Origin: Candidatus Poribacteria bacterium
GTDB taxonomy: Bacteria; Poribacteria; WGA-4E; WGA-3G
DNA: 64,000 nt
Reading direction: 5' to 3'
Assembly (NCBI GenBank): GCA_965242965.1
Contig: OZ251518.1
Location: 5,344,001 to 5,408,000 of the forward strand
In this document: one piece after another, positions 1 to 64,000 of the stretch
Position numbering within the stretch: the first letter of the stretch is position 1
Layout of the letters: every line of letters begins with the position of its first letter
The notes under the pieces: generated by a model
What the model saw: the letters and a program-made list of their open reading frames with translations, nothing else
Database searches by the model: none
Told to the model about the DNA's origin: nothing
Position numbers and translations under genes: made by a program

Positions 1-1
1 T

Positions 2-2320
2 GGCAACTACTACGATGAGATGCGCTTACTGCCGCCCGACGACAGGAAGGCACTCTCTCACGCGAAGATTGTCATCACAAACTACCACGCCTTCCAACGT
101 CGGAAGAATTCGGATGTAAGTGGGCTTGGGAGAAAAATCCTTGGCGAAGGTGTCGCTCAACTTGATGAAACTGACGATGAGATGGTGGCCCGGGTTTGCC
201 GCACGTTCAGTAGGAAACGGCATATCATTGTCCTCAACGATGAGGCGCACCACTGCTATCGTCCGAAACAGGCGGGAAAGAAGCAGGCATCCGAGGAAGA
301 CAGCGCGCGATTGTGGATAAGTGGCTTGGAAGCAGTGCAAGCGAAACTCGGCATCAAAACCGTTTATGATTTGTCGGCGACACCGTTCTTCCTCAGCGGC
401 TCCGGCTATAGTCAAGAGATACCCGCCGGGAAGAAACTCAAGGAAGGCGTTCTGTTTCCATGGGTTGTCTCCGATTTCGCGTTAATCGATGCGATTGAGT
501 GCGGCATCGCCAAAATCCCGCGCGTGCCTGTCGCCGATGATGCGATGACAGGGGAAGCTCCCATCTATCGCAATCTCTGGAACGTCATCGGGAAAAGGCT
601 GCGCAAAAAAGTGGTCGGCGAAAGTCCACGGTTGCCAGCCGAATTGGAAACTGCGCTCAGAAGCCTCTACGAAAACTATGAAGGCGCATATCAGCAGTGG
701 CAGAAAGAGACGCGAGACTTGACACCGCCGGTGATGATTGTCGTTTGTAATAATACGAGCGTTTCCAAGCGCGTCTACGATTGGATTGCCGGTTGGGAGA
801 AGAAAACCAACGATGGGGGCACCGTAGTTGTGCCCGGGAACCTACCCATTTTCAACAACGAAGTCAACGGTGCGTGGGGTGAGAAGTTAAACACGCTTAT
901 CATTGATAGCAAGCAGTTGGAATCCGGCGAGGCACTCAAAAGCGCGTTTAAGAGGGCCGCGAAGACCGAAATTGCGCAGTTCAAACGCAGTCGCAACGAC
1001 GAGAATGTTACCGACGAAGCACTTTTGCGAGAGGTGATGAATACCGTCGGGCAAAAGGGAAAACTCGGTGAGCAGATTAAGTGCGTTGTTTCTGTCTCAA
1101 TGCTCAGCGAAGGGTGGGATGCCAAGCGGGTGACGCATATCCTCGGCGTTCGCGCGTTCAGCACGCAGCTGCTCTGCGAACAGGTAGTCGGTAGGGGTTT
1201 GCGCCGTTCCAGTTACCACACCGAATTAACGAAATGCAACATCAACGGCGAAGAAATTCAGTTGGAAACGTTTCCACCGGAATACGCCGAGGTTTACGGT
1301 GTGCCGTTCTCGTTTATTCCTGCGACAGGCATTGGCCGCGCGCCAAAGCCGCGGGCGATTACCTTTGTCGAGGCATTGGCGGAACGCGCAGCGTGTGAAA
1401 TCACGTTCCCGAATGTGATTGGGTATCGCCGCCACGTGCCGCCTGAAAAACTGCAGGCGGTTTTCACGGAAGAGTCGCAGTATCAACTCTCAACGGCGGA
1501 GGTGCCCAGCCGTGTCGATATTGCAGACATCACCGGCAAAATCGTTGAAGATGAATTGTCATACGCAACGAATCATCGCGTGCAGCAAACCGAATTCTGC
1601 ATCGCAAAGGTGCTGCTAGAGAATCACTTTTGTGACGATGATGGCGATGTGCGGCACTGGCTTTTCCCGCAGTTGCTCGGTATAACGCGGCGGTGGATGA
1701 GCGAGTGTGTCACGTATAAAGACAACACTTATCCGCAGTTTTTCTTGATTGACGAAATCGCGCACAAGGCGGCACATCGCATTCATCATGCTATCCTCCA
1801 TGCCGAACATCTCCACAATGCTGGAGTGTCAGAGCATCCGCAGACGTTGCTTCCGATACTGGGCGCGCCGCTCGGCTCCACGCGAAACGTCGCGTTTGAG
1901 ACGGCCAAACCGGTGTGGAGCACGCGCCCAGATAAGTGCCACATCTCGCATGTCGCCGCGGACACGGAGTCGTGGGAGCAAAAAGCGGCTGAGGCATTAG
2001 AGCAGATGGACGAAGTGCGCGCCTATGTCAAAAATCATCACTTAGGCTTCACAATTCCGTATCTCACCCACACCTTGGAGAAGCGGCATTATGTCCCGGA
2101 CTTCATCGTCCGCATCCAAGATGGAGACGAAGTTGTCAACCTCATCCTTGAAGTTTCAGGAATTGAACGTGAAGATAAGCGTCAAAAGGTGGATACCACC
2201 AAAAACTTGTGGGTGCCAGCGGTGAACAACCACGGTGAATTCGGGAAGTGGGCGTTTCTGGAAATTCAAGATCCGTGGAATATCCAGAACGACATCCGCG
2301 CCTTTAGGCTATCTGCTTAA
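2..2320 (+). CDS. Type III-like restriction endonuclease/SF2 helicase (Res-type), 5'-truncated by the window edge
   Basis: Frame is open from base 2. Motifs LNDEAHHCY (Walker B), LSATPF, MLSEGWDA, EQVVGRGLRR, and C-terminal YVPDFIV...LEVSG PD-(D/E)XK-like nuclease. Confidence 0.85.
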   Translation, partial: GNYYDEMRLLPPDDRKALSHAKIVITNYHAFQRRKNSDVSGLGRKILGEGVAQLDETDDEMVARVCRTFSRKRHIIVLNDEAHHCYRPKQAGKKQASEEDSARLWISGLEAVQAKLGIKTVYDLSATPFFLSGSGYSQEIPAGKKLKEGVLFPWVVSDFALIDAIECGIAKIPRVPVADDAMTGEAPIYRNLWNVIGKRLRKKVVGESPRLPAELETALRSLYENYEGAYQQWQKETRDLTPPVMIVVCNNTSVSKRVYDWIAGWEKKTNDGGTVVVPGNLPIFNNEVNGAWGEKLNTLIIDSKQLESGEALKSAFKRAAKTEIAQFKRSRNDENVTDEALLREVMNTVGQKGKLGEQIKCVVSVSMLSEGWDAKRVTHILGVRAFSTQLLCEQVVGRGLRRSSYHTELTKCNINGEEIQLETFPPEYAEVYGVPFSFIPATGIGRAPKPRAITFVEALAERAACEITFPNVIGYRRHVPPEKLQAVFTEESQYQLSTAEVPSRVDIADITGKIVEDELSYATNHRVQQTEFCIAKVLLENHFCDDDGDVRHWLFPQLLGITRRWMSECVTYKDNTYPQFFLIDEIAHKAAHRIHHAILHAEHLHNAGVSEHPQTLLPILGAPLGSTRNVAFETAKPVWSTRPDKCHISHVAADTESWEQKAAEALEQMDEVRAYVKNHHLGFTIPYLTHTLEKRHYVPDFIVRIQDGDEVVNLILEVSGIEREDKRQKVDTTKNLWVPAVNNHGEFGKWAFLEIQDPWNIQNDIRAFRLSA

Positions 2321-2335
2321 AACAACAAACCTTGA

Positions 2336-3796
<1,461 letters not shown>

Positions 3797-3807
3797 GAAC
3801 AACAAAA

Positions 3808-4095
3808 ATGCGCATTTTTCGTTACATTTTATTCGTCGTTGCGCTCGCCTTGCTAGGTGCCAGCATCAAGCAATTCCTGAACGGCTACGGCGACTGGCAA
3901 GCCGCCCAAGCCGCCGAGAAGGCATATCAGGCGGAAATCCGAGAACTAGAGGTGCAGCGCGCCGCGATGAAGCATCGCATTGAGATGCTAAAAACCGACG
4001 ACTTAACCAAGCAGCGACTCGCAAGGAAACGGCTTGGTTACATTAAACCGGGCGAGACGAAATACAAGTTCGTCAGCCCGCGTCAGACCCAATGA
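3808..4095 (+). CDS. Septum formation initiator (FtsB/DivIC family)
   Basis: N-terminal TM, coiled coil, LARKRLGYIKPGE motif; directly downstream of eno. Confidence 0.85.
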   Translation: MRIFRYILFVVALALLGASIKQFLNGYGDWQAAQAAEKAYQAEIRELEVQRAAMKHRIEMLKTDDLTKQRLARKRLGYIKPGETKYKFVSPRQTQ

Positions 4096-4105
4096 TTTTC
4101 ACGTT

Positions 4106-4440
4106 GCCGGTAGGCGCGCCTTTAAAGCGCGCATACCGAATTCATTGAGGATATTTCATATCTCGATGGTATCCCGGTAGGAGAGACTTCCCGGTCTTGA
4201 CAAACACCGGTAGGAGAGACCTCCCGGTCTCGATGCAATATCGTAGGGGAGCCCTCCTGGTTTTGATGCCCACCGTATCGGGACAAGGATGTCCCTCCTA
4301 CCGTAAGGCATCGGACCCGCCTCTGTGGTTCGGGAGCTCCCGCTCCCGAACGGGTCAGGATCAGGCGATCCTGCCCTACAAGGGTGATGCGGTCTGACAG
4401 CCAAACGCATGGCGAGGGACAGGCCCTCGCCCTACGTAAA
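4106..4440. repeat. Cluster of GTAG-headed REP-like hairpins with a TIR-like end at 4147
   Basis: GTAGGCGCG..CGCGC, 2x GTAGGAGAGAC(C/T)TCCCGGTCT, GGGACAAGGATGTCCCTCCTAC, GGCGAGGGACAGGCCCTCGCCCTAC; GAGGATATTTCATAT at 4147. Confidence 0.85.
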
Positions 4441-4472
4441 GGGGATTTGATTATTCACAAAAAAGGAGTTTC

Positions 4473-5582
4473 ATGCTACATCAATTTATTTTCAACGCGC
4501 CTATCCGAAAATGCACGCTAACCAGCGGACTTTTGGCGGCGTTCATCCTTATGACAACTACCCTGTTTTCAGGGTGTGAGAGGGTGCAACAGGTTGTTAC
4601 CCCGCCAGAGAGTGTCTCCACAGAAGACGCGGTGAGTTCCTGCACCGATGGCACGCGCGTCCTCAACGTCGGCTTCTATGCGTTCTTCGCCCCAGTAAGT
4701 TACAGTGCCAACGAAGACCCGGGCTCCCCCGAATTCAACACGCATCAGGGGTATGAGGCAGACCTGCTCACGGCTCTTGAGGCGATGGAAGGTGCCGGGC
4801 TCTCATTTAAACGGACAGCTATCCCGGCTTGGGACGGCATCTGGCTCAAATCAACTGAACCAGAGTTTGATATGATCGGCGGTGGCATTACGATTCTTGA
4901 CTCTCGGACGCGCGATGCCGATGGCACGCCGCGCGTCACCTTTACCTCTGGACATATCAACTTCCAGCAGTCACTTCTGGTGCGCGCCGAGGATGCAGAA
5001 CGCCTCGCAACGCATGCAGACTTAACCAGCGATGTCCAAGTCGGAGCTCTTCCGGGGACGACTGGCGAAAACCGCCTGCTCCAATTGACAACTCTCACGG
5101 ATGCCGATGGGATTCTCGCCGCGGGGACGCGGGTTGATACACCGCAAGGCACTGTCGTCGCCGATGGCACGGATGCTTACGTCATCCAAGCTTCCGGTGC
5201 GACACTGAATCTGGAGGGACGCACGCATCTCTATCCACCTTCCGAGAACATGCCGCAGGTCGTCTATCTTGGAAGCGAATTGGGGGAATCCGAGTTGCTG
5301 GCGGCACTCAATGCGAGTGAGATAGACGCGGTCGCGCGTGGCGGCATTGGAAACGGCGAGGTTGCGGCGGCTTCCGGTGGCGCGCTTGTCGTTACCGCAT
5401 TTGATGAACAGGTGGAATACGGCGGTTTCACCTTCGCATTAGAAGACGCTGAACTCGCCGCCTGTATTGATGAGAAGATCAACTTCCTCACCAATAACCG
5501 GGCAATTGGACACGCGGAATGGCTGGCGGACCCGGCCGTTTTCATGAAGCGCGCTGAAATGTGGAGCGCAGAGATGCAGTAG
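4473..5582 (+). CDS. Amino-acid/polar-solute ABC transporter substrate-binding lipoprotein (SBP family 3-like)
   Basis: AAGGAG SD, lipobox LFSGC, GYEADLL..WDGI..FDMIGGGITI pattern. Confidence 0.7.
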   Translation: MLHQFIFNAPIRKCTLTSGLLAAFILMTTTLFSGCERVQQVVTPPESVSTEDAVSSCTDGTRVLNVGFYAFFAPVSYSANEDPGSPEFNTHQGYEADLLTALEAMEGAGLSFKRTAIPAWDGIWLKSTEPEFDMIGGGITILDSRTRDADGTPRVTFTSGHINFQQSLLVRAEDAERLATHADLTSDVQVGALPGTTGENRLLQLTTLTDADGILAAGTRVDTPQGTVVADGTDAYVIQASGATLNLEGRTHLYPPSENMPQVVYLGSELGESELLAALNASEIDAVARGGIGNGEVAAASGGALVVTAFDEQVEYGGFTFALEDAELAACIDEKINFLTNNRAIGHAEWLADPAVFMKRAEMWSAEMQ

Positions 5583-5614
5583 AGGCACTCTGTTTTCTGG
5601 CAGGCGAGGGAAAC

Positions 5615-8600
5615 CTATCCCTCGCCTGAGCGCAACGCAATCCCGGCTCTCTCAAACATCACTTCCAAATACGACTTCCACTCAGAAAACGGACTGGTAG
5701 AACCGTCTTCCATCTTTTCGTGCCAATTCAACCGGAGGATGTGATAATCCACCATATTCTCGGCAATCCACTCTTCTGGTTGTTCGTTTCCGAGTTTTGA
5801 ACTGTCTCGGAGAAGAATGAACGAATTGAGATGGAACGTTCGGCCCTGGGCTGCTTCTAACTGTTTCTCAAGCATCACCAGCGTCTTGTCCTCCGATTTG
5901 CGCGCCAGTCTCACCTTCGGATGATAATGGAGCGTTGTATCGTCAAGGAGGTCGCGCTGTCCCTTCGGATCGATGAAGAGGATATGTGTTACCTCCTGCG
6001 CGGTATCGATTGCCCACAGCACAAAATCCGGAAAATAGCAACCCTCGTCGCTCTCTAAATAGATGCCTATCTTGCCCACGTTTCGCATCAGATAGAATTC
6101 GTATCGTTTGTTGCGAGCGTGTCGCCGAAGATACGCCATCAAGTCTTCGACGAATTTCTTCTCGCCATTATTCAGCCGGTCTGGGGAAATTTTGACATCG
6201 TTGTTTCGGGACAGGGATGTCCCTCCTACCGGAACCGCGTTGAGTCGAGACAGGGATGTCCCTCCTACCGGAACCGCGTTGTTTCGGGACAGGGATGTCC
6301 CTCCTACCCGGACCGCCGGATCCAACAGCAGCGGCTCGTAGATGTGCCGATGATGCGAATCTAACAACAGCCTCAGCGGTTTCCAGGTCTGCGCCTCCAG
6401 GTTAGCCTGCATCTCCCTTTCGGCGAGGAATGCCTCGTATGCCTCGCGCGTCTGGAACTCCTTCGTCACCGTGTATTCGTAGATAAAATCCTTGCGCGCC
6501 AACGGTTCGTAGACGTAGTTCGCACTATTGATGTGCGCGTTGATGCGGTTCCGCAATTTACGGATGACATCAATGACTATGCGGCGATTAATCCGGTCTG
6601 TCCATGCAACCGGGTCTTCGGCAGGTTTCTGATAGCGGATTTCTGTCACTAACGCCAGAAAATCGTCTATCGTCGGCATCCGCTTGTCGGCATAGATTTG
6701 CAACTGATTCTTCTGTGCTTCGCGATGAATCACAGCGGCGAGCCCCGCACGATTCAGGTAACGGTGATACTTGTCATTGGCTTGCCGCAAATCTTCACGG
6801 ACATTCGGCGCGGGCACTGTTTTATCCGTTCGGTAATCTAATGTCTGCACGCGCCAACCTGTGATGATGCCGCTCTTCTCGGTGCCGTTATCAAGGTAGG
6901 TATACCGAATGTTTCGGTTCCTGATAAAGACGCGCTTGATGCCGCTCATCGCGCCCCCTGACGACTTGAAGATGGACAATTTGTGCCGATAATCTTCAAA
7001 GTCAATGGAGGTATTTGCATCGACTCGAAAGAAGGTAGATGTTACCGGAACCTTGAAGGTATGCATCAGCGGCACCCCTCCTGCATGCACTTCCGCGATG
7101 AATTTCTCAAGGTAACTGCGGCGTAAACTGAAAACGGTTAACGTTTCTAATCGGCGAATGTCGTCTTCCCTATCTTTTGGACGGAGGAGATAATAGTCGG
7201 GGTTGTGGGTGAGATAACGCCGTTTGCCATCGCCGCCTTTTCCGCGGAGCCGCACGCCGCGCCCGAAGATCTGGATAATCAGGTTGCCCCGAGAACTTCC
7301 CAGATTAATCAGATCGATGACAGAAAGGCGATAAGAATTCCATCCTTCGGCAAACTTGCGACTTCCGAGCAGCACATTGATAGGACTGGCTTCGTCGTCA
7401 AGGTTTTCAAAACGGAGGCGTGGGTTTGTAATCGCTTCGGTGCGCGTTTCAATGCGGGGGTTTTCAATGCTGTTGTAAAACCGCAATCCATCGCCGACGT
7501 TAATCATGCCCCACTTCTCGCCTTCGCCGTAGGAAAGGAGCAGTTCGTTATTGTTTTCGGGGTTGCGCGCGACAACGAGCGGGCCGATGATGCCATCGCC
7601 GAAAACCGAACGGAATCGTTTGCGTTCCTCGTCACGCAATGCCGCGAGAAAATCCAATACCTTCTGGATGTCCGACACCTCGTCGTTTTTCCCTTCCTGT
7701 GCCGGATTCTCTACAGTATGCCCCATAAACGCCATCAACGGACGGTGATACGTCAGATCGATGTCGGTTTCTTCACTTTTGCGGAGATTTTTGAAGGTTT
7801 GCAGCTTCTCTTCCATCACGTGAAAACATTCGTTCAGGTTATCCCAAATTTCTGTGTCGGCATCCGCGACCTGGTCTGCGGCGATGGGTTTGAAATAGTG
7901 GTCCTTCCCGTATCCGTCGCCGTAGAATCGCGCGTAGTCGTAGCGGTAGATGATGGCGTTATCATATTCCTCTTTCAGTTCCTTCGCGACGTTGTGGAAG
8001 GTGGCGGAGTATTCAAAGAGGAAGGAGGTGCCGACGTTGAGCCGACTTCGCAGTTTTCGGAACTCGCCGGATTGCTGACTGCTCAACCCGATGTGTGCTT
8101 CGTCCACCAAAATTAACCGGCGCACGCGCTCGTCTTCCGAGAGGCGGAAGTAATCGTCCGGTTTCTGGAGGAGAGCCTGCGTCGTGTCAATTGTCAACTC
8201 CAACCGATTGTTGTAAACCTCGTTGAGTTTGCGCACGTAAGGTTCTAACTCGCGCCGATGCTGTTGAATGAGGCCGGCGAGCGGCGTTGTTAAAAAGAGT
8301 TGGATGCGAAAGTCATCTTTTTCACAGAAATGGTGAAGGAATTGGAGGATGTTGAGGTGCATGACGAGGGTTTTCCCACTGCCGGTAGCCATCCAATACG
8401 CGAGCAGATTTTTGCCGTTCGGCGCGCCGGGTGCTGCCGCCGCTTCCGACAAAAAACATTCGGTGCAAAGCAACGCCAATATCTGGTAATATCGGAGTTT
8501 GAAGTTCTGCCCCGTTACGTCATTGTATTGTTCAAGGAATTCCTGAATTTTATCTAACGGTTCGATGGGCAGGCTTAATTCCCTGTCGTATCCCTCGATT

Positions 8601-8674
8601 GCGTTTTTTATAGTGTCGTCCGAGGTGTCCATTCCGTTCAGGATTTTCTGTTCGTAGGTTTGGTAGAGTGTCAT
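5615..8674 (-). CDS. Type III restriction enzyme Res subunit (DEAH helicase + nuclease)
   Basis: WMATGSGKT, LVDEAH, EYSATF, KFAEGWNS, QIFGRGVRL, YFPDFVLW...FIDPKG. Confidence 0.9.
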   Translation of the reverse strand: MTLYQTYEQKILNGMDTSDDTIKNAIEGYDRELSLPIEPLDKIQEFLEQYNDVTGQNFKLRYYQILALLCTECFLSEAAAAPGAPNGKNLLAYWMATGSGKTLVMHLNILQFLHHFCEKDDFRIQLFLTTPLAGLIQQHRRELEPYVRKLNEVYNNRLELTIDTTQALLQKPDDYFRLSEDERVRRLILVDEAHIGLSSQQSGEFRKLRSRLNVGTSFLFEYSATFHNVAKELKEEYDNAIIYRYDYARFYGDGYGKDHYFKPIAADQVADADTEIWDNLNECFHVMEEKLQTFKNLRKSEETDIDLTYHRPLMAFMGHTVENPAQEGKNDEVSDIQKVLDFLAALRDEERKRFRSVFGDGIIGPLVVARNPENNNELLLSYGEGEKWGMINVGDGLRFYNSIENPRIETRTEAITNPRLRFENLDDEASPINVLLGSRKFAEGWNSYRLSVIDLINLGSSRGNLIIQIFGRGVRLRGKGGDGKRRYLTHNPDYYLLRPKDREDDIRRLETLTVFSLRRSYLEKFIAEVHAGGVPLMHTFKVPVTSTFFRVDANTSIDFEDYRHKLSIFKSSGGAMSGIKRVFIRNRNIRYTYLDNGTEKSGIITGWRVQTLDYRTDKTVPAPNVREDLRQANDKYHRYLNRAGLAAVIHREAQKNQLQIYADKRMPTIDDFLALVTEIRYQKPAEDPVAWTDRINRRIVIDVIRKLRNRINAHINSANYVYEPLARKDFIYEYTVTKEFQTREAYEAFLAEREMQANLEAQTWKPLRLLLDSHHRHIYEPLLLDPAVRVGGTSLSRNNAVPVGGTSLSRLNAVPVGGTSLSRNNDVKISPDRLNNGEKKFVEDLMAYLRRHARNKRYEFYLMRNVGKIGIYLESDEGCYFPDFVLWAIDTAQEVTHILFIDPKGQRDLLDDTTLHYHPKVRLARKSEDKTLVMLEKQLEAAQGRTFHLNSFILLRDSSKLGNEQPEEWIAENMVDYHILRLNWHEKMEDGSTSPFSEWKSYLEVMFERAGIALRSGEG
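6199..6315 (-). repeat. 3 x 39-bp REP-derived tandem repeat in frame inside res
   Basis: Unit CGTTGTTTCGGGACAGGGATGTCCCTCCTACCGGAACCG encodes AVPVGGTSLSRNN; the same hairpin family is intergenic at ~4280, 32836 and 33158. Confidence 0.92.
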
Positions 8675-8715
8675 CGGTTTGTCCTCGGCTGGCTGTGGCC
8701 CGCGCTAGCGTAAGT

Positions 8716-9119
8716 CCTCGTAGGAGAGACCTCCCGGTCTCGATGCAATAGGGTGTCGCGCCTACCGGGGCCGCGGCGGCAGAAAAGCCCGCTTGAAAAA
8801 ACGTTTCTTAGGTCCGTAGGACCTTAATGTCTATAGCCCGCGCGCCCGCGAAGAGCTCTAAGGGCCTTTAGGTCCTTAATAGTTTTTACCATGGCCGCGC
8901 GTGTTTTTATTAAGGACCTAAAGGACTTTGACAACGGCACGACACGTTTTTCTATAGACATATAGGACCTAAAGGACCTAAAACGCCACTCTTGACGATG
9001 GAGATCACAGGGGACAGGCCTCCGCACTACGGGAAGAATCGAGACTAGGAGGTCTCTCCTACCGGAAATCGAGCCCCGAGGTCTCTCCTACCGAACACAT
9101 CGAAATATGAAACACCCTC
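8716..9119. mobile_element. Composite MITE-like repeat element (homologous to 51021-51625)
   Basis: Shares GTAGGAGAGACCTCCCGGTCTCGATGCAATAGGG...GCGGCGGCAGAAA, the AGGACCTA inverted-repeat module and the right end ATGAAACACCCTC with the 51 kb element. Confidence 0.75.
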
Positions 9120-9135
9120 AGTAAAGCTGCGGCAT

Positions 9136-9310
9136 GTTGAGGGACAGGCCCTCAACCTACGATTCAATGCGGCAATTTATTCATTGCGTGGTTGAGGGAC
9201 AGGCCCTCAACCTACGATTCGATGCGGCAATGTAAACATGTTAAGCGTGAGTCGTCGTAAAGTTGCGGCATGTTGAGGGACAGGCCCTCAACCTACGATT
9301 TGATGCGGCA
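9136..9310 (-). repeat. Three copies of a GTAG-GTTGAGGGCCTGTCCCTCAAC hairpin repeat
   Basis: GTTGAGGGACAGGCCCTCAACCTACGATT at 9136, 9191, 9272. Confidence 0.9.
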
Positions 9311-9330
9311 GTTCATTCATGGCTCGTCAA

Positions 9331-9561
9331 TTATTCTTCCTGCGATGCGGCCTTTTCTGCCGCCTCCCTTGCTTCGCGTGCCGCGTAGATGCGCTTCATA
9401 ATGGTATCAATATCGGGCATGGGCTGCTGATGCCGTTCTTCGGTATAGTTGCCCTTGCCGTCTTTGTACTGGAAAATCCGATCCAAATGCTCGCGAAAAC
9501 TCTCCTTTTCCGGAGTTTCCCGTTGTGCCATCTTTCCTTCTCGGAGTTGGTTTTGGTCCAT
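9331..9561 (-). CDS. Stand-alone small putative antitoxin (duplicate of the PIN protein C-terminal module)
   Basis: AGGAG SD 9 nt before ATG 9561; MDQNQ...DGKGNYTEERHQQPMPDIDTIMK...EKAASQEE is paralogous to 9686-9910. Confidence 0.65.
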   Translation of the reverse strand: MDQNQLREGKMAQRETPEKESFREHLDRIFQYKDGKGNYTEERHQQPMPDIDTIMKRIYAAREAREAAEKAASQEE

Positions 9562-9685
9562 TGCGATAATCTCCTGTATCCACGTATGTGGGTTTGCGAC
9601 CTGGACGCGAAGCAAGGAGCAGGCTGGTTGCCGGTGGAGACAGAAGGCTGCGTCTCCTGCAGCCAGCCTGCTCATCGCGATGCGG

Positions 9686-10375
9686 CTATTCTTCCTGCGA
9701 TGCGGCCTTTTCTGCCGCCTCTTTCGCTTCGCGTTCAGCGTAGATCTCCTTCATAATGGTATCAATATCGGGCATGGGCTGCTGCCTCCGTTCTTCGGTG
9801 TAGTCGCCCTTGCCGTCTTTGAAAGCGAAGATTCTATCCAATCGGGCGCGAAATGCGGTTTTTCGCCGTTGGCGTTCCTGTTCGTCTTCTTGGAGTTGAT
9901 TTGGGTCCATTGTGGTAATCCCCTGTAGCCACGTGTGTGGGTTTTCGACCTGGAGGTGCAGCCGCGTCCTCTGCCGTTTCGCGGCGTTAAGCACCTGGTC
10001 ATCGGTTGTTAAAAATACGTCTGCCTCGCCGCTTTCTGCACAGGCAAGGTGCAAGGCATCGTAAGGCTTAAATCCGAACGTTTCCAAATATTTTCCTCTA
10101 GAATTCTCTACAGCACCGCCCGAGACAACCTGATGCGCGTCTTGGAGAATGTCCAAAACATCGTTACGTCGCGTTAAGTCACGAATTTTCTTAACTTCAT
10201 TCACCAAAACGTTGCTGGCGATCCATAGCCAATAGTCGGTCTGAAAATTCTCAAGGATTATCCTGATAGCTTCCGTTTCTTGACGCACCCGCAACTGCAC
10301 CTGTGCATCAAAAAGCCGGCACAAGCAACAAGTGTCAAGGTAGATTTTCAAAATCTGCAAAGAAGTTTGCATCAT
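9686..10375 (-). CDS. PIN (VapC-like) toxin with in-frame C-terminal antitoxin-like module
   Basis: KIYLDTCCLCRLFD, KPYDALHLACAE, VFLTTDD, ENPHTW, followed by a GKGDYTEERRQ tail. Confidence 0.85.
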   Translation of the reverse strand: MMQTSLQILKIYLDTCCLCRLFDAQVQLRVRQETEAIRIILENFQTDYWLWIASNVLVNEVKKIRDLTRRNDVLDILQDAHQVVSGGAVENSRGKYLETFGFKPYDALHLACAESGEADVFLTTDDQVLNAAKRQRTRLHLQVENPHTWLQGITTMDPNQLQEDEQERQRRKTAFRARLDRIFAFKDGKGDYTEERRQQPMPDIDTIMKEIYAEREAKEAAEKAASQEE

Positions 10376-10430
10376 TTCTCCACGATAAACAGACATTTTT
10401 CGGTGAGTTGGCTGAGTGCCAACCCGACAT

Positions 10431-10466
10431 CAATAATTATATCACATTTCTGGACAAATTGCCAAC
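10431..10466 (-). promoter_or_regulatory. Sigma70-type promoter for the PIN module
   Basis: Minus strand TTGGCA-N18-TATAAT with extended TG (…AATGTGATATAAT). Confidence 0.55.
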
Positions 10467-10480
10467 CGAAAAAATCTCGC

Positions 10481-13400
10481 TTACGGCGATGTATCCTCCC
10501 ACACTGTGCCCGTGTCAAAATCAGCTGTGGTGATGAGATATACTTCGCGCAAATCGGGGTGCTGGAGCAAGGCATCCTGGTCTGCATCGAAGTTCACGTC
10601 TAATTGCCGCGCGCCTGCTAACCGCGGATCTGCCAAAATTTCTAGCAACTGCGCCGTATCGTCTATCTCATCGGTGACGTTGCGGAAGACTACCAAACGT
10701 TGTCCGCTTTTGACGACGCGGTAGGTTCGCGCGCTATCGGGCATTGCAAGGGGGCATCGAGACCGGGAGGTCTCTCCTACAAGAGAGGTTTCTCCTACTG
10801 CGAGATCGAAGCGCAGGCGGCGTTCAATCGGAAGCCCTTTAAGATAACAGTAAGACTCCACGATGTCCACAACGCCTTCGGTGTTGTCCTTGCCGTAGGT
10901 GATACGGTTGGAAAACGGTGCGCGCAAATCTAGCATCAGCCGAATCTGCTGCTCCTCCGGCCGATAGAGGTATTTAATAGGAACTTGCGATTGGACATCG
11001 CGCTTAGTTAGCTCGGAATTGTTAACTGGATTGCGAAATTTTGAAGGGGGGGTAAGTGTTAAGTTGTTAAGCACGTCTTCATACTGCTCTAACCGTTGAT
11101 ACTTAACGATGCCGACGGTGCCGTCAATTTCCTGTTTAGGATTCGGTTTTCCGTCGCGCCAATTTTCGGAGAACATGGCGCGGCGGATTCGTTCCTTCAG
11201 CGTGCTCTCAAAATAGTCGCCCATCTCAACGAGGATGAATTTGCGGTTGCCGTTGTCTGCCTTGTTGAGGCGGAGCACGGCGTGGCCGGTGGTGCCGCTG
11301 CCGGCGAAGAAGTCAAGCGTTGTCCCCTTTCCATCGGGTGTGACTGCCCAGACGAGTTTTTCGTATAACCCGACAGGATGGGAATAGGGGAAGTTGAGCC
11401 CCAGGGCATCCATTTTATGTTTGCCTCTCTCACCTGACGCGATGACAGAGGATAATTCACTGATAACATGGTCGCGCAAATAAACTTTTCGTTGAGGAAG
11501 TTTTGTTTCGTCCGGCCCGAAAACAATCAGATTGTTCGTTAACATTTCCTGCATTTTTTCGGGTATTCTACTCCAGCCATTCGCTGGAACGGGACACGGT
11601 TTCTGCGTGATTGGATGAATTAACGGAATGTGGAATTTGGGGTTAGCAAGGTGGCCGGGAGCTTCCATGCCGACCTCCGTATAGACGAGTCCTTCGTCGT
11701 CTATTCGCCAATAAGCCTTTTCTCCACCACTCAAATCGCGTTTGTTCCTCACCCAACTTCTAAATTCTTTGCGGCACGCCTCCGTTGGCCCGCGATGCTT
11801 TTTTACCAACGAAGCTGCCTTGTCGAGAATCAATTGGCGATTAAGGGGTTGCTTTTGAAGTTTTATGCTTCCCTTGGACTGACACACAACAAATTCGTGT
11901 TGCGTGGCTATTGTCTTTGTCCCAAAAACAGGATTTCGCTTATCCCACACGATAGTGCCTTGATTCTGCAGCGGAAGTTGATTGGACAACTGAAACAGAT
12001 TTTCATATTCGTTCTCGTCGATGTGGCACAGGAGACAGCTGCTCTCCGATGCCATCAATTGTTCGGCGAGAGATAGGCGATTTTCCATCATCGTTAACCA
12101 GCTCGCGTGCTGATAATCGTTTTTGTATAGAAAACCGCTCGTGTTGGTGTTGTAAGGCGGATCGATGTGAACGCATTTCACTTTACCGCGATATTTCTCC
12201 ATCAGCAATTCCAACGCTTGGAAGTTCTCGCTGTTGAGAAGCACCCCGGTCGTTTCCGCCTCTAAATTGTCAAACAGCGCGAGCACCCGGTCGGCAAAGT
12301 CCGCGTCAAAATGCCGCGTGTCCAGGGGGAGTGTCGGATATAACCCCTCAAGCAGGGGCAGCTGCTCGGTAATGTCAACGCCGAAGGTGTCCCGCCATTC
12401 TGCGAGTTGGGCATCATTTTCGAGAATCTGCGAGATGAGCGTTTCTCGCTGTGCGGTGTCATTTTTCGTCGCCTCGGCAATTTTCCCAAGCGAGATGAGG
12501 TAGTCTGTCGTAAGCACCTTTTTCTTCATCAGAAAGAGGCTTTTTTGGAATGTCTCCACGGTGACAAGCAGTTTGATGACTTCGTCGGTGACGCTTCGGA
12601 ACGCTTTCGCCACGGCGAACGTTGGGTTTTCGGGACTGAGGTTGAGGAGCGTGTCCAGATCGCCCAAGATGCTGTTCTGGATATAACGGCGTTGCTCAGT
12701 GAACAGGAATTCCCCGAGGTCTTTGTGGATAAAGTAGTCCGAATCCATGCCGACGAAGAACCGGTTCAGGTTTTTATCAAACGCGTGAAAGCGGTGGACG
12801 GTGGGACGCGTCTGGAGTGCCTCTTGCCTGATGGTTTTGTTTCTGCCGAGTTCGCCAAAGTCCGGGTGTTCAACGAGTTTTTTGGCATACTCCTCTAGGC
12901 TCATTCGTAAGGCGCGGATGCCTCGGATTTGGCCGCTCTGCACGTTGGTGGAATTGTCTTGCAGTTCCTTAAAAATTGGTTTTCCCGGTTCCGCGCTTTT
13001 CCGCGAGTGCGCGTAGAGATAGACATCTACGTCTTCTGGTTCGCCGAAAATCTGCGCGTTCATCTCGCGATAGAGCTCTGCCTTCGGCGTTGAGGTTTCT
13101 GCGAGGTGCAGGACAACACCCCAAGTCGGCTCAGTATCATCGGGCTGAGGCGGTTCAATTCTACCGAGGCGATAGTGCTTAAAGTCATCGCGGTTGTTAT
13201 TCTGTGCGATGCCGTGAGTCGGCTTCCCTTCCAGCCGGTATTCAATGCGTTTGCCTTCAATTTCAAAGGCGATGCTATTGAAGCCGGTGGCGGTTTTGAC
13301 GTAGTAACTATCGCGGCATTTCCAGTGGAAGAGGATATCGGTGCCGGTGTAATCCGCCTCGTCGGGGTAATCGACTTGATAGAGCGCGGTGCTTCTGTCG

Positions 13401-13861
13401 TTATAGCCGAAGTCCCCGTCGCGGTAATAGCGTTCAAAGAAGTTGTGGATGTGGTTATAGATGCCTGCGGCGAGTATCTCTTTGAGCGCGCCCGGGTCGG
13501 ATTCTAGCGGCGCGCCCAGGTCTTCGCGCTGTTTATAGGCGAGGAAACTGATGAGTTGTTGGCGATTGTCGGCGATATCGTTCAAGTAGCCGTGTTCTCT
13601 TGCGCCGCCTTCTTCCTTAACGAATTGCTTGAGTTCGCCGAGTTGGCTTTCCCAAAGGGTATCCGTGACCTCGGCGAGCGCGTTTTCAACGATGTTTGTC
13701 AATTCGTCGTCAATAAAACGGTTGACTTCGTCGCGCTTGAGTTTGAGGATGCGGAAGATGCCGAAATCCAGTTCATTCTGCGCGAAGTGGAACATCTCGC
13801 GGAGTTTGTCGCGTAGCGTGTTCAGTGCTTCGGTTGTGGGGTTCGGTTGTTGCGTTTGCAT
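10481..13861 (-). CDS. Type III RM Mod subunit (N6-adenine DNA methyltransferase), large form
   Basis: ELDFGIFRI N-terminus, SDYFIHKDL, HIDPPYN (motif IV), LDFFAGSGTT (motif I), RKFILVEMG. ATG 13861 lies just after a consensus promoter. Confidence 0.92.
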   Translation of the reverse strand: MQTQQPNPTTEALNTLRDKLREMFHFAQNELDFGIFRILKLKRDEVNRFIDDELTNIVENALAEVTDTLWESQLGELKQFVKEEGGAREHGYLNDIADNRQQLISFLAYKQREDLGAPLESDPGALKEILAAGIYNHIHNFFERYYRDGDFGYNDRSTALYQVDYPDEADYTGTDILFHWKCRDSYYVKTATGFNSIAFEIEGKRIEYRLEGKPTHGIAQNNNRDDFKHYRLGRIEPPQPDDTEPTWGVVLHLAETSTPKAELYREMNAQIFGEPEDVDVYLYAHSRKSAEPGKPIFKELQDNSTNVQSGQIRGIRALRMSLEEYAKKLVEHPDFGELGRNKTIRQEALQTRPTVHRFHAFDKNLNRFFVGMDSDYFIHKDLGEFLFTEQRRYIQNSILGDLDTLLNLSPENPTFAVAKAFRSVTDEVIKLLVTVETFQKSLFLMKKKVLTTDYLISLGKIAEATKNDTAQRETLISQILENDAQLAEWRDTFGVDITEQLPLLEGLYPTLPLDTRHFDADFADRVLALFDNLEAETTGVLLNSENFQALELLMEKYRGKVKCVHIDPPYNTNTSGFLYKNDYQHASWLTMMENRLSLAEQLMASESSCLLCHIDENEYENLFQLSNQLPLQNQGTIVWDKRNPVFGTKTIATQHEFVVCQSKGSIKLQKQPLNRQLILDKAASLVKKHRGPTEACRKEFRSWVRNKRDLSGGEKAYWRIDDEGLVYTEVGMEAPGHLANPKFHIPLIHPITQKPCPVPANGWSRIPEKMQEMLTNNLIVFGPDETKLPQRKVYLRDHVISELSSVIASGERGKHKMDALGLNFPYSHPVGLYEKLVWAVTPDGKGTTLDFFAGSGTTGHAVLRLNKADNGNRKFILVEMGDYFESTLKERIRRAMFSENWRDGKPNPKQEIDGTVGIVKYQRLEQYEDVLNNLTLTPPSKFRNPVNNSELTKRDVQSQVPIKYLYRPEEQQIRLMLDLRAPFSNRITYGKDNTEGVVDIVESYCYLKGLPIERRLRFDLAVGETSLVGETSRSRCPLAMPDSARTYRVVKSGQRLVVFRNVTDEIDDTAQLLEILADPRLAGARQLDVNFDADQDALLQHPDLREVYLITTADFDTGTVWEDTSP

Positions 13862-13897
13862 GTTTAATAGATTAGCAGATATTGCAAAAATTGTCAA
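13862..13897 (-). promoter_or_regulatory. Sigma70-type promoter giving a probably leaderless mod transcript
   Basis: Minus strand TTGACA-N17-TAATCT-N7-ATG with no SD. Confidence 0.6.
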
Positions 13898-14004
13898 GCG
13901 AACGTTTTTCATCCCGCGGCGAGAAAAATAGTTGCATCTGTCACAGGATTCTGTTATTATATTCTACAAAAGCGCGTTTCTCGGAGATTTAACCTAAAAT
14001 CCAC

Positions 14005-14832
14005 ATGAATTTGCTGTCTTACGATTGGTGTGCCATCGGCTATTTGGCGATAACAGGCGTGCTTATCCTGATTTTCCATAAAAACGTCTGCCGGTGGTAT
14101 CTCTACCTGCTGTTTCGGGGGTGTGTTATCGCGGGAATTTTATCGCTAACCTTTGTCCAAGGGCCGCTGCCATCCCCATGGCAATTTATTCGGGACTGGT
14201 ATCCGTTGTCAACCATTGCGCTCTTCTATTTTGAGATGGGCAAACTGACACAGATGGTGTTTAACCGCTTTTTTGACGATACCGTCATCCGTTGGGAGAA
14301 ACGGGTTTTCAAAGGGATGCCGAGCATTGCGTTGAGTGACAAGTTTCCGTCGTTGCTACTCTCAGAGTATTTGCACTTTTGCTATTTCAGTTATTACGTC
14401 ATCGCCATTTTTTTAGCGGCGTGGCTCTATTTTCAGGGCAAAGCGGTGCCGTTTCAGGAGACAGTCTTCGCCGAGACGTTGACGTTTAACCTGAGCCTGT
14501 TGTGTTATCCGTTGATACCGGCGGCGGGGCCTCGCTACCATTTCGATAAGATTGCGGGGAAGTTGTCCGCTGGTTTTTTCTTCAGACTGACACACGCGAT
14601 TCTCTCGGCAGGTTCGTCGAAAGGCACTGCGTTTCCGAGTTCGCACGTTTCGTTATCGGTTATTGTGCTGCTGTGCGCACTCCGTTATGACACGACAGCC
14701 TTCCTGATTTTACTTCCGCTTTGCACAGGATTGACACTGGGCACCGTCTACTGCAGGTTTCACTATGCAATAGACGCGCTTGCGGGCGCGGGGTTGGCAC
14801 TCCTGATATTTTTCATCACGCTGGTTGTTTAA
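14005..14832 (+). CDS. PAP2-superfamily membrane phosphatase/phosphotransferase
   Basis: Multiple TMs, PAAGPRY, AFPSSHV, RFHYAIDALAG. Confidence 0.88.
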   Translation: MNLLSYDWCAIGYLAITGVLILIFHKNVCRWYLYLLFRGCVIAGILSLTFVQGPLPSPWQFIRDWYPLSTIALFYFEMGKLTQMVFNRFFDDTVIRWEKRVFKGMPSIALSDKFPSLLLSEYLHFCYFSYYVIAIFLAAWLYFQGKAVPFQETVFAETLTFNLSLLCYPLIPAAGPRYHFDKIAGKLSAGFFFRLTHAILSAGSSKGTAFPSSHVSLSVIVLLCALRYDTTAFLILLPLCTGLTLGTVYCRFHYAIDALAGAGLALLIFFITLVV

Positions 14833-14838
14833 ATGGAA

Positions 14839-14867
14839 TTGATTTTCACGTGAAAATGTGATACAAT
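14839..14867 (+). promoter_or_regulatory. Promoter with perfect 16-bp palindromic operator
   Basis: TTGATT-N17-TACAAT (extended TG) enclosing ATTTTCACGTGAAAAT at 14842-14857. Confidence 0.6.
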
Positions 14868-14887
14868 TTAAGGACAAGGAGAAACAG

Positions 14888-16489
14888 ATGAGGAGTTTTG
14901 GTATCCACGGCCGCGTCTATCCCGATGAGCACTATGTCGTTGCCCGCACGGAGGAGCTCGCCGATTTTATCCGCCGAGTTAGAAGGGGTAGATATGTCGT
15001 CCTCTTCGCGCCCCGGCAAACCGGGAAGACGACGTTCTTTCGGTGGGCCCTGGAGGCGTTAGCAGCAGAAGACGAGACTTACTTCCCCATACCGCTCAAT
15101 TTTGAACGGTATGAGGACTGGCCCATCGCCGAATTTTACCGCGACTTTTATGAAAGAATTCGCAAGCAAGTCGGGACTGTTCTCCAGAAACGCGGTATCG
15201 CGCCAACCGAGGCACTCGGACGTTTTTTAGAAAACGGACATCTTGCCGACCGGTTTATGATGGTGGAATTTTTTGAAGAGTTGGGTAGTTTGCTGCCTGG
15301 AAAGCGGGTGATGCTCGTCATTGACGAGTTCGATGGCATCCCGCGCGACGCGGTGCGTGGTTTCCTGCACACACTTCGCGACATCTACCTTTCCGATAGA
15401 GAGTTCCGATGTCCTTTCAGCGTTGGGATTGTCGGGGTTAAGAGTATCACACAACTCAACTATGACAAGACTGTTTCTCCGTTTAATGTGCAAGATGAGT
15501 TTCGCTTGCCGAATTTCACGCTGGCCCAGGTGCAGGAACTCCTCGGGCAATATACGGCGGAAGTCGGGCAAGCATTCGCGCCGGCTGTCATTGAGAATAT
15601 CTACAAGCAAACGGCGGGACAACCGGTGTTGGTGAACCGCCTCGCGCAGCTCCTCACCGAGGAGATGGATATTCCCAAAACCGAGACGATTGGCATGGAG
15701 CACTTCGCCGTGGCGCATCGGCAGTTGCTGCGCGGGCGCAACACGAACATCCAGCATCTCACGGCGAATATCCGCCGCGACCCGAGATTTGAAAGGCGGT
15801 TGATGCAAATCGCGTCGTATGACGAAGCGGTGGACTTCAATCTCGATGATGACATCATCAGTGAACTCGCCACCTACGGTGTGCTCGTGGAGGGTGCTAA
15901 TGGGATGTGTGAGATTGCGAATCCGATTTATCTTTACCGCATCCTGCGCACGTTCCAACCGGCGATGAACGGGGTAGAGAGCGACTATTACCCACAGGAC
16001 ACCGGCACTGGGTATCGCGATTACCTCACGGCGGCCGGGGAGATAGACATGGTGGGGCTGTTGGATAATTTCCGTGACTTCATTGGGCGTGCCGGTTTCC
16101 GTATTCTTCAGGTGCAGGCGAAGCCGCGGGAATATGTCGGGCAGTATCTGCTGTTTGCTTATCTGGACCAGGTTGTGCGGCAGGTGCAGGGTGTCATGCA
16201 TCTGGAGGTGCAAACCGGGCGCGGGCGCATAGATTTGATGATAAATCACCGCAGTCGTAAATACATCGTAGAGACGAAGGTGTGGCAAGGCGAAAAGAGT
16301 TATCGGGCAGGGAAGGAACAACTCGCCGCGTATCTGAAAGTCGAAGGGGCAGTGGCGGGATACTACGTCGTGTTCGATCATCGCGTTGTCCCGGAGCCGC
16401 GTGTGGAGACAGAGACATTGGCGGGTGTGACGATTCGCAGTTATGTCATCCCCGTTGTCTACGAACGCCCATCGGAAAGGAGAAGATAA
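14888..16489 (+). CDS. AAA-type (AAA_35-like) ATPase with C-terminal PD-(D/E)XK nuclease-like domain, paralogue 1
   Basis: APRQTGKTT, VIDEFD, TAGQPVLVN, EVQTGRGRIDL...IVETK..QLAAYL; AAGGAG SD. Confidence 0.85.
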   Translation: MRSFGIHGRVYPDEHYVVARTEELADFIRRVRRGRYVVLFAPRQTGKTTFFRWALEALAAEDETYFPIPLNFERYEDWPIAEFYRDFYERIRKQVGTVLQKRGIAPTEALGRFLENGHLADRFMMVEFFEELGSLLPGKRVMLVIDEFDGIPRDAVRGFLHTLRDIYLSDREFRCPFSVGIVGVKSITQLNYDKTVSPFNVQDEFRLPNFTLAQVQELLGQYTAEVGQAFAPAVIENIYKQTAGQPVLVNRLAQLLTEEMDIPKTETIGMEHFAVAHRQLLRGRNTNIQHLTANIRRDPRFERRLMQIASYDEAVDFNLDDDIISELATYGVLVEGANGMCEIANPIYLYRILRTFQPAMNGVESDYYPQDTGTGYRDYLTAAGEIDMVGLLDNFRDFIGRAGFRILQVQAKPREYVGQYLLFAYLDQVVRQVQGVMHLEVQTGRGRIDLMINHRSRKYIVETKVWQGEKSYRAGKEQLAAYLKVEGAVAGYYVVFDHRVVPEPRVETETLAGVTIRSYVIPVVYERPSERRR

Positions 16490-16502
16490 AAAGGAGGCAC
16501 CG

Positions 16503-18107
16503 ATGAGAACCTTTGGCATCCACGGCCGTGTCTACCCTGAAAAGCACTATGTCGTTGCGCGCGCCGAGGAGCTCGCCGATTTCATCCGCCGGGTTAAAGA
16601 TGGCAAATACATCGTGCTCTTCGCGCCTCGGCAAACCGGAAAAACGACGTTCTTCCGGTGGGCTTTAGAAGCGTTGGCGGCAAAAGACGAAACTTACTTC
16701 CCGGTGCATCTCAATTTTGAGGATTACAAAAATCTTGTTTCTCCTCCCGAATTTTATGCGGGACTTTACGAAGATCTGCGCATGGAAATTGAGAAGGTTT
16801 TTCAAAAGCGGGGCAGTGTGCCATCTGCGGCGTTAACGCAATTTCTGAATGCTACGCGGTTAACCAACCAGCAGGCAATGCGAAGGTTCTTTTGGCGACT
16901 GGCATCCTTTTTAACCCCGCAGCGGGTGGTGCTCATCATTGATGAGTTTGATGGGATTCCCGCCACTGTCGTGAACGATTTTCTGCATGCACTGCGGGCT
17001 ACCTACCTGTCCGATAATCTGGCGCGATGTCCCTATAGTGTCGGCATCGTCGGTGTAAAGAGTATCACGCAGCTCAACTATGACAAGACTGTTTCTCCGT
17101 TTAATGTGCAAGATGAGTTCCGGTTGCCGAATTTCACGCTGTCACAGGTGCAGGAACTCCTGGGGCAGTATACGGCGGAAGTCGGGCAAGCGTTCGCGCC
17201 GGCCGTCGTTGAGAATATCTACAAGCAAACAGCGGGACAACCGGTGCTAGTAAACCGCCTGGCGCAGCTCCTCACCGAGGAGATGGATATTCCCAAAACC
17301 GAGACGATTGGCATGGAGCACTTCGCCGTGGCGCATCGGCAGTTGCTGCGCGGGCGCAACACAAACATCCAACATCTCACGGCGAATATCCGCCGCGACC
17401 CGAGATTTGAAAGGCGGTTGATGCAAATCGCGTCTTATGATGAAGCGGTAGACTTCAACTTGGATGATGACATCATCAGTGAACTCGCCACCTACGGTGT
17501 CCTCGTGGAGGCCCCCAATGGTATGTGTGAGATAGCGAATCCGATTTATCTTTACCGCATTCTGCGCACGTTCCAGCCGGCGATGAACGGGGTAGAGAGC
17601 GACTACTACCCACAGGACATCGGCACTGGGTATCGCGATTACCTCACGGCGGCGGGGCAGATAGACATGGTGGGGCTGTTGGATAACTTCCGTGACTTCA
17701 TTGGGCGCGCCGGTTTCCGTATTCTTCAAGTGCCGGCGAAGCCGCGGGAATATGTTGGGCAGTATCTGCTGTTTGCTTATCTGGACCAGGTTGTGCGGCA
17801 GGTGCAAGGTGTCATGCATCTGGAGGTGCAGACAGGGCGCGGGCGCATCGATTTGATGATAAATCACCGCAACCGGAAATACATCGTAGAGACGAAGGTG
17901 TGGCAAGGCGAAAAGAGTTATCGCGCAGGGAAGGAACAACTCGCCGCATATCTGAAAGTTGAAGGCGCGGCGGCGGGATACTACGTCGTGTTCGATCATC
18001 GCGTTGTCCCAGAGCCGCGCGTGGAGACGGAAACACTAGAGGGTGTGACGATTCGTAGTTATGTCATCCCTGTTGTCCACGAACGCCCATCGGAAACGGG
18101 AACGTAA
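16503..18107 (+). CDS. AAA-type ATPase/PD-(D/E)XK protein, paralogue 2
   Basis: Same motifs; AGGAGG SD; near-identical to paralogue 1 from GIVGVKSITQ onwards. Confidence 0.85.
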   Translation: MRTFGIHGRVYPEKHYVVARAEELADFIRRVKDGKYIVLFAPRQTGKTTFFRWALEALAAKDETYFPVHLNFEDYKNLVSPPEFYAGLYEDLRMEIEKVFQKRGSVPSAALTQFLNATRLTNQQAMRRFFWRLASFLTPQRVVLIIDEFDGIPATVVNDFLHALRATYLSDNLARCPYSVGIVGVKSITQLNYDKTVSPFNVQDEFRLPNFTLSQVQELLGQYTAEVGQAFAPAVVENIYKQTAGQPVLVNRLAQLLTEEMDIPKTETIGMEHFAVAHRQLLRGRNTNIQHLTANIRRDPRFERRLMQIASYDEAVDFNLDDDIISELATYGVLVEAPNGMCEIANPIYLYRILRTFQPAMNGVESDYYPQDIGTGYRDYLTAAGQIDMVGLLDNFRDFIGRAGFRILQVPAKPREYVGQYLLFAYLDQVVRQVQGVMHLEVQTGRGRIDLMINHRNRKYIVETKVWQGEKSYRAGKEQLAAYLKVEGAAAGYYVVFDHRVVPEPRVETETLEGVTIRSYVIPVVHERPSETGT

Positions 18108-18124
18108 AACGGGCAGTTTTCGGC

Positions 18125-18236
18125 AGATTGCGAGGGACAGGCCCTCGCACTACGGGATCTGATTGCGAGAGATTGCGAGGGACAGGCCCTCGCACTACGG
18201 GATCTGATTGCGAGGGACAATCCCTCGCGCTACGGT
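18125..18236 (-). repeat. Tandem REP-like hairpins (GTAG-TGCGAGGGCCTGTCCCTCGCA)
   Basis: GATTGCGAGGGACAGGCCCTCGCACTACGGGATCT x2 plus a degenerate third copy. Confidence 0.9.
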
Positions 18237-18263
18237 ATCCAAGGAGATATCAAGGAACCCATC

Positions 18264-19496
18264 ATGTCCAAAACATTGGCCGTATCGGGCGGTACGCCTG
18301 TGCGGAATCTAGAAACGCATCCGTGGACTTCATGGCCCCTCAACACCGCCGAGGAGTGGGATGCTAAAATTGAGCCGCGGCTCCGGGAAGTCTATCTCAG
18401 CGGGAATGAAGGTTCTGGCGGCACGATGATTGACGCGTTCGGCGAGCAATATGCGTGCTATTCCGGCACCACCTACGCCATTTTCATGCCGCACGGCACC
18501 GATGCTATCAGTGCAGCCTTGGCCGGCGCGATGGATTTAGACGGCTTTAGCGATGGCGGTGAGGTTATCGTGCCGAACTATACCTTCGTTGCAACCGCGA
18601 GTGCTGTCTTGGAACGCCGATGCACCGTCGCTTTTGTCGACATTGACGCGGAGACATTCACTATTTCTGCGAGTGCCGTTGAGGCGGCACTCCAGCCGCA
18701 TACCCGCGCGATTTTGCCTGTCCACCTCGGCGGACACCCGGCAGATATGGGCGCGTTACGCGAGATTGCCCAACGCCACAATTTAGCAATCATTGAAGAT
18801 TGCGCGCAGGCACACGGCGCGGCATATCAGGGCAAAAAAGTCGGTTCACTCGGCGATGTCGGCGCGTTCAGCTTCCAATCCTCCAAAAACCTCACTTCCG
18901 GCGAAGGTGGCATGGTGACTACCGATGATAAAGACATCCGCGACCGCGTCTACGCCTTCATGAATGTCGGCCGTGCACCCGGCGGCGCGAGATGGGAATA
19001 CCCACGACTCGGATGGAATTACCGTCCCTCCGAATACCTCGCTGCCATCTTACAGGTGCGGTTGGAATTGCTGGAATCGCAGACTGATTTGCGCAACCAT
19101 AACGCCGCCTATTTGTCAGACGCGTTGGCGGCAATTTCTGGCATAACGCCGCCGAAACTGGCACCGTGGGTTACCAAGCACGGGTATCATCTCTACTGCC
19201 TCAAGTATGATGCGGAAGGGTTCGGGGGCAAGTCTCGCGCTGAATTTGTCAGGGCACTCTCCGCGGAAGGCGTGCCTTGCTCTATCGGATACCGTTCGCC
19301 GCTCTCACGGGAACCGGGCATGGCGCGCGTTGCAGAGAAATATCCGCATCTCATTCGCACATTGCCCTCGCCGAATACAGAGCGGGTTTGTGAACAGAGC
19401 GTGTGGTTTTTCCAAAACCTCTTTCTCGGTTCCGAGAGGGATATGGATGACATCGTTGCGGCAATCGCCAAAATTCAACGCGCATGGAATGCCTAA
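18264..19496 (+). CDS. DegT/DnrJ/EryC1/StrS PLP aminotransferase
   Basis: EVIVPNYTFVATA, EDCAQAHGA, FSFQSSKNLTSGEGG, GWNYR. Confidence 0.93.
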   Translation: MSKTLAVSGGTPVRNLETHPWTSWPLNTAEEWDAKIEPRLREVYLSGNEGSGGTMIDAFGEQYACYSGTTYAIFMPHGTDAISAALAGAMDLDGFSDGGEVIVPNYTFVATASAVLERRCTVAFVDIDAETFTISASAVEAALQPHTRAILPVHLGGHPADMGALREIAQRHNLAIIEDCAQAHGAAYQGKKVGSLGDVGAFSFQSSKNLTSGEGGMVTTDDKDIRDRVYAFMNVGRAPGGARWEYPRLGWNYRPSEYLAAILQVRLELLESQTDLRNHNAAYLSDALAAISGITPPKLAPWVTKHGYHLYCLKYDAEGFGGKSRAEFVRALSAEGVPCSIGYRSPLSREPGMARVAEKYPHLIRTLPSPNTERVCEQSVWFFQNLFLGSERDMDDIVAAIAKIQRAWNA

Positions 19497-19842
19497 ACCG
19501 CTCCTTGTTTACGATGGAGAGTGCGATTTTTGCCGATACTGCATTGCGCGATGGCGGCACGTTACCGAAGCGAGAATTCGCTACGCGCCTTACCAAGAAG
19601 TCGCCGCGCAGTTTCCGCAGATACCACTATCGGTGTTCCAGAATGCTGTCCAGTTGATTCTGCCTGATGGAACCGTGTTGAGTGGTGCGGCGGCCGTGTT
19701 TCACGCCTTCGGCAACCGACGTATCCTCTGGTGCTACGAAAATGTCCCCGGTTTCGCGCCGATGACGGAAGGAGTCTATCGCTTCGTTGCGCGGCATCGC
19801 GCCTTTTTCTCTAAAGTAACGCGCAAGTTTTGGAAAACATAA
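19489..19842 (+). CDS. DCC-family thiol-disulfide oxidoreductase (DUF393)
   Basis: MPKPLLVYDGECDFC...GAAAVF...YRFVARHR; start overlaps the aminotransferase stop. Confidence 0.85.
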   Translation: MPKPLLVYDGECDFCRYCIARWRHVTEARIRYAPYQEVAAQFPQIPLSVFQNAVQLILPDGTVLSGAAAVFHAFGNRRILWCYENVPGFAPMTEGVYRFVARHRAFFSKVTRKFWKT

Positions 19843-19844
19843 AT

Positions 19845-20079
19845 GAGGGTGTTTCATAAATTTATCCCTTGAGGGGAGGCGCATCGGGCCCACCACTGTA
19901 GTTCGGGATCGCCCGTGGGCGGGCGGTAAAACGGGTCAAGATCAGGCGATCTTGACCTACAGGCCTAGCGCGCGAGCGATGGCGAGGGACAGGCCCTCGC
20001 CCTACGTGAAGGGGCGGCGTTTTTTCACCGTAGCGCGGGGCCTGTCATCGCAACGTTGAGCGATTTATGAAACACCTTC
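19845..20079. mobile_element. MITE-like element: 16-bp TIRs, 8-bp target duplication, REP-hairpin cargo
   Basis: Left GAGGGTGTTTCATAAA, right TTTATGAAACACCTTC (15/16 inverted match), flanked by ACATAAAT at 19837-19844 and 20080-20087. Confidence 0.85.
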
Positions 20080-20154
20080 ACATAAATTCAAGAACGGAGA
20101 TATTCGGAACCACGGAGATATACCCTCTTGAACCAGAAACCCTTATCGAACGAC

Positions 20155-20931
20155 ATGCAAACAACAAAAAATCCATTTTTATCCGTCGCATTAGAAGCGG
20201 CGAGAAACGCCGAAGAAGTCATTACGTCTTACTACAACGGCGATGCGATGAACGTTCAACTGAAAGCAGATGAAACGCCTGTCACCCGCGCCGATACCGA
20301 AGCGGAACGGGTTATCCGCGAGACTATCAAGGCGGCATTCCCCGAGCACGGATTTTTAGGCGAGGAATTCGGCACCGAAAGAGGCTCATCGCCTTATTTG
20401 TGGATAATCGATCCGATTGATGGCACCAAGAATTACATCCGCAAAATCCCCATCTTCGCGACGCAGATTGCGTTGATGCAAGATGAGCGGCTCATCCTCG
20501 GCGTTTCTAATGCACCGTTGTTGAACGAGCTGCTATATGCGACAGCAGGCGGCGGTGCTTTTTTGAACGACGAACCGATAACCGTCTCGGACGTAGGCAA
20601 CCCTTCGGACGCGATGATTTGCCATGGTGGCCTGAAATGGTTCACGCCAAAGGGAGTTCTTCCCGGAATGTGTGAACTTATCAACGACACGGCGCGCTCA
20701 AGAGGCTTCGGTGATTTCTATATGTATCACCTCCTCGCTTCTGCTAGGGCAGATGTTGTCGTTGAAGCAGCGATAAGTATCTGGGACATCGCCGCGCTCA
20801 GCGTCATCGTGCGGGAGGCGGGCGGCAAGGTAACCGACATGCAGGGACGCGCTATTACAAAGGATACCGTGTCTATGGTTGCAACGAATGGGCGTTTGCA
20901 TGAGGCGGTGCTTCGTTATTTTCTACCATAA
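20155..20931 (+). CDS. Inositol monophosphatase family (histidinol-phosphatase HisN-like)
   Basis: ADETPVTRAD, GEEFG, WIIDPIDGTKN, RGFGDFY, WDIAAL. Confidence 0.88.
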   Translation: MQTTKNPFLSVALEAARNAEEVITSYYNGDAMNVQLKADETPVTRADTEAERVIRETIKAAFPEHGFLGEEFGTERGSSPYLWIIDPIDGTKNYIRKIPIFATQIALMQDERLILGVSNAPLLNELLYATAGGGAFLNDEPITVSDVGNPSDAMICHGGLKWFTPKGVLPGMCELINDTARSRGFGDFYMYHLLASARADVVVEAAISIWDIAALSVIVREAGGKVTDMQGRAITKDTVSMVATNGRLHEAVLRYFLP

Positions 20932-21121
20932 GAGCGAGTGCTGCTTGCTATTCATTCTTTTCAATTGTGGCGAGACTCAATTGCATGCCGAGATGCTATT
21001 TTTACGTGGCAAAAAATGCGTTTTTGTGGTAAACTTTATTACCAAACGGTGCTAACATCGGTTGACACGAATCTCCTACTGCAGGAGCCTCAACAATTTT
21101 GATAAAAGGATACCTAACGCC

Positions 21122-22897
21122 ATGAAAATCGCTTTTTTGACGTTGCTTATCGTTTTGACGCTATGTTTACCATTCACTTTCGCGCAAGATACCTCACAGT
21201 GGCGTTTACCCGAAGGTGCCAAGACCCGCCTCGGTAAAGGCTGGGTAACTCAGGTAGAATTTTCGCCGGATGGGACCCGGCTTGCGGTAGCCGGTTCTAT
21301 CGGGATTTGGATATACGATGCCCGAACCTATCAAGAAATCGCCCTACTGACTGGACATACGGTGACTGTTGAGAGTATCTCCTTTAGTAAGGATGGAAAA
21401 ATGCTAGCGAGTGGGGACAGGAACCGCACTATTCGGTTGTGGGATGTTCCGAAGGGCGAACTCCGAAAAACACTCATTGGGCATATGGGTGATGTTGCGA
21501 TGGGTGAACTCCGAAAAACGTTCAGAAACATCGGCCAGCAGAACCCTAGGGTCCTACTTAGTGGTGATGGGAAAACATTGGCGGGTGCGAGTCACAATGG
21601 CACTATCCTGTTGCAGGATGTCGTCACAGGCGAGCTCCTCCACAGCATTAAAGGACATAAGGACCGGGTTAACAGTATCTCCTTTAGTTGGGATGGTAAA
21701 ATGCTGGCAAGTGCAGGAGGCGCGCAGGATAAGACTGTTCGTATCTGGGATGTTGCAACAGGCGAACTTCGCCACACTCTGACAGAACACGTGCACGAAG
21801 TCTTAAGCGTCGCCTTCAGCGGTAATGGCACCACGCTCGCGAGTGGCGGAAGATTCCGACTGCTTTTATGGGATGTTGCCACCGGAAAACTGCGCAAAGG
21901 CCTCACAGGCCATACGGACTGGGTGAACAGCGTTGCCCTCAATAGCGATGGCAGTACTTTGGCGAGCATAGAAGGACATCGTGTCATTCGTATCTGGGAT
22001 GTTGCAACAGGCGAGATACGAAAAACATTCAGAGGACATACGGATTGGGTCTATAGCACTACGCTCAGAAATGGTGGAAACACAGTCGTGACTGGAAGTG
22101 GGCGCGGCACTATCCGGCTATGGGATACAGACACCGGAAAAGTCCACGAAACTCGGGTCAAAATTAGTGATTGGGACTTTGTTAGTATGATTGCTTTTAG
22201 TTGCGATAGCCTAACCGCGGCGAGTGGCAGGGGGAGTGGCACTATCCAACTGTGGGACGTGGACACGGGTGAGCATCGAAACACACTCACAGGACATACG
22301 ACTTGGGTCGACAGCGTCTCCTTCAGTGAAGATGGAAAAACGGTGGCAAGTGGCAGCCAGGATAATACCGTTTGTCTGTGGGATGCTCTAACCGGCGAAC
22401 TTCGCCATACTCTCACTGGGCATACAGCCTCTGTTAATAGCGTTGCCTTCAGTAGCAACGGAAACACACTAGCAAGTGGTAGTAGCGACGGCACTATTCG
22501 GCTCTGGGATGTGAGGATGGGGAAACTCCAAAAAACACTCACGGGAAGTTTCACGGCAGTTGAAAGTGTTGCCTTCAGTAGTGATGGCCTCACTCTGGCC
22601 GCCGGAGGCAGGGATGGCACCTTGCGCTTGTGGGATGTCACTACGGGCAAACTTCGCAAAACCCTTGCCGGACATACGAGTCAGGTTTTTCGCCTATCCT
22701 TCAGTGATGATGGGAAAATGTTGGTGAGTGGGAGTGCATACGGTCCTATCCGCTTGTGGGATGTCGCCACCGGAGACCTCCGGAAAACACTTAAAGGACA
22801 TACAGGTGAGGTAACCGGGGTTTCCTTCAGCAGCGATGGGCAAACGCTGGTAAGTGGCAGTGCTGATGGCACGGTGCTTCTGTGGGATCTGCGCTGA
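21122..22897 (+). CDS. Secreted WD40-repeat beta-propeller protein
   Basis: Signal peptide; many GH..V.SV.FS.DG..LASG..D.TI.LWD repeats. Confidence 0.93.
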   Translation: MKIAFLTLLIVLTLCLPFTFAQDTSQWRLPEGAKTRLGKGWVTQVEFSPDGTRLAVAGSIGIWIYDARTYQEIALLTGHTVTVESISFSKDGKMLASGDRNRTIRLWDVPKGELRKTLIGHMGDVAMGELRKTFRNIGQQNPRVLLSGDGKTLAGASHNGTILLQDVVTGELLHSIKGHKDRVNSISFSWDGKMLASAGGAQDKTVRIWDVATGELRHTLTEHVHEVLSVAFSGNGTTLASGGRFRLLLWDVATGKLRKGLTGHTDWVNSVALNSDGSTLASIEGHRVIRIWDVATGEIRKTFRGHTDWVYSTTLRNGGNTVVTGSGRGTIRLWDTDTGKVHETRVKISDWDFVSMIAFSCDSLTAASGRGSGTIQLWDVDTGEHRNTLTGHTTWVDSVSFSEDGKTVASGSQDNTVCLWDALTGELRHTLTGHTASVNSVAFSSNGNTLASGSSDGTIRLWDVRMGKLQKTLTGSFTAVESVAFSSDGLTLAAGGRDGTLRLWDVTTGKLRKTLAGHTSQVFRLSFSDDGKMLVSGSAYGPIRLWDVATGDLRKTLKGHTGEVTGVSFSSDGQTLVSGSADGTVLLWDLR

Positions 22898-23035
22898 TAT
22901 CCGTCCCCGCTTCCCTATTTCACGTCTTGAAAAAACTTGACTCCCGATGGTATTCTTCGTATCATTACCGGAAGTCTTTTTGCACAAACCCCAAACAGGA
23001 ACCACTATTGACGCTCAAAAAAGGATGTCTACACA

Positions 23036-24985
23036 ATGAAGACAAAACCGCTTCTTTTTATTTTCATCGCTCTTGTCATGACAACGGCATTTCTGCCACT
23101 CACCTTCGGTAAAGATTACTGGCAGTGGCATTTACCCGATGGGACTCTTGCTCGTTTGGGTAAAGGTAATGTGAATGATGTCGCGTTTTCTCCAGACAAC
23201 ACTCGGCTTGCGGTAGCCAGTTCAGTCGGGATTTGGATTTATGATGTCCAAACCTACGAGGAAATCGCTTTGTTAGCGAGTGACACGCTGCTTCCTACCT
23301 ATAACTCATTGTTCAAAGGAAATCCAGAGTTGTTCACCCCTGAGCAATTCCCCTTGCTTGAGGCTGTAGGACAGGCTGCACATAGTGTTGATTTCATTTC
23401 AGATGGACAGACGCTGGCTAGTGTGAATCTCGATAGCACTATTCGGCTCTGGGATACTGCCACGGGCGAACTCCGAAAAATACTCGCAGACTGGACACAC
23501 TCGTTTCCCTCTAACGTTGCTTTCAGCAGCGATGGGGCCGCGCTAGCGAGTCGGCATCAGGACGGTGCCATCCTTCTGTGGGATACGCGGACTGGGGAGA
23601 TCCAAAAAACTCTCCTAGGACATACCGACTTCGTGAACGGCCTTGCTTTCAATGTTGAGGGTACTATGTTGGCAGGTGGCGGCGAAGACAGCACCGTTCT
23701 TCTATGGGACGTTACCACCGGAGATCTGCGCAAAACACTCCAGGGACATACCGACTTAGTCCTTAGCGTATCCTTTGGTGGTGATAGAAACACGCTGGCG
23801 ACTGGAAGTAAGGACAAGACTATTCGGTTATGGGATGCCGCCACGGGCGAACTCCTGAAAACCTTGTCGGGACATACGGGCGAAGTTGCAAGCGTATCCT
23901 TCAGTAGCGATGGGAAAATGCTGGCAAGCGGCGGGAAGGACGGGGCAATCCTTCTATGGGATGTCACCACTGGCAACCTTCGCTCAGCATTTACTAGAAG
24001 TTTGGATGCCATCACTAGCGTATCCTTCAGTAGCGATGACCGCCGGTTAGCGAGTGGGAGTCATAACTACCTGCTGCTTTGGGATGTCCCCACCGGTGCT
24101 ACCCAAAAATCCTTCACAGGAGATAGAGAAGAAGTCCTGCGTGTTGCTTTCAGTCCGGATCGGAAAACTCTGGAAAATAGGGAAGCGGCTTTAATCACTT
24201 GGCCATGGAATGTAACCACGGACAAAATTCGAGAGATCTTGCTAGAACACGCAGGTTATTCTGGCCCTCCTGCGATTGCCTATAGTAGTGAGAGTCGGAC
24301 TCTGGCAATTGGTAGTTGGGTAGGCGATATTCAGTTGATGGATGTGGATACGAACACCCGAAAAAGACTTCGCGCACGTAGTACTGGACGCGTTAGTGTG
24401 GCCCTCAGTAGTGATGGCACCACGCTCGCAAGTGCGGGTGAGAACGGTGATATCCTCTTGTGGGATGTGGCCACGGGGAAGCGCCACCAAACTCTCACTG
24501 GAAGTCCCGAAACTGCTAACATCATTGCCTTCAACGGCGATAACAGCATCCTTGCTGGGGTAAGGCGGGATAATATCATCCATCTGTGGAATGTCTCCAC
24601 CGGAGAAATCCTAAAAACGTTGGATGGACATACAAGAGATGTGCGGTGCGTCGCCTTTAGTCCCGATGGGCAGACGCTGGCCAGTGCGGGTTACGATGCC
24701 ATGATTCATTTGTGGGATGTGGATACCGGAAACATCCAGAAAACACTCAAAGCCCCCGACCTTACAAATGCTATTTATAGCATTGCCTTTAGTCCCGATG
24801 GGCAGACGCTGGCCAGTGCGGGTTACGATGCCATGATTCATTTGTGGGATGTGGATACCGGAAACATCCAGAAAACACTTGCTAGACACACACGGTATGT
24901 CTCTGGCGTTGCCTTCAGCAGCGATGGGCAGATGCTGGTGAGTGGGAGTAGGGATGGCACGGTGCTCGTATGGGATCTGCGCTGA
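23036..24985 (+). CDS. Secreted WD40-repeat protein, tandem paralogue
   Basis: Signal peptide, same LP.G..ARLGKG leader, WD repeats, ends V..WDLR like its neighbour. Confidence 0.93.
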   Translation: MKTKPLLFIFIALVMTTAFLPLTFGKDYWQWHLPDGTLARLGKGNVNDVAFSPDNTRLAVASSVGIWIYDVQTYEEIALLASDTLLPTYNSLFKGNPELFTPEQFPLLEAVGQAAHSVDFISDGQTLASVNLDSTIRLWDTATGELRKILADWTHSFPSNVAFSSDGAALASRHQDGAILLWDTRTGEIQKTLLGHTDFVNGLAFNVEGTMLAGGGEDSTVLLWDVTTGDLRKTLQGHTDLVLSVSFGGDRNTLATGSKDKTIRLWDAATGELLKTLSGHTGEVASVSFSSDGKMLASGGKDGAILLWDVTTGNLRSAFTRSLDAITSVSFSSDDRRLASGSHNYLLLWDVPTGATQKSFTGDREEVLRVAFSPDRKTLENREAALITWPWNVTTDKIREILLEHAGYSGPPAIAYSSESRTLAIGSWVGDIQLMDVDTNTRKRLRARSTGRVSVALSSDGTTLASAGENGDILLWDVATGKRHQTLTGSPETANIIAFNGDNSILAGVRRDNIIHLWNVSTGEILKTLDGHTRDVRCVAFSPDGQTLASAGYDAMIHLWDVDTGNIQKTLKAPDLTNAIYSIAFSPDGQTLASAGYDAMIHLWDVDTGNIQKTLARHTRYVSGVAFSSDGQMLVSGSRDGTVLVWDLR

Positions 24986-25282
24986 TGATGGATACCCATG
25001 ATTTCACAATGTGATTTCTTGAAAACGGTTTCTTTTTTTGTGAACCCTCTAATACAAATGAACCTGAGCGGTTCGGGCTCTTCTGAAGTGATGGCATGTT
25101 TGCCAAGCGAGCCTGAACAGGTCAAGATCGGGCGAGCACCACCCACAAATGTGAGACGACTAAAATAAATGAATTGGGGATAAGCCCGATTCAGACAGAA
25201 ATCCGCGCGTTATTCCTTGCATCAACGCGCCGCTTCATGGTATACTATATAAACATACCCTAAAAAAAGCGAGAATTTTAAT

Positions 25283-25963
25283 ATGCACCTCGATTTCCAA
25301 GAAGTCATCGACCTCTCTTATGTCGTTGACGAAAACAGCCCGCGCGAATTGCCCATCGAGCCGGTTAAAATCTATCCTCAGGCCACGCTTGAAGAAGACG
25401 GCTATTTTGAAAGCCGCGTCGATATGTCCGGGCACTGCTCCACGCACATTGACGCGCCGTGTCTCATGTATCCCGATGGGTTCACCGTCGCGGAAATCCC
25501 GAAAGACAAACTGACCGGGGCTGCCGTGCTGATGGACTTCTCCGCAATTAAGAAACCAAACGATGCTGTCACCGCCGAAGATGTGAGCGCGTGGATAGCA
25601 GAAAACGGCGAGATACCAGAAGGCAGCATTGTCTTTATGCGGACCGGCATGGATAGATTCGTCTATCAGGATAACTTCAACCGCGAGTGGATTGGCTTTA
25701 GCGAGGATGCCGCCGAACTGCTCGTTGGAAAAGGCATCAAGGTAATCGGCACAGACGCTTGCAGCATCGATTCGGTTGCGGGACATCCGCCGTTGCACGA
25801 TGGATTACCGCCTGCGCATCTCGTCTTCTTGGGCGCAGGCATTCCGCACGTCGAAGATTTGTGCAATTTAAGTCAACTGCCGATGCACTTCTACGTCGTC
25901 ATCGCGCCGCTGAAATTGGCGCGGAGTTCCGGCGCGCCGACGCGCGTGCTGGCGTTTGTGTGA
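25283..25963 (+). CDS. Cyclase family (kynurenine formamidase-like) metal hydrolase
   Basis: HCSTHIDAP, GTDACSID, EDLCNL, PLKL..SSGAPTRV. Confidence 0.88.
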   Translation: MHLDFQEVIDLSYVVDENSPRELPIEPVKIYPQATLEEDGYFESRVDMSGHCSTHIDAPCLMYPDGFTVAEIPKDKLTGAAVLMDFSAIKKPNDAVTAEDVSAWIAENGEIPEGSIVFMRTGMDRFVYQDNFNREWIGFSEDAAELLVGKGIKVIGTDACSIDSVAGHPPLHDGLPPAHLVFLGAGIPHVEDLCNLSQLPMHFYVVIAPLKLARSSGAPTRVLAFV

Positions 25964-26038
25964 TTTTTGTCGTCCGCAAGGCGTTCGGATACGTATCTGG
26001 TGCAAGAACGTTTCCTTACGCTATCCGTAAAGTGATGA

Positions 26039-27499
26039 ATGATGAAACCCAAAATTCCTGAACCACTCTTATCGTGCCTGCGAGAAATAGGCGAGGTGGG
26101 TGGAAACGGCACCTACCTCGTGGGAGGACTAGTCCGTGATTTGCTGCTGGAACGGAAGAGCCTTGATATTGATATTGTCGTTGAGGGGAACGCGTTCCGG
26201 GTAGCGGAAGCGATGCGGGAACGGTGGAACGGCACGTTAAACGTGCATCCGAATTTTGGCACGGCAACCGTTACGCCTGAAAACCCAGAGATGCCCAAAG
26301 TGGATTTTGTGGCGGCGCGTCGTGAAACTTATCAGCACCCTGGAACGTTACCTATAGTAAAGCAGGGGACTATCGATGCCGATCTGCGCAGACGCGACTT
26401 TACTATCAACGCCTTAGCGATGCGGTTAGATGCCGATGCATTCGGCACTATCGTTGACCCGGGGGACGGCATGGCTGACCTCGGGACCGGCACTATTCGG
26501 GTGCTACATCAGCAAAGTTACATTGATGACCCTACCCGTATTTTCCGCGCCTGCCGATATGCTGGCAGATACGGCTTTCACATCGCCGATGGAGATAAGG
26601 TTCTCATTCGGGAGGCACTGCCGGTATTACTGAAGGTCAGCGGCGAACGCATCCGCAACGACATTAACCGCATCCTTCAGGAAGAGAACGTCCCCCAGAT
26701 CGTGCAACTCCTGACAGAATTTGATGTCTGGAGAAAAATTTCTATAGGGTGGGACATTGGCGAGAATTTTGACCGGCGATTTGCAGAAGCACAGCAGGCA
26801 ATCACGTGGGTATCGGAACATCTACCAGATGAACCATTTTATCCGGAAATAGTTCGGTGGATGACACTTTTCAAAGGGAATTTGGACTCACATTGGCTTG
26901 AGGCAATTAGTTTCAGGCTGGTATTGCCGCATCAACTTCTGCGCCTCGGGGGCAAAGTGCCGGAAGACGTGTCCTTTGAAAATGAAGAGTTTCAGGATGA
27001 AGAACTTTCGCTTTCGCAGCATGTCACCGTGGCATCTCACAACGGCAAGTGGCTTATCGTTGATGCGGAAAACCACAAAACCTACGTGCGCGCGGATGGG
27101 CGGTTCTATCAGGTTTTGACACCGCTGACGACACATAACGCTTTGCTGTTGCCGGTGCTCTTTTTGTTATCTGAGACCCCGACGCTCAGCGAGATTCATA
27201 ACTTGTTGAAATCTTATCCCCTGGAGGCATCGGTGCTGGCAATGCATCATGTCAATGTGGAGCCGCTGCAGCGCGAACAGATAGGCAATTACTTGCGAAC
27301 GGTGCGGCAGATGGAGCCGCTTGTCACCGGCCGCGACCTGATTGAGTGGGGTGAGAAACCTGGGAAAGCCTTTGAGACGTTTCTGTCACGCCTATTTTCG
27401 GCGCAGCTGGATGGGAAAATCACCACAAAATCGGAGGCACATCGCTGGTTGCAGGCGTTGAAAAAAGACTCGGCGGAAGCAGTATCCGAGAAATCGTGA
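26039..27499 (+). CDS. tRNA nucleotidyltransferase / poly(A) polymerase family
   Basis: YLVGGLVRDLLL, DIDIVV, DLRRRDFTINAL, DDPTRIFRA, SGERI. Confidence 0.9.
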   Translation: MMKPKIPEPLLSCLREIGEVGGNGTYLVGGLVRDLLLERKSLDIDIVVEGNAFRVAEAMRERWNGTLNVHPNFGTATVTPENPEMPKVDFVAARRETYQHPGTLPIVKQGTIDADLRRRDFTINALAMRLDADAFGTIVDPGDGMADLGTGTIRVLHQQSYIDDPTRIFRACRYAGRYGFHIADGDKVLIREALPVLLKVSGERIRNDINRILQEENVPQIVQLLTEFDVWRKISIGWDIGENFDRRFAEAQQAITWVSEHLPDEPFYPEIVRWMTLFKGNLDSHWLEAISFRLVLPHQLLRLGGKVPEDVSFENEEFQDEELSLSQHVTVASHNGKWLIVDAENHKTYVRADGRFYQVLTPLTTHNALLLPVLFLLSETPTLSEIHNLLKSYPLEASVLAMHHVNVEPLQREQIGNYLRTVRQMEPLVTGRDLIEWGEKPGKAFETFLSRLFSAQLDGKITTKSEAHRWLQALKKDSAEAVSEKS

Positions 27500-27556
27500 T
27501 TACCGTAGGGCGTGGGCTAGCCGCGACGCGTGCTTTCGTCTTTGATTAGGGAAACT

Positions 27557-28234
27557 ATGTTCAATCCTTTTGAAGCCATTCTTATCGTTACGCAGTTTAT
27601 CGTCTTGCTAACCTTTCACGAGTGGGGGCATGCGAAATCAGCCCACATGCTAGGCGATTCAACCGCTCACAGCCAAGGCCGCATGTCGCTCAATCCGGCG
27701 GTGCACATCGATCCCATCGGCACGATATTACTGCCGCTGCTCGGCACCTTCTTCGACAGCACCTTTTTTGGCTGGGCGAAGCCGGTGCCTGTTAACCCGT
27801 TCAACCTCAAAGATCCGAGAAGGGACGTGATGCTTATCGCGGCCGCCGGGCCTTTCATGAACATCGTCCTAACTTTTGCGATTTTAGCGATTGCCCGGCT
27901 GTCGGAAGTGGTCTTCAACTTTCCGCAACCCGGCTCTGTCATGCATGCGGAGATTGCTCGGCAATGGGTTCGCATGGGGCTCATCAGCGTATTTTTGGCT
28001 GCGTTTAACATGCTGCCGCTCTATCCGTTAGATGGGTTCAGCGTTGTGCGTGGCTTGCTACCTGCCCGTGCCGCGCGCCAGTGGGAAAACCTCAGCCCTT
28101 ACGGCATGCCGATTCTGATGTGCCTGATTTTTCTCCCCGGTCTCCTCGGAATACCGAACTATGTGTTCCGTTTTTTGTCTGAAATCAGTTACACAACCTT
28201 CGACCTCATCGCGAAAATCGTCGGACTGCGCTAA
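27557..28234 (+). CDS. Site-2 protease (peptidase M50)
   Basis: HEWGH, FGWAKPVPVNP, AAGP, FNMLPLYPLDG. Confidence 0.93.
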   Translation: MFNPFEAILIVTQFIVLLTFHEWGHAKSAHMLGDSTAHSQGRMSLNPAVHIDPIGTILLPLLGTFFDSTFFGWAKPVPVNPFNLKDPRRDVMLIAAAGPFMNIVLTFAILAIARLSEVVFNFPQPGSVMHAEIARQWVRMGLISVFLAAFNMLPLYPLDGFSVVRGLLPARAARQWENLSPYGMPILMCLIFLPGLLGIPNYVFRFLSEISYTTFDLIAKIVGLR

Positions 28235-28316
28235 AAACGCAAGTCAAAAACGGAGATATTGACAACGTCGATGTTGATAGTTGATAGTCGATATCGAATG
28301 ACGCAAAGAGACGCTG

Positions 28317-29135
28317 ATGAACCAAACAACCTTATCAAACGCCTTGCGAACAACAGAAATAACCACACCGACTCTCGCACCCGCGCCGCCGATTTCTCCG
28401 ATGTATTCGGTTAAATTGGATGGATTCGAGGGACCGCTCGATCTACTCCTCCATCTCATTCAGAAGGAAGAGATGGACATTCACGATATCCAGATCGCGC
28501 ATATCACTGACCGGTATCTGGAATACGTGAATTTAATGGAGCAGCTGGATTTGGACGTAGCGTCCGAGTTCTTGGTAATGGCGGCGACGCTCCTCTATCT
28601 CAAATCGCAGAGCATCCTCCCGCAAATCGTCGCGGATGCCGAGTATCCTATCGGCGACAGGGAGCAGCTCGTCGAGCAGCTGCTGGAGTATAAGCAGTTC
28701 AAGGAGGCGGCGCAGGCGTTAGATGTTTACGCCGAACGGCGTTCGTGGCTCTATGGTAGAAGCCCGGAGCTCCACGCCGAGTTAGATGGCAGCAAGGAAT
28801 TCGAGATTAAAGCGACGCTGTTTGACCTGTTGACTGCGTTCAGGAACGTTAACGAACGGCTCGCGTTAGCCGAACAGGAAGAGCCTTATGAGACGTTTGA
28901 AGAGGAGCCGATTACCGTTGAGGACAAAATCGCCTTTATTGAGCGGCAGCTGCTGCACGAAGATCAGCTCCTCTTTGACGATCTGTTTCCGTCGCTACCC
29001 GGTTCGCCGTCACATCACGCCGAACGCATCGTTACGTTCCTCGCCATTTTGGAGTTGGCGCGGATAGGGAAAATCGTCACGGTGCAGACGGGACCGTTTG
29101 AGAGTATCTATATCGTCAAAAAAGGCGCGGTTTGA
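28317..29135 (+). CDS. scpA: Segregation/condensation protein A
   Basis: FEGPLDLLLHLI, ASEFLVMAATLL, TFLAILEL; alternative start at 28401. Confidence 0.95.
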   Translation: MNQTTLSNALRTTEITTPTLAPAPPISPMYSVKLDGFEGPLDLLLHLIQKEEMDIHDIQIAHITDRYLEYVNLMEQLDLDVASEFLVMAATLLYLKSQSILPQIVADAEYPIGDREQLVEQLLEYKQFKEAAQALDVYAERRSWLYGRSPELHAELDGSKEFEIKATLFDLLTAFRNVNERLALAEQEEPYETFEEEPITVEDKIAFIERQLLHEDQLLFDDLFPSLPGSPSHHAERIVTFLAILELARIGKIVTVQTGPFESIYIVKKGAV

Positions 29136-29297
29136 CATCGCGCCTACCGGGGAGACGGAGACGTGGACTTGTGCGTCCGTCCCCAAATCACCTGATAGGA
29201 ATCTTGATCATCTACCAGAAGGAATCGAGACCAGGAGGTCTCTCCTACCCAAATCACCTGATAGGAATTGCTCATGCTCATGGAGGCTGAAAATACG

Positions 29298-29906
29298 ATG
29301 AACGCTCAAAATTTAGCGGCAGACCTGGCCCCGAAGGCTATCTTGGAGGCAATTCTGTTTGCCGCGAGTGAACCCATCTCGGTAAAGCAGTTTAGGCACG
29401 CGCTGCCCGCGTTATCAACGCGCGAGATCCGCAACGGGCTTATTGAACTTCGCAACGATTACCAGGAGTTGCATCGCAGTTTCCGCCTCGTTGAAATCGC
29501 GAATGGGTATCAGATCTGCACTTGTCCCGAATATGCGGAGTGGGTTAGTAAGTTTTATACACGTCAGGTGCGTGTCACGCTGTCGCCTTCCGCGCTTGAG
29601 ACGCTGGCGATTGTTGCGTATAAGCAGCCTGTCACGCGCGCCGATGTCACCGCCATCCGCGGTGTCAATAGCGATAGCGTCCTCAATTCGCTTGTCGAGA
29701 AGGGGCTCGTTTGCATCGCTGGCAGGAAAGAGGGAGCGGGACGTTCGCTGCTCTTTTCCACGACAGACGCGTTCCTCCAGCAATTCGGATTGAAAGAGCC
29801 CGCTGAATTGCCCTCCCTTGAGGAAATTGAGGCGTTGTTAGCGTCTTCAACAGCGGAGGCAGCAGAGGAAGCAGCGAAAGAGAAAAATATGGAGGCGATA
29901 GAGTGA
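29298..29906 (+). CDS. scpB: Segregation/condensation protein B
   Basis: EAILFA, LSPSALETLAIVAYKQPVTR, RGVNS, FLQQFGL. Confidence 0.95.
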   Translation: MNAQNLAADLAPKAILEAILFAASEPISVKQFRHALPALSTREIRNGLIELRNDYQELHRSFRLVEIANGYQICTCPEYAEWVSKFYTRQVRVTLSPSALETLAIVAYKQPVTRADVTAIRGVNSDSVLNSLVEKGLVCIAGRKEGAGRSLLFSTTDAFLQQFGLKEPAELPSLEEIEALLASSTAEAAEEAAKEKNMEAIE

Positions 29907-31228
29907 TGAACTACGACGCGCGCTTCCAGTGCAGTGAAGGCTGCACCTATCCACTCACTGAAGTTATATACCGCTGCAGGAATTGCGATGGGCTGCTTGA
30001 AGTGCGGCACGACATGAACGCGCTCAAACAGCGCAGTGCTGACGACTGGAAATGCCTCTTTGAAAAACGTTACATGCGCACTCAATATCCCTACGGCAGT
30101 GGTGTCTGGGGAAAGAAGGAGCTGGTCTGCCCGAACCTTGATAACGAAAATATCGTCTCGATGTATGAAGGCGGCACAAATCTTTTTTGGGCGGAACGCT
30201 TCGGTGCGCAACTCGGACTCCCCGATCTCTGGATTAAGCAGTGCGGCAACAGCCATACCGGTTCTTTCAAAGACCTCGGGATGACTGTCCTTGTCTCAAT
30301 GGTAAAGCAGATTATCGCCGATGGCGGTGACATTCGCGCCGTCATGTGCGCGTCCACCGGCGATACGTCTGCCTCCTTGGCGGCGTATGCATCAGCCGCT
30401 GGTATTCCGGCGATTATTCTTTTGCCGAAAGCAAAGGTGACGCGCGAACAACTTATTCAGCCTATTGCTAATGGTGCGCTGACGCTTTCGCTGGAGACAG
30501 ATTTTGATGGCTGCATGGAGATTGTCCAAAAACTCGCCGCCCGAAAGGATTTCTACCTCGCCAATTCCATTAATTCCCTCCGAATTGAGGGGCAGAAAAC
30601 CATCAGTATTGAGATAGTTCAACAGTTCAATTGGGAAGTGCCGGATTGGGTTATCATTCCGGGTGGCAACCTCGGCAACGTTTCGGCACTCGGGCGCGGG
30701 TTTCTGATGATGCTAGAACTCGGCATTATTGACAAGTTACCGCGGATTGCGTGCGCGCAGGCGGAACGCGCAAATCCGCTCTACCGCAGTTACCAGACAG
30801 GTTTCACGGAGTTTCAGGCTATCACCGCGCAGCCCACACAAGCGACAGCCATCCAAATTGGCAACCCTGTCTCGATTCATCGCGCCATCCGCATCTTGAA
30901 GAGGTTTGATGGCATCGTAGACCAGGCGAGTGAAGCGGAATTAGCGGATGCCGCCGCGCGCGCCGATAGAACCGGGCTGTTCAATTGCCCGCATACCGGT
31001 GTCGCCCTGGCGGTGCTTATCAAGATGATAGAACGCAAGCAGATTCTCCCGGACGAGAGAGTAATCGTCATCTCCACGGCGAATGGTCTCAAATTTCCGG
31101 ATTTCAAGGTGGGGTATCACCATGTCGCCCCTGGCGAACCGCCGCCGCGTTATCTCAACGCGCCGGTAGAATTGCCGGCGGATTATGACGGTGTGCTTCA
31201 GAAAATCTCCGCGCATCTGGATACCTAA
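29903..31228 (+). CDS. thrC: Threonine synthase (plant/planctomycete-like type)
   Basis: HTGSFKDLGMT, CASTGDTSASLAAY, RIEGQKT, PGGNLGN, STANGLKF. Confidence 0.95.
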   Translation: MMNYDARFQCSEGCTYPLTEVIYRCRNCDGLLEVRHDMNALKQRSADDWKCLFEKRYMRTQYPYGSGVWGKKELVCPNLDNENIVSMYEGGTNLFWAERFGAQLGLPDLWIKQCGNSHTGSFKDLGMTVLVSMVKQIIADGGDIRAVMCASTGDTSASLAAYASAAGIPAIILLPKAKVTREQLIQPIANGALTLSLETDFDGCMEIVQKLAARKDFYLANSINSLRIEGQKTISIEIVQQFNWEVPDWVIIPGGNLGNVSALGRGFLMMLELGIIDKLPRIACAQAERANPLYRSYQTGFTEFQAITAQPTQATAIQIGNPVSIHRAIRILKRFDGIVDQASEAELADAAARADRTGLFNCPHTGVALAVLIKMIERKQILPDERVIVISTANGLKFPDFKVGYHHVAPGEPPPRYLNAPVELPADYDGVLQKISAHLDT

Positions 31229-31368
31229 TCCTGAAAATCGGTAAATCCTGCGTCAAATTTGCAACAAATCTGCAAAATGTGTTATCATGATAAAAACGTA
31301 GATAAGGTGGAAACGTCGCTCGCGTAAGTTTTCTACCTTTTGCCAACAACAAAAATAGGAGTCACTGA

Positions 31369-32538
31369 ATGCCAGAATTGTATCAGCCAAAGCCGGAACA
31401 TAAATTTACTTTTGGATTGTGGACGGTGGGGAACCCCGGCCGCGACCCGTTTGGGGATGTCGTCAGGCCTCCCTTGGCTCCGACTTATACCGTTGAAAAA
31501 TTAAGCGAATTGGGTGCCTATGGTGTCAACTTACACGACAATGACCTGGTTCCCTTCGATGCTTCCGCTGCGGAGCGCGATAAAATCGTCACCGAATTCA
31601 AAAAGGCACTCAAAGACCATGGGCTAAAAGTGCCGATGGCCACGACGAACCTCTTCTATCATCCGATTTTCAAAGATGGCGCGTTTACCTCGAACGACCC
31701 GAGGGTGCGGGCGTTCGCAATCCAGAAAACTTTGAACGCGATCGACCTCGGGGTGGAACTCGGCGCAACAGTCTATGTCTTCTGGGGCGGCCGCGAAGGC
31801 GCGGAAGTCGATGCCGCTAAAAACGGACCCGATACCCTCAAGTGGAACCGCGAGGCGATGAACTTTTTCACGCACTACGTCAAAGACCAGGGTTACAACC
31901 TCCGATTCGCATTGGAGGCGAAGCCGAACGAACCGCGCGGCGACATTTACCTGCCGACAACCGGACACATGCTCCACTTCATTGAGACGTTGGACCACCC
32001 GGAGATGGTAGGCGTTAATCCTGAATTCGCGCATGAAACGATGGCGGGCCTGAGTTTCATCCACGGGGTCGCGCAGGCGTATGAGGCAGGGAAACTCTTC
32101 CACATCGATCTGAATGACCAGAAGATGAGCCGGTTTGACCAGGATTTGCGGTTCGGTTCTGAAAACATCAAAGGCGCGTTCTTCCTTGTCAAATTCCTTG
32201 AGGATACTGGGTGGGACGGCTGCCGCCATTTCGACGCGCACGCCTACCGCACCGAAGATGAACAGGGGGTCTGGGACTTCGCCGCGGGGTGCATGCGCAG
32301 TTACTTGATTCTCAAGGAGAAGGCACGCCGCTTCAACGAAGACGCGGAAATTCAGGGTATCTTATCGCAATTGCAGGCGCGCGATGCGGAACTTGAGGGG
32401 TTGATGGGCAACTATAGTGCCAAGAACGCTGGCAAACTGCGGGCGATTGATTTCAAACCGGAGACGCTCGCGCAGCAAGGGCTTGGCTATGAGAAGCTCG
32501 ATCAACTCACATTTGAAATTTTGACCGGGGTCAGATAG
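31369..32538 (+). CDS. xylA: Xylose isomerase (short, class I type)
   Basis: [47 protein letters not shown]. Confidence 0.96.
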
Positions 32539-32544
32539 TTCTCG

Positions 32545-33275
32545 GTGGTAGGAGAGACTTCCCGGTCTCGATGCAATACCGTAGGTTCTTTCGCTGTAGC
32601 GCGGGGGCCTGTCCCCCGCGATCTTGAAACGTTCTTTTCACCGTAGCGCGGGGGCCTGTCCCCCGCGATCTCAAAATTAATCGAGACCGGGAGGTCTCTC
32701 CTACGGGAAAATCGGGTGCCTGTCCCCCGCGATCTTGATGGGGTGCTCCTCACGTCTGTAGTTCGGGAGCGCCCGCTCCCGAACGGATCAGGATCAGGCG
32801 ATCCTGAACTACAGAGAGGGGGGCGATGCCTGCTGGTAGGAGGGACATCCTTGTCCCGGTAGTTTAAAAATCGAGACTAGGAGGTCTCTCCTACGGGAAA
32901 AGGCGGGGGCCTGTCCCCCGCGAGCTCGAAGCGTTTTTTTCCCGTAGCGCGGGGGCCTGTCCCCCGCGATCGTTGGCATGGCGAGGGACAGGCCCTCGCC
33001 CTACGTGAAGGGGCGGCGTTTTTTTATTCGTAGCGCGGGGGCCTGTCCCCCGCGATCTCGATGGGGTGCTCCTCACGTCTGTAGTTCGGGAGCGCCCGCT
33101 CCCGAACGGATCAGGATCAGGCGATCCTGAACTACAGAGAGGGGGCGATGCCTGCCGGTAGGAGGGACATCCTTGTCCCGATAGTTTAAAAATCGAGACC
33201 GGGAGGTCTCTCCTACGGTATTGCATCGAGACCAGGAGGTCTCTCCTACCGGAAGAGGTGGGCCTGTCCCCCGCG
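32545..33275. repeat. Large REP-like hairpin array with an internal ~178-bp duplication
   Basis: About 19 GTAG/CTAC-bounded hairpins; block 32718-32896 is repeated at 33041-33218. Confidence 0.92.
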
Positions 33276-33300
33276 AACCCTAAACCATCGGAAACCGCTT

Positions 33301-35238
33301 ATGAATACGCTTATTATCGCCGTTCTGAGTTTCGTCGGGTTCATTATCGCCTACCATACTTATGGCAAGTGGCTCGCCCGCAAGATTTTCGGTTTAGATG
33401 CGCACGCAACGGTGCCGAGTCAGGAACTGCGCGATGATGTCGACTACGTTCCTACCAAAAAGGAGATTATCTTCGGGCACCATTTCACGAGTATCGCTGG
33501 CACGGGCCCGATTGTCGGACCCGCCATCGCCGTGTTTTGGGGCTGGCTGCCAGCGTTGCTTTGGGTGATACTCGGCTCGATTTTCATTGGTGCTGTGCAT
33601 GACTTCGGCTCGCTCGTCGTCTCACTGCGCAATCGCGGACAAAGCATCGGCGAAGTCGCCGGTAGAATGATAGCACCTCGCGCCAAATTCCTCTTCCTTT
33701 TCGTCCTCTTCGCGGGATTAACCATCGTCCTCGCCATTTTCGGCCTCGTCATCGCCCTGATTTTCTCCTATTATCCGGAATCGGTGCTATCAGTGTGGGT
33801 AGAAATTCCGCTGGCTATTGTCATCGGGCTCTGGATTTATCGGCGAGGCGGTAATATCCTATGGCCCTCCATCATCGCCCTCGGCGTGATGTATATCGCC
33901 ATGGGGCTCGGTGCTTATGTGCTGCCGATTGACTTAGGGCAGTGGTTCGGCATTCCGCTGCTTGGGCAGACTTACATGAGCGTTGTCGTCATCTGGACGC
34001 TGGTGCTGTTTATCTATTGCTTCATTGCCTCCGTGCTGCCGGTTTGGACGCTTCTCCAACCGCGCGATTTTATCAACAGCCACGAATTGGTATTGGCACT
34101 GATTTTGTTAGTGCTTGGGCTCGGTGTCGCCGGGTTGACAGGCCAGGCAGACCTGGCTGCTTCTGCGCCTGCTATCGCATCGGATATCCCGCCGGATGCG
34201 CCGCCGATCTGGCCCTTCCTCTTTATTACGATTGCGTGCGGCGCGGTCAGCGGTTTCCACTGCATGGTAAGTTCCGGCACTTCCAGCAAACAGGTTGCGT
34301 CCGAAGGCGATGCGCAATATGTCGGATACGGCGCGATGTTGCTTGAGGGTGGGCTTGCGGTTGTGGTGATTCTCGCTTGTTGTGCTGGCATCGGGATGGG
34401 GATTTTTAATCGGACTGGCACCGGGGCGGACTATAGGTTTGAGGCGATTACGCAAGTAGCGCGCTCTGAAAGCGCGCCTACCGCGGGAGCAGAGATGGCG
34501 GCGGTGGTTGTCGGGCATGATGCTTGGCGAACCCGTTACGCGACGCAAACCACGGTGACAAACGCCGATGGCACGACTACCGTCAAAGGCGGTTGGGCAA
34601 GCCACGCTCTCAAACAGAAAGTGAGTGCTTTCGTTGATGGCGGCGGGAATTTCCTCGCCACGCTTGGCATTCCGCTGAAGATGGGCATTGCGATTATGGC
34701 CGTGCTTGTCGCCAGTTTCGCCGCGACGACGCTAGATACGGCGACGCGTCTCCAACGCTATGTTATCCAAGAACTTGCGCAGACTGCCAACATCAAACCC
34801 TTGCAGAATCGGTATATTGCCACGGTCTTCGCGTTAGTGCTCGCCGCGGCGGTTGCTTTGTTACAAGGACCGGGTGGCCCCGGCAGCGGCGGCTTAACCC
34901 TCTGGCCCCTCTTCGGCGCGACGAATCAACTCTTGGCGGGACTCGCATTTATGGTGATTGTCTTCTATCTCCTGCGTCGAAACAAGCCGATTTGGTTCGC
35001 GCTCTTACCGATGATAGTCATGCTCGTCATGCCCGCGTGGGCAATGCTCCATCAAATGTTCAATCCGCAAACAGGGTGGCTGTTTACGGGGAAGTATTTG
35101 CTCTTCGGATTTGGTGTTGTCGTGGAGGCCTTGCAAGGGTGGATGATAGTTGAGGGTATCATTGCTTGGCGCGAGGCGCGCGGGAATTATCCGGAACTTC
35201 CACCGTTGGAGACGCTTGCTGCAAGGGGTGAGGCGTAG
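33301..35238 (+). CDS. cstA: Carbon starvation protein A family transporter
   Basis: FGHHFTSIAGTGPIVGP, LLQPRDFIN, FITIACGAVSGFH, WPLFGATNQLLA. Confidence 0.93.
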   Translation: MNTLIIAVLSFVGFIIAYHTYGKWLARKIFGLDAHATVPSQELRDDVDYVPTKKEIIFGHHFTSIAGTGPIVGPAIAVFWGWLPALLWVILGSIFIGAVHDFGSLVVSLRNRGQSIGEVAGRMIAPRAKFLFLFVLFAGLTIVLAIFGLVIALIFSYYPESVLSVWVEIPLAIVIGLWIYRRGGNILWPSIIALGVMYIAMGLGAYVLPIDLGQWFGIPLLGQTYMSVVVIWTLVLFIYCFIASVLPVWTLLQPRDFINSHELVLALILLVLGLGVAGLTGQADLAASAPAIASDIPPDAPPIWPFLFITIACGAVSGFHCMVSSGTSSKQVASEGDAQYVGYGAMLLEGGLAVVVILACCAGIGMGIFNRTGTGADYRFEAITQVARSESAPTAGAEMAAVVVGHDAWRTRYATQTTVTNADGTTTVKGGWASHALKQKVSAFVDGGGNFLATLGIPLKMGIAIMAVLVASFAATTLDTATRLQRYVIQELAQTANIKPLQNRYIATVFALVLAAAVALLQGPGGPGSGGLTLWPLFGATNQLLAGLAFMVIVFYLLRRNKPIWFALLPMIVMLVMPAWAMLHQMFNPQTGWLFTGKYLLFGFGVVVEALQGWMIVEGIIAWREARGNYPELPPLETLAARGEA

Positions 35239-35269
35239 TATCAAATAACATAGAAAAGTGAGGGGGACG

Positions 35270-35500
35270 CGCATCGGGCCCCCTCTGTAGTTTGGGAGCA
35301 ATTGAGTTGCTCGTCAATAACGCTAGCGATGTCGGCATCGGGCCCACCTCTGTAGTTCGGGAGCGCCCGCTCCCGAACGGTTCAGGAGCAGGTGCTCCTG
35401 AACTACTTTAGGGAGAGTCTATTGTTCATCTTCAGTGGGGGCATCGAGACCGGGAGGTCTCTCCTACGGGAAGAATTCGAGACCGGGAGGTCTCTCCTAC
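35270..35500. repeat. REP-like hairpin cluster
   Basis: GTAGTTCGGGAGCGCCCGCTCCCGAAC...GAACTAC doublet and 2x TCGAGACCGGGAGGTCTCTCCTAC. Confidence 0.85.
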
Positions 35501-35563
35501 CTCAAACGGCACCGTTCTGGTCCTCGCAAAAACCTCCTTCCCACCTTTTTTCTAAAATTTAAC

Positions 35564-35593
35564 TTGACATCAAAACCCTTCATAAGGTATCAT
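35564..35593 (+). promoter_or_regulatory. Sigma70-type promoter for the S55 peptidase operon
   Basis: TTGACA-N18-TATCAT. Confidence 0.5.
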
Positions 35594-35677
35594 ATTATAT
35601 TATGCGCATTTGTTGCGAAAAAGAGACGCGAAATCGCTATAAAACCGAAATACGATAACAGAAAAGGAGTGAACATT

Positions 35678-37558
35678 GTGAAAAAGGCAACCTGGCTCTG
35701 CGCAATCGTGATGGTATTATCCTTCACGGCACTTCACGGCTACGCAGAGATTAAATGGGACGCGGAGAAGTTTATGCCGCTCACCGAAGTCGAAATCGGC
35801 ATGGAAGGCAAAGGCTATACCGTATTCTCCGGGGTAACCGTCGAAGAATTCGACTTTGAAGTTGTAAGCGTTGAATATAACTTCCTCCCGGGGTGGCATG
35901 TCGTCTGGTGTAAAGGGCTGAGCGACAACTTTAAGCGGACCGGTGTCGCGGGCGGCATGAGCGGCAGCCCGTGCTATATCAATGGACGACTCATGGGGGC
36001 CCTCTCGCTTGGGCATTTTAACCAGCGTGAACATGCCAATCTTTTTGGCGTAACGCCGTTTGAATTAATGGTGGCAGTCGCGGCACGCGGCATGCAGCCT
36101 AAGCTGAGTTACGAAGGCAGGCAGCTCTTTAACCTCAACTCGGCACAGGTGGAGGAAGGCCTGGATATGGGGCCCTCTCTCTTCGGCGATGGCAAGATGC
36201 CCCAGAGGCAGCGGCCGTTTGACCTGGGGCTTTTGGATAGCATCTCCGATGCATCGGCTCCAGGCCATGCCGCGCGCTTGGCGATTCCAGTCGCGATGCC
36301 GGCACTGAATTCGGACATGATGCGGTTTATCAAACCGCTGTTTGACACACTCAATTTTGAGCCGCTCCAAGCAGTAGGTGGTGGCAGTCCTGTCAAAGAA
36401 TCGCCTATTGAAGAAGGACAGATAGTCGGCATGGAAATCGTCCGCGGCGCGCTCTCATTTTTTGGCTACGGCACCATTACTTATGTCGATGGCGACGAGC
36501 TGCTCGCTTACGGGCATGCCTCATCCGGTGAAGGCCATGTCAATCTGCCGATGTCGGGTGGGTATGTGCATTTTATTTTGCCGAGCCGCAGCCGTTCCAG
36601 CAAATATGCATCTCCGACGCAGTTAATCGGAACCCGTGTCCAAGACCGGGATCCGGCCATCGCCGGCGTTATCGGGAAACATCCGCCTTATGTTCCGGTA
36701 AATATGAACGTTGAAACAAGCGATGGGCAACAGCGCGATACCTACTATGAAGTCATTCGGCACCGCAGTTTCACCCCACTTTATACCGGATTCGCTGCGT
36801 GGTTCATCATGGATTCGCTTGATTTCTATCAGGGAGATCACACGCTGAATCTCGGTGCGACGATTACCTTGAAGGAACAGCCGGGGCTCACCTCGCGGGA
36901 ACTCGTTTTCAAGAACACTTTTTCCTCTAGCGGTTCGCCGGGGTTCGGTGTCATGCAGACGCTGATGCAGCCGATGTTCCAACTCATTGGTAATACCTAT
37001 ACGAAGGTGGAAGTGGAGAACGTCACCCTCGATATGAAAATAGAGGACAAACGGCGGACAGCGGTGATTGAGAGCCTCAGCGTTGATAAACTCCGCTACC
37101 GTCCGGGGGAAACTGTCGAGGTGGAGATGGTGGTGCGTCCTTACCTTGAAGCACCGATGACGCAAACAGGAACGATTACGATTCCCAAGGATACGCCGGA
37201 TGGGCAAGTCACGCTGCTTGCCACGAACGCTAATTTCCATGAATTCTGGCAGCGTTCCCGCGCGCCGCTAAATTTCCGCCCGAAAAACATCAACCATCTC
37301 GTTGAACTCCTGCAACGTGGGGAGAGCAACGCTGATGTTATCCTTGAACTCTTTGTCCCGCAGCCGGGGCTTACTGTCCAAGGACAAGAATTTTCCGATC
37401 TGCCGACTTCCGTGATGTCCGTGATGAACACGGCGAAGCAGGTGGGCGAAAGCGGCTACACGATGGGCACGACGCTAGAAATTGACAAGGTCGCGACGGA
37501 TTACGTTATCTTCGGGAGCGGCATCATCCGCTTTGTAGTTGATAGAAACGCGCGATAG
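35678..37558 (+). CDS. Secreted SpoIVB-like peptidase (S55 family)
   Basis: AAGGAG SD + GTG, signal peptide, GVAGGMSGSP, FGYGTITY..LLAYGH. Confidence 0.85.
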   Translation: MKKATWLCAIVMVLSFTALHGYAEIKWDAEKFMPLTEVEIGMEGKGYTVFSGVTVEEFDFEVVSVEYNFLPGWHVVWCKGLSDNFKRTGVAGGMSGSPCYINGRLMGALSLGHFNQREHANLFGVTPFELMVAVAARGMQPKLSYEGRQLFNLNSAQVEEGLDMGPSLFGDGKMPQRQRPFDLGLLDSISDASAPGHAARLAIPVAMPALNSDMMRFIKPLFDTLNFEPLQAVGGGSPVKESPIEEGQIVGMEIVRGALSFFGYGTITYVDGDELLAYGHASSGEGHVNLPMSGGYVHFILPSRSRSSKYASPTQLIGTRVQDRDPAIAGVIGKHPPYVPVNMNVETSDGQQRDTYYEVIRHRSFTPLYTGFAAWFIMDSLDFYQGDHTLNLGATITLKEQPGLTSRELVFKNTFSSSGSPGFGVMQTLMQPMFQLIGNTYTKVEVENVTLDMKIEDKRRTAVIESLSVDKLRYRPGETVEVEMVVRPYLEAPMTQTGTITIPKDTPDGQVTLLATNANFHEFWQRSRAPLNFRPKNINHLVELLQRGESNADVILELFVPQPGLTVQGQEFSDLPTSVMSVMNTAKQVGESGYTMGTTLEIDKVATDYVIFGSGIIRFVVDRNAR

Positions 37559-37604
37559 ATGCAAAATAGTTCCGAAACCCCAACATCCATTAAAGGAGAT
37601 TACC

Positions 37605-39764
37605 TTGAAAAACCTAACTTACCGCACGCTTTGCGTAATGACAACAGGGCTCGTCTTGATAGTCCTAATCTATGCCGGCACCGCCGCTGCTGTGAAAACA
37701 TCGCTGTGGGAGCAGCAACAGCGGTCGGATTTTGATGCCGGCACACCGAAAAACCTCTCGCTCACCAGCAACGGGGATGTCATGTTGGCACCCAAGATAG
37801 AGGGGTTCACGAAACTGAAAGAGAACCAGGTTTGGGCACTCGTCGAAGATTCGGCGGGGAACCTCTATGCCGCGACGGGGAACGAGGGGAAAATCTATAA
37901 AATTAGCGCGGGCGGCGATACCGCCGAGCTCTTTTACGATTCTCCCGAAGTGACTATCTATAGCCTCGCTATCGCCGCGGACGATACCCTCTACGCCGGC
38001 ACCGGACCGGATGGGCTCATTTACAAACTCACTGATGCAACCACCCCGCCACAGACGATTCTGAGCAAAGGGGATAAATATGTGTGGGCCCTGCGTTTTG
38101 ACGCAGCAGGCAACCTCTATGCCGCGACCGGCACCGATGGCAAGATTTACAAAATCACGCCGGAAGGTGAATCCAGCGTCTTGTTTGATGCCGAAGAAAA
38201 AAACATCATGGCATTGCTGATGGTGGAAGATGGGTTCTACGCCGGCAGTAGCAACAACGGCATCATCTACCGTGTCATGGCGGATGGCAAAGCAACCGTT
38301 ATCTACCAAGCGAAAGAGAAAGAGGTGCGCGATTTGGCGATGGATAGCCAAGGCAATCTTTACGCCGCTGTCGTCACCTCCGCGCCCGCGGAACCGGGCC
38401 GGGGACGGCGTTCAAACGGCCCGCCTACGCCGGCAGGCCCTCCGCCACCAGGTGGCGGCCCGCCTGAAGAGAACGCCTCTAACATCTACAAGATTCGTCC
38501 GGATGGCACGGCGATGCCTGTCTGGAATTCGCCTGAGCCGCTTATCCTCGCCATTGTGCTGGAAAGCGATACGCAAATCCTGGTCGGCACGGGTGACGAA
38601 GGGAAACTATACCGTGTCAACCTGATGAACGGTGAGTCTGTGGAGCTCGGCAAGGCATCGGCGAACCAGGTGCTGGCGATTCATCAGAGAGAGGTGGAGG
38701 GTAACCTGCGCACGCTTCTCGCTACCGGCAATCCGGGCAAACTCTTCACGTTGACGGCGACGTATGTTGAGGAAGGCACGCTGGAGTCCGAAGTCCATGA
38801 TACGCGGAGTTTGTCGCGTTGGGGTAAACTTTCGTGGGAAGGCGCGATGGCGGAAGGCACCGCGGTTGAGTTTTCTACCCGTTCCGGGAAGACGCGCAAG
38901 CCTGATGATACGTGGAGCCCCTGGTCTGACGCATTGACGACAGCGGAGGGTTCGCAGATTCCGAGCCCGGATGGACAGTATATCCAGTGGCGCGCCAAGT
39001 TCACGACGAGTGACGCGATGCAAACGCCTATCCTCAAAAAGGTTACGCTTGCTTCTGTGCAGACGAACATCGAACCGAAGTTTAGCAGCATTGAGATAAA
39101 CGACGGTAGCGGTTCCGGTGCCGACAAAGGGCGGCGCGGCTCCGGCGGCGGTGGATTGCCCCCACCCGGGATGCGTTCCGGCGGCGACAGCGGCATGTCA
39201 AACAGTTCCGCTGACGCGCCCTCCAAAAAGTGGAAAATCAGCTGGAAGGTCGAGGATGCCAATGAGGACACGCTGCAGTATACCCTCTACTACAAAGGCG
39301 TAGAGGAGACGAACTGGAAGCGCGTCAAAAAGGAATTGTCAAAAGCGAACTACGATTGGGACATTACCGCCGTTGCAGATGGCAGGTATACCCTGAAAGT
39401 CGTCGCGACGGACAAACTGAGCAATCCGGTCGGCTGGGCGAAATCGGCGGAGAAGGTTAGCCAACCCTTTGATATCGATAACACGCAGCCCGATGTCGGC
39501 GCGATTCAGGTTACGGCGAACGGCGATGGCACCTACAAAATCGCCTGTGACGTGATGGATGCGATGAGCCCTATCAAGCAAGCCGTTTACAAGATCGATG
39601 ATGACGAGAATTGGAAAGTCATCTTCCCGGGCGATGGCATCTTCGATTCCAAGTCGGAGCAGCTTCTGTTGGAGACAGGTGAGCTTGAGGCAGGCGCGCA
39701 CACCATCATTATTCAGGTGACGGATCGTGCGCAGAACATGTCTGTCGGCCGCGCCAGTTTCTAG
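37605..39764 (+). CDS. Secreted beta-propeller/Ig-like protein partnered with the S55 peptidase
   Basis: AAGGAG SD + TTG, signal peptide, repeated GNLYAATG.DGKIYKI blades, W+PWS, C-terminal DG.YT.KV.ATD beta-sandwiches. Confidence 0.75.
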   Translation: MKNLTYRTLCVMTTGLVLIVLIYAGTAAAVKTSLWEQQQRSDFDAGTPKNLSLTSNGDVMLAPKIEGFTKLKENQVWALVEDSAGNLYAATGNEGKIYKISAGGDTAELFYDSPEVTIYSLAIAADDTLYAGTGPDGLIYKLTDATTPPQTILSKGDKYVWALRFDAAGNLYAATGTDGKIYKITPEGESSVLFDAEEKNIMALLMVEDGFYAGSSNNGIIYRVMADGKATVIYQAKEKEVRDLAMDSQGNLYAAVVTSAPAEPGRGRRSNGPPTPAGPPPPGGGPPEENASNIYKIRPDGTAMPVWNSPEPLILAIVLESDTQILVGTGDEGKLYRVNLMNGESVELGKASANQVLAIHQREVEGNLRTLLATGNPGKLFTLTATYVEEGTLESEVHDTRSLSRWGKLSWEGAMAEGTAVEFSTRSGKTRKPDDTWSPWSDALTTAEGSQIPSPDGQYIQWRAKFTTSDAMQTPILKKVTLASVQTNIEPKFSSIEINDGSGSGADKGRRGSGGGGLPPPGMRSGGDSGMSNSSADAPSKKWKISWKVEDANEDTLQYTLYYKGVEETNWKRVKKELSKANYDWDITAVADGRYTLKVVATDKLSNPVGWAKSAEKVSQPFDIDNTQPDVGAIQVTANGDGTYKIACDVMDAMSPIKQAVYKIDDDENWKVIFPGDGIFDSKSEQLLLETGELEAGAHTIIIQVTDRAQNMSVGRASF

Positions 39765-39789
39765 CAATAACGAAGGCCGCCGTTTCCAC

Positions 39790-40350
39790 CGTAGCGCGAG
39801 GGCCTGTCCCTCGCGACCGTTCGGTCGAGACGAAAACCGTCCATTCACCGTAGCGCGAGGGCCCTCGGATGCCATACGCGCATCCGAGCGGGTTTCCCTC
39901 GCGATCGTCCAAGTCTGAAGCAGGATTTTCAAGATTTTCCAGATTTTCAGGATAAGAGTCGGCTGCATCGTCATGCGCGGCATGGCGGGGGACAGGCCCC
40001 CGCCCTACGGTAATAGAAACGCTTCTTCCACCGTAGCGCGAGGGCCTGTCCCTCGCGATCCCCCGGTCAAGACGAAAACCGCCCATTCACCGTAGCGCGA
40101 GGGCCTGTTCCTCGCGATCGTTGGGGTGCCAAGCACGTTTTCCTTAGCTCGCAGCATGGCGGGGGACAGGCCCCCGCCCTACGGTAACAGGACCGCCCGT
40201 TACCGTAGCGCGAGGGCCTGTCCCTCGCGATCGTTGGGGTGCCAAGCACGTTTTCCTTAGCTCGCAGCATGGCGGGGGAAACCCTCTCGCATGCGCGTGT
40301 GGCATGCGAGGGCCCCCGCCCTACGGTAAATGACCGCCCTCGCGCTACGA
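39790..40350. repeat. REP-like composite array upstream of the adhesin
   Basis: Repeated GTAGCGCGAGGGCCTGTCCCTCGCGA and GGCGGGGGACAGGCCCCCGCCCTAC, plus a CAGGATTTT tandem module. Confidence 0.9.
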
Positions 40351-40360
40351 TAACGAAAAT

Positions 40361-40410
40361 TAAAAAAAAACGAAAAAAATTTGACATTTTTTACGTATTT
40401 ATGATATTAT
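40361..40410 (+). promoter_or_regulatory. Strong sigma70-type promoter for the adhesin
   Basis: A-tract UP-like element, TTGACA (40381)-N18-TATTAT (40405) with extended TG. Confidence 0.65.
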
Positions 40411-40501
40411 ATCTATCAACACCGCTACGGTAGGAGAAATACCATATCAGGACAAGGATGTCCCGCCTACCAATAGCCAAAATATGTAGAGAGGAAAAAC
40501 A

Positions 40502-43500
40502 ATGAATATTACGACAAAATACCATAGGAAGACCCCCCCCGCCATCAACGTAAGTTAACAGATTGGATTTTCACCCCAAGTTCGCTGCCTCGCCTTGTCC
40601 TTCTGCTGTGCATCGGCATGCTTCCCTGGCTGGCAATGTCAACCACATACGCCGCAAATATAACAGTTCAACTCGCGGTATCAGGAGACACTGTGGGCGT
40701 AACCGCTGGGGCAGGAACAATAAACGCACGGACCGCGGTGAGTGGTGCGTTTACGCTCACAATCACTTACTCGGAGGAAGTCAACGGGCTCACGAGTAGC
40801 CAGTTTTCTACGTTTCCCGGTGCTGCAGTGAGTGTCACTAGCGGTCCGACGAAAAGTGCCTCCGATGCGAAAATCTGGACAGCGACGATTACCCCATCGA
40901 CAGCAGGCGATTTTCAACTTACAGTGAACAGTGTTGGACTCACACCTGCGGCAGGGAATAAGCAGATCAACTGGGCTCCGACTACACCATTCTATTACGA
41001 CGGCCCCCCGACGTTTGCTGCTGCAACCAGTGCAGTCTCTGTAGCGGAAAACACGCCTACTTCGACAAACCTCGCCACCTTGAACGCCACAGATATCAAC
41101 GGGACTACAATCAGTTATTCCATTACGGGCGGCGTAGATAAGACAAAGTTCCAGATTGCGGACACCAATAAGCTGCGGTTCAGTGCTGTTCTGGATTTTG
41201 AAAGTCCGCAAGATGTGCAGAGCACCACGCCGGTAAATGCGGCAAACAACAACGAATATATCGTTGTCGTGACTGCCTCTAGCACTGCCACCATCACCGG
41301 CGGGGTGAATCCAAACTTTGTCACGCAGATGCAGACGCTGACCGGCACGCAGACGGTGACGGTGACGGTGACGGATGTAACGGCACCGGATACGCCGAGT
41401 GCACCGACTGTGACAGCGGCGACAGCCACGCCGACGCAGTTGAGCGTGAGTTGGACCGCCCCCACTAACACCGGGCGGCCGGCGATATCGGATTACGATG
41501 TGCAGTATCGCGCCGGAACTTCCGGTGGATTCACGGATGCGGGTTTTGATGGCACCGGCACTTCAACAACGTTGACAGGTTTGACACCAGGCACAGCGTA
41601 TCAGGTGCAGGTGCGCGCGACGAATGCCGAGGGAACGAGTGCCTGGTCTAATTCTGGCACGGCGACTACGGCGGCGAACGCTGCGCCGATGTTCACGAGT
41701 AGCACAACGGCATTCGATGTTGCAGAGAATAGCACCACGGTAACGACTGCCACCGCCACCGATAGTGATAGCGGCGATGCTGTGAGTTATGCGATTAGCG
41801 GTGGTGCGGATAGCGCGAAGTTCTCCATCAATACGTCTAGCGGCGCGGTGACATTCGCCTCGGCACCGGATTTTGAAGATGCGCAAGATGTCGTGAGTGC
41901 CGATCCGGCAAATGCGGCGGGGAATAACGAGTATATCGTGACAGTCACGGCATCGAGTGGGACAGGTGGCCGTGCCCTGTCGGTGAGCAAGACGCTCACT
42001 GTCACGGTGACGAATGAGACTGAGGTGCCGTCTGCGCCGACTTCACTGTCGGTGACAGCGGATGATACCACGCCGACAGTGTTGAGCGTGAGTTGGACTG
42101 CGCCGACAAACACCGGCAAGCCGGCAATAACAGGTTACGCTGTGCAGTATCGCGCCGGGACTTCTGGGAGTTTCACGAATCATCCGCACCCCGACACCAC
42201 CACGGAAGCAACGATAACCGGGTTAACGCCGAATACAGCGTATCAGGTGCAGGTAAGTGCGACGAATGCGGACGGCACCGGGGCCGCGGCTACTGAAAGC
42301 GCGACCACGGCGGCGAATGTTGCACCGGTTTTCGACAGTGCCGTGACAACGTTCAGTGTTGCGGAGAATAGCACTACGGTGACAACCGCCTCGGCGACGG
42401 ATGCGGATACGGTGGTTACCGATGTGGTGAGTTATGCGATTAGCGGTGCGGATAGCGCGAAGTTCTCGATTAATGCGTCTAGCGGCGTGGTGACATTCGC
42501 CTCTGCACCGGATTATGAAACGCCGCAAGATGTCGAGAGTGCCGATCCGTCAAATGCGGCGGAGAATAACGAGTATATCGTGACAGTCACGGCATCGAGT
42601 GGTACCGGTGGCCGTGCACTATCGGTGAGCAAGACGCTCACCGTCACCGTTACGGATGTAACAACGGAGGCACCTGGCAAACCTACGCCGCAAGTCACTG
42701 TGACGACAACGACGAGTGTTACCATCAGTTGGAATCCGCCGACGAACACGGGCCCGGCGATTACGGATTACGATGTGCAGTATCGCGCCGGGACTTCTGG
42801 GGTTTTCACGAGTCATGCGCACACCGGCACCGGCACGACAGCAACGATAAGCAGTTTGACTTCGGGGACAGATTACCAGATTCAGGTGCGCGCGACGAAT
42901 GACGAGGGCACTGGCTCCTGGTCTGACGCAATTACGGGGACCCCGCAGGTGAACGTTGCCCCGGTTTTCAGTAGTAGTGCCACGGCATCGGTTGCGGAGA
43001 ATACGGCGGCGAGTGCTGTCGTGCTTACCGTGAGTGCTTCGGATGGCGATGCGCAAGACAGTGTCACGGGGTATACGCTGAGCGGCACGGATAGCGGTGC
43101 GTTCACGTTTGATAGTAGCAGCCGTGTGTTGAAGTTTCGCGCGTCACCGGATTATGAGAATTCGACAGATGTTGCGCATACGTCGCCTGCGCCGACGGAT
43201 GCGGCGAATAACAATGTCTATATCGTTTTGATTACTGCCACAAGTGGTTCGGGTGCGCGTGTGTTGTCAACGACGCAGCGGGTGGCGATTACCGTGGATG
43301 ATGTGATCGAGCCGCCGTCGCGCCCGCCGACCTTTACGGTAGACTCGGCGATTGCGACCCCGACGAAACTCGGTCTGAGTTGGGGTGCGCCTTCGACGAC
43401 AGGCAAGCCGGCGATATCGGGTTACGATGTGGAATATCGCGCCGGGACTTCCGGTACGTTCCTAGATGCGGGTTTCAGTGGCACTGGCACTTCCATGACG

Positions 43501-46500
43501 CTGGCAAATTTGACGCAAGGGACGCTGTATCAGGTTCGGTTGCGTGCGAAGAATGCCGAGGGTATGAGTGGCTGGTATGATGGCAGTGGGACAACTGCGC
43601 CGAACGTTGCACCGATGTTCAGCAGTGGCACAACGGCGTTCCCTTTGAAAGAGAACCGCCAGGCTGTGGGGACAACGGATGCTACCGATGCGGATACGGT
43701 GACTAACGATGTGGTCCGTTATGCGATTAGTGGTGGCGCGGATGGCGCGAAGTTTTTGATTCATGCCGCGACAGGGGCGTTGACATTCATCTCTGCACCG
43801 GATTATGAAACGCCGCAAGACGTGCAAAGCACTGCGCCGGCGAATGCTGCTGGAAATAATGAGTATGTCGTGGTAGTTGAAGCGCAGAGTGGTGCTGGCG
43901 AGCGTCAACTCGCCGTGCAGAAAACGCTCGTGGTGACTGTGGAGAATGTGGATGGCCCTGGAAAGCCGGCTGCCCCGCAAGTGACAGCGATGACACCGAC
44001 TTCGGTGAGCATTAGTTGGAGTGCGCCGGACACGGGGTTGGAGATATCGGATTACGATGTGCAGTATCGGCAAGGGAGGAGTGGTGCATGGAGTGCCTGG
44101 CCTCATACTGGCATCGGCACGACAGCGACGCTCACCGGGTTGACACAGCATGCGGTTTATGAGATTCAGGTGCGCGCGACGAATTCGGAGGGCTCGGGGC
44201 CCTGGTCGGATGCAGTCACGGCGGTACCGCAGGATAACAGGCCGCCGGTGTTCAGCGGTGATACTGTGGTGTTCACGGTGGCAGAAAATACCCCGGCGCG
44301 CACGCCTGTTGTCACTGTCGTTGCGGTTGACGGAGACCCGGCCGATGAAATTACGGGGTATACGCTGAGCGGGACAGATAGCGGTGCCTTCACGTTGGAT
44401 GCGCGCAGCGGTGTCTTGCGGTTTCGTGTATCGCCAGATTTTGAGAATCCGTTAGATGTTGCGCATACGTCACCTGCGCCGGCAGATGCGGCGGGCAACA
44501 ACACCTATATTGTCTTCGTCACGGCGACGAGTGGGACAGGCGGGCGCGCGCTGACAAAGACGCAGCGTCTCACGATTACCGTTACCGCTGTCGACGATAT
44601 GTCCGTCGGGCTGGTGCTTGAGAGTTCGGTTGCGCTGACAGAAGGAAGACGCGTGACAAGTGAACCGAGTTGGACAGTGACGTTCGATTTCTCGATGCCC
44701 CTGGCCGCCGTTGGAGATGGGGCGTTTAGCGTCTCAGATATCAATGTCAGCGTCAGTGGTGGCGCGGGGACAGCGACGTTCGGCGAGTTGACCCGTGCTG
44801 AACCGGCGGATGCGCGTTATACGGTGCCTGTCACCGTGAGCGCGGAAGGCACCTACACGTTCCAAGTGAAAAGCGGCAGTGTTGCCACGGCCACCGGCGA
44901 TACTTATGGCGGTGCCGCCTCGCCGTTGGTGGTGATTTACAATACGCCGCCGGTGATAACCGATGTCACCGTGGTGCCGCCCCCGGCGACAGGGTATATC
45001 GTGGGGAGCGAACTGTCCCTTGAGTTGACATTTGACGATGACAATGTGGATATCCCTGCGAACGTGGATATTACAAATCGGCCGTATATCGTCCTCTATT
45101 TAGGTGAGCGCACGGCGGCGAATCAGCGGCGCGCCTATTGGCAGTCGGCGCGGGATGCGAATTCCACCATTGTCACGTTTGCCTATGAAGTGCAATCAGG
45201 TGATGTTGCGAACGTGGTCCATTGGGAGCCGCGTCTCGTCGTGCCGGAGACTGCACCCATCACGAATGGCGTGAGCGCGATAGTGACAGGCGAGCCAGAT
45301 GACACCCGCGGGGTGCCCGTATCGGATACTGCAGGTATCGTCGTGTTTCCGGGGGAGACGACGCAACCTGCGCCGGGTCAGCCGCAGGAGCCGGTTGCGC
45401 CGTTAACGCAGGAAGTGCCCGTGCTGGGCGCGCCTGTAGTATTTCTGCCGCCAGAGACAGTGCAGCCTGTGAAACCAACGCAGATTTCGCGCACACCGTT
45501 GATTTTCAACGAACTCGGCAACGGTGCCGCGGGTGCCAACGAGTGGCTGGAACTCCGGAACGTCACGGCGGAGGCGGTGCCGCTGAAAAACTGGGGTATC
45601 AGCATCGTCACCGATGCGAAGAAAGTAGACAAACCTTTGGTGAGATTTCCATCGGATGCGGCGTTTAGTGTGCCGCCGAATGGCATTTTGCTCATCACGC
45701 GGCGGTCCCCGGAGAAAACACGGCTTGCAGGCGGGATTGACATCGCGAACCCCGGCAAGACAGGTGCAGTGCATCACTATTTCGTCGCGCCTGAGTTGAC
45801 GCTGCCCGATGATGGACAGTTCCTCTTGATTCTTCGCAATGCGAAGGGGAAACTCGGCAAAGGCGAGAATGTGATTGATGTCGCTGGCGGCGGCGGTCCC
45901 GATACGGATGCCTTTATCGCCGACAAAGGCGACGCGTTCCAGACAGACATCTGGCCCTTGCAAGCGACAGCGCATCCCCGTGAGGACACCGAGGGAACTC
46001 TTGGAGAAGGCAAAGTATGGCGACGCGCGAAGGCGGATAGCGTCGGATACCACAAAGATGCTTGGACACAAGCCGCCTACACCGGAGTCGGCTATGACAG
46101 GGTGACAGAGACCTCACCGGCGACAGCCGGCACACCCGGCTATCCCAACGATGCCGTGAAACCGGTGGCAGCCACACCGAAGGGCAGTGTCACCTTCAGT
46201 GAACTCATGGTGGATTCAGCCGGCGGCAAACTGCCGCAGTGGATTGAGTTGTATAATGCCTCCAAAACGGAAGCACTGAACCTCAACCGCTGGAAACTGG
46301 AAATCCAGAATGTGGATTCTGAGGACTTAGTCGGCAGACCTGTTGTCACCTTAACGCTGAAGGAAAAAATAATTCAACCGAATCAGACGCTCTTAATTGT
46401 CGCGGGGGATGCGCGTGCATCGTCAGCAGATGTCTTTCCTGCCGCGCGCGTCTACAACCTGCTCACCCTGCACGAGAAGAATCTGCGCATCAAAACGGCG

Positions 46501-47172
46501 CGGGATACCTTCTTAAGTGCCGAGGGGTTCACGTTGAAACTGCGGGATAGCGACGGGCAGTTAGTGGACGAAGTCGGGAACACCGATGGAAATCGCAGGA
46601 CGCGCGATGCGCCGGCATGGCAATTCCCGTTCGCCCCGGTTGAATCGGGACGGAGTTCCCTGATTCGGCGTTATGACAAAGGGACTGCCGAAGATGGCAA
46701 GGCGCGAGAAGGTTGGGTGCTGGCGGCGAACATCACTCGTTTCAGTGCTGATGTCGCTTATGGTCACAAGGACGACAAAGGCACGCCGGGATACCGTGAA
46801 GGCGGCGCATTGCCAGTGGAGTTATCCCGTTTCTCGATGACGCGCAATGAAGCCGGTGCGGTTGTGTTGACATGGACGACCGAATCGGAAGTCGACAACG
46901 CGGGATTCAACCTGCGCCGCAGTTTGGAACGCGATAGCGGTTTCACGCTTTTGAATTCCGCCTTAATCGCCGGTGCCGGCACGACGGGTGAGCGTCAGAC
47001 GTATACGTTCACGGATACGTCTGCGAAACCGGGGGTTGAGTATTACTATCAGATTGAAGAAGTTGCGTCTGATGGTAAGCCGGCGACGTTAGCGATGCGT
47101 CTGTTGCGCGGTTCCGTGTCTGCGTCAAATCGGATGCTGACCACGTTCGGTGAAGTGAAACAGCAAAAATAG
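40502..47172 (+). CDS. Giant surface adhesin (Ig-like, 6 cadherin alternating with 5 FN3, 2 lamin-tail-like domains); start/signal peptide out of frame at a C8 tract
   Basis: Cadherin motifs (VAEN, D.D, PD(F/Y)E), FN3 motifs (SWTAP, YDVQYR, Y.VQVRATN), LTD-like FNEL..EWLELRN / FSELM..QWIELYN. SD+ATG at 40502 joins the 40618 frame only if C8 (40533-40540) becomes C9 or C6. Confidence 0.85.
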
Positions 47173-47185
47173 CCGTTCTTCTCAC

Positions 47186-47830
47186 CGTAGCGCGGGGGCC
47201 TGTTTCCCGCGATCTCTCGGTTGAGACGAAAACCGCCGCTGCCACCGTAGCGCGATGGCCTGTCCTCCGCGCAGGGGCTCCTCCTCTGTAGTTCAGGATC
47301 GCCTGATCCTGAACTGTTTGCGATCAGGCGATCGCAAACTACAGAACGGAATAACGCAAACCGCCTGTTCACCGTAGCGCGGGGGCCTGTCCCTCGCGAT
47401 CGTCCAAGTCTGAAGCAGGATTTTCAAGATTTTTCAAGATTTTCAGGATAAGAGTCTGCTGCATCGTCGTGCACGGCATGGCGGGGGACAGGCCCCCGCC
47501 CTACGATAACAGAACCGCCTTTTCACCGTAGCGCGAGGGCCTGTCCCTCGCGAGGCTCCGGTCGAGACGAAAACCGCCGCCTCCACCGTAGCGCGAGGGC
47601 CTGTCCCTCGCGATCGTTCAAGTGTCTGAAGCAGGATTTTCAAGATTTTTCAAGATTTTCAGGATAAGAGAGCTGCTGCATCGTCGTGCGCGGCCTGGCG
47701 GGGGACAGGCCCCCGCCCTATGGTAAGAGAGGCCGTTCTGGATACCGTAGCGCGGGGGCCTGTCCCCCGAGATCCCCCGGTCAAGACAAAAACCGCCGCT
47801 GCCACCGTATCGCGAGGGCCTGTCCTTCCG
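47186..47830. repeat. REP-like composite array downstream of the adhesin
   Basis: Same modules as 39790-40350 in the same orientation; CAGGATTTT block at ~47415 and ~47631. Confidence 0.9.
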
Positions 47831-47832
47831 CA

Positions 47833-48807
47833 TTACATCGGCAGCGCAACCTTCGTTTTTTCCCGCGCCGATTGATAGGTTGCTAATACGACTTCCACCG
47901 CATGCCTTCCGCCTCTGCCATCGATGAGCGGCGGTTTGTCATCGCGGATGCACTCTACAAAATGTGTCAACTCGCCGATGACACCGCGCGGACCGGAACG
48001 GTCTGGCACTATTTCCTCCCAGCCGGAACTCCCCATTTTCTTGAGATAGGCAATATCTTCGCGCATATCTAAACGGAGAGAGCCCTTTGAGCCGTCAATG
48101 ATAGTTTCATTCGTGCCGCGCGCACCGAGGAAGCCACCCCACCGCAGAATTCCAACTGCCCCCGAATCGTAACGTATCAGCGAGACGGTGTAATCCTCCC
48201 AATCGTCATACCCAGAGAAACTGCCTACCTCTGCCGCGACGGTGAGCGCGGTGCCGCCGAACCAGTTAACCAGGTCTGACTTATGGATGCCGTTTTCTAA
48301 CAATCCGCCGACGGTGCCATACCAACTATCGGGACGAGTGCGCGGCGCGTTATAGGGCCCCGTGTAATCCGTCTCAATATAGACGATGTCGCCGATCTCG
48401 CCTGCATCGATGAGTTGTTTGCCGAGGACATGGACAGGATAGAAGCGCAGCACCTGTCCCACCATCAGATGCGTGCCAGCCGTGTCGCATGCGTCAATCA
48501 TCGCGTCCGCTTCGGCGAGCGTCAATGAAAGCGGTTTTTCGCAGAACGCATGCACGCCGGCCTGCGCCGCGGCGATGACTACCTCAGTATGCGCCACGGG
48601 CGGCGTTGCAACGACGACACCGTCAACAATCTTTAGCAATTCTTGATAGTCGCGGAACGCGCGAATCTGATGTTTCTCCGCGATGGCTTGCGCCGCTTCC
48701 AACCGTAAGTCAGCGACACCGACAAATTCACAATTTTCGACGTTCGGGAGAGAGTTGCAATGCGAGCCGCCCATCCCCCCAACACCGATAATACCTATCC
48801 GAATCAT
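47833..48807 (-). CDS. Gfo/Idh/MocA oxidoreductase
   Basis: IGIIGVGGMG, CEKPL, GGLLENGIH. Confidence 0.93.
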   Translation of the reverse strand: MIRIGIIGVGGMGGSHCNSLPNVENCEFVGVADLRLEAAQAIAEKHQIRAFRDYQELLKIVDGVVVATPPVAHTEVVIAAAQAGVHAFCEKPLSLTLAEADAMIDACDTAGTHLMVGQVLRFYPVHVLGKQLIDAGEIGDIVYIETDYTGPYNAPRTRPDSWYGTVGGLLENGIHKSDLVNWFGGTALTVAAEVGSFSGYDDWEDYTVSLIRYDSGAVGILRWGGFLGARGTNETIIDGSKGSLRLDMREDIAYLKKMGSSGWEEIVPDRSGPRGVIGELTHFVECIRDDKPPLIDGRGGRHAVEVVLATYQSAREKTKVALPM

Positions 48808-48820
48808 GTTGAATCCTCCT

Positions 48821-49516
48821 TTATTTCGCTTGCGATTTTCGCGTTTTCACCAGCCAGACGACAGCTGAGATTGTAACCACGAGCGCGATGCCCCACATCA
48901 TCAACTTGACATGCGCCGATGCCTTTTCGCCGAGATAAGAGTAGACGAGGGTTGCCGGCAGTTGGCCGATGCCGGTGGCTATCCAAAATCCGATGAACCT
49001 GATGCGCGTCAATCCCGCTGCGTAACTAACGGCATCGAACGAGATGACCGGGACTAAACGCGCAATGAGAATGGCATGGGTGCCGTATTTTTCAAAAAAC
49101 CGGTCCGCCTTCTCCGCTGCGCGTCTTCCGACTATCCGTGCAACGCGCTCGGGTCCGACAATGCGGGAAATGTAGAAGGCGATGGTGGCACCGAGCATGG
49201 CACTGCTCCACGACAAGAGTGTGCCGCGCCAAAAGCCGAATATCGCGCCGTTCGCGAACGTAATGACGAACGCCGGTAGCGGTGCGATGACGCTCTGAAA
49301 TACCATCAGCAGTGCCGAGATAGCAGGGCCCCAGGCACCGAAACTTTCAATATACGCGCGCGCTGTCTCAATGCTCTGGAAAGCGGCTCTCATCTGTATC
49401 AGATACGCCCAGAAATTTCTGTAGTTGAAAGCAGCCCAGAGCAGCGCAGCTGCCACCACGAGGACTATCAAAAGGTTACGTAAAAATCTGGGATTTTCGC
49501 GAAGTTTTTTTAACAT
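48821..49516 (-). CDS. TVP38/TMEM64 (DedA-like) membrane protein
   Basis: QSVIAPLPAF, ARLVPVISFDAVSYAAGLT. Confidence 0.92.
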   Translation of the reverse strand: MLKKLRENPRFLRNLLIVLVVAAALLWAAFNYRNFWAYLIQMRAAFQSIETARAYIESFGAWGPAISALLMVFQSVIAPLPAFVITFANGAIFGFWRGTLLSWSSAMLGATIAFYISRIVGPERVARIVGRRAAEKADRFFEKYGTHAILIARLVPVISFDAVSYAAGLTRIRFIGFWIATGIGQLPATLVYSYLGEKASAHVKLMMWGIALVVTISAVVWLVKTRKSQAK

Positions 49517-49562
49517 TCTTCCTCGTGGTGCGCGTTATTGATTTCGTTTGATACAGGCTGCG

Positions 49563-50960
49563 TTAACCCATTCGTGCCATGCGCTCACCAATGACTCGCA
49601 TCGCATCGGGGAGTTGCCCGCGACGTTGCGGCGATGGTTTGGCGCGCGCAGCGTTAATGTATGCATGAGGGACTAGGCGTTCCTCAAATCGGTTATAGAA
49701 TGTTACGGTGGTATCTGCATCCGTTTCATAGATAGGCGGCGGCAGCCCGAGTTTCTCCATCTCTTGCCGCATTTTTCGGGTGCCTTCACTCAGTGCTCGC
49801 ACCAGCGGCTCGCCTCGTTCATCCTTCATCAAACGCATCCATTCAGCAATTATTGAATTGCGCAAGACAGATGGGAGTTCGACATCAGCAAGGCTGAAAT
49901 GCCGGGGTACTTCTTGTGGAATGCTCCCAGGATTTGTCACCACCAAGCCATCTTTATAGGCAATATAGTGGATGGGGTTGGTGGCCCCATAGTCCTTGTG
50001 AATGGCGGCATTAACGAGTGCTTCGTCAAGCACAAATAGCGGATACTCGGGGTCTTCGATAAATCCCGCATTATCACTCCGCCTTATGATAGTCCGAAAC
50101 AGTGCCGAATCCCTGAAAAAGGTTCGTAGTTTCCGAATGAGGGTGGGTAGAGGCCCATCAAAATCCTTATCAAACGTTGTCGCGCCGCGGTTTCGGGCCT
50201 CGCCGACAGGGACTTCAAAGCGCAGCACTCTGACGAACGCACTCGCTAGCCGCCGCCGCGGATAGTCCGCGAAAAAGAGGTAACCTGCGTTTGTGAACGC
50301 GTAGCCCCCATCACGACGCGTGATGGCACCGATATTCAGGAGAAGTTCCTCTGTGCTATAATCAAACTGCGCGCCTCTCTCGGCGAGGAAAATGGACTTA
50401 AACTCCTCAAGCACGTCTTTATCCAGTTCTTCCGGATGATAGGGGCCGCAGGGCAACGTTTCAAAGTCAATTACGCCTTTGTCCCGTTGTAGCCTATCGC
50501 GTAAAAATGGCCGCAGCGGGAGGCTCTGTGCTCCTACCCGACACCAAGATCTCGGGAAATCTGCGCGCGTCTCGCAGATAGCATCCGGTGTCCAATACGT
50601 GTAGAAGAGATGTAATCGGTTTCCTTCCGATACCGGCACATCCACAACCTGCATCTCCGTGGCGTGGTTGTCTAAATCGTGCAACGCCTGCAGGATACCG
50701 TTCATCGTCTGTTCATCAACGTGCTGCGTGCCGGTGAGCGTTCCATCGTCAGCGATGCCGAGCACCAGAAGCCCGCCGGCGCGGTTGCTATTCGCGAACG
50801 AAGAGATGCATCGCCGAATACGCTCTTTTAACGCGTTAATCTGGTTCCGCGTCTCAATTCGGATTTCTTTTCGCTCGAAATACTGCCCCTCAAAATCAGC
50901 GGATTGTAGGAAATCCAGATGAGACAACGGGGCATCAAATATCTCTCTCGGGTCTGCCAT
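49563..50960 (-). CDS. Schlafen/AlbA_2 domain + HATPase_c_4 (RecG C-terminal-like) protein
   Basis: EGQYFERK, ISSFANS..GGLLVLGIADDG, EALVNAAIHKDY, NPG, RNSIIA, EGT. Confidence 0.85.
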   Translation of the reverse strand: MADPREIFDAPLSHLDFLQSADFEGQYFERKEIRIETRNQINALKERIRRCISSFANSNRAGGLLVLGIADDGTLTGTQHVDEQTMNGILQALHDLDNHATEMQVVDVPVSEGNRLHLFYTYWTPDAICETRADFPRSWCRVGAQSLPLRPFLRDRLQRDKGVIDFETLPCGPYHPEELDKDVLEEFKSIFLAERGAQFDYSTEELLLNIGAITRRDGGYAFTNAGYLFFADYPRRRLASAFVRVLRFEVPVGEARNRGATTFDKDFDGPLPTLIRKLRTFFRDSALFRTIIRRSDNAGFIEDPEYPLFVLDEALVNAAIHKDYGATNPIHYIAYKDGLVVTNPGSIPQEVPRHFSLADVELPSVLRNSIIAEWMRLMKDERGEPLVRALSEGTRKMRQEMEKLGLPPPIYETDADTTVTFYNRFEERLVPHAYINAARAKPSPQRRGQLPDAMRVIGERMARMG

Positions 50961-51020
50961 TTAAGAATCCCTCATGTTATCGCAAACGGGTGGACATCGC
51001 CAAAAATCGTATCTAACAAC

Positions 51021-51625
51021 GAGACTGTTTCATAAATCCGTTTCGGCATTTATCCCCCCCGAATATCGAGTCCTCTTGGTAGGAGAGACCTCCCGGTCTC
51101 GATGCAATAGGGCGGGCCGCCTACCAGGGCTGCGGCGGCAGAAAGCCCCCTTCATCGTAGGGCTTGGGCCCTCGGATGCCACACGCGCATGCGAGCGGGT
51201 TTCCTTCGCCATCGTCTGCGCACTCCAACGCTCGCGGGGGACAGGCCCCCGCGCTACGGTGAAAAACGTCTCTCCTTTCTCTTCAGGTCCTTTAGGTCCT
51301 GCATGTCTATAGCACGCGCGCCCGCGAAGAGCCCTAAGGTCCTTTAGGTCCTTAATGGATTTTGCTGCGCTGCGTGTTTTCCTACTAAGGTCCTAACGGA
51401 CCTTGAAAACGGGCTGACACGTGTTCTATAGACATTAAGGACCTAACGGACCTAAAACGCCCCTCTTGGTGATGGCGATCGCGGGGGACGGGCCCCCGCG
51501 CTACGGAAAAATCGAGACCGGGAGGTCTCTCATACCTCTTTTGAGACTGGGAGGTCTCTCCTACGAGGGATAATCGAGACCAGGAGGTCTCTCCTACCGA
51601 ACGCATCGATTTATGAAACACCCTC
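51021..51625. mobile_element. MITE-like composite element with TIRs and REP cargo
   Basis: Left GAGACTGTTTCATAAATC, right GATTTATGAAACACCCTC; interior of GTAG hairpins and the AGGACCTA inverted-repeat module. Confidence 0.8.
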
Positions 51626-51678
51626 ATCTTAAACGTTCCACACCCGTGCTGTAGAAAATTCAAATTTTTCAAGCGGCG

Positions 51679-52623
51679 TTAAACCGTTTCGGTTTTTGCC
51701 TGCTGGAGCAGCGCGTGGTTCATCCTGTCGTGCAGTTCCCGCAGGTTTTCATCGTTCCACTTGTAAAAGCCTTCCTGGGATTTCACACCCAGTTTGCCTG
51801 CCTCCACCATTTCTCGGAGCAGAGGATTGATTTCTGGGGAGTTGTTCAATTCCCGATAGAGTTCTTCAAAAGCGGCAAGCACTAAGTCCCAGCCCGCGAG
51901 CTCAAAGACTTCAAACGGACCGGCGATGCTCAACCGCCGTCCGAAACTATTCCGCACGACAATATCTACGGTTTCCGCGCTCGCGATGCCTTGCTCCACG
52001 ATGAAAATCGCCTCCCGAATTAAGGCGGCTTGCAAGCGAGGCCCGACGAAACCGAGTGACTCTCTCTCCAAAATCGCTGGCGTTTTACCGACGCGCGTCA
52101 AGAGTGCCGCTGTCACTGAAACCGTCTCATCGGACGTTTCGGGACTCCGAATCAATTCCACTAACGGAATCAGATACGGTGGGTTAAAATAGTGCGTGTT
52201 AAGAATCTTATCCTGTCGTTTCGCCTGCGCGCCGATTTGACTCGGCATGAGTGCTGTCGTGTTGCTCGCCAAAATTGTGTGCGGCTGGCACATTGCGTCC
52301 AATGCCGCGAAAATCTGCTGTTTCAGTGGCAAATTCTCGGTAACCGCCTCCACGACAAAATCGGCGTTTTCAGTTACCGCCGCTAAGTCGGTGGTAGTCT
52401 GAATACGTTGTTGCGTTGGCGCAATCTTCTCTGCTGTGATAACCCCGTTTTCGGCGAGCAGATGCAAATTTTTTTCAATTTGCGCCTGCGCTGTCGCAAG
52501 TTTTTCATCGGTTACGTCGTGCAGATGCACGGTATAACCAGCGGTTGCGAATTCCTGCGCGATGCCGTGCCCCATGAGCCCGGCACCGATCACCGCTATG
52601 TGTGAAATTTCGTCAAGAGTCAT
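51679..52623 (-). CDS. 3-hydroxyacyl-CoA dehydrogenase family
   Basis: VIGAGLMGHGIA, VEAVTENL, ASNT, HYFNPP..PLVE. Confidence 0.93.
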   Translation of the reverse strand: MTLDEISHIAVIGAGLMGHGIAQEFATAGYTVHLHDVTDEKLATAQAQIEKNLHLLAENGVITAEKIAPTQQRIQTTTDLAAVTENADFVVEAVTENLPLKQQIFAALDAMCQPHTILASNTTALMPSQIGAQAKRQDKILNTHYFNPPYLIPLVELIRSPETSDETVSVTAALLTRVGKTPAILERESLGFVGPRLQAALIREAIFIVEQGIASAETVDIVVRNSFGRRLSIAGPFEVFELAGWDLVLAAFEELYRELNNSPEINPLLREMVEAGKLGVKSQEGFYKWNDENLRELHDRMNHALLQQAKTETV

Positions 52624-52632
52624 TTTTGGTTC

Positions 52633-53325
52633 CTATTTGCTTCCATCCGGAGCAATCACGATAGTAAATTCGCCGCGAGGCGCGGTGTTCTGAAATTTTT
52701 CTAACAGTTCACTGACGCATCCGCGGCTAATCTCCTCAAACCGTTTTGTTAGTTCGCGTGCGATGACGATGTCCCGTTCGCCCATCACTTCCAGCACGTC
52801 CTCCAGAAACCGGACGAGGCGATGCGGGGATTCAAACAAGACTAACGTTCTTTTTTCGGTTTTGAGTTCAGTTAATTGTCGTTTCCGTTTTCCCGTTTTT
52901 GGGGAGAGGAAGCCTTCAAAGGTAAAGTTATGTAGCGGCAAGCCGGAAACCGCCGCCGCCGTAATCACCGCCGATGCCCCCGGAATCGGCACGATGGGGA
53001 TACCTTCGGCGATGCACCCTTGTAAGAGTGGGTAGCCCGGGTCGGAGATAGTCGGCGTTCCGGCATCCGAGACGAGCGCGAGTGTCTCGCCATCTTTCAA
53101 GCGTGCCAGCAGTTTATCGCGCTTCGCCTGCTGATTCCCCTCAAAATAACTGGTTATCGGTGTCTGAATCTCGTAATGCGTGAGCAAACGGCGTGTCTTG
53201 CGTGTATCCTCCGCGGCGATAAGGTTCACTTCCTTGAGGATACGCAGGGCGCGCAGCGTAATGTCCTCTAAATTCCCAATCGGGGTGCTGACGAGATAAA
53301 GCGTGCCGGTTGAATTAGAATGCAT
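52633..53325 (-). CDS. rsmI: 16S rRNA (C1402-2'-O)-methyltransferase
   Basis: LYLVSTPIGNLEDIT, AAEDTR, SDAGTPTISDPG, FESPHR, ARELTK. Confidence 0.96.
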   Translation of the reverse strand: MHSNSTGTLYLVSTPIGNLEDITLRALRILKEVNLIAAEDTRKTRRLLTHYEIQTPITSYFEGNQQAKRDKLLARLKDGETLALVSDAGTPTISDPGYPLLQGCIAEGIPIVPIPGASAVITAAAVSGLPLHNFTFEGFLSPKTGKRKRQLTELKTEKRTLVLFESPHRLVRFLEDVLEVMGERDIVIARELTKRFEEISRGCVSELLEKFQNTAPRGEFTIVIAPDGSK

Positions 53326-53441
53326 TTTGTGCTAAAATCGTTTATCCATTGAAGCGAAAGGTGAGTCAACGAACATACCAAAGTTTGACAATGTCAAAAT
53401 GTCAAGACGGCCTGATAAACACTGCTAGGAACGACAAAAAT

Positions 53442-54293
53442 ATGAGAACTGCGGCTCTTTTCACGTGGACGGTGTGCCTCTGGTGGCTGATAGTTCCCGC
53501 GCGCGGTGCAGAGAAATTGCCGTTTGAATTGGCGCGGCCCCTCTACGTCGGCGCGCGGGCATTAGGCAGGGGCAACGCCTTCACCGCCGTTGCAGATGAT
53601 GCCACCGCCGGGTTTTGGAACCCCGCTGGGCTCATCCAGTGGCAAGGCGTGAAACTATTCGGTGTCAATAAATTCCACGACAGACGCGATTACCGCTTCG
53701 ATCCGAAGGGCATCGGCTATAGTTACCGAGACTACGGACTCTTCTGGGGCAACAAAATCGCCCTCGGCGTTGACAGTGGTGTCCCCGATTTTAACTACTA
53801 CGGTGTTGCATGCCAACTCGGTGCTTACACCGCCCTCGGCGCGAGCCTCAAATTCAAACGACGACACCCGTCAGATGTCTATCAATTTTTCGGTTACCAG
53901 ACAGCGTATGACATCGGTATGCTGTTCAAACCGCGCGCAGACATCAAATTCGGCTGTCTCTTGCAGAACCTTGAGGGATACGGTGTTCAATGGATAACAC
54001 TCGGCTCGGCGTATCGCTACACTGCGAATCCAAGGTCGAAAAACGGGGTTTTTCACCTCGCACATTTTGAATTTTCAATTGATGTGGCACTCTCCACCGA
54101 GGGTGAAACGCAGGAACTTTATCTCGGAATGGCATGGCATCCGTTCCCCTATTTGCCTATTCGTCTCGGCAGTTCAAACGGCGATGTCACTGCCGGGATA
54201 GGTGTCGCGTGGAAAGGCATCCGCATTGACTATGCCCGCATTTTCGAGAAGCGTTTCGCATCGGATTTCGTCACTGCGGAATTGCGTTTTTAG
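53442..54293 (+). CDS. PorV/PorQ-like outer-membrane beta-barrel protein
   Basis: Signal peptide, GARALGRGNAFTAVADDATAGFWNPAGL, C-terminal aromatic residue (ELRF). Confidence 0.7.
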   Translation: MRTAALFTWTVCLWWLIVPARGAEKLPFELARPLYVGARALGRGNAFTAVADDATAGFWNPAGLIQWQGVKLFGVNKFHDRRDYRFDPKGIGYSYRDYGLFWGNKIALGVDSGVPDFNYYGVACQLGAYTALGASLKFKRRHPSDVYQFFGYQTAYDIGMLFKPRADIKFGCLLQNLEGYGVQWITLGSAYRYTANPRSKNGVFHLAHFEFSIDVALSTEGETQELYLGMAWHPFPYLPIRLGSSNGDVTAGIGVAWKGIRIDYARIFEKRFASDFVTAELRF

Positions 54294-55706
54294 TCATTCC
54301 GGCACGTTCACCCAATCCAGCGCGTCCGGATTCCACTCAAACTGTTGCAGCGGACCGAATTTGAGGTTAACTGTCAAACTCTTCGGCGTTGGGGAACTGT
54401 CAAATAGGTTGAAATCTCGGACGACAACGTAGGTATGCTGCCCATCGGAAATGGCTTGGCACGCCGCGATGAAGTCGTCTAAATTGCGAATCTGCTTGCC
54501 GTTGATATTGAGGATGACGACTTTAGAGTTGCCGTTCCGTTCCTGCAAACCGACGCGGGAGAAACTGCTCCCGGCGACAGCGTGCGGCAAATAGACACCG
54601 TCTGCCTCAAGGTAGAGCATCCGCCGCAGTTGCGGCGTAATATCGTGGAAAACCGCACCGCCGAACCTGACGAACCGGCGAACCTTCTTTAATTCCAGGT
54701 CTTCGACAGGCACGTCAAGGCGGAGGTTCTCGCCGTTCCGATAAATGTCCAAACTGACATTTTTGCCTACGTGCTGATTCAGCACAGCGTCAAAGGTGTA
54801 GAGTTCATCCTTGATGAGTTGTTCGTTAATGCGATAGATAATGTCCGAGGCGCGAAGCATCGACTCGCCTGTTGTGCGCGGGACCATCGATTCAATCTGA
54901 ATCACTTTCGGCGTGCCGGCTTTAGAGGGGCCGATTTCCTTCCGCAGTGCTTCGGGGAAATTAAAGTGTTTAATCGCCTCGCCGATGGAAATAAGTTCCA
55001 GATCTACGCCGATTTCACCGCGCTGAATCGGCATCTCATTGCGAATTAATTCCAGCGCATCGGTGAGATAATCGACAGGCAATTCAAAACTGGAGGTATC
55101 CGTGCCGCGCGCATGAATGGCGATAACCTCACCCGCCGTATTCCACACAGGACTGCCGCTGGAGCCGCCCGTTCTGTCAAACGTGGTGTGAATGTAACTG
55201 GAATGCCTGTCGCCTTTGTTGACGTTGAGGTTGGCTACCGTGCCGAATTTAATGGAATATTCTTCCTTATCGTTGTTGCCGATGAGCAGCAGTTCATCGC
55301 CGAGGGAGAGTTCATCCCACGCGCCGAGTTCGACGGCTTGGAGTTCAAAGTCAACTTCGGTAGGGTTGATTTGATAGAAGCCAAAGTCGTGGGTGGCATC
55401 GTAGTGGAGGATGCGCGCCTCGGTGAAGCTGCCATCGTGAAAGTTGATTTTGACGTAGGCGGGGCTACTGCCTGTCACATGCCGATTTGTCGCGATGATG
55501 CCGCGTGCCGCGTCAACGACGAATCCGGTTGCGAAACTGGTGCCTTTCGTCTCCGTTTCAAAGACGACTTCGGAGGAAGTTTCAACGTTCACTACCATCG
55601 GTTTAAAGGCGGCGATTTGCTCTGTCCAATTGTGTGCTGCGTGCGCGTAGGCAAACGGGAGGAGCAGCCACACGCACAGCGCGATAAGTCTCTGTCTGAA
55701 GTTCAT
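54294..55706 (-). CDS. Secreted trypsin-like (S1C) protease with PDZ domains, Nma111/Deg7-like
   Basis: ATGFVVDA.RGII.TNRHV, HDFGF, GGSSGSPV, PDZ-like C-terminal half. Confidence 0.8.
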   Translation of the reverse strand: MNFRQRLIALCVWLLLPFAYAHAAHNWTEQIAAFKPMVVNVETSSEVVFETETKGTSFATGFVVDAARGIIATNRHVTGSSPAYVKINFHDGSFTEARILHYDATHDFGFYQINPTEVDFELQAVELGAWDELSLGDELLLIGNNDKEEYSIKFGTVANLNVNKGDRHSSYIHTTFDRTGGSSGSPVWNTAGEVIAIHARGTDTSSFELPVDYLTDALELIRNEMPIQRGEIGVDLELISIGEAIKHFNFPEALRKEIGPSKAGTPKVIQIESMVPRTTGESMLRASDIIYRINEQLIKDELYTFDAVLNQHVGKNVSLDIYRNGENLRLDVPVEDLELKKVRRFVRFGGAVFHDITPQLRRMLYLEADGVYLPHAVAGSSFSRVGLQERNGNSKVVILNINGKQIRNLDDFIAACQAISDGQHTYVVVRDFNLFDSSPTPKSLTVNLKFGPLQQFEWNPDALDWVNVPE

Positions 55707-55794
55707 TGTTATCCTTTCAAGTCCGTATTTTGATTTTTAATTGAATTTATCACGTAGAAGAGAATTTGTCAAGTTTTTTAGCGAGGAGTTTAAA

Positions 55795-56718
55795 ATGGCG
55801 ATTCATCATTTTCAACCGACACACTATCACACCGCAATCGGCGCGCACGAGCCGGTGCTACACATCCAGAGCGGCGATACCGTCTTCACGACGACGGTGG
55901 ACAACGCCGGCTACGATGCAACCGACACGCAGGTTACGCCGGGAGGCAACCCACAGACAGGGCCTTTCTATATTGAATCGGCAGAACCGGGGGATACATT
56001 AGCCGTTCATTTTGACAAGATTCTGCCGAATCGCGAGATTGGGAGGACTGCCACCGTCATCGCGCCGAATGTCCTTGACCCGGGATATGTCGCTTCCGAG
56101 ATGCCGGAAGGCGGCCGCGCGGAATGGCACGTTGACGTTGAGAAGTGGACAGCGACGTTGATGTCTCCGGAAACGCAGCTCGGTGAATTCACGCTGCCGC
56201 TTGAACCGATGGTAGGCTGTTTCGGGGTTGCACCGCCGCGTGGCCAGGCGATTTCAACAGCGACTTCCTCAACGCACGGTGGTAACATGGACTACCGCGG
56301 TTTTCAGGAAGGCGTAACGAGCTACTTTCCGATTTTTGTGCCGGGCGCGCTGTTTCACCTCGGCGATGGGCATGCGGTGCAAGGCGATGGCGAAATCGTC
56401 GGCACGGGGGTAGAAATCTCTTTTGACGTGCAGTTTACGGTGAACGTTATCAAAGGGAAGAGCATTGGGTGGCCGCGTGCGGAGAATGCTGACTATATCC
56501 TCGCGGCAGGCAATGCGCGGCCGTTGGCTCAGGCTGTTCAGCATGCGACGACGGAGTTGGTGCGCTGGCTCGGCGAGTTGGGTTTAGAGAAGCGTGCCGC
56601 GCATATCTTGTTGGGACAAGCGGTGCAGTATGATATGGGCAACGTCTTCGATCCGGCATATACGATGGTATGCAAGGTAAAGAAGTCGATTTTGCGGGAT
56701 GTGGGGGTTTGGGAGTAG
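55795..56718 (+). CDS. Acetamidase/formamidase family protein
   Basis: NPQTGPFYIESAEPGDTL, HGGNMD, GDGHAVQGDGE. Confidence 0.93.
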   Translation: MAIHHFQPTHYHTAIGAHEPVLHIQSGDTVFTTTVDNAGYDATDTQVTPGGNPQTGPFYIESAEPGDTLAVHFDKILPNREIGRTATVIAPNVLDPGYVASEMPEGGRAEWHVDVEKWTATLMSPETQLGEFTLPLEPMVGCFGVAPPRGQAISTATSSTHGGNMDYRGFQEGVTSYFPIFVPGALFHLGDGHAVQGDGEIVGTGVEISFDVQFTVNVIKGKSIGWPRAENADYILAAGNARPLAQAVQHATTELVRWLGELGLEKRAAHILLGQAVQYDMGNVFDPAYTMVCKVKKSILRDVGVWE

Positions 56719-56749
56719 TGGGTGTGCGTCTTCCGAATGCTTGAAACTG

Positions 56750-56843
56750 CTGTGAATTCGACTGCAGGTTTACCTCGCCCTGGTTGCAGTGCAACCAGGG
56801 CTGCAAGGTGGAACATTTCCTGTAAGATTTCAATATCGTTCAC
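56750..56843 (-). pseudogene. Truncated 5' fragment of the partner gene of the AAA ATPase
   Basis: VNDIEILQEMF... starts immediately after the ATPase stop, then runs antisense into the convergent acetamidase gene. Confidence 0.4.
56777..56801. terminator. Perfect hairpin between convergent genes
   Basis: GCCCTGGTTGCA-G-TGCAACCAGGGC; no clear U-tract. Confidence 0.35.
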
Positions 56844-56848
56844 GAGCC

Positions 56849-58231
56849 TCACTCTGCTCCCCAGACGATGTCTCCTTGGATGCGGTTCATGTCGTCAATT
56901 GTATCGTCAAAAGTGTCGACTTCAATGCCGAACCGCGGATGGATATCTGCAAGCACGAGCGTCTGTCCACGCTCCCGTTTTTGCTCGTCTCTGTTAATGC
57001 CAGCCAATGTGACTATTTCGTCATCAACCTCGAAAACGCTCCTGCCTTTTTCCTCTTCCTCCAAAGGCAGAAAAGCTTCTTTTGCCATGTAAACCTTGAC
57101 CTGGTAGGCTTTAATCAATTCATCGCGCCGATAGCCATTTTCATCGGCGATTCGCTTCAGGTGCGGCATATCATCGTGGTTGAGCATGATAAGCGTATTC
57201 AGTTCCTTGACGATGTAATCGCTGTGCGTGATGATGAAGACTTTCACACCGATATTTATCAGTCGCGCGAAAAGTCTGGCGATACGACGCTGGTTAATCG
57301 GATGGAGCCCGATTTCCGGGAGATCTATCATGAGCAGCTCGCCTTTTTGTGCGACACACCGCAGATAGAGACCGAGGTCTGCGGTGGAACGCACTGCACT
57401 TGAACTCTCAAGCATCGTCAACGAGTTCGTGCCTTTCAGTCTCAAGGAACGCATCCCATATTCCGTGATGTCGGCATTCCCACCGATAATGTCAGCGAAA
57501 TCTTCCAATACCTCAGGGTGCTCTTTAGCAATAAAACTTTGGCAAGATGCAATATCTTTGAAACCGTGTGCCCAGTCTATCTGATCCTTTATCGGCAAAG
57601 GACAATGACTGTAATCGACAGCCCGCAGTTGTTGGAAGACAGCAGCACTAGTCCGTTCGGCTGAGAGGATAAAGGGGTTAGGGAGAGCACTAGAAAAAAC
57701 CGCATCGCCGATATACGCACGCAGCGTTTCAGCAACAGAGTTGAGATTGCTATCCGCTTGTTTCCTGGACAAAGCGACTGTCAGTTCTTCACTTCCTTTT
57801 CTTTTGGAAAAAGTCCAGTGACAACCGCCTTCTTCGGATGCGATTATCTTGTTATAGGTTTTATCACACGCGCGGAGTGCCCCAGTCTCAAGACTAAATC
57901 TTGTGTTATGAAACCGAGTCTTCGGTGCTGCAAAGACAATGCCCAGCTGAGCGGTATAATTCTCGCATGCCGCCGCGAGTGTCTGAGTGTCTGAGTTGAC
58001 ATACTGTGCCAAATCAATCTTGAGGACACCGTCTGTCAATAACCTTTGGAGTTGCGCATCGCTAACAGGAACTTGGACAAACCTACGCCAATTCTGCAAG
58101 AACCCGTATAACGCGGTCATCGCGTCGGTTTTGCCCGTGCCGTTTTCGCCGCAGATAATCGTCAAATCGCCCAGCGAAAATTCGGCATGCTTTAAAATTC
58201 CAAGGTTTTTCACCCGTATTTTCAGGCTCAT
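56849..58231 (-). CDS. ABC-type AAA_15/AAA_21 ATPase (defence-associated type), Walker B degenerate
   Basis: GENGTGKT, SAERT, ESSSAVRS, LMIDLPEIGLHP, ITHSDY. Confidence 0.8.
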   Translation of the reverse strand: MSLKIRVKNLGILKHAEFSLGDLTIICGENGTGKTDAMTALYGFLQNWRRFVQVPVSDAQLQRLLTDGVLKIDLAQYVNSDTQTLAAACENYTAQLGIVFAAPKTRFHNTRFSLETGALRACDKTYNKIIASEEGGCHWTFSKRKGSEELTVALSRKQADSNLNSVAETLRAYIGDAVFSSALPNPFILSAERTSAAVFQQLRAVDYSHCPLPIKDQIDWAHGFKDIASCQSFIAKEHPEVLEDFADIIGGNADITEYGMRSLRLKGTNSLTMLESSSAVRSTADLGLYLRCVAQKGELLMIDLPEIGLHPINQRRIARLFARLINIGVKVFIITHSDYIVKELNTLIMLNHDDMPHLKRIADENGYRRDELIKAYQVKVYMAKEAFLPLEEEEKGRSVFEVDDEIVTLAGINRDEQKRERGQTLVLADIHPRFGIEVDTFDDTIDDMNRIQGDIVWGAE

Positions 58232-58498
58232 GCGGAAACCTCCCTAATTGGCATCGTTTCCAAACCTCCATGTCCAGAGAGGTTTGGCATAATCCGAGGC
58301 GTATTCGGAAAACGCGCCCCGGCTGCGTCTAATAAAACTTATCTTAAATGATACCCAATTTTATCAGAAGAGTCAAATTTATTTTTTCGCGAAAAGCGGC
58401 AAAGATAATCCCACGCCGCGCTTAACGCCGAATCGGCAAGGGAAGCGAGGGATTCGTGGCATCCTCGTATCGCGGGGGTCTGTCCCCCGCGAGGATGT

Positions 58499-59048
58499 TT
58501 AAGACCGCAGCAGCGAGGGATTCGCGGTGAGAATGGAGATGTCCTGCGTTCTGAAATCGCTGTCGTGCGTTATCAGCGTCAATCCGTTGCTTTTGCAGAG
58601 TTCGGTGATGACCTGGTCATTGAAGTCAGCGTTTCCATCTGCGTATTCAGCGAGCAAGATATCCATGTCCAATGTTGCAAATCCGCTTTCAATCCGTGAG
58701 CAGTGGTTCATAATCTATCTGCTTGACATCATTGACAATATCTTGGGCAATTGGTTTGAAATCGGGGCTGTTGCGAAAAGCTTTAAACGTCCTGCGAGGC
58801 GGCGGGCTAAGTTCCCATTCCAGTCTAGCGTATCTGTTGATAAATTCTGAAAGGACGAGAACATCAATGTAAATTCGACTCCCTGCTTTCAAAATGCGGT
58901 TAAGAACGGGCGTGTAGGTGCGCCGCCAATAACCGCGCTGTTTTTGAGGGCCATGCAGGTACATCCAGATATTGGCATCCAGAAGTAGCCGGTCTTGGAC
59001 GGTAAAGTTGTGGTTCTCCACCGCCCTGGTTTTATGGTTCATCGTCAT
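58499..59048 (-). pseudogene. PIN-domain protein split by a 4-bp duplication
   Basis: LLDANIW...VLSEFINRY in one frame, DFNDQVI...LITHDSDF...TAN in another; ATCTATCT at 58713-58720. Confidence 0.85.
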
Positions 59049-59400
59049 CTTCTCCCATTACCTCGCGATACGCTTCTTCAAATCGCTGCGGGTCTGCAAA
59101 GTAACGTTTGGCGTTGGCAACCACCCGTTCCACCAGCGCAAGATCTTCTTGTTCCGCGTCCTCTACCTTCAACAGCGAACGAATTTGGTTTTCGCCGAAT
59201 GTCCCATACAACTGGCCAATTGCGGCATCGAGGAAAGCCGAGGTCAGTGCTGTGACATTGTGAAATGATAGGGCGACACCCCGGTCTGCCGCCAGTGCGG
59301 CAGCAAGCCGGTCATAGATTTTCTGTCCATCGTCGGAAGCGACGCAGAAGGGACCGCCTACGACTTCATACATGGATATCTTCATATTTTCTTGCATCAT
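59032..59400 (-). CDS. STAS-like domain protein (DUF4325 type)
   Basis: AAGGAGAG SD; CVASDDGQKIY..LSFHNVTALTSAFLDAAIGQLY. Confidence 0.8.
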   Translation of the reverse strand: MMQENMKISMYEVVGGPFCVASDDGQKIYDRLAAALAADRGVALSFHNVTALTSAFLDAAIGQLYGTFGENQIRSLLKVEDAEQEDLALVERVVANAKRYFADPQRFEEAYREVMGEDDDEP

Positions 59401-59459
59401 TCTCTCCTTAGCTGCAGAGGTGCTTATACCGAACACCTCCACGCTTGTCATCGTACCTC

Positions 59460-59627
59460 CAGAATGGCCGGCCGATGTTGCAGATTTCGGCGGTTTTGCC
59501 GTTTTAGACGAGTTCAACCTCGCGCTTATCTTCAAACGGTAGGAAGCGATTTTTGTCGGGTAGCGGTTCGTCTGCATCGATGAAACGGAATAACCTCTTG
59601 CCGTTCTTGCTCGGTGAGTTGTGGCAC
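59460..59627 (-). pseudogene. Remnant of a DNA methyltransferase (type III Mod-like) N-terminus
   Basis: GAGGA SD + GTG; MPQLTEQERQEVI [+1 frameshift] RFIDADEPLPDKNRFLPFEDKREVELV*NGKTAEICNI. Confidence 0.6.
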
Positions 59628-59658
59628 GGTGTTCCTCGTGTTTTCAGTGAGGTTGTGT

Positions 59659-60150
59659 TCACCGGTGTCGGGAGCGGGCAAATCTCCTGACTGAGAACGG
59701 CATTGTGAAATCTCTTCTACGGGTATCGGAAACGGACAGTCTTTTCTTCCGATTTGCTCTGTCGGTTTCAATAACTTGGACGACAGAGTCGCGAACCTTG
59801 ATGGGACCATTTTCCGCATCAAGGTTGTCCATAGTTCTCGCCGTTTTCTTTAATGTCTCATACTTCGTCACCCAGTTGGGTGGCATGAGAGATCTGGCAA
59901 CTGGACCAAGGTTCATTTGGTACGTTGATGCCACTGAAAATTTTTCTTGAGTGTAGATGACACGCACTCTGACTTTCGGCATCTCAAGCGAACCTAGTTT
60001 TTCGCCGGTATCGGGATCTGTGATGTCTTCACGGACTCCCATTACATCAAAGTGCATGCCGACGGTTACGCCCTCTGCAGTTCCGATATTTAGCGCGATT
60101 TCTCGCGGGCTAAGCACGCGCGCGACTTTGCCGCGAATCGGTTCTGTCAT
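59659..60150 (-). CDS. Hypothetical protein, FlgT C-terminal-like beta domain
   Basis: IALNIGTAEGVTVGMHFDV...ITDPDTGEKLG. Confidence 0.6.
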   Translation of the reverse strand: MTEPIRGKVARVLSPREIALNIGTAEGVTVGMHFDVMGVREDITDPDTGEKLGSLEMPKVRVRVIYTQEKFSVASTYQMNLGPVARSLMPPNWVTKYETLKKTARTMDNLDAENGPIKVRDSVVQVIETDRANRKKRLSVSDTRRRDFTMPFSVRRFARSRHR

Positions 60151-60662
60151 TGTTTAGCCTCCGTTGTGTCATCATCTTGGGATTTTAGGTTTGGCCATTG
60201 AAGAATGTATCCCGGATTGTCTAGCCCATTCTCCGACCAATCCTCTGGCCAATCGTCCAGCACATCGTCAGGAAAAATATCCTTCCAATCCTCCATTGCG
60301 TCGTCCGCTGAAATTAACTGTCCAGCAACGATTTCTTCAAGCCTAGCTAACGGCACTTGGTAGTCTTCATGAACGTCGGGTTGCTGTGCAGACTCTATTA
60401 CCTCTGCTGCCCGAGAGAGACTGTCATAGAGAGAGTCAAGTCGCCGTAAAGCAGATCGGACGTGCGGCCTGATAATTTCTTTCGCTGCCTCACGTGCCGA
60501 TTGTCTCCCGAAAATGAAAGAGCCAGCGAGACCTGCTGCCAAGGAAATGAATTGCAAAAGGACGTTCTCCAAACTGCTCAAAGTTCTTACAGTTGCTGTG
60601 TACACGAGCATCGCGAATGCTCCAATAGAAATGCTAACAAGCAACCATGCTAATTTTTTCAT
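60147..60662 (-). CDS. Hypothetical two-TM membrane protein
   Basis: Two N-terminal hydrophobic helices; preceded by TTGACA-N17-TATACT-N7-ATG. Confidence 0.65.
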   Translation of the reverse strand: MKKLAWLLVSISIGAFAMLVYTATVRTLSSLENVLLQFISLAAGLAGSFIFGRQSAREAAKEIIRPHVRSALRRLDSLYDSLSRAAEVIESAQQPDVHEDYQVPLARLEEIVAGQLISADDAMEDWKDIFPDDVLDDWPEDWSENGLDNPGYILQWPNLKSQDDDTTEAKQ

Positions 60663-60978
60663 AATTTATAGTATATCAAAAAATTATATGTTTGTCAAGT
60701 CAAATTGTTAAACATACGCCACAAATCCCGCGAGCGCGTGTTGATAACGTGCTAAAGGCTCCAGATTCAGATGCACCTACTGCCCGCGAAACTTGTTCAG
60801 ACCCCGGTTGAAGATGATATAACGGAACTCCCGCGGTTTCCATCACCACACCCGGGCGAGGATAGGCGGCGAACAAACATAAGGAGACACGTCCTCTGCG
60901 CGCCTACCCAGACGATGATAGTCCTTGCCGGAAAACGAATGGGGTTTAGACAACGGAAATCAGCGTGTAAAGCACCGT

Positions 60979-61806
60979 TTATTTTTTGTTCATCTCTAAT
61001 CCCGCCATCGTCCGCAAATTCAGCAGCGGTGTCGTCACGCCGCCTGCAGCAGGAAGGACAACCCCTGTATCGTACAACTTCATCGCGGCGACGGTGGCAT
61101 GCGCGACATCTTCCGGCGTGCCGGGACGCACCATGAAGATATAGCCTTTCTCTGCCGCTTCCTCGTAATCGGGAACGCGGACGCGCGATAAATCGGTATC
61201 AATCACACCGGCAGCGATGCCGTTCACCTTAATGCCGTGTGCCGCCAAGCGGCCCGCATACGCACGCATGCTCATCTCTAAACCTGCTTTTGAGATGCAA
61301 TACGCTGTCCGATTGTCCGATGCCATCGTATCCGAAATGGAGAGCGTATAGATAATGCACCCGCAGACCTGGTTGGCTACCATGTAGTTCGCCACGCGCT
61401 GCGTCAGGAAGTGCGGGGCCTTGAGGTTCGTGTTGACAACCAGATCGAACTGGTTCGGCGTTTCCTCAAGAATGTCGGCGATGCGCGTGATGCCGGCGTT
61501 GTTGATAAGGATATCTACCTTCCCGAAGGCATCGAGCGCGGTGTCAAGCAGTTTTTGGTGCGCCTTTAAATCGCCGATGTCGGCTTGGATAATCACCGCT
61601 TTTCTGCCGAGTGCTTCAACGGCGTGTTGCACCTCTCTGGCGGCCTTCCGGTTTTGGTTGTAGTTAATCAGCACATCGGCACCTTGGCGCGCCAATTCAA
61701 TCGCAATGGCGCGCCCAATACCGCGACTAGCACCAGTGACGATGGCGGCTGTGTCGGTGAGTGAAACGTCTGTCGCGAAAAAACCGAGGGACGTGTCTGG
61801 ACGCAT
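60979..61806 (-). CDS. Short-chain dehydrogenase/reductase
   Basis: TGASRGIG, NNAG, YCISK; AGGAGG SD. Confidence 0.93.
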   Translation of the reverse strand: MRPDTSLGFFATDVSLTDTAAIVTGASRGIGRAIAIELARQGADVLINYNQNRKAAREVQHAVEALGRKAVIIQADIGDLKAHQKLLDTALDAFGKVDILINNAGITRIADILEETPNQFDLVVNTNLKAPHFLTQRVANYMVANQVCGCIIYTLSISDTMASDNRTAYCISKAGLEMSMRAYAGRLAAHGIKVNGIAAGVIDTDLSRVRVPDYEEAAEKGYIFMVRPGTPEDVAHATVAAMKLYDTGVVLPAAGGVTTPLLNLRTMAGLEMNKK

Positions 61807-61832
61807 GGTGTTCCTCCTTTAGGGTTTCTCCT

Positions 61833-63038
61833 TTAATCTGAGTATGGATCGGCGGCATCGCGCAGGGCATCCCCTAAAAAGTTGAAGGCGATAACTACAA
61901 CGAGGACCGGCACTGCCGGAAAAATCAGCCACGGATAGTGGAGCAAGACGGTGACGCGCTGTGCCTCTTCCAATAGCACTCCCCAACTCGTCATCGGTGG
62001 CCGGATGCCTAAGCCGAGGAAACTGAGCGAAGTCTCTCCCAAAATCATACCGGGGATGGCGAGGGTAGCGATGACGATGATATGGCTATAACACCCCGGC
62101 AGTAAGTGTTTAGTGATGATGTGCCAATGTCCGGCACCGGCGGCGCGTGCCGCCATCACGAAATCGCTCTCCCGATACGCAAGCACCTTGCCGCGCACCT
62201 GCCTCGCCAATCCACCCCAGCCGATAATCGACAAAATAATCGTGATACCGAAGTAAATCTGGATGCTGCTCCAGCCGGGAGGTAAAGCCGCACCGAGTGC
62301 CATCCACAGCGGAATATTCGGAAACGCCGAGAGGATTTCAATGATGCGCTGGATGAGGTTATCTACCCACCCGCCCCAATAGCCGGAAATCGTGCCGAGG
62401 ATGGAGCCGAAGACGATACTCAAAAATACGCCGACTAAGCCGAGTGTCATTGAGACGCGCCCACCGTAGATCATCCGAGAAAGCAGGTCGCGTCCCATCC
62501 GGTCCGTGCCGAACAGGAACATCGGGCCCTCGGAACTAAACAGATGCCGCCGCCCCTTCGCATCCTTGAAAAAGAGCGTGACAGGATGCCGTTGCTCCAC
62601 ATCTCGCGTAAATTCCAACTCAAGACTTTCCGGATTGCGAACCGACTTGAGTCCGTAGACATACAGCCCTTCGCTGGGCGAAAAGTGCAGGCGTTGCGGC
62701 GGCACATGACGCAGCCGCATGTTAATCTCGTTATAGTGATACGGCGCGAAGAAATCGGCACCGAGCGCGACGATGTAAAAGAGGAGCAGCACCCCACCCG
62801 CGATGAGCCCCATCCGATTCTTGCGAAATCGCTGCCAGATGAGTTGACGATAACTCAAGTGTCCTAATGCTGAAGAGCCCTCGGCATCTTCCGGTGAGCC
62901 CGGGTCATTATCGTAGCGCGGGGGCCTGTCCCCCGCGTTTCCCCTGTCTGCTGGCCCGGTGTTATCGTAGTGCGGGGGCCTGTCCCCCGCGTTTTTCCGG
63001 CCTGCTGTCTCATGAGCGTTTGAATTATCGTTATTCAT
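61833..63038 (-). CDS. Peptide/oligosaccharide ABC transporter permease (DppC/OppC type)
   Basis: LFGTDRMGRDLLSR, FVMAARAAGA, FNFLGDALRDAADP; start overlaps the upstream stop (ATGAATAA). Confidence 0.93.
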   Translation of the reverse strand: MNNDNSNAHETAGRKNAGDRPPHYDNTGPADRGNAGDRPPRYDNDPGSPEDAEGSSALGHLSYRQLIWQRFRKNRMGLIAGGVLLLFYIVALGADFFAPYHYNEINMRLRHVPPQRLHFSPSEGLYVYGLKSVRNPESLELEFTRDVEQRHPVTLFFKDAKGRRHLFSSEGPMFLFGTDRMGRDLLSRMIYGGRVSMTLGLVGVFLSIVFGSILGTISGYWGGWVDNLIQRIIEILSAFPNIPLWMALGAALPPGWSSIQIYFGITIILSIIGWGGLARQVRGKVLAYRESDFVMAARAAGAGHWHIITKHLLPGCYSHIIVIATLAIPGMILGETSLSFLGLGIRPPMTSWGVLLEEAQRVTVLLHYPWLIFPAVPVLVVVIAFNFLGDALRDAADPYSD

Positions 63039-64000
63039 ATCGAATCCTCGGGTCTACCCATGCCAGGGCGATGTCTGCTAATAGGTTTCCGATGACGAGG
63101 AGCAGACTCAGCATCATCAACAGCGTGCCAGCGAGGTAGATGTCTTCGTTGAGCAGGCTTCTTAAGAGTATCGGCCCCACCGTCGGCAAACCGAGCACGA
63201 TGGAAACGATAGCGGAACCGGAGAGGATGCCCGGCAGGCTCATCCCTAAAATGCTGATGAGCGGATTGATGGCGATGCGCACAGCGTGCTTCCCGACAAC
63301 GACAATTTCTTTCAATCCCTTTGCACGCGCAGTCTGCACGAACGGCTGTCCTAGCACGTCAAGCAGATTGCCGCGCATGATGCGCATTAAACTCGCCGTG
63401 CCGTTGACACCCACGACAATCACGGGAATCCAGAGATGTTTGATCAAATCTCCTAGTTTGCCCCATGTCCACGGCGCGCCTTCATAGTAGGCGGAGAAGA
63501 GCCCGAACAACGGCACGCCGAAAATGTCGAACGCGAACACCATCAGTGACAACGCCACGAGAAACGCCGGCAGCGACATCCCCACAAAACTGAGGAACGT
63601 CAAAAAATGGTCTGACCATTTATACTGGTGCGTCGCCGAATAAATACCGAGTGGAATGGCAACGACATACGTGAAAATCAACGAACCGATGGAGATGATT
63701 AGCGTGAACGCAAGTCTATCCCATATCAGTTCATGCACCTCGCGTTTATACTCAAACGATTCGCCGAAATCGCCGCGCACGAAGCCGCTCAGCCAAATGA
63801 AATAGCGTTCCCACAGCGGCGCGTTCAAGCCATAACGTTCTCGCAGTTCGTCGACTTGCGCGAGGGAGCTGCTATCGCCGAATTCTTCCTCAAGCCGCTG
63901 AATTTCCCTGTCAAGGTAATCGCCTTGCGGGAGTTGTATGATGATAAAAGAGATGATAGAAATCGCCAGCAGTGTCGGCAATGCGAGCAGACAGCGGCGC
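63031..64000 (-). CDS. Peptide ABC transporter permease (DppB/OppB type), 5' end beyond the window
   Basis: GDFGESF, TARAKGL, DIALAWVDPRIRYE. Confidence 0.93.
   Translation of the reverse strand, partial: RRCLLALPTLLAISIISFIIIQLPQGDYLDREIQRLEEEFGDSSSLAQVDELRERYGLNAPLWERYFIWLSGFVRGDFGESFEYKREVHELIWDRLAFTLIISIGSLIFTYVVAIPLGIYSATHQYKWSDHFLTFLSFVGMSLPAFLVALSLMVFAFDIFGVPLFGLFSAYYEGAPWTWGKLGDLIKHLWIPVIVVGVNGTASLMRIMRGNLLDVLGQPFVQTARAKGLKEIVVVGKHAVRIAINPLISILGMSLPGILSGSAIVSIVLGLPTVGPILLRSLLNEDIYLAGTLLMMLSLLLVIGNLLADIALAWVDPRIRYE

Follow-up and report, generated by a model that had tools for sequence, protein, structure and literature searches.

The window, that is, the whole stretch of 64,000 nucleotides analysed here (contig OZ251518.1 of the Candidatus Poribacteria assembly GCA_965242965.1), holds at 19837-20087 a short sequence whose parts point to two kinds of mobile DNA. 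Its edges, inverted ends within a short direct repeat, are those expected of DDE transposition, whereas its interior consists mostly of GTAG hairpins, the repeats of HUH/RAYT systems. The question is which of these systems placed it there, and whether the hairpins travel with it or arrived afterwards. By far the best explanation, which we hold with considerable confidence, is that it is a non-autonomous MITE moved by a DDE enzyme of the type encoded by a parent insertion sequence, with REP doublets as its passengers.

The element is non-coding and occupies 19845-20079 (235 bp), and all coordinates of the original prediction were confirmed by sequence readout. It is flanked by two copies of ACATAAAT, at 19837-19844 and 20080-20087. 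The left terminal inverted repeat is GAGGGTGTTTCATAAAT (19845-19861, plus strand), its first 16 nt (19845-19860) being GAGGGTGTTTCATAAA. The right one is GAAGGTGTTTCATAAAT (20063-20079, minus strand), with one mismatch (G>A) to the left end, and positions 20064-20079 read GAAGGTGTTTCATAAA in reverse complement. The inverted ends are 17 nt long and complementary at 16 of 17 positions; in a repeat search they grow to 18 nt at 94% (19844-19861 and 20063-20080) when the adjoining T/A is counted, and the 8-nt direct repeat was also detected. As predicted, the insertion lies at the stop codon of a DCC gene: the upstream ORF (19207-19842) is DCC1-like (PF04134, 2.8e-9) and its TAA (19840-19842) is within the left copy of ACATAAAT. 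The downstream ORF (20128-20931) is of the inositol monophosphatase family (PF00459, 2.2e-56). Two copies of ACGGAGATAT, separated by 18 bp, follow the element on its downstream side (20094-20121), and in one sister species (G001, L004 about 1425-1535) there is a tandem duplication of ~55 nt in the leader of the homologous inositol monophosphatase gene.

Inward from the left end there is a sub-terminal module, termed E (19862-19895, plus strand; end cluster 6, with 14 ends), followed by four GTAG hairpins. R4 (GTAGTTCGGGA..., 19898-19932, plus strand), the type that flanks the single RAYT gene of the genome, and R5 (19934-19960, minus strand), which has a perfect 10-bp stem (19934-19943 with 19948-19957, 100%), form a tail-to-tail inverted doublet. 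R2 (GTAGGGCGAGGGCCTGTCCCTCGCC, 19979-20005, minus strand), whose 14-mers are found at about 1,700 genome copies, and R1 (20030-20062, plus strand) form a head-to-head doublet. The spacer between them (20006-20029, plus strand) contains part of a terminator-like hairpin (19997-20017) followed by a T-run, CGTTTTTTCA, which is a pattern match only. The stem of R1 is partly decayed, and this segment includes the tail of the A module (end cluster 1, 217 ends), which abuts the end repeat. The GTAG heads are thus on the plus strand from 19898 and 20030 and on the minus strand ending at 19960 and 20005. All these interior units have the traits of GTAG-tagged REPs, namely the GTAG head, a short GC-rich palindrome and high copy number. 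Folded as single-stranded DNA, the element reaches -64.4 kcal/mol against a shuffle mean of -40.0 (z = -6.7), and none of 200 shuffles was as good. It has no ORF of at least 60 aa inside; a minus-strand ORF (19627-19896) merely overlaps its left edge. The predicted ACATAAAT-flanked element with inverted ends and an interior of GTAG hairpins was therefore seen in full, and the 235-bp stretch is a genuine miniature transposon with four hairpin passengers from another mobile family.

The insertion is also documented by its unoccupied target, which the original prediction proposed to look for in relatives as a site with a single copy of the repeat. Contigs of four public runs (X1, X5, X12 and X14) were aligned to 19300-20600 of the window. 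In X1 and X5, which come from different sponge-metagenome studies, there is a joint 19836>20080 that skips 243 bases (235 + 8), with 8 ambiguous, and a second X5 contig has an equivalent joint 19839>20083, also with 243 bases skipped and 5 ambiguous. The two X5 contigs are 161 nt each, split 28+133 and 130+31 with nothing between the sides, and their summed depth at the joint is 308 against 302-308 in the flanks. For X1 the joint depth is 27.9 against 29-36 in the flanks, and the short side has 23 letters. Compared with the window, the flanks of the empty site show 6 differences in 258 positions and 8 in 533. The unoccupied form, with one ACATAAAT, is thus present in close strains, on contigs that are short, with a left side of 23-31 letters (31 in only one of them). 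No joint across the element was found in X12 and X14, where a contig extends past the right end into flanking sequence; we read these runs as the filled form, and they may be the source of the assembly. In both sister species the two flanking genes are adjacent and the element is absent, and the window sequence minus the element and one repeat copy is colinear with them. They were set aside as a precise empty site, since their flanks are 85-87% identical and the site itself has diverged.

The element belongs to a large family. The window's own genome (5.70 Mb, 54% GC, 2 contigs, 94.7% complete) contains 875 copies of the end 16-mer with at most two mismatches, 227 of them exact, against one copy in the reversed genome. 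Adjacent ends no more than 3 kb apart form 248 convergent pairs with a median of 367 bp, and the other three orientations count 97, 47 and 40. Target duplications were predicted for other end pairs as well, and they are frequent: among the 248 convergent pairs, 52 have an exact duplication of 8 bp, 27 a match of 7/8 and 24 an exact one of 9 bp, whereas shuffled partners gave 0.15 exact and 2.95 at 7/8. An exact or near-exact duplication is present in only 103 of the 248 pairs, and solo ends number 379. With 84% A+T, the duplicated 8-mers conform to the logo A-n-T-T-A-A-n-T (A 43, T 45, T 42, A 47, A 37 and T 42 of 52), whose A...T symmetry can displace the apparent duplication boundary by one base. 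This AnTTAAnT signature is present outside all 875 ends, including the 379 solo ones, which indicates that solo ends are relics of true insertions. Past those 8 bases the flanks are ordinary, with 46-48% GC, and the landing sites are AT-rich unique spacer, not hairpin repeats. Promoter-like flanks were also sought, but TTGACA at -34/-33 in 14 of the 875 outer flanks and TATAAT at -11 in 9 of 875 are too weak for a promoter-seeking call. In the window's species alone, the burst of this family comprised no fewer than 400 insertions. The E-ended copy examined in sister species G001 (L031, G001:C102:13900-14600) has an imperfect flank repeat of 15 bp (13/15), GC-richer than the usual target, and not one of 8 bp.

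Other members lie within the window, where the 16-mer with at most three mismatches has six matches against 0.68 expected, a number reached by none of 100 shuffles. Besides the two ends of the element these are at 9104-9119 (minus strand), 51021-51036 (plus strand) and 51610-51625 (minus strand), while the sixth, at 16793 with 3 mismatches, is probably due to chance. The region 51021-51625 (605 bp) belongs to the same superfamily as the 235-bp element, but its hairpins are assorted differently and its flanks show no clean duplication. The match at 9104-9119 stands alone as the right end of a truncated element, with an interior homologous to that of 51021-51625. A degenerate solo left end is present at 4147-4162 (plus strand), with the usual sub-terminal module next to it, and represents a related element without a right end. 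Its 4 mismatches, counted by eye, exceed the limit of three, so it is absent from the match list. The recurrences of the same ends around other hairpin assortments, predicted at 4147, 9104-9119, 51021 and 51608-51625, are consequently real.

A source for the ends was found outside the genus. The end 14-mer was searched in 41 genomes, comprising the window's own and 40 relatives, and was counted 530 times in the window's genome, 5 times and once in the sister species and 14 times in G022, a genome of another genus. Those 14 matches are 7 pairs, each of 1107 bp. The first copy read (L023) has ends identical to the 17 nt of the element and AGATAATT on both flanks. Duplications at the seven copies are of 8 bp in four, 9 bp in two and 7/8 in one, the same mixture as in the miniature elements, and the 235-bp element carries an 8/8 duplication, the length made by this parent insertion sequence. 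Five of the seven copies are identical base for base, and the other two are oppositely oriented. Each encodes a transposase of 332 aa, 100% identical in 7/7, which matches DDE_Tnp_1_3 (PF13612, 8.3e-10, 39.3 bits, cut-off 27) and DDE_Tnp_1 (PF01609, 5e-6, 26.9 bits, cut-off 23). The best curated family for this protein is IS982 (NF033520), but the score of 55.2 bits is below the curated cut-off of 130, and membership of IS982 was rejected. The residues D, D and E are invariant across 10 homologues with 34-100% protein identity. Of the 10 homologous copies, 8 have recognisable GAGGG(G)TG..CATAA ends and 5, as read by eye from their flanks, an exact duplication of 8 bp; conservation of the ends and of 8-bp duplications extends to copies of only 44% identity. 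Homologues of the transposase are present in 66 of 176 Poribacteria genomes searched and in none of the 3 of the window's genus. The few NCBI records that carry a source name call them only 'hypothetical protein [Candidatus Poribacteria bacterium]'. The 1107-bp element thus answers the expectation of an autonomous insertion sequence with the same ends, in a related genus, and its DDE transposase and 8-9-bp duplications agree with the prediction that inverted ends plus a duplication mean DDE transposition.

According to the explanation that we favour, the MITE would have been moved by cut-or-copy-and-paste DDE transposition, with the enzyme supplied by this insertion sequence family of ~1.1 kb, which occurs across Poribacteria and has the same 17-nt ends. 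The copies in a different genus suggest that a parent-type enzyme acted in trans. The cuts of this enzyme, staggered by 8 bp or sometimes 9, would fall at AT-rich AnTTAAnT sites, and the target used here would have overlapped the DCC1-like stop codon, the left repeat copy still supplying the stop. The interior would be a captured cluster, two inverted doublets of GTAG REPs belonging to a separate HUH/RAYT system that was already spreading in the genus. The hairpins would be passengers, neither needed for transposition nor dependent on it, and the 17-nt ends alone would define the transposing unit. Deletion, hairpin duplication and end re-pairing may have diversified the family, the assembled genome may since have lost the transposase gene, and its copies are probably immobile at present.

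The window's genome itself, in which no intact transposase of this type was found, counts against this explanation, as do the end pairs that lack a duplication, the solo ends, the average age of the copies, the 15-bp flank repeat in G001 and the shortness of the empty-site contigs. Pfam searches with PF01609, PF00872, PF01610, PF12762, PF13612, PF00665 and PF13358 gave no match in it. By eye, no transposase-like ORF was found in the listed 21 convergent pairs of at least 750 bp, which have ordinary genes inside. In a self-megablast for long repeats, the 80 of 346 matches that were inspected, of 85-93% identity, look like paralogous gene families, with no recognisable insertion sequence among them. 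Remnants of the parent are limited to six left-end stubs of 129-137 nt (70-75% identity) and one locus with two short protein matches to the transposase, weak and broken. No autonomous partner was therefore found in the same genome, as represented by this assembly of 2 contigs and 94.7% completeness. End cluster 10 (7 copies) was considered as an ORF start and rejected, being a non-coding stub (~150 nt) with homology to the insertion sequence at its left end.

An insertion absent from strains that are ~2% diverged is hard to reconcile with a long-lost enzyme. This difficulty would be removed if the two systems were coupled, the DDE unit seeding REP doublets at AT-rich gene ends for local amplification by the RAYT, and the transposase acting in trans from Poribacteria that share the sponge. 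With the enzyme coming from outside, an insertion younger than the ~2% divergence of the strains would be explained although this species encodes none. About a quarter of the REPs are found within 400 bp inward of an end (2,470 of the 9,222 hairpins counted below), as would fit such seeding, but we regard this coupling as unlikely, if the least unlikely of the alternatives.

The end modules of the family all diverge just inside nucleotide 17-18, and they include C (261 ends), A (217), B (127), A2 (47), D (29), F (15) and E (14), plus others. The pair types comprise A-B (46 pairs, 36 of them of 255-306 bp), A-C (36), C-C (33) and A-E (7, of 227-256 bp); the 235-bp element of the window is of the A-E type. 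Among the A-module tails, 265 of 407 are followed by the end repeat. The A-B consensus has 266 bp and the order end, R1(-), R2(+), R5(+), R4(-), B module, end. The A-B copies have a median identity of 88% to it (range 76-98%) and are accordingly old on average. Comparison by eye suggests that the E module is a shortened B end, that is, B minus its outer stem. An alignment of all 11 E-ended pairs shows that 10 of them, though located at unrelated loci with different flanks, agree in the four hairpins, their order and their spacing. Compensatory changes occur in the stems of these copies, R4 having AGC...GCT or ATC...GAT and R5 having AGG...CCT or AAG...CTT. The hairpin cassette is inherited with the element. 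The window copy has a peculiarity of its own, in that the 3' arm of R4 (19910-19932) is replaced or extended by about 8 bases and the stem is broken; this is unique among the 11 aligned copies, the other 10 being intact.

The original prediction also considered a preferred landing pad. In such a reading, an originally REP-free deletion derivative of the insertion sequence would attract REPs, and the hairpins would arrive after each landing. The common point at which all modules diverge would fit this, and so would two kinds of additions. Longer A-B variants (328-729 bp) hold extra or duplicated hairpin segments, and a palindromic insert of ~29-38 nt lies exactly in the R2 or R1 loop in 4 of the 11 E-ended copies (G000:C1:3354599-3354854, 5533852-5534107, 90059-90316 and 3630970-3631231). 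REP-level change therefore occurs inside the elements too. However, an identical layout of four hairpins in nearly all E-ended copies at different loci points to inheritance and not to repeated landing, and the hairpin density is lower inside the elements (10.6 per kb) than in the 1,620 repeat islands that touch no pair (19.7 per kb). A preference for the element as landing site finds no support in these densities, and arrival of the hairpins after each landing is an unlikely explanation, slightly more so than the coupling of the two systems. The A2 end type (47 ends) is defined by the sequence of this loop insert, which is a third tier of nesting.

Passenger REPs captured by a DDE-moved unit should be distinguished from a system in which the unit is their obligatory vehicle. 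With a rule of GTAG followed by a stem of at least 7 with at most 1 mismatch, 9,222 REP hairpins were counted in the window's genome. There are grounds for linking them with the ends: 228 of the 232 intact end pairs of up to 800 bp contain at least one GTAG hairpin, typically 3-5, the share of hairpins near ends is that given above, and R4 (20%) and R5 (28%) are the types most enriched within pairs. The prediction accordingly proposed a two-tier arrangement, with a DDE-moved shuttle that spreads REP cassettes; in its obligatory form the shuttle is the main vehicle and REP abundance depends on it. Yet only 950 of the 9,222 hairpins (about 10%) are inside the intact pairs. Within the genus, the exact R2 20-mer has 1,506 copies in the window's genome and 327 and 95 in the two sisters, against 5 and 1 end 14-mers in the latter, and it has 0 matches in the other 38 genomes searched, which include G022 with its seven copies of the insertion sequence. 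These two sets of counts indicate that the REPs are older, genus-specific and able to multiply without these ends. They also suggest that the insertion sequence arrived without REPs and that its ends captured a local REP cluster, pre-existing REPs being the ones taken up. The sister-species counts already suggest that strain-polymorphic REP insertions are mostly outside end-bounded units. The REPs are thus independent of the shuttle, this part of the prediction found no support in the form given, and dependence of REP abundance on it is very unlikely.

The REPs have, moreover, a candidate enzyme of their own. There is a single RAYT in the window's genome (P0122; NF047646, 120.3 bits against a cut-off of 80; C1, about 3147500-3148000), a gene that the prediction proposed to look for, and its presence is a further point against the obligatory vehicle. 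It is flanked by 8 R4 repeats, with no R1, R2 or R3 there. Only R4-type repeats are found at the RAYT although at least five REP types are abundant in the genome. Another Y1 match was rejected as a second RAYT, being an IS605-type remnant (L001, G000:C1:3123891-3127127), in which a 408-aa TnpB-like ORF lies beside a Y1/tnpA fragment interrupted by two TGA codons. Movement of the whole unit by an HUH (RAYT) enzyme, the inverted ends and flank repeats being incidental, is scarcely credible, for the interior does contain R4, the type found at the RAYT, but HUH single-strand transposition makes no target duplication, the 8-9-bp duplications are 350-fold above control, and the same ends bound a REP-free DDE insertion sequence.

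The DDE-moved MITE with passenger REPs can be compared with known systems. NEMIS/Correia, RUP, Nezha and ERIC are described as bacterial MITEs derived from insertion sequences in the part of Di Nocera et al. 2013 (PMC3733652) covered here, and MITEAba12 is another example (PMC6382973). Like these, the present elements are small, non-coding, intergenic and present in many copies, with a target duplication and ends shared with an insertion sequence. Unlike them, they have only the 17-nt ends in common with the parent, their body consists of GTAG REP doublets of another mobile system, at least 8 sub-terminal modules are interchangeable, and ~875 ends are found in a genome without an intact parent. 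As in the REP/BIME/REPIN and RAYT systems, to the extent covered in Nunvar 2010 (PMC2817692) and Bertels and Rainey 2011 (PMC3116915), there are a GTAG head with a GC-rich hairpin, inverted doublets and a single RAYT flanked by its own repeats. What sets the whole unit apart from REPs is the presence of inverted ends and of an 8-bp duplication, and the REP count of 9,222 by the hairpin rule greatly exceeds the 'more than 100 copies per genome' given in PMC2817692. The parent resembles IS982 and the wider IS4/IS5 (DDE_Tnp_1) clan in its length of ~1.1 kb and its single DDE transposase of ~330 aa, and differs from IS982 in ends that begin GAGGG, in the AnTTAAnT target with a duplication of 8-9 bp and in its sub-cut-off score. 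In the literature as covered, which includes parts of PMC3184786 and PMC3733652, supplements apart, neither DDE-type MITEs composed of REPs nor any REPs or MITEs of Poribacteria were found described.

Taken singly, MITEs, REP/RAYT systems and DDE insertion sequences are known, and what is unusual here is their nesting and the copy number without a matching enzyme. New results are the identification of a parent insertion sequence, the motif of the target, a precise empty site, the division into subfamilies and the counts by which REP spread can be told apart from MITE spread. A DDE transposon nested with an HUH/RAYT system, in hundreds of copies, with a defined target and strain-variable insertions, is a natural test case in which travel of REPs by hitch-hiking can be measured against travel by their own enzyme. 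In addition, ends, target and duplication length are now defined for an unnamed insertion sequence family that is widespread in Poribacteria, and a large MITE burst is evident in a genome that lacks the transposase.

In mobile insertion cassettes such as MIC231, two ends of insertion-sequence type move whatever lies between them. The 235-bp element differs from these in having no gene, but a unit of 2,902 bp in the window's genome (G000:C1:54311-57212; L059 212-3113) is comparable to them. It has an A end and a D end, with an exact 8-bp duplication, ATTTAAGT. Inside it lies an ORF of 588 aa that combines ankyrin repeats with a dockerin domain and an HELGH motif. The unit looks like a gene cassette mobilised by MITE ends and illustrates the re-pairing of ends, the gene carried by these same ends being of the host-interaction (ankyrin-repeat) type.

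Follow-up and report, generated by a model that had tools for sequence, protein, structure and literature searches.

A C8 run one base short of the reading frame of a giant putative adhesin gene in a Candidatus Poribacteria bacterium: a probable default-off slipped-strand switch belonging to a genome-wide family

How is a giant secreted protein made from a gene whose Shine–Dalgarno-led start codon opens a frame of only 18 codons, ending just beyond a run of eight C residues? The question is raised by a locus in a window of 64,000 nucleotides, by which we mean the whole stretch of DNA analysed, from Candidatus Poribacteria bacterium (assembly GCA_965242965.1, contig OZ251518.1). The window lies at C1:5344001–5408000 of its own genome (G000; 5.70 Mb, two contigs), and the genus was compared over three genomes, G000, G001 and G002. 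A preliminary description had proposed phase variation of a cadherin/FN3 adhesin in a sponge symbiont. Parts of the stretch are present in sponge metagenomes, and their presence among its carriers supports the symbiont assignment; in the accessible part of an earlier study, cadherin and fibronectin III genes are described as enriched in sponge symbionts (PMC8163846). The domain content of the 40618..47172 product (cadherin, FN3 and LTD) agrees with that description, while its role as a surface adhesin is what this composition suggests. REP-like palindromic repeat clusters with GTAG flank the gene at 40000–40350 and 47173–47300, and a related repeat class, with C runs of 1–9 before TTCAYCGTAG, occurs genome-wide.

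Table 1. Features of the putative adhesin locus and of the second run of the family in the window
Feature	Position	Strand	Remarks
Second family member, C7 inside DNA methylase ORF 10481-13912	11046..11052	-	In frame
Sigma-70-type promoter TTGACA-18-TATTAT, extended -10 TG	40381..40410	+	Predicted, 11/12 consensus matches
Shine–Dalgarno GAGAGGA	40489..40495	+	6 nt 5' of ATG; GGAG/AGGAG at the same place in homologues
18-codon leader frame with the gene's probable true start, TAA end in the C8 state	40502..40558	+	Kept in 5/5 homologues
C8 run, candidate switch, one C short of the adhesin frame	40533..40540	+	C8 in 2/2 bridging contigs
Conserved 3' flank of the module, TCAAC-N4-GTTAAC, containing the leader stop	40541..40559	+	Family consensus TTNCTHHACANNNGTTAA
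Predicted remainder of signal peptide in the adhesin frame: basic stretch, LVLLLCIGMLPWLA core, TYA end	40543..40653	+	Hydropathy, strain SNPs, alignment
2,184-aa ORF, probable adhesin	40618..47172	+	6 cadherin and 5 fn3 stretches, lamin-tail domain, C-terminal LTTFGEVK tail

The predicted promoter has its −35 element TTGACA at 40381–40386 and TGATATTAT at 40402–40410; four promoter-like sites were found in 39700–41000, as compared with 0.8 in shuffled sequences, and this promoter is kept in two paralogues, with the −35 element also present in the G001 homologue. The spacer carries T6 at 40387–40392 here (18 nt) and T5 in both paralogues (17 nt), and many aligned contigs are one T short at this place, which may derive from paralogous promoters. 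The leader, MNITTKYHRKTPPAINVS, extends from ATG 40502 to TAA 40556–40558, and TAG 40525–40527 closes the adhesin frame upstream (Table 1). Every coordinate given in the preliminary description for the promoter, the GAGAGGA element, both stops, the start codon and the C8 run was reproduced, except that the two frames, said to overlap only around the run, actually overlap over 40528–40555 (28 nt). When the frame was computed for different run lengths, 6, 9 and 12 gave one ORF of 2,222–2,224 aa (2,223 aa for C9), while 7, 8, 10 and 11 gave only 16–19 aa (18 aa for C8). A one-base change at C8 toggles the full reading frame, in agreement with the proposal that one extra C, or two fewer, restores the adhesin frame. 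The Shine–Dalgarno element, ATG, basic leader, C run and LLLC core are all kept in two G000 paralogues and in the G001 and G002 homologues.

The C8 run at 40533 is followed by TTAA at offset 14. Across G000, which has 224 runs of at least seven C on both strands (118 of them outside REP-like repeats), TTAA was found at offset 14–15 after 44 of 213 C7–C9 runs, with about one expected, and after 2 of 588 C6 runs. The run with TTAA occurred 44, 11 and 25 times in the three genomes of the genus and 9, 13 and 12 times in G004, G009 and G043 (controls 0–2 in both sets), and 0–3 times in most of the 61 genomes searched. Among proteins with an LTTFGEVK-like tail, found with a regular expression, 23 of the 27 with at least 1,000 aa lie behind a motif run, compared with 1 of 70 smaller ones (Fisher p 4e-17); other large secreted genes with 5' poly-C, which the preliminary description had proposed looking for, do exist. 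What the first reading missed is that the run at 40533 belongs to a module that recurs across the genome and has a conserved 3' flank; this module is present at dozens of surface-protein and restriction–modification genes of G000. The 16-nt exact flank is common to unrelated genes of opposite coding orientation, including the methylase of the window, and shared flanks of at least 8 nt were found in four pairs among 40 family representatives, as compared with 0.07 expected.

Several members of the family have features of their own. The methylase at 10481–13912 is of the N6/N4 DNA type and is followed by a ResIII/DEAD gene (5615–8674); the first 16 nt of the 3' flank of its C7 run (11046–11052) are identical to those of the unrelated G-coding locus C1:4355324. 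At C1:734580 of G000 a motif run, which seems to be in frame, heads an open frame some 7,000 codons long, and the G002 homologue L046 has a second C8, in frame, in its mature region, together with a Y1-transposase-like gene about 1 kb upstream. In G043, runs of 15–28 C stand in the same setting (L082–L093), where the flank keeps GTTAA without the left half of the consensus. No run of at least eight C was found in six relatives (G003, G011, G013, G016, G019 and G047), which reflects either absence of the system or an assembly effect. Metagenome contigs scanned with the exact pattern gave 0 matches, and protein scans gave one weak metagenome locus and two genome loci, one of them relevant; L107 shows the leader and C9 arrangement of L048 and was not counted as a further case.

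We determined the frame state of the 34 C runs of G000 that are followed by at least 300 codons, of which 19 have a Shine–Dalgarno-led ATG, 10 do not and 5 are internal. Among the 19, 14 need one more C, 4 are in frame and 1 needs one fewer; two are a methylase pair (one +1, one −1), and the 17 secreted genes comprise 13 that need +1, 4 in frame and none that needs −1. The fusion-type loci of G001 and G002, chosen by the TTAA pattern except for L046, gave 7, 2 and 0, respectively. In the genus, therefore, all 20 off copies of secreted genes need one more C (13 in G000, 7 in G001/G002), a count whose nominal p of 0.0005 is an overstatement because the copies form about 12 clusters with partly shared leader ancestry, and six copies of the same class are in frame. 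Restriction–modification-type genes with a G-strand run in an A-run-T context (n=26) comprise 12 that need −1, 9 that need +1 and 5 in frame; the secreted genes of the genus are off in one direction only, and these genes in both. Outside the genus, the other direction occurs at L090 of G043 and L112 of G009. All five close homologues need one more C, at run lengths of 8, 9, 9, 9 and 10, and in most copies the leader ends five codons beyond the run.

Copies with near-identical flanks were found in different states. In G002, L035 (C8) is off and L037 (C9) is on; in G001, L047, L050 and L052 (C7) are off and L057 (C8) is on; in G000, 4262531 (C8) is on and 2589655 (C10) is off. Within one methylase family, G7 is on while G8 and G9 are off. 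Since these pairs differ in both length and state, run length varies on the DNA in this family, the central feature of phase variation. The comparison of orthologues proposed in the preliminary description reveals variation in run length and on/off state among paralogues and homologues.

Taken together, we consider it probable that the C8 locus is a slipped-strand phase-variation switch that is off by default. This reading starts from what was observed, that is, the anatomy, the frame arithmetic, the conservation of the break, the on/off pairs among paralogues and the membership of a family. It is also favoured by the restriction–modification-type runs, which with the A-run-T context are off in both directions and without it are mostly in frame, by the long C runs of G043 and by the giant tail-motif proteins found behind motif runs. 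In the C8 state, translation would begin at ATG 40502, enter the run after ten codons and end five codons further on at TAA 40556, leaving the adhesin absent. A slip of the DNA polymerase that adds one C (C9) would join the leader to the signal-peptide core, and the 2,223-aa cadherin/FN3/LTD surface protein would then be made and exported in the descendants of that cell until the run slips again; slippage at this locus, its rate and the export of the protein are the steps that we infer. In the accessible part of a study of C. jejuni, base gain was commoner than base loss at G8 and G9 tracts, by which the one-short state would be the closest to on (PMC3401435).

Of the phase variation originally proposed, the frame break and the on/off pairs of the family stand, whereas the locus itself was seen as C8 only, in 2 of 2 bridging contigs, which counts against it. 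The 20 of 20 off copies needing +1 also count against phase variation, because random slippage should give the other off state too. mutS was found in 21 of 21 genomes and mutL in G000, with both genes intact here, so that C7–C9 runs should be fairly stable, and loss of mismatch repair was rejected as a candidate. By analogy, rates like those in the accessible part of the C. jejuni report would favour lengths of 9–10, as opposed to the many C7 copies seen (PMC3401435). The cumulative skew of the genome gave no usable origin for a leading/lagging comparison.

A doubtful alternative as the main route is programmed recoding, in which a gene one C short is the maintained state and a small amount of adhesin is produced in all cells, either by addition of a C by RNA polymerase or by a ribosome slipping back one base on C CCC CCC; DNA slips, with which recoding can coexist, would then give only occasional fully-on copies. 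Site and direction of the shift are kept over three species and among paralogues despite changed length and flanks, as in the clusters of programmed frameshifting and transcriptional realignment described in the accessible part of a survey in which a conserved shift site is a criterion (PMC3711429). Also in favour are the uniform +1 direction, weakened though it is by shared leader ancestry, a leader that in most copies stops five codons past the run, the intact gene body, and the five strain SNPs located from the run to ATG 40618, three of which are synonymous. However, run length is not fixed (8–10 among homologues), the six in-frame copies fall within the same class, and no conserved 3' structure was found (fold z −0.5 to +1.3 over 70 nt in five homologues). 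In addition, the other direction is used outside the genus at the two loci named above, and the flank also lies antisense in restriction–modification genes, where action on that mRNA is impossible. As compared with the clusters in the accessible part of that survey (PMC3711429), the tract is poly-C and not poly-A/T, its length varies, in-frame copies exist and no stimulator accompanies it; the locus thus departs from programmed frameshifting in two marks, a fixed site without in-frame alleles and a stimulator, and shares one, while at the sequence level it appears to carry the marks of the SSR contingency class.

There is little likelihood that ATG 40618 is the true start, or that the gene is decaying, with the leader and run incidental or only modulating initiation. 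The Met at 40618 is aligned and invariant in 5/5 homologues, with the G002 row gapped beside it, but so are the residues T, L, L, L and C upstream of it, and the hydropathy peak of 2.3 (VLLLCIGMLPW) belongs to a core that begins 5' of this codon. No Shine–Dalgarno element was found in the 27 nt 5' of ATG 40618, the in-frame paralogues use the upstream ATG, and the run carries the family flank. The preliminary description had already noted that a start at 40618 would have no Shine–Dalgarno element and would lack most of the signal, and this held, the hydrophobic core lying partly upstream. Among the strain differences listed between the run and 40618, 3/5 are synonymous in the adhesin frame and 2/5 conservative; on hydropathy and alignment, the region is supported as behaving like signal-peptide coding sequence, with the putative TYA cleavage site placed by eye. 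Loose contig ends at 40603 and 40655 in three runs carry the 5' sequence of paralogues joined there, representing either paralogous reads or exchange of a 5' module.

It is more improbable still that the leader peptide acts as an attenuator, in which the position where ribosomes stop decides whether transcription continues. Many family members have leaders of 48–59 codons without direct fusion, as such a device might, but the shift here fuses directly into the signal peptide, and no terminator-like site was found on the plus strand in 39700–41000.

A missing homopolymer base is a typical assembly error, and the two-contig assembly is presumably long-read. Two contigs from other haplotypes bridge the run (X1, with 5 other letter differences, and X5, with 35), and both read C8, contrary to a true C9; they were drawn from the contigs of four runs, which drop rare variants, and among the differences listed there no indel was found at 40533–40540. 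In X2 and X3 the contigs break near the run. Four homologues, with C9, C9, C9 and C10, are each exactly one C short, so the off state is shared by two other genomes. Among G-strand coding runs of G000, 10 of the 12 that lack the A-run-T context are in frame, as compared with 5 of the 26 that have it, so homopolymers are not miscalled wholesale, and the G-strand runs are off in both directions. These comparisons support a biological frame break, and that the true sequence is C9 is the least credible of the explanations weighed here.

The module itself was characterized by aligning 123 sites in 45 clusters from G000 and relatives, all selected on TTAA, which gave the consensus WWNA-Cn-TTNCTHHACANNNGTTAA, in which 91% of sites have G at −1, 80% T at −10 and 71% A at −7; the copy in the window reads GA-C8-GCCATCAAC-GTAA-GTTAAC. 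The 45 clusters showed no covariation and little conservation beyond the consensus. In C-coding genes TAA serves as the stop codon of the leader, five codons past the run, and this role could account for some of the flank. A flank matrix built from 18 C-coding and leader sites alone was then applied to G-coding genes: on the non-coding strand, 5 of 11 independent clusters scored p<0.001 each against a background of 3,298 flanks, while 6 of 11 did not, and the same five had p of at most 0.002 against 641 AT-rich flanks. Homologues in G002 and G005 keep the flank antisense. As judged from the matrix, the flank is independent of the coding strand, lying antisense in 5 of 11 restriction–modification clusters.

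Three of the G-coding loci carry the run and flank in stretches missing from paralogues. One stretch is of 10–21 aa (as compared with five paralogues) and one of 9 aa (as compared with the closest paralogue only); at the third locus, L101 (G000 C1:950200–950300), a unit of about 40 bp comprising run and flank lies between direct repeats of about 30 bp in a restriction–modification-type gene. At two other loci, TTAA overlaps a Leu-Asn present in paralogues too, so that growth in place and insertion are equally possible. General target-site duplication was dropped with one clear case among 118 loci. A REP/RAYT origin was rejected with no Y1_Tnp match in G001, G009 and G015 and no enrichment of the TCTGTAG repeat in G015, and copying by a reverse transcriptase with no RVT_1 match in G000, G001, G002 and G015; in G009 (C1:1416346–1420737), a motif run is followed about 3.7 kb downstream by a reverse transcriptase of 356 aa. 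The flank was also discarded as an RNA hairpin (pairing equals column expectation over 45 clusters, with no raised palindromicity in general), as a general transcription-factor site (the dyad away from runs is not enriched, 32 vs 32) and, after inspection by eye, as a promoter on either strand. A fixed-distance cutter of the BaeI type was weakened as a candidate by GTTAAG lying 6–16 nt from the run in G009 and being mostly missing in G015; the spacing in G009 means that it is not fixed family-wide.

The flank is specific to the genome. Before unselected runs of at least eight, GTA was found in 30/43 cases in G015 and in 0/118, 1/86 and 2/100 in G000, G002 and G009 (G015 vs G000, Fisher p 1e-22 with paralogues not removed), while TKA was found in 0/43 in G015 and in 34/118, 26/86 and 37/100, respectively. 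In G015, 36 of the 43 runs were examined, and their consensus is GTA-C9-WCT whichever strand is coding. Coding runs preceded by TA number 27, of which 21 carry a surplus base, 3 lack one and 3 fit the frame; three signature-free runs are in frame. In homologous genes, runs at the same protein site bear the signature of the host genome (L144 and L143, compared with G000 379132 and 2200005), and in one gene the run is C-coding in G015 (L154) and G-coding in G009 (L111). Read on the G strand, the run is preceded by A and followed by T in nearly all members, which resembles the GnT and AC3+ contexts in the accessible parts of two reports that flanks change mutability at G runs (PMC12344412, PMC13250602). 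By that analogy, this context would be a protein-free explanation for those positions only; as far as their accessible parts go, these reports measure substitutions at G3–G5 with two bases on each side, and leave the 19-nt flank and its change between genomes unexplained (PMC12344412, PMC13250602).

A strand-independent, genome-specific flank is a hint that some factor, or a process of copying, may shape the switches. We suggest, as a tentative idea that we hold to be improbable as it stands, that a dedicated Poribacteria system installs or maintains slippage switches via a sequence-specific factor or a copying process, the C8 run at 40533 being one installed switch. Such a system would write or select, next to poly-C, a signature particular to each genome (TTA-Cn-TTCA...GTTAA in G000, GTA-C9-WCT in G015), would act on either coding strand, including at one and the same position in homologous genes, and would make short runs switchable despite intact mismatch repair.

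Adhesin genes of Neisseria, Bordetella and Helicobacter have poly-C/G tracts at their 5' end, usually described as locus-specific, and as in those genes the tract here lies between the start codon and the signal-peptide core. C. jejuni is not known to have mismatch repair, unlike the uncultured sponge symbiont with its intact mutS and mutL; also unlike C. jejuni, this symbiont has a shared, genome-specific flank at unrelated loci, and the off copies of its secreted genes are always one C short. The C. jejuni loci cj1139, cj0031 and capA, in the accessible part of the report, likewise have a G/C run of 7–11 bases within the coding sequence of surface and restriction–modification genes, one-base on/off changes and many loci per genome (PMC3401435). 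In a literature that included few subscription papers, we found no paper linking Poribacteria to phase variation or poly-C switches, and none on shared flanks of contingency loci. The single locus is probably a new member of a known contingency-locus class, and what is new is the strand-independent, genome-specific signature.

If phase variation operates here, a main sponge symbiont keeps most of its giant surface proteins off, and likewise many restriction–modification genes, as a form of bet-hedging, a strategy known mostly from pathogens. Gene callers truncate such proteins, and their signal peptides are lost. By the usual view, each homopolymer switch arises at its own locus with no helper involved. 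Of greater importance than the bet-hedging is the strand-independent, genome-specific flank, and the fact that this shared signature differs between species makes a helper or copying route directly testable.
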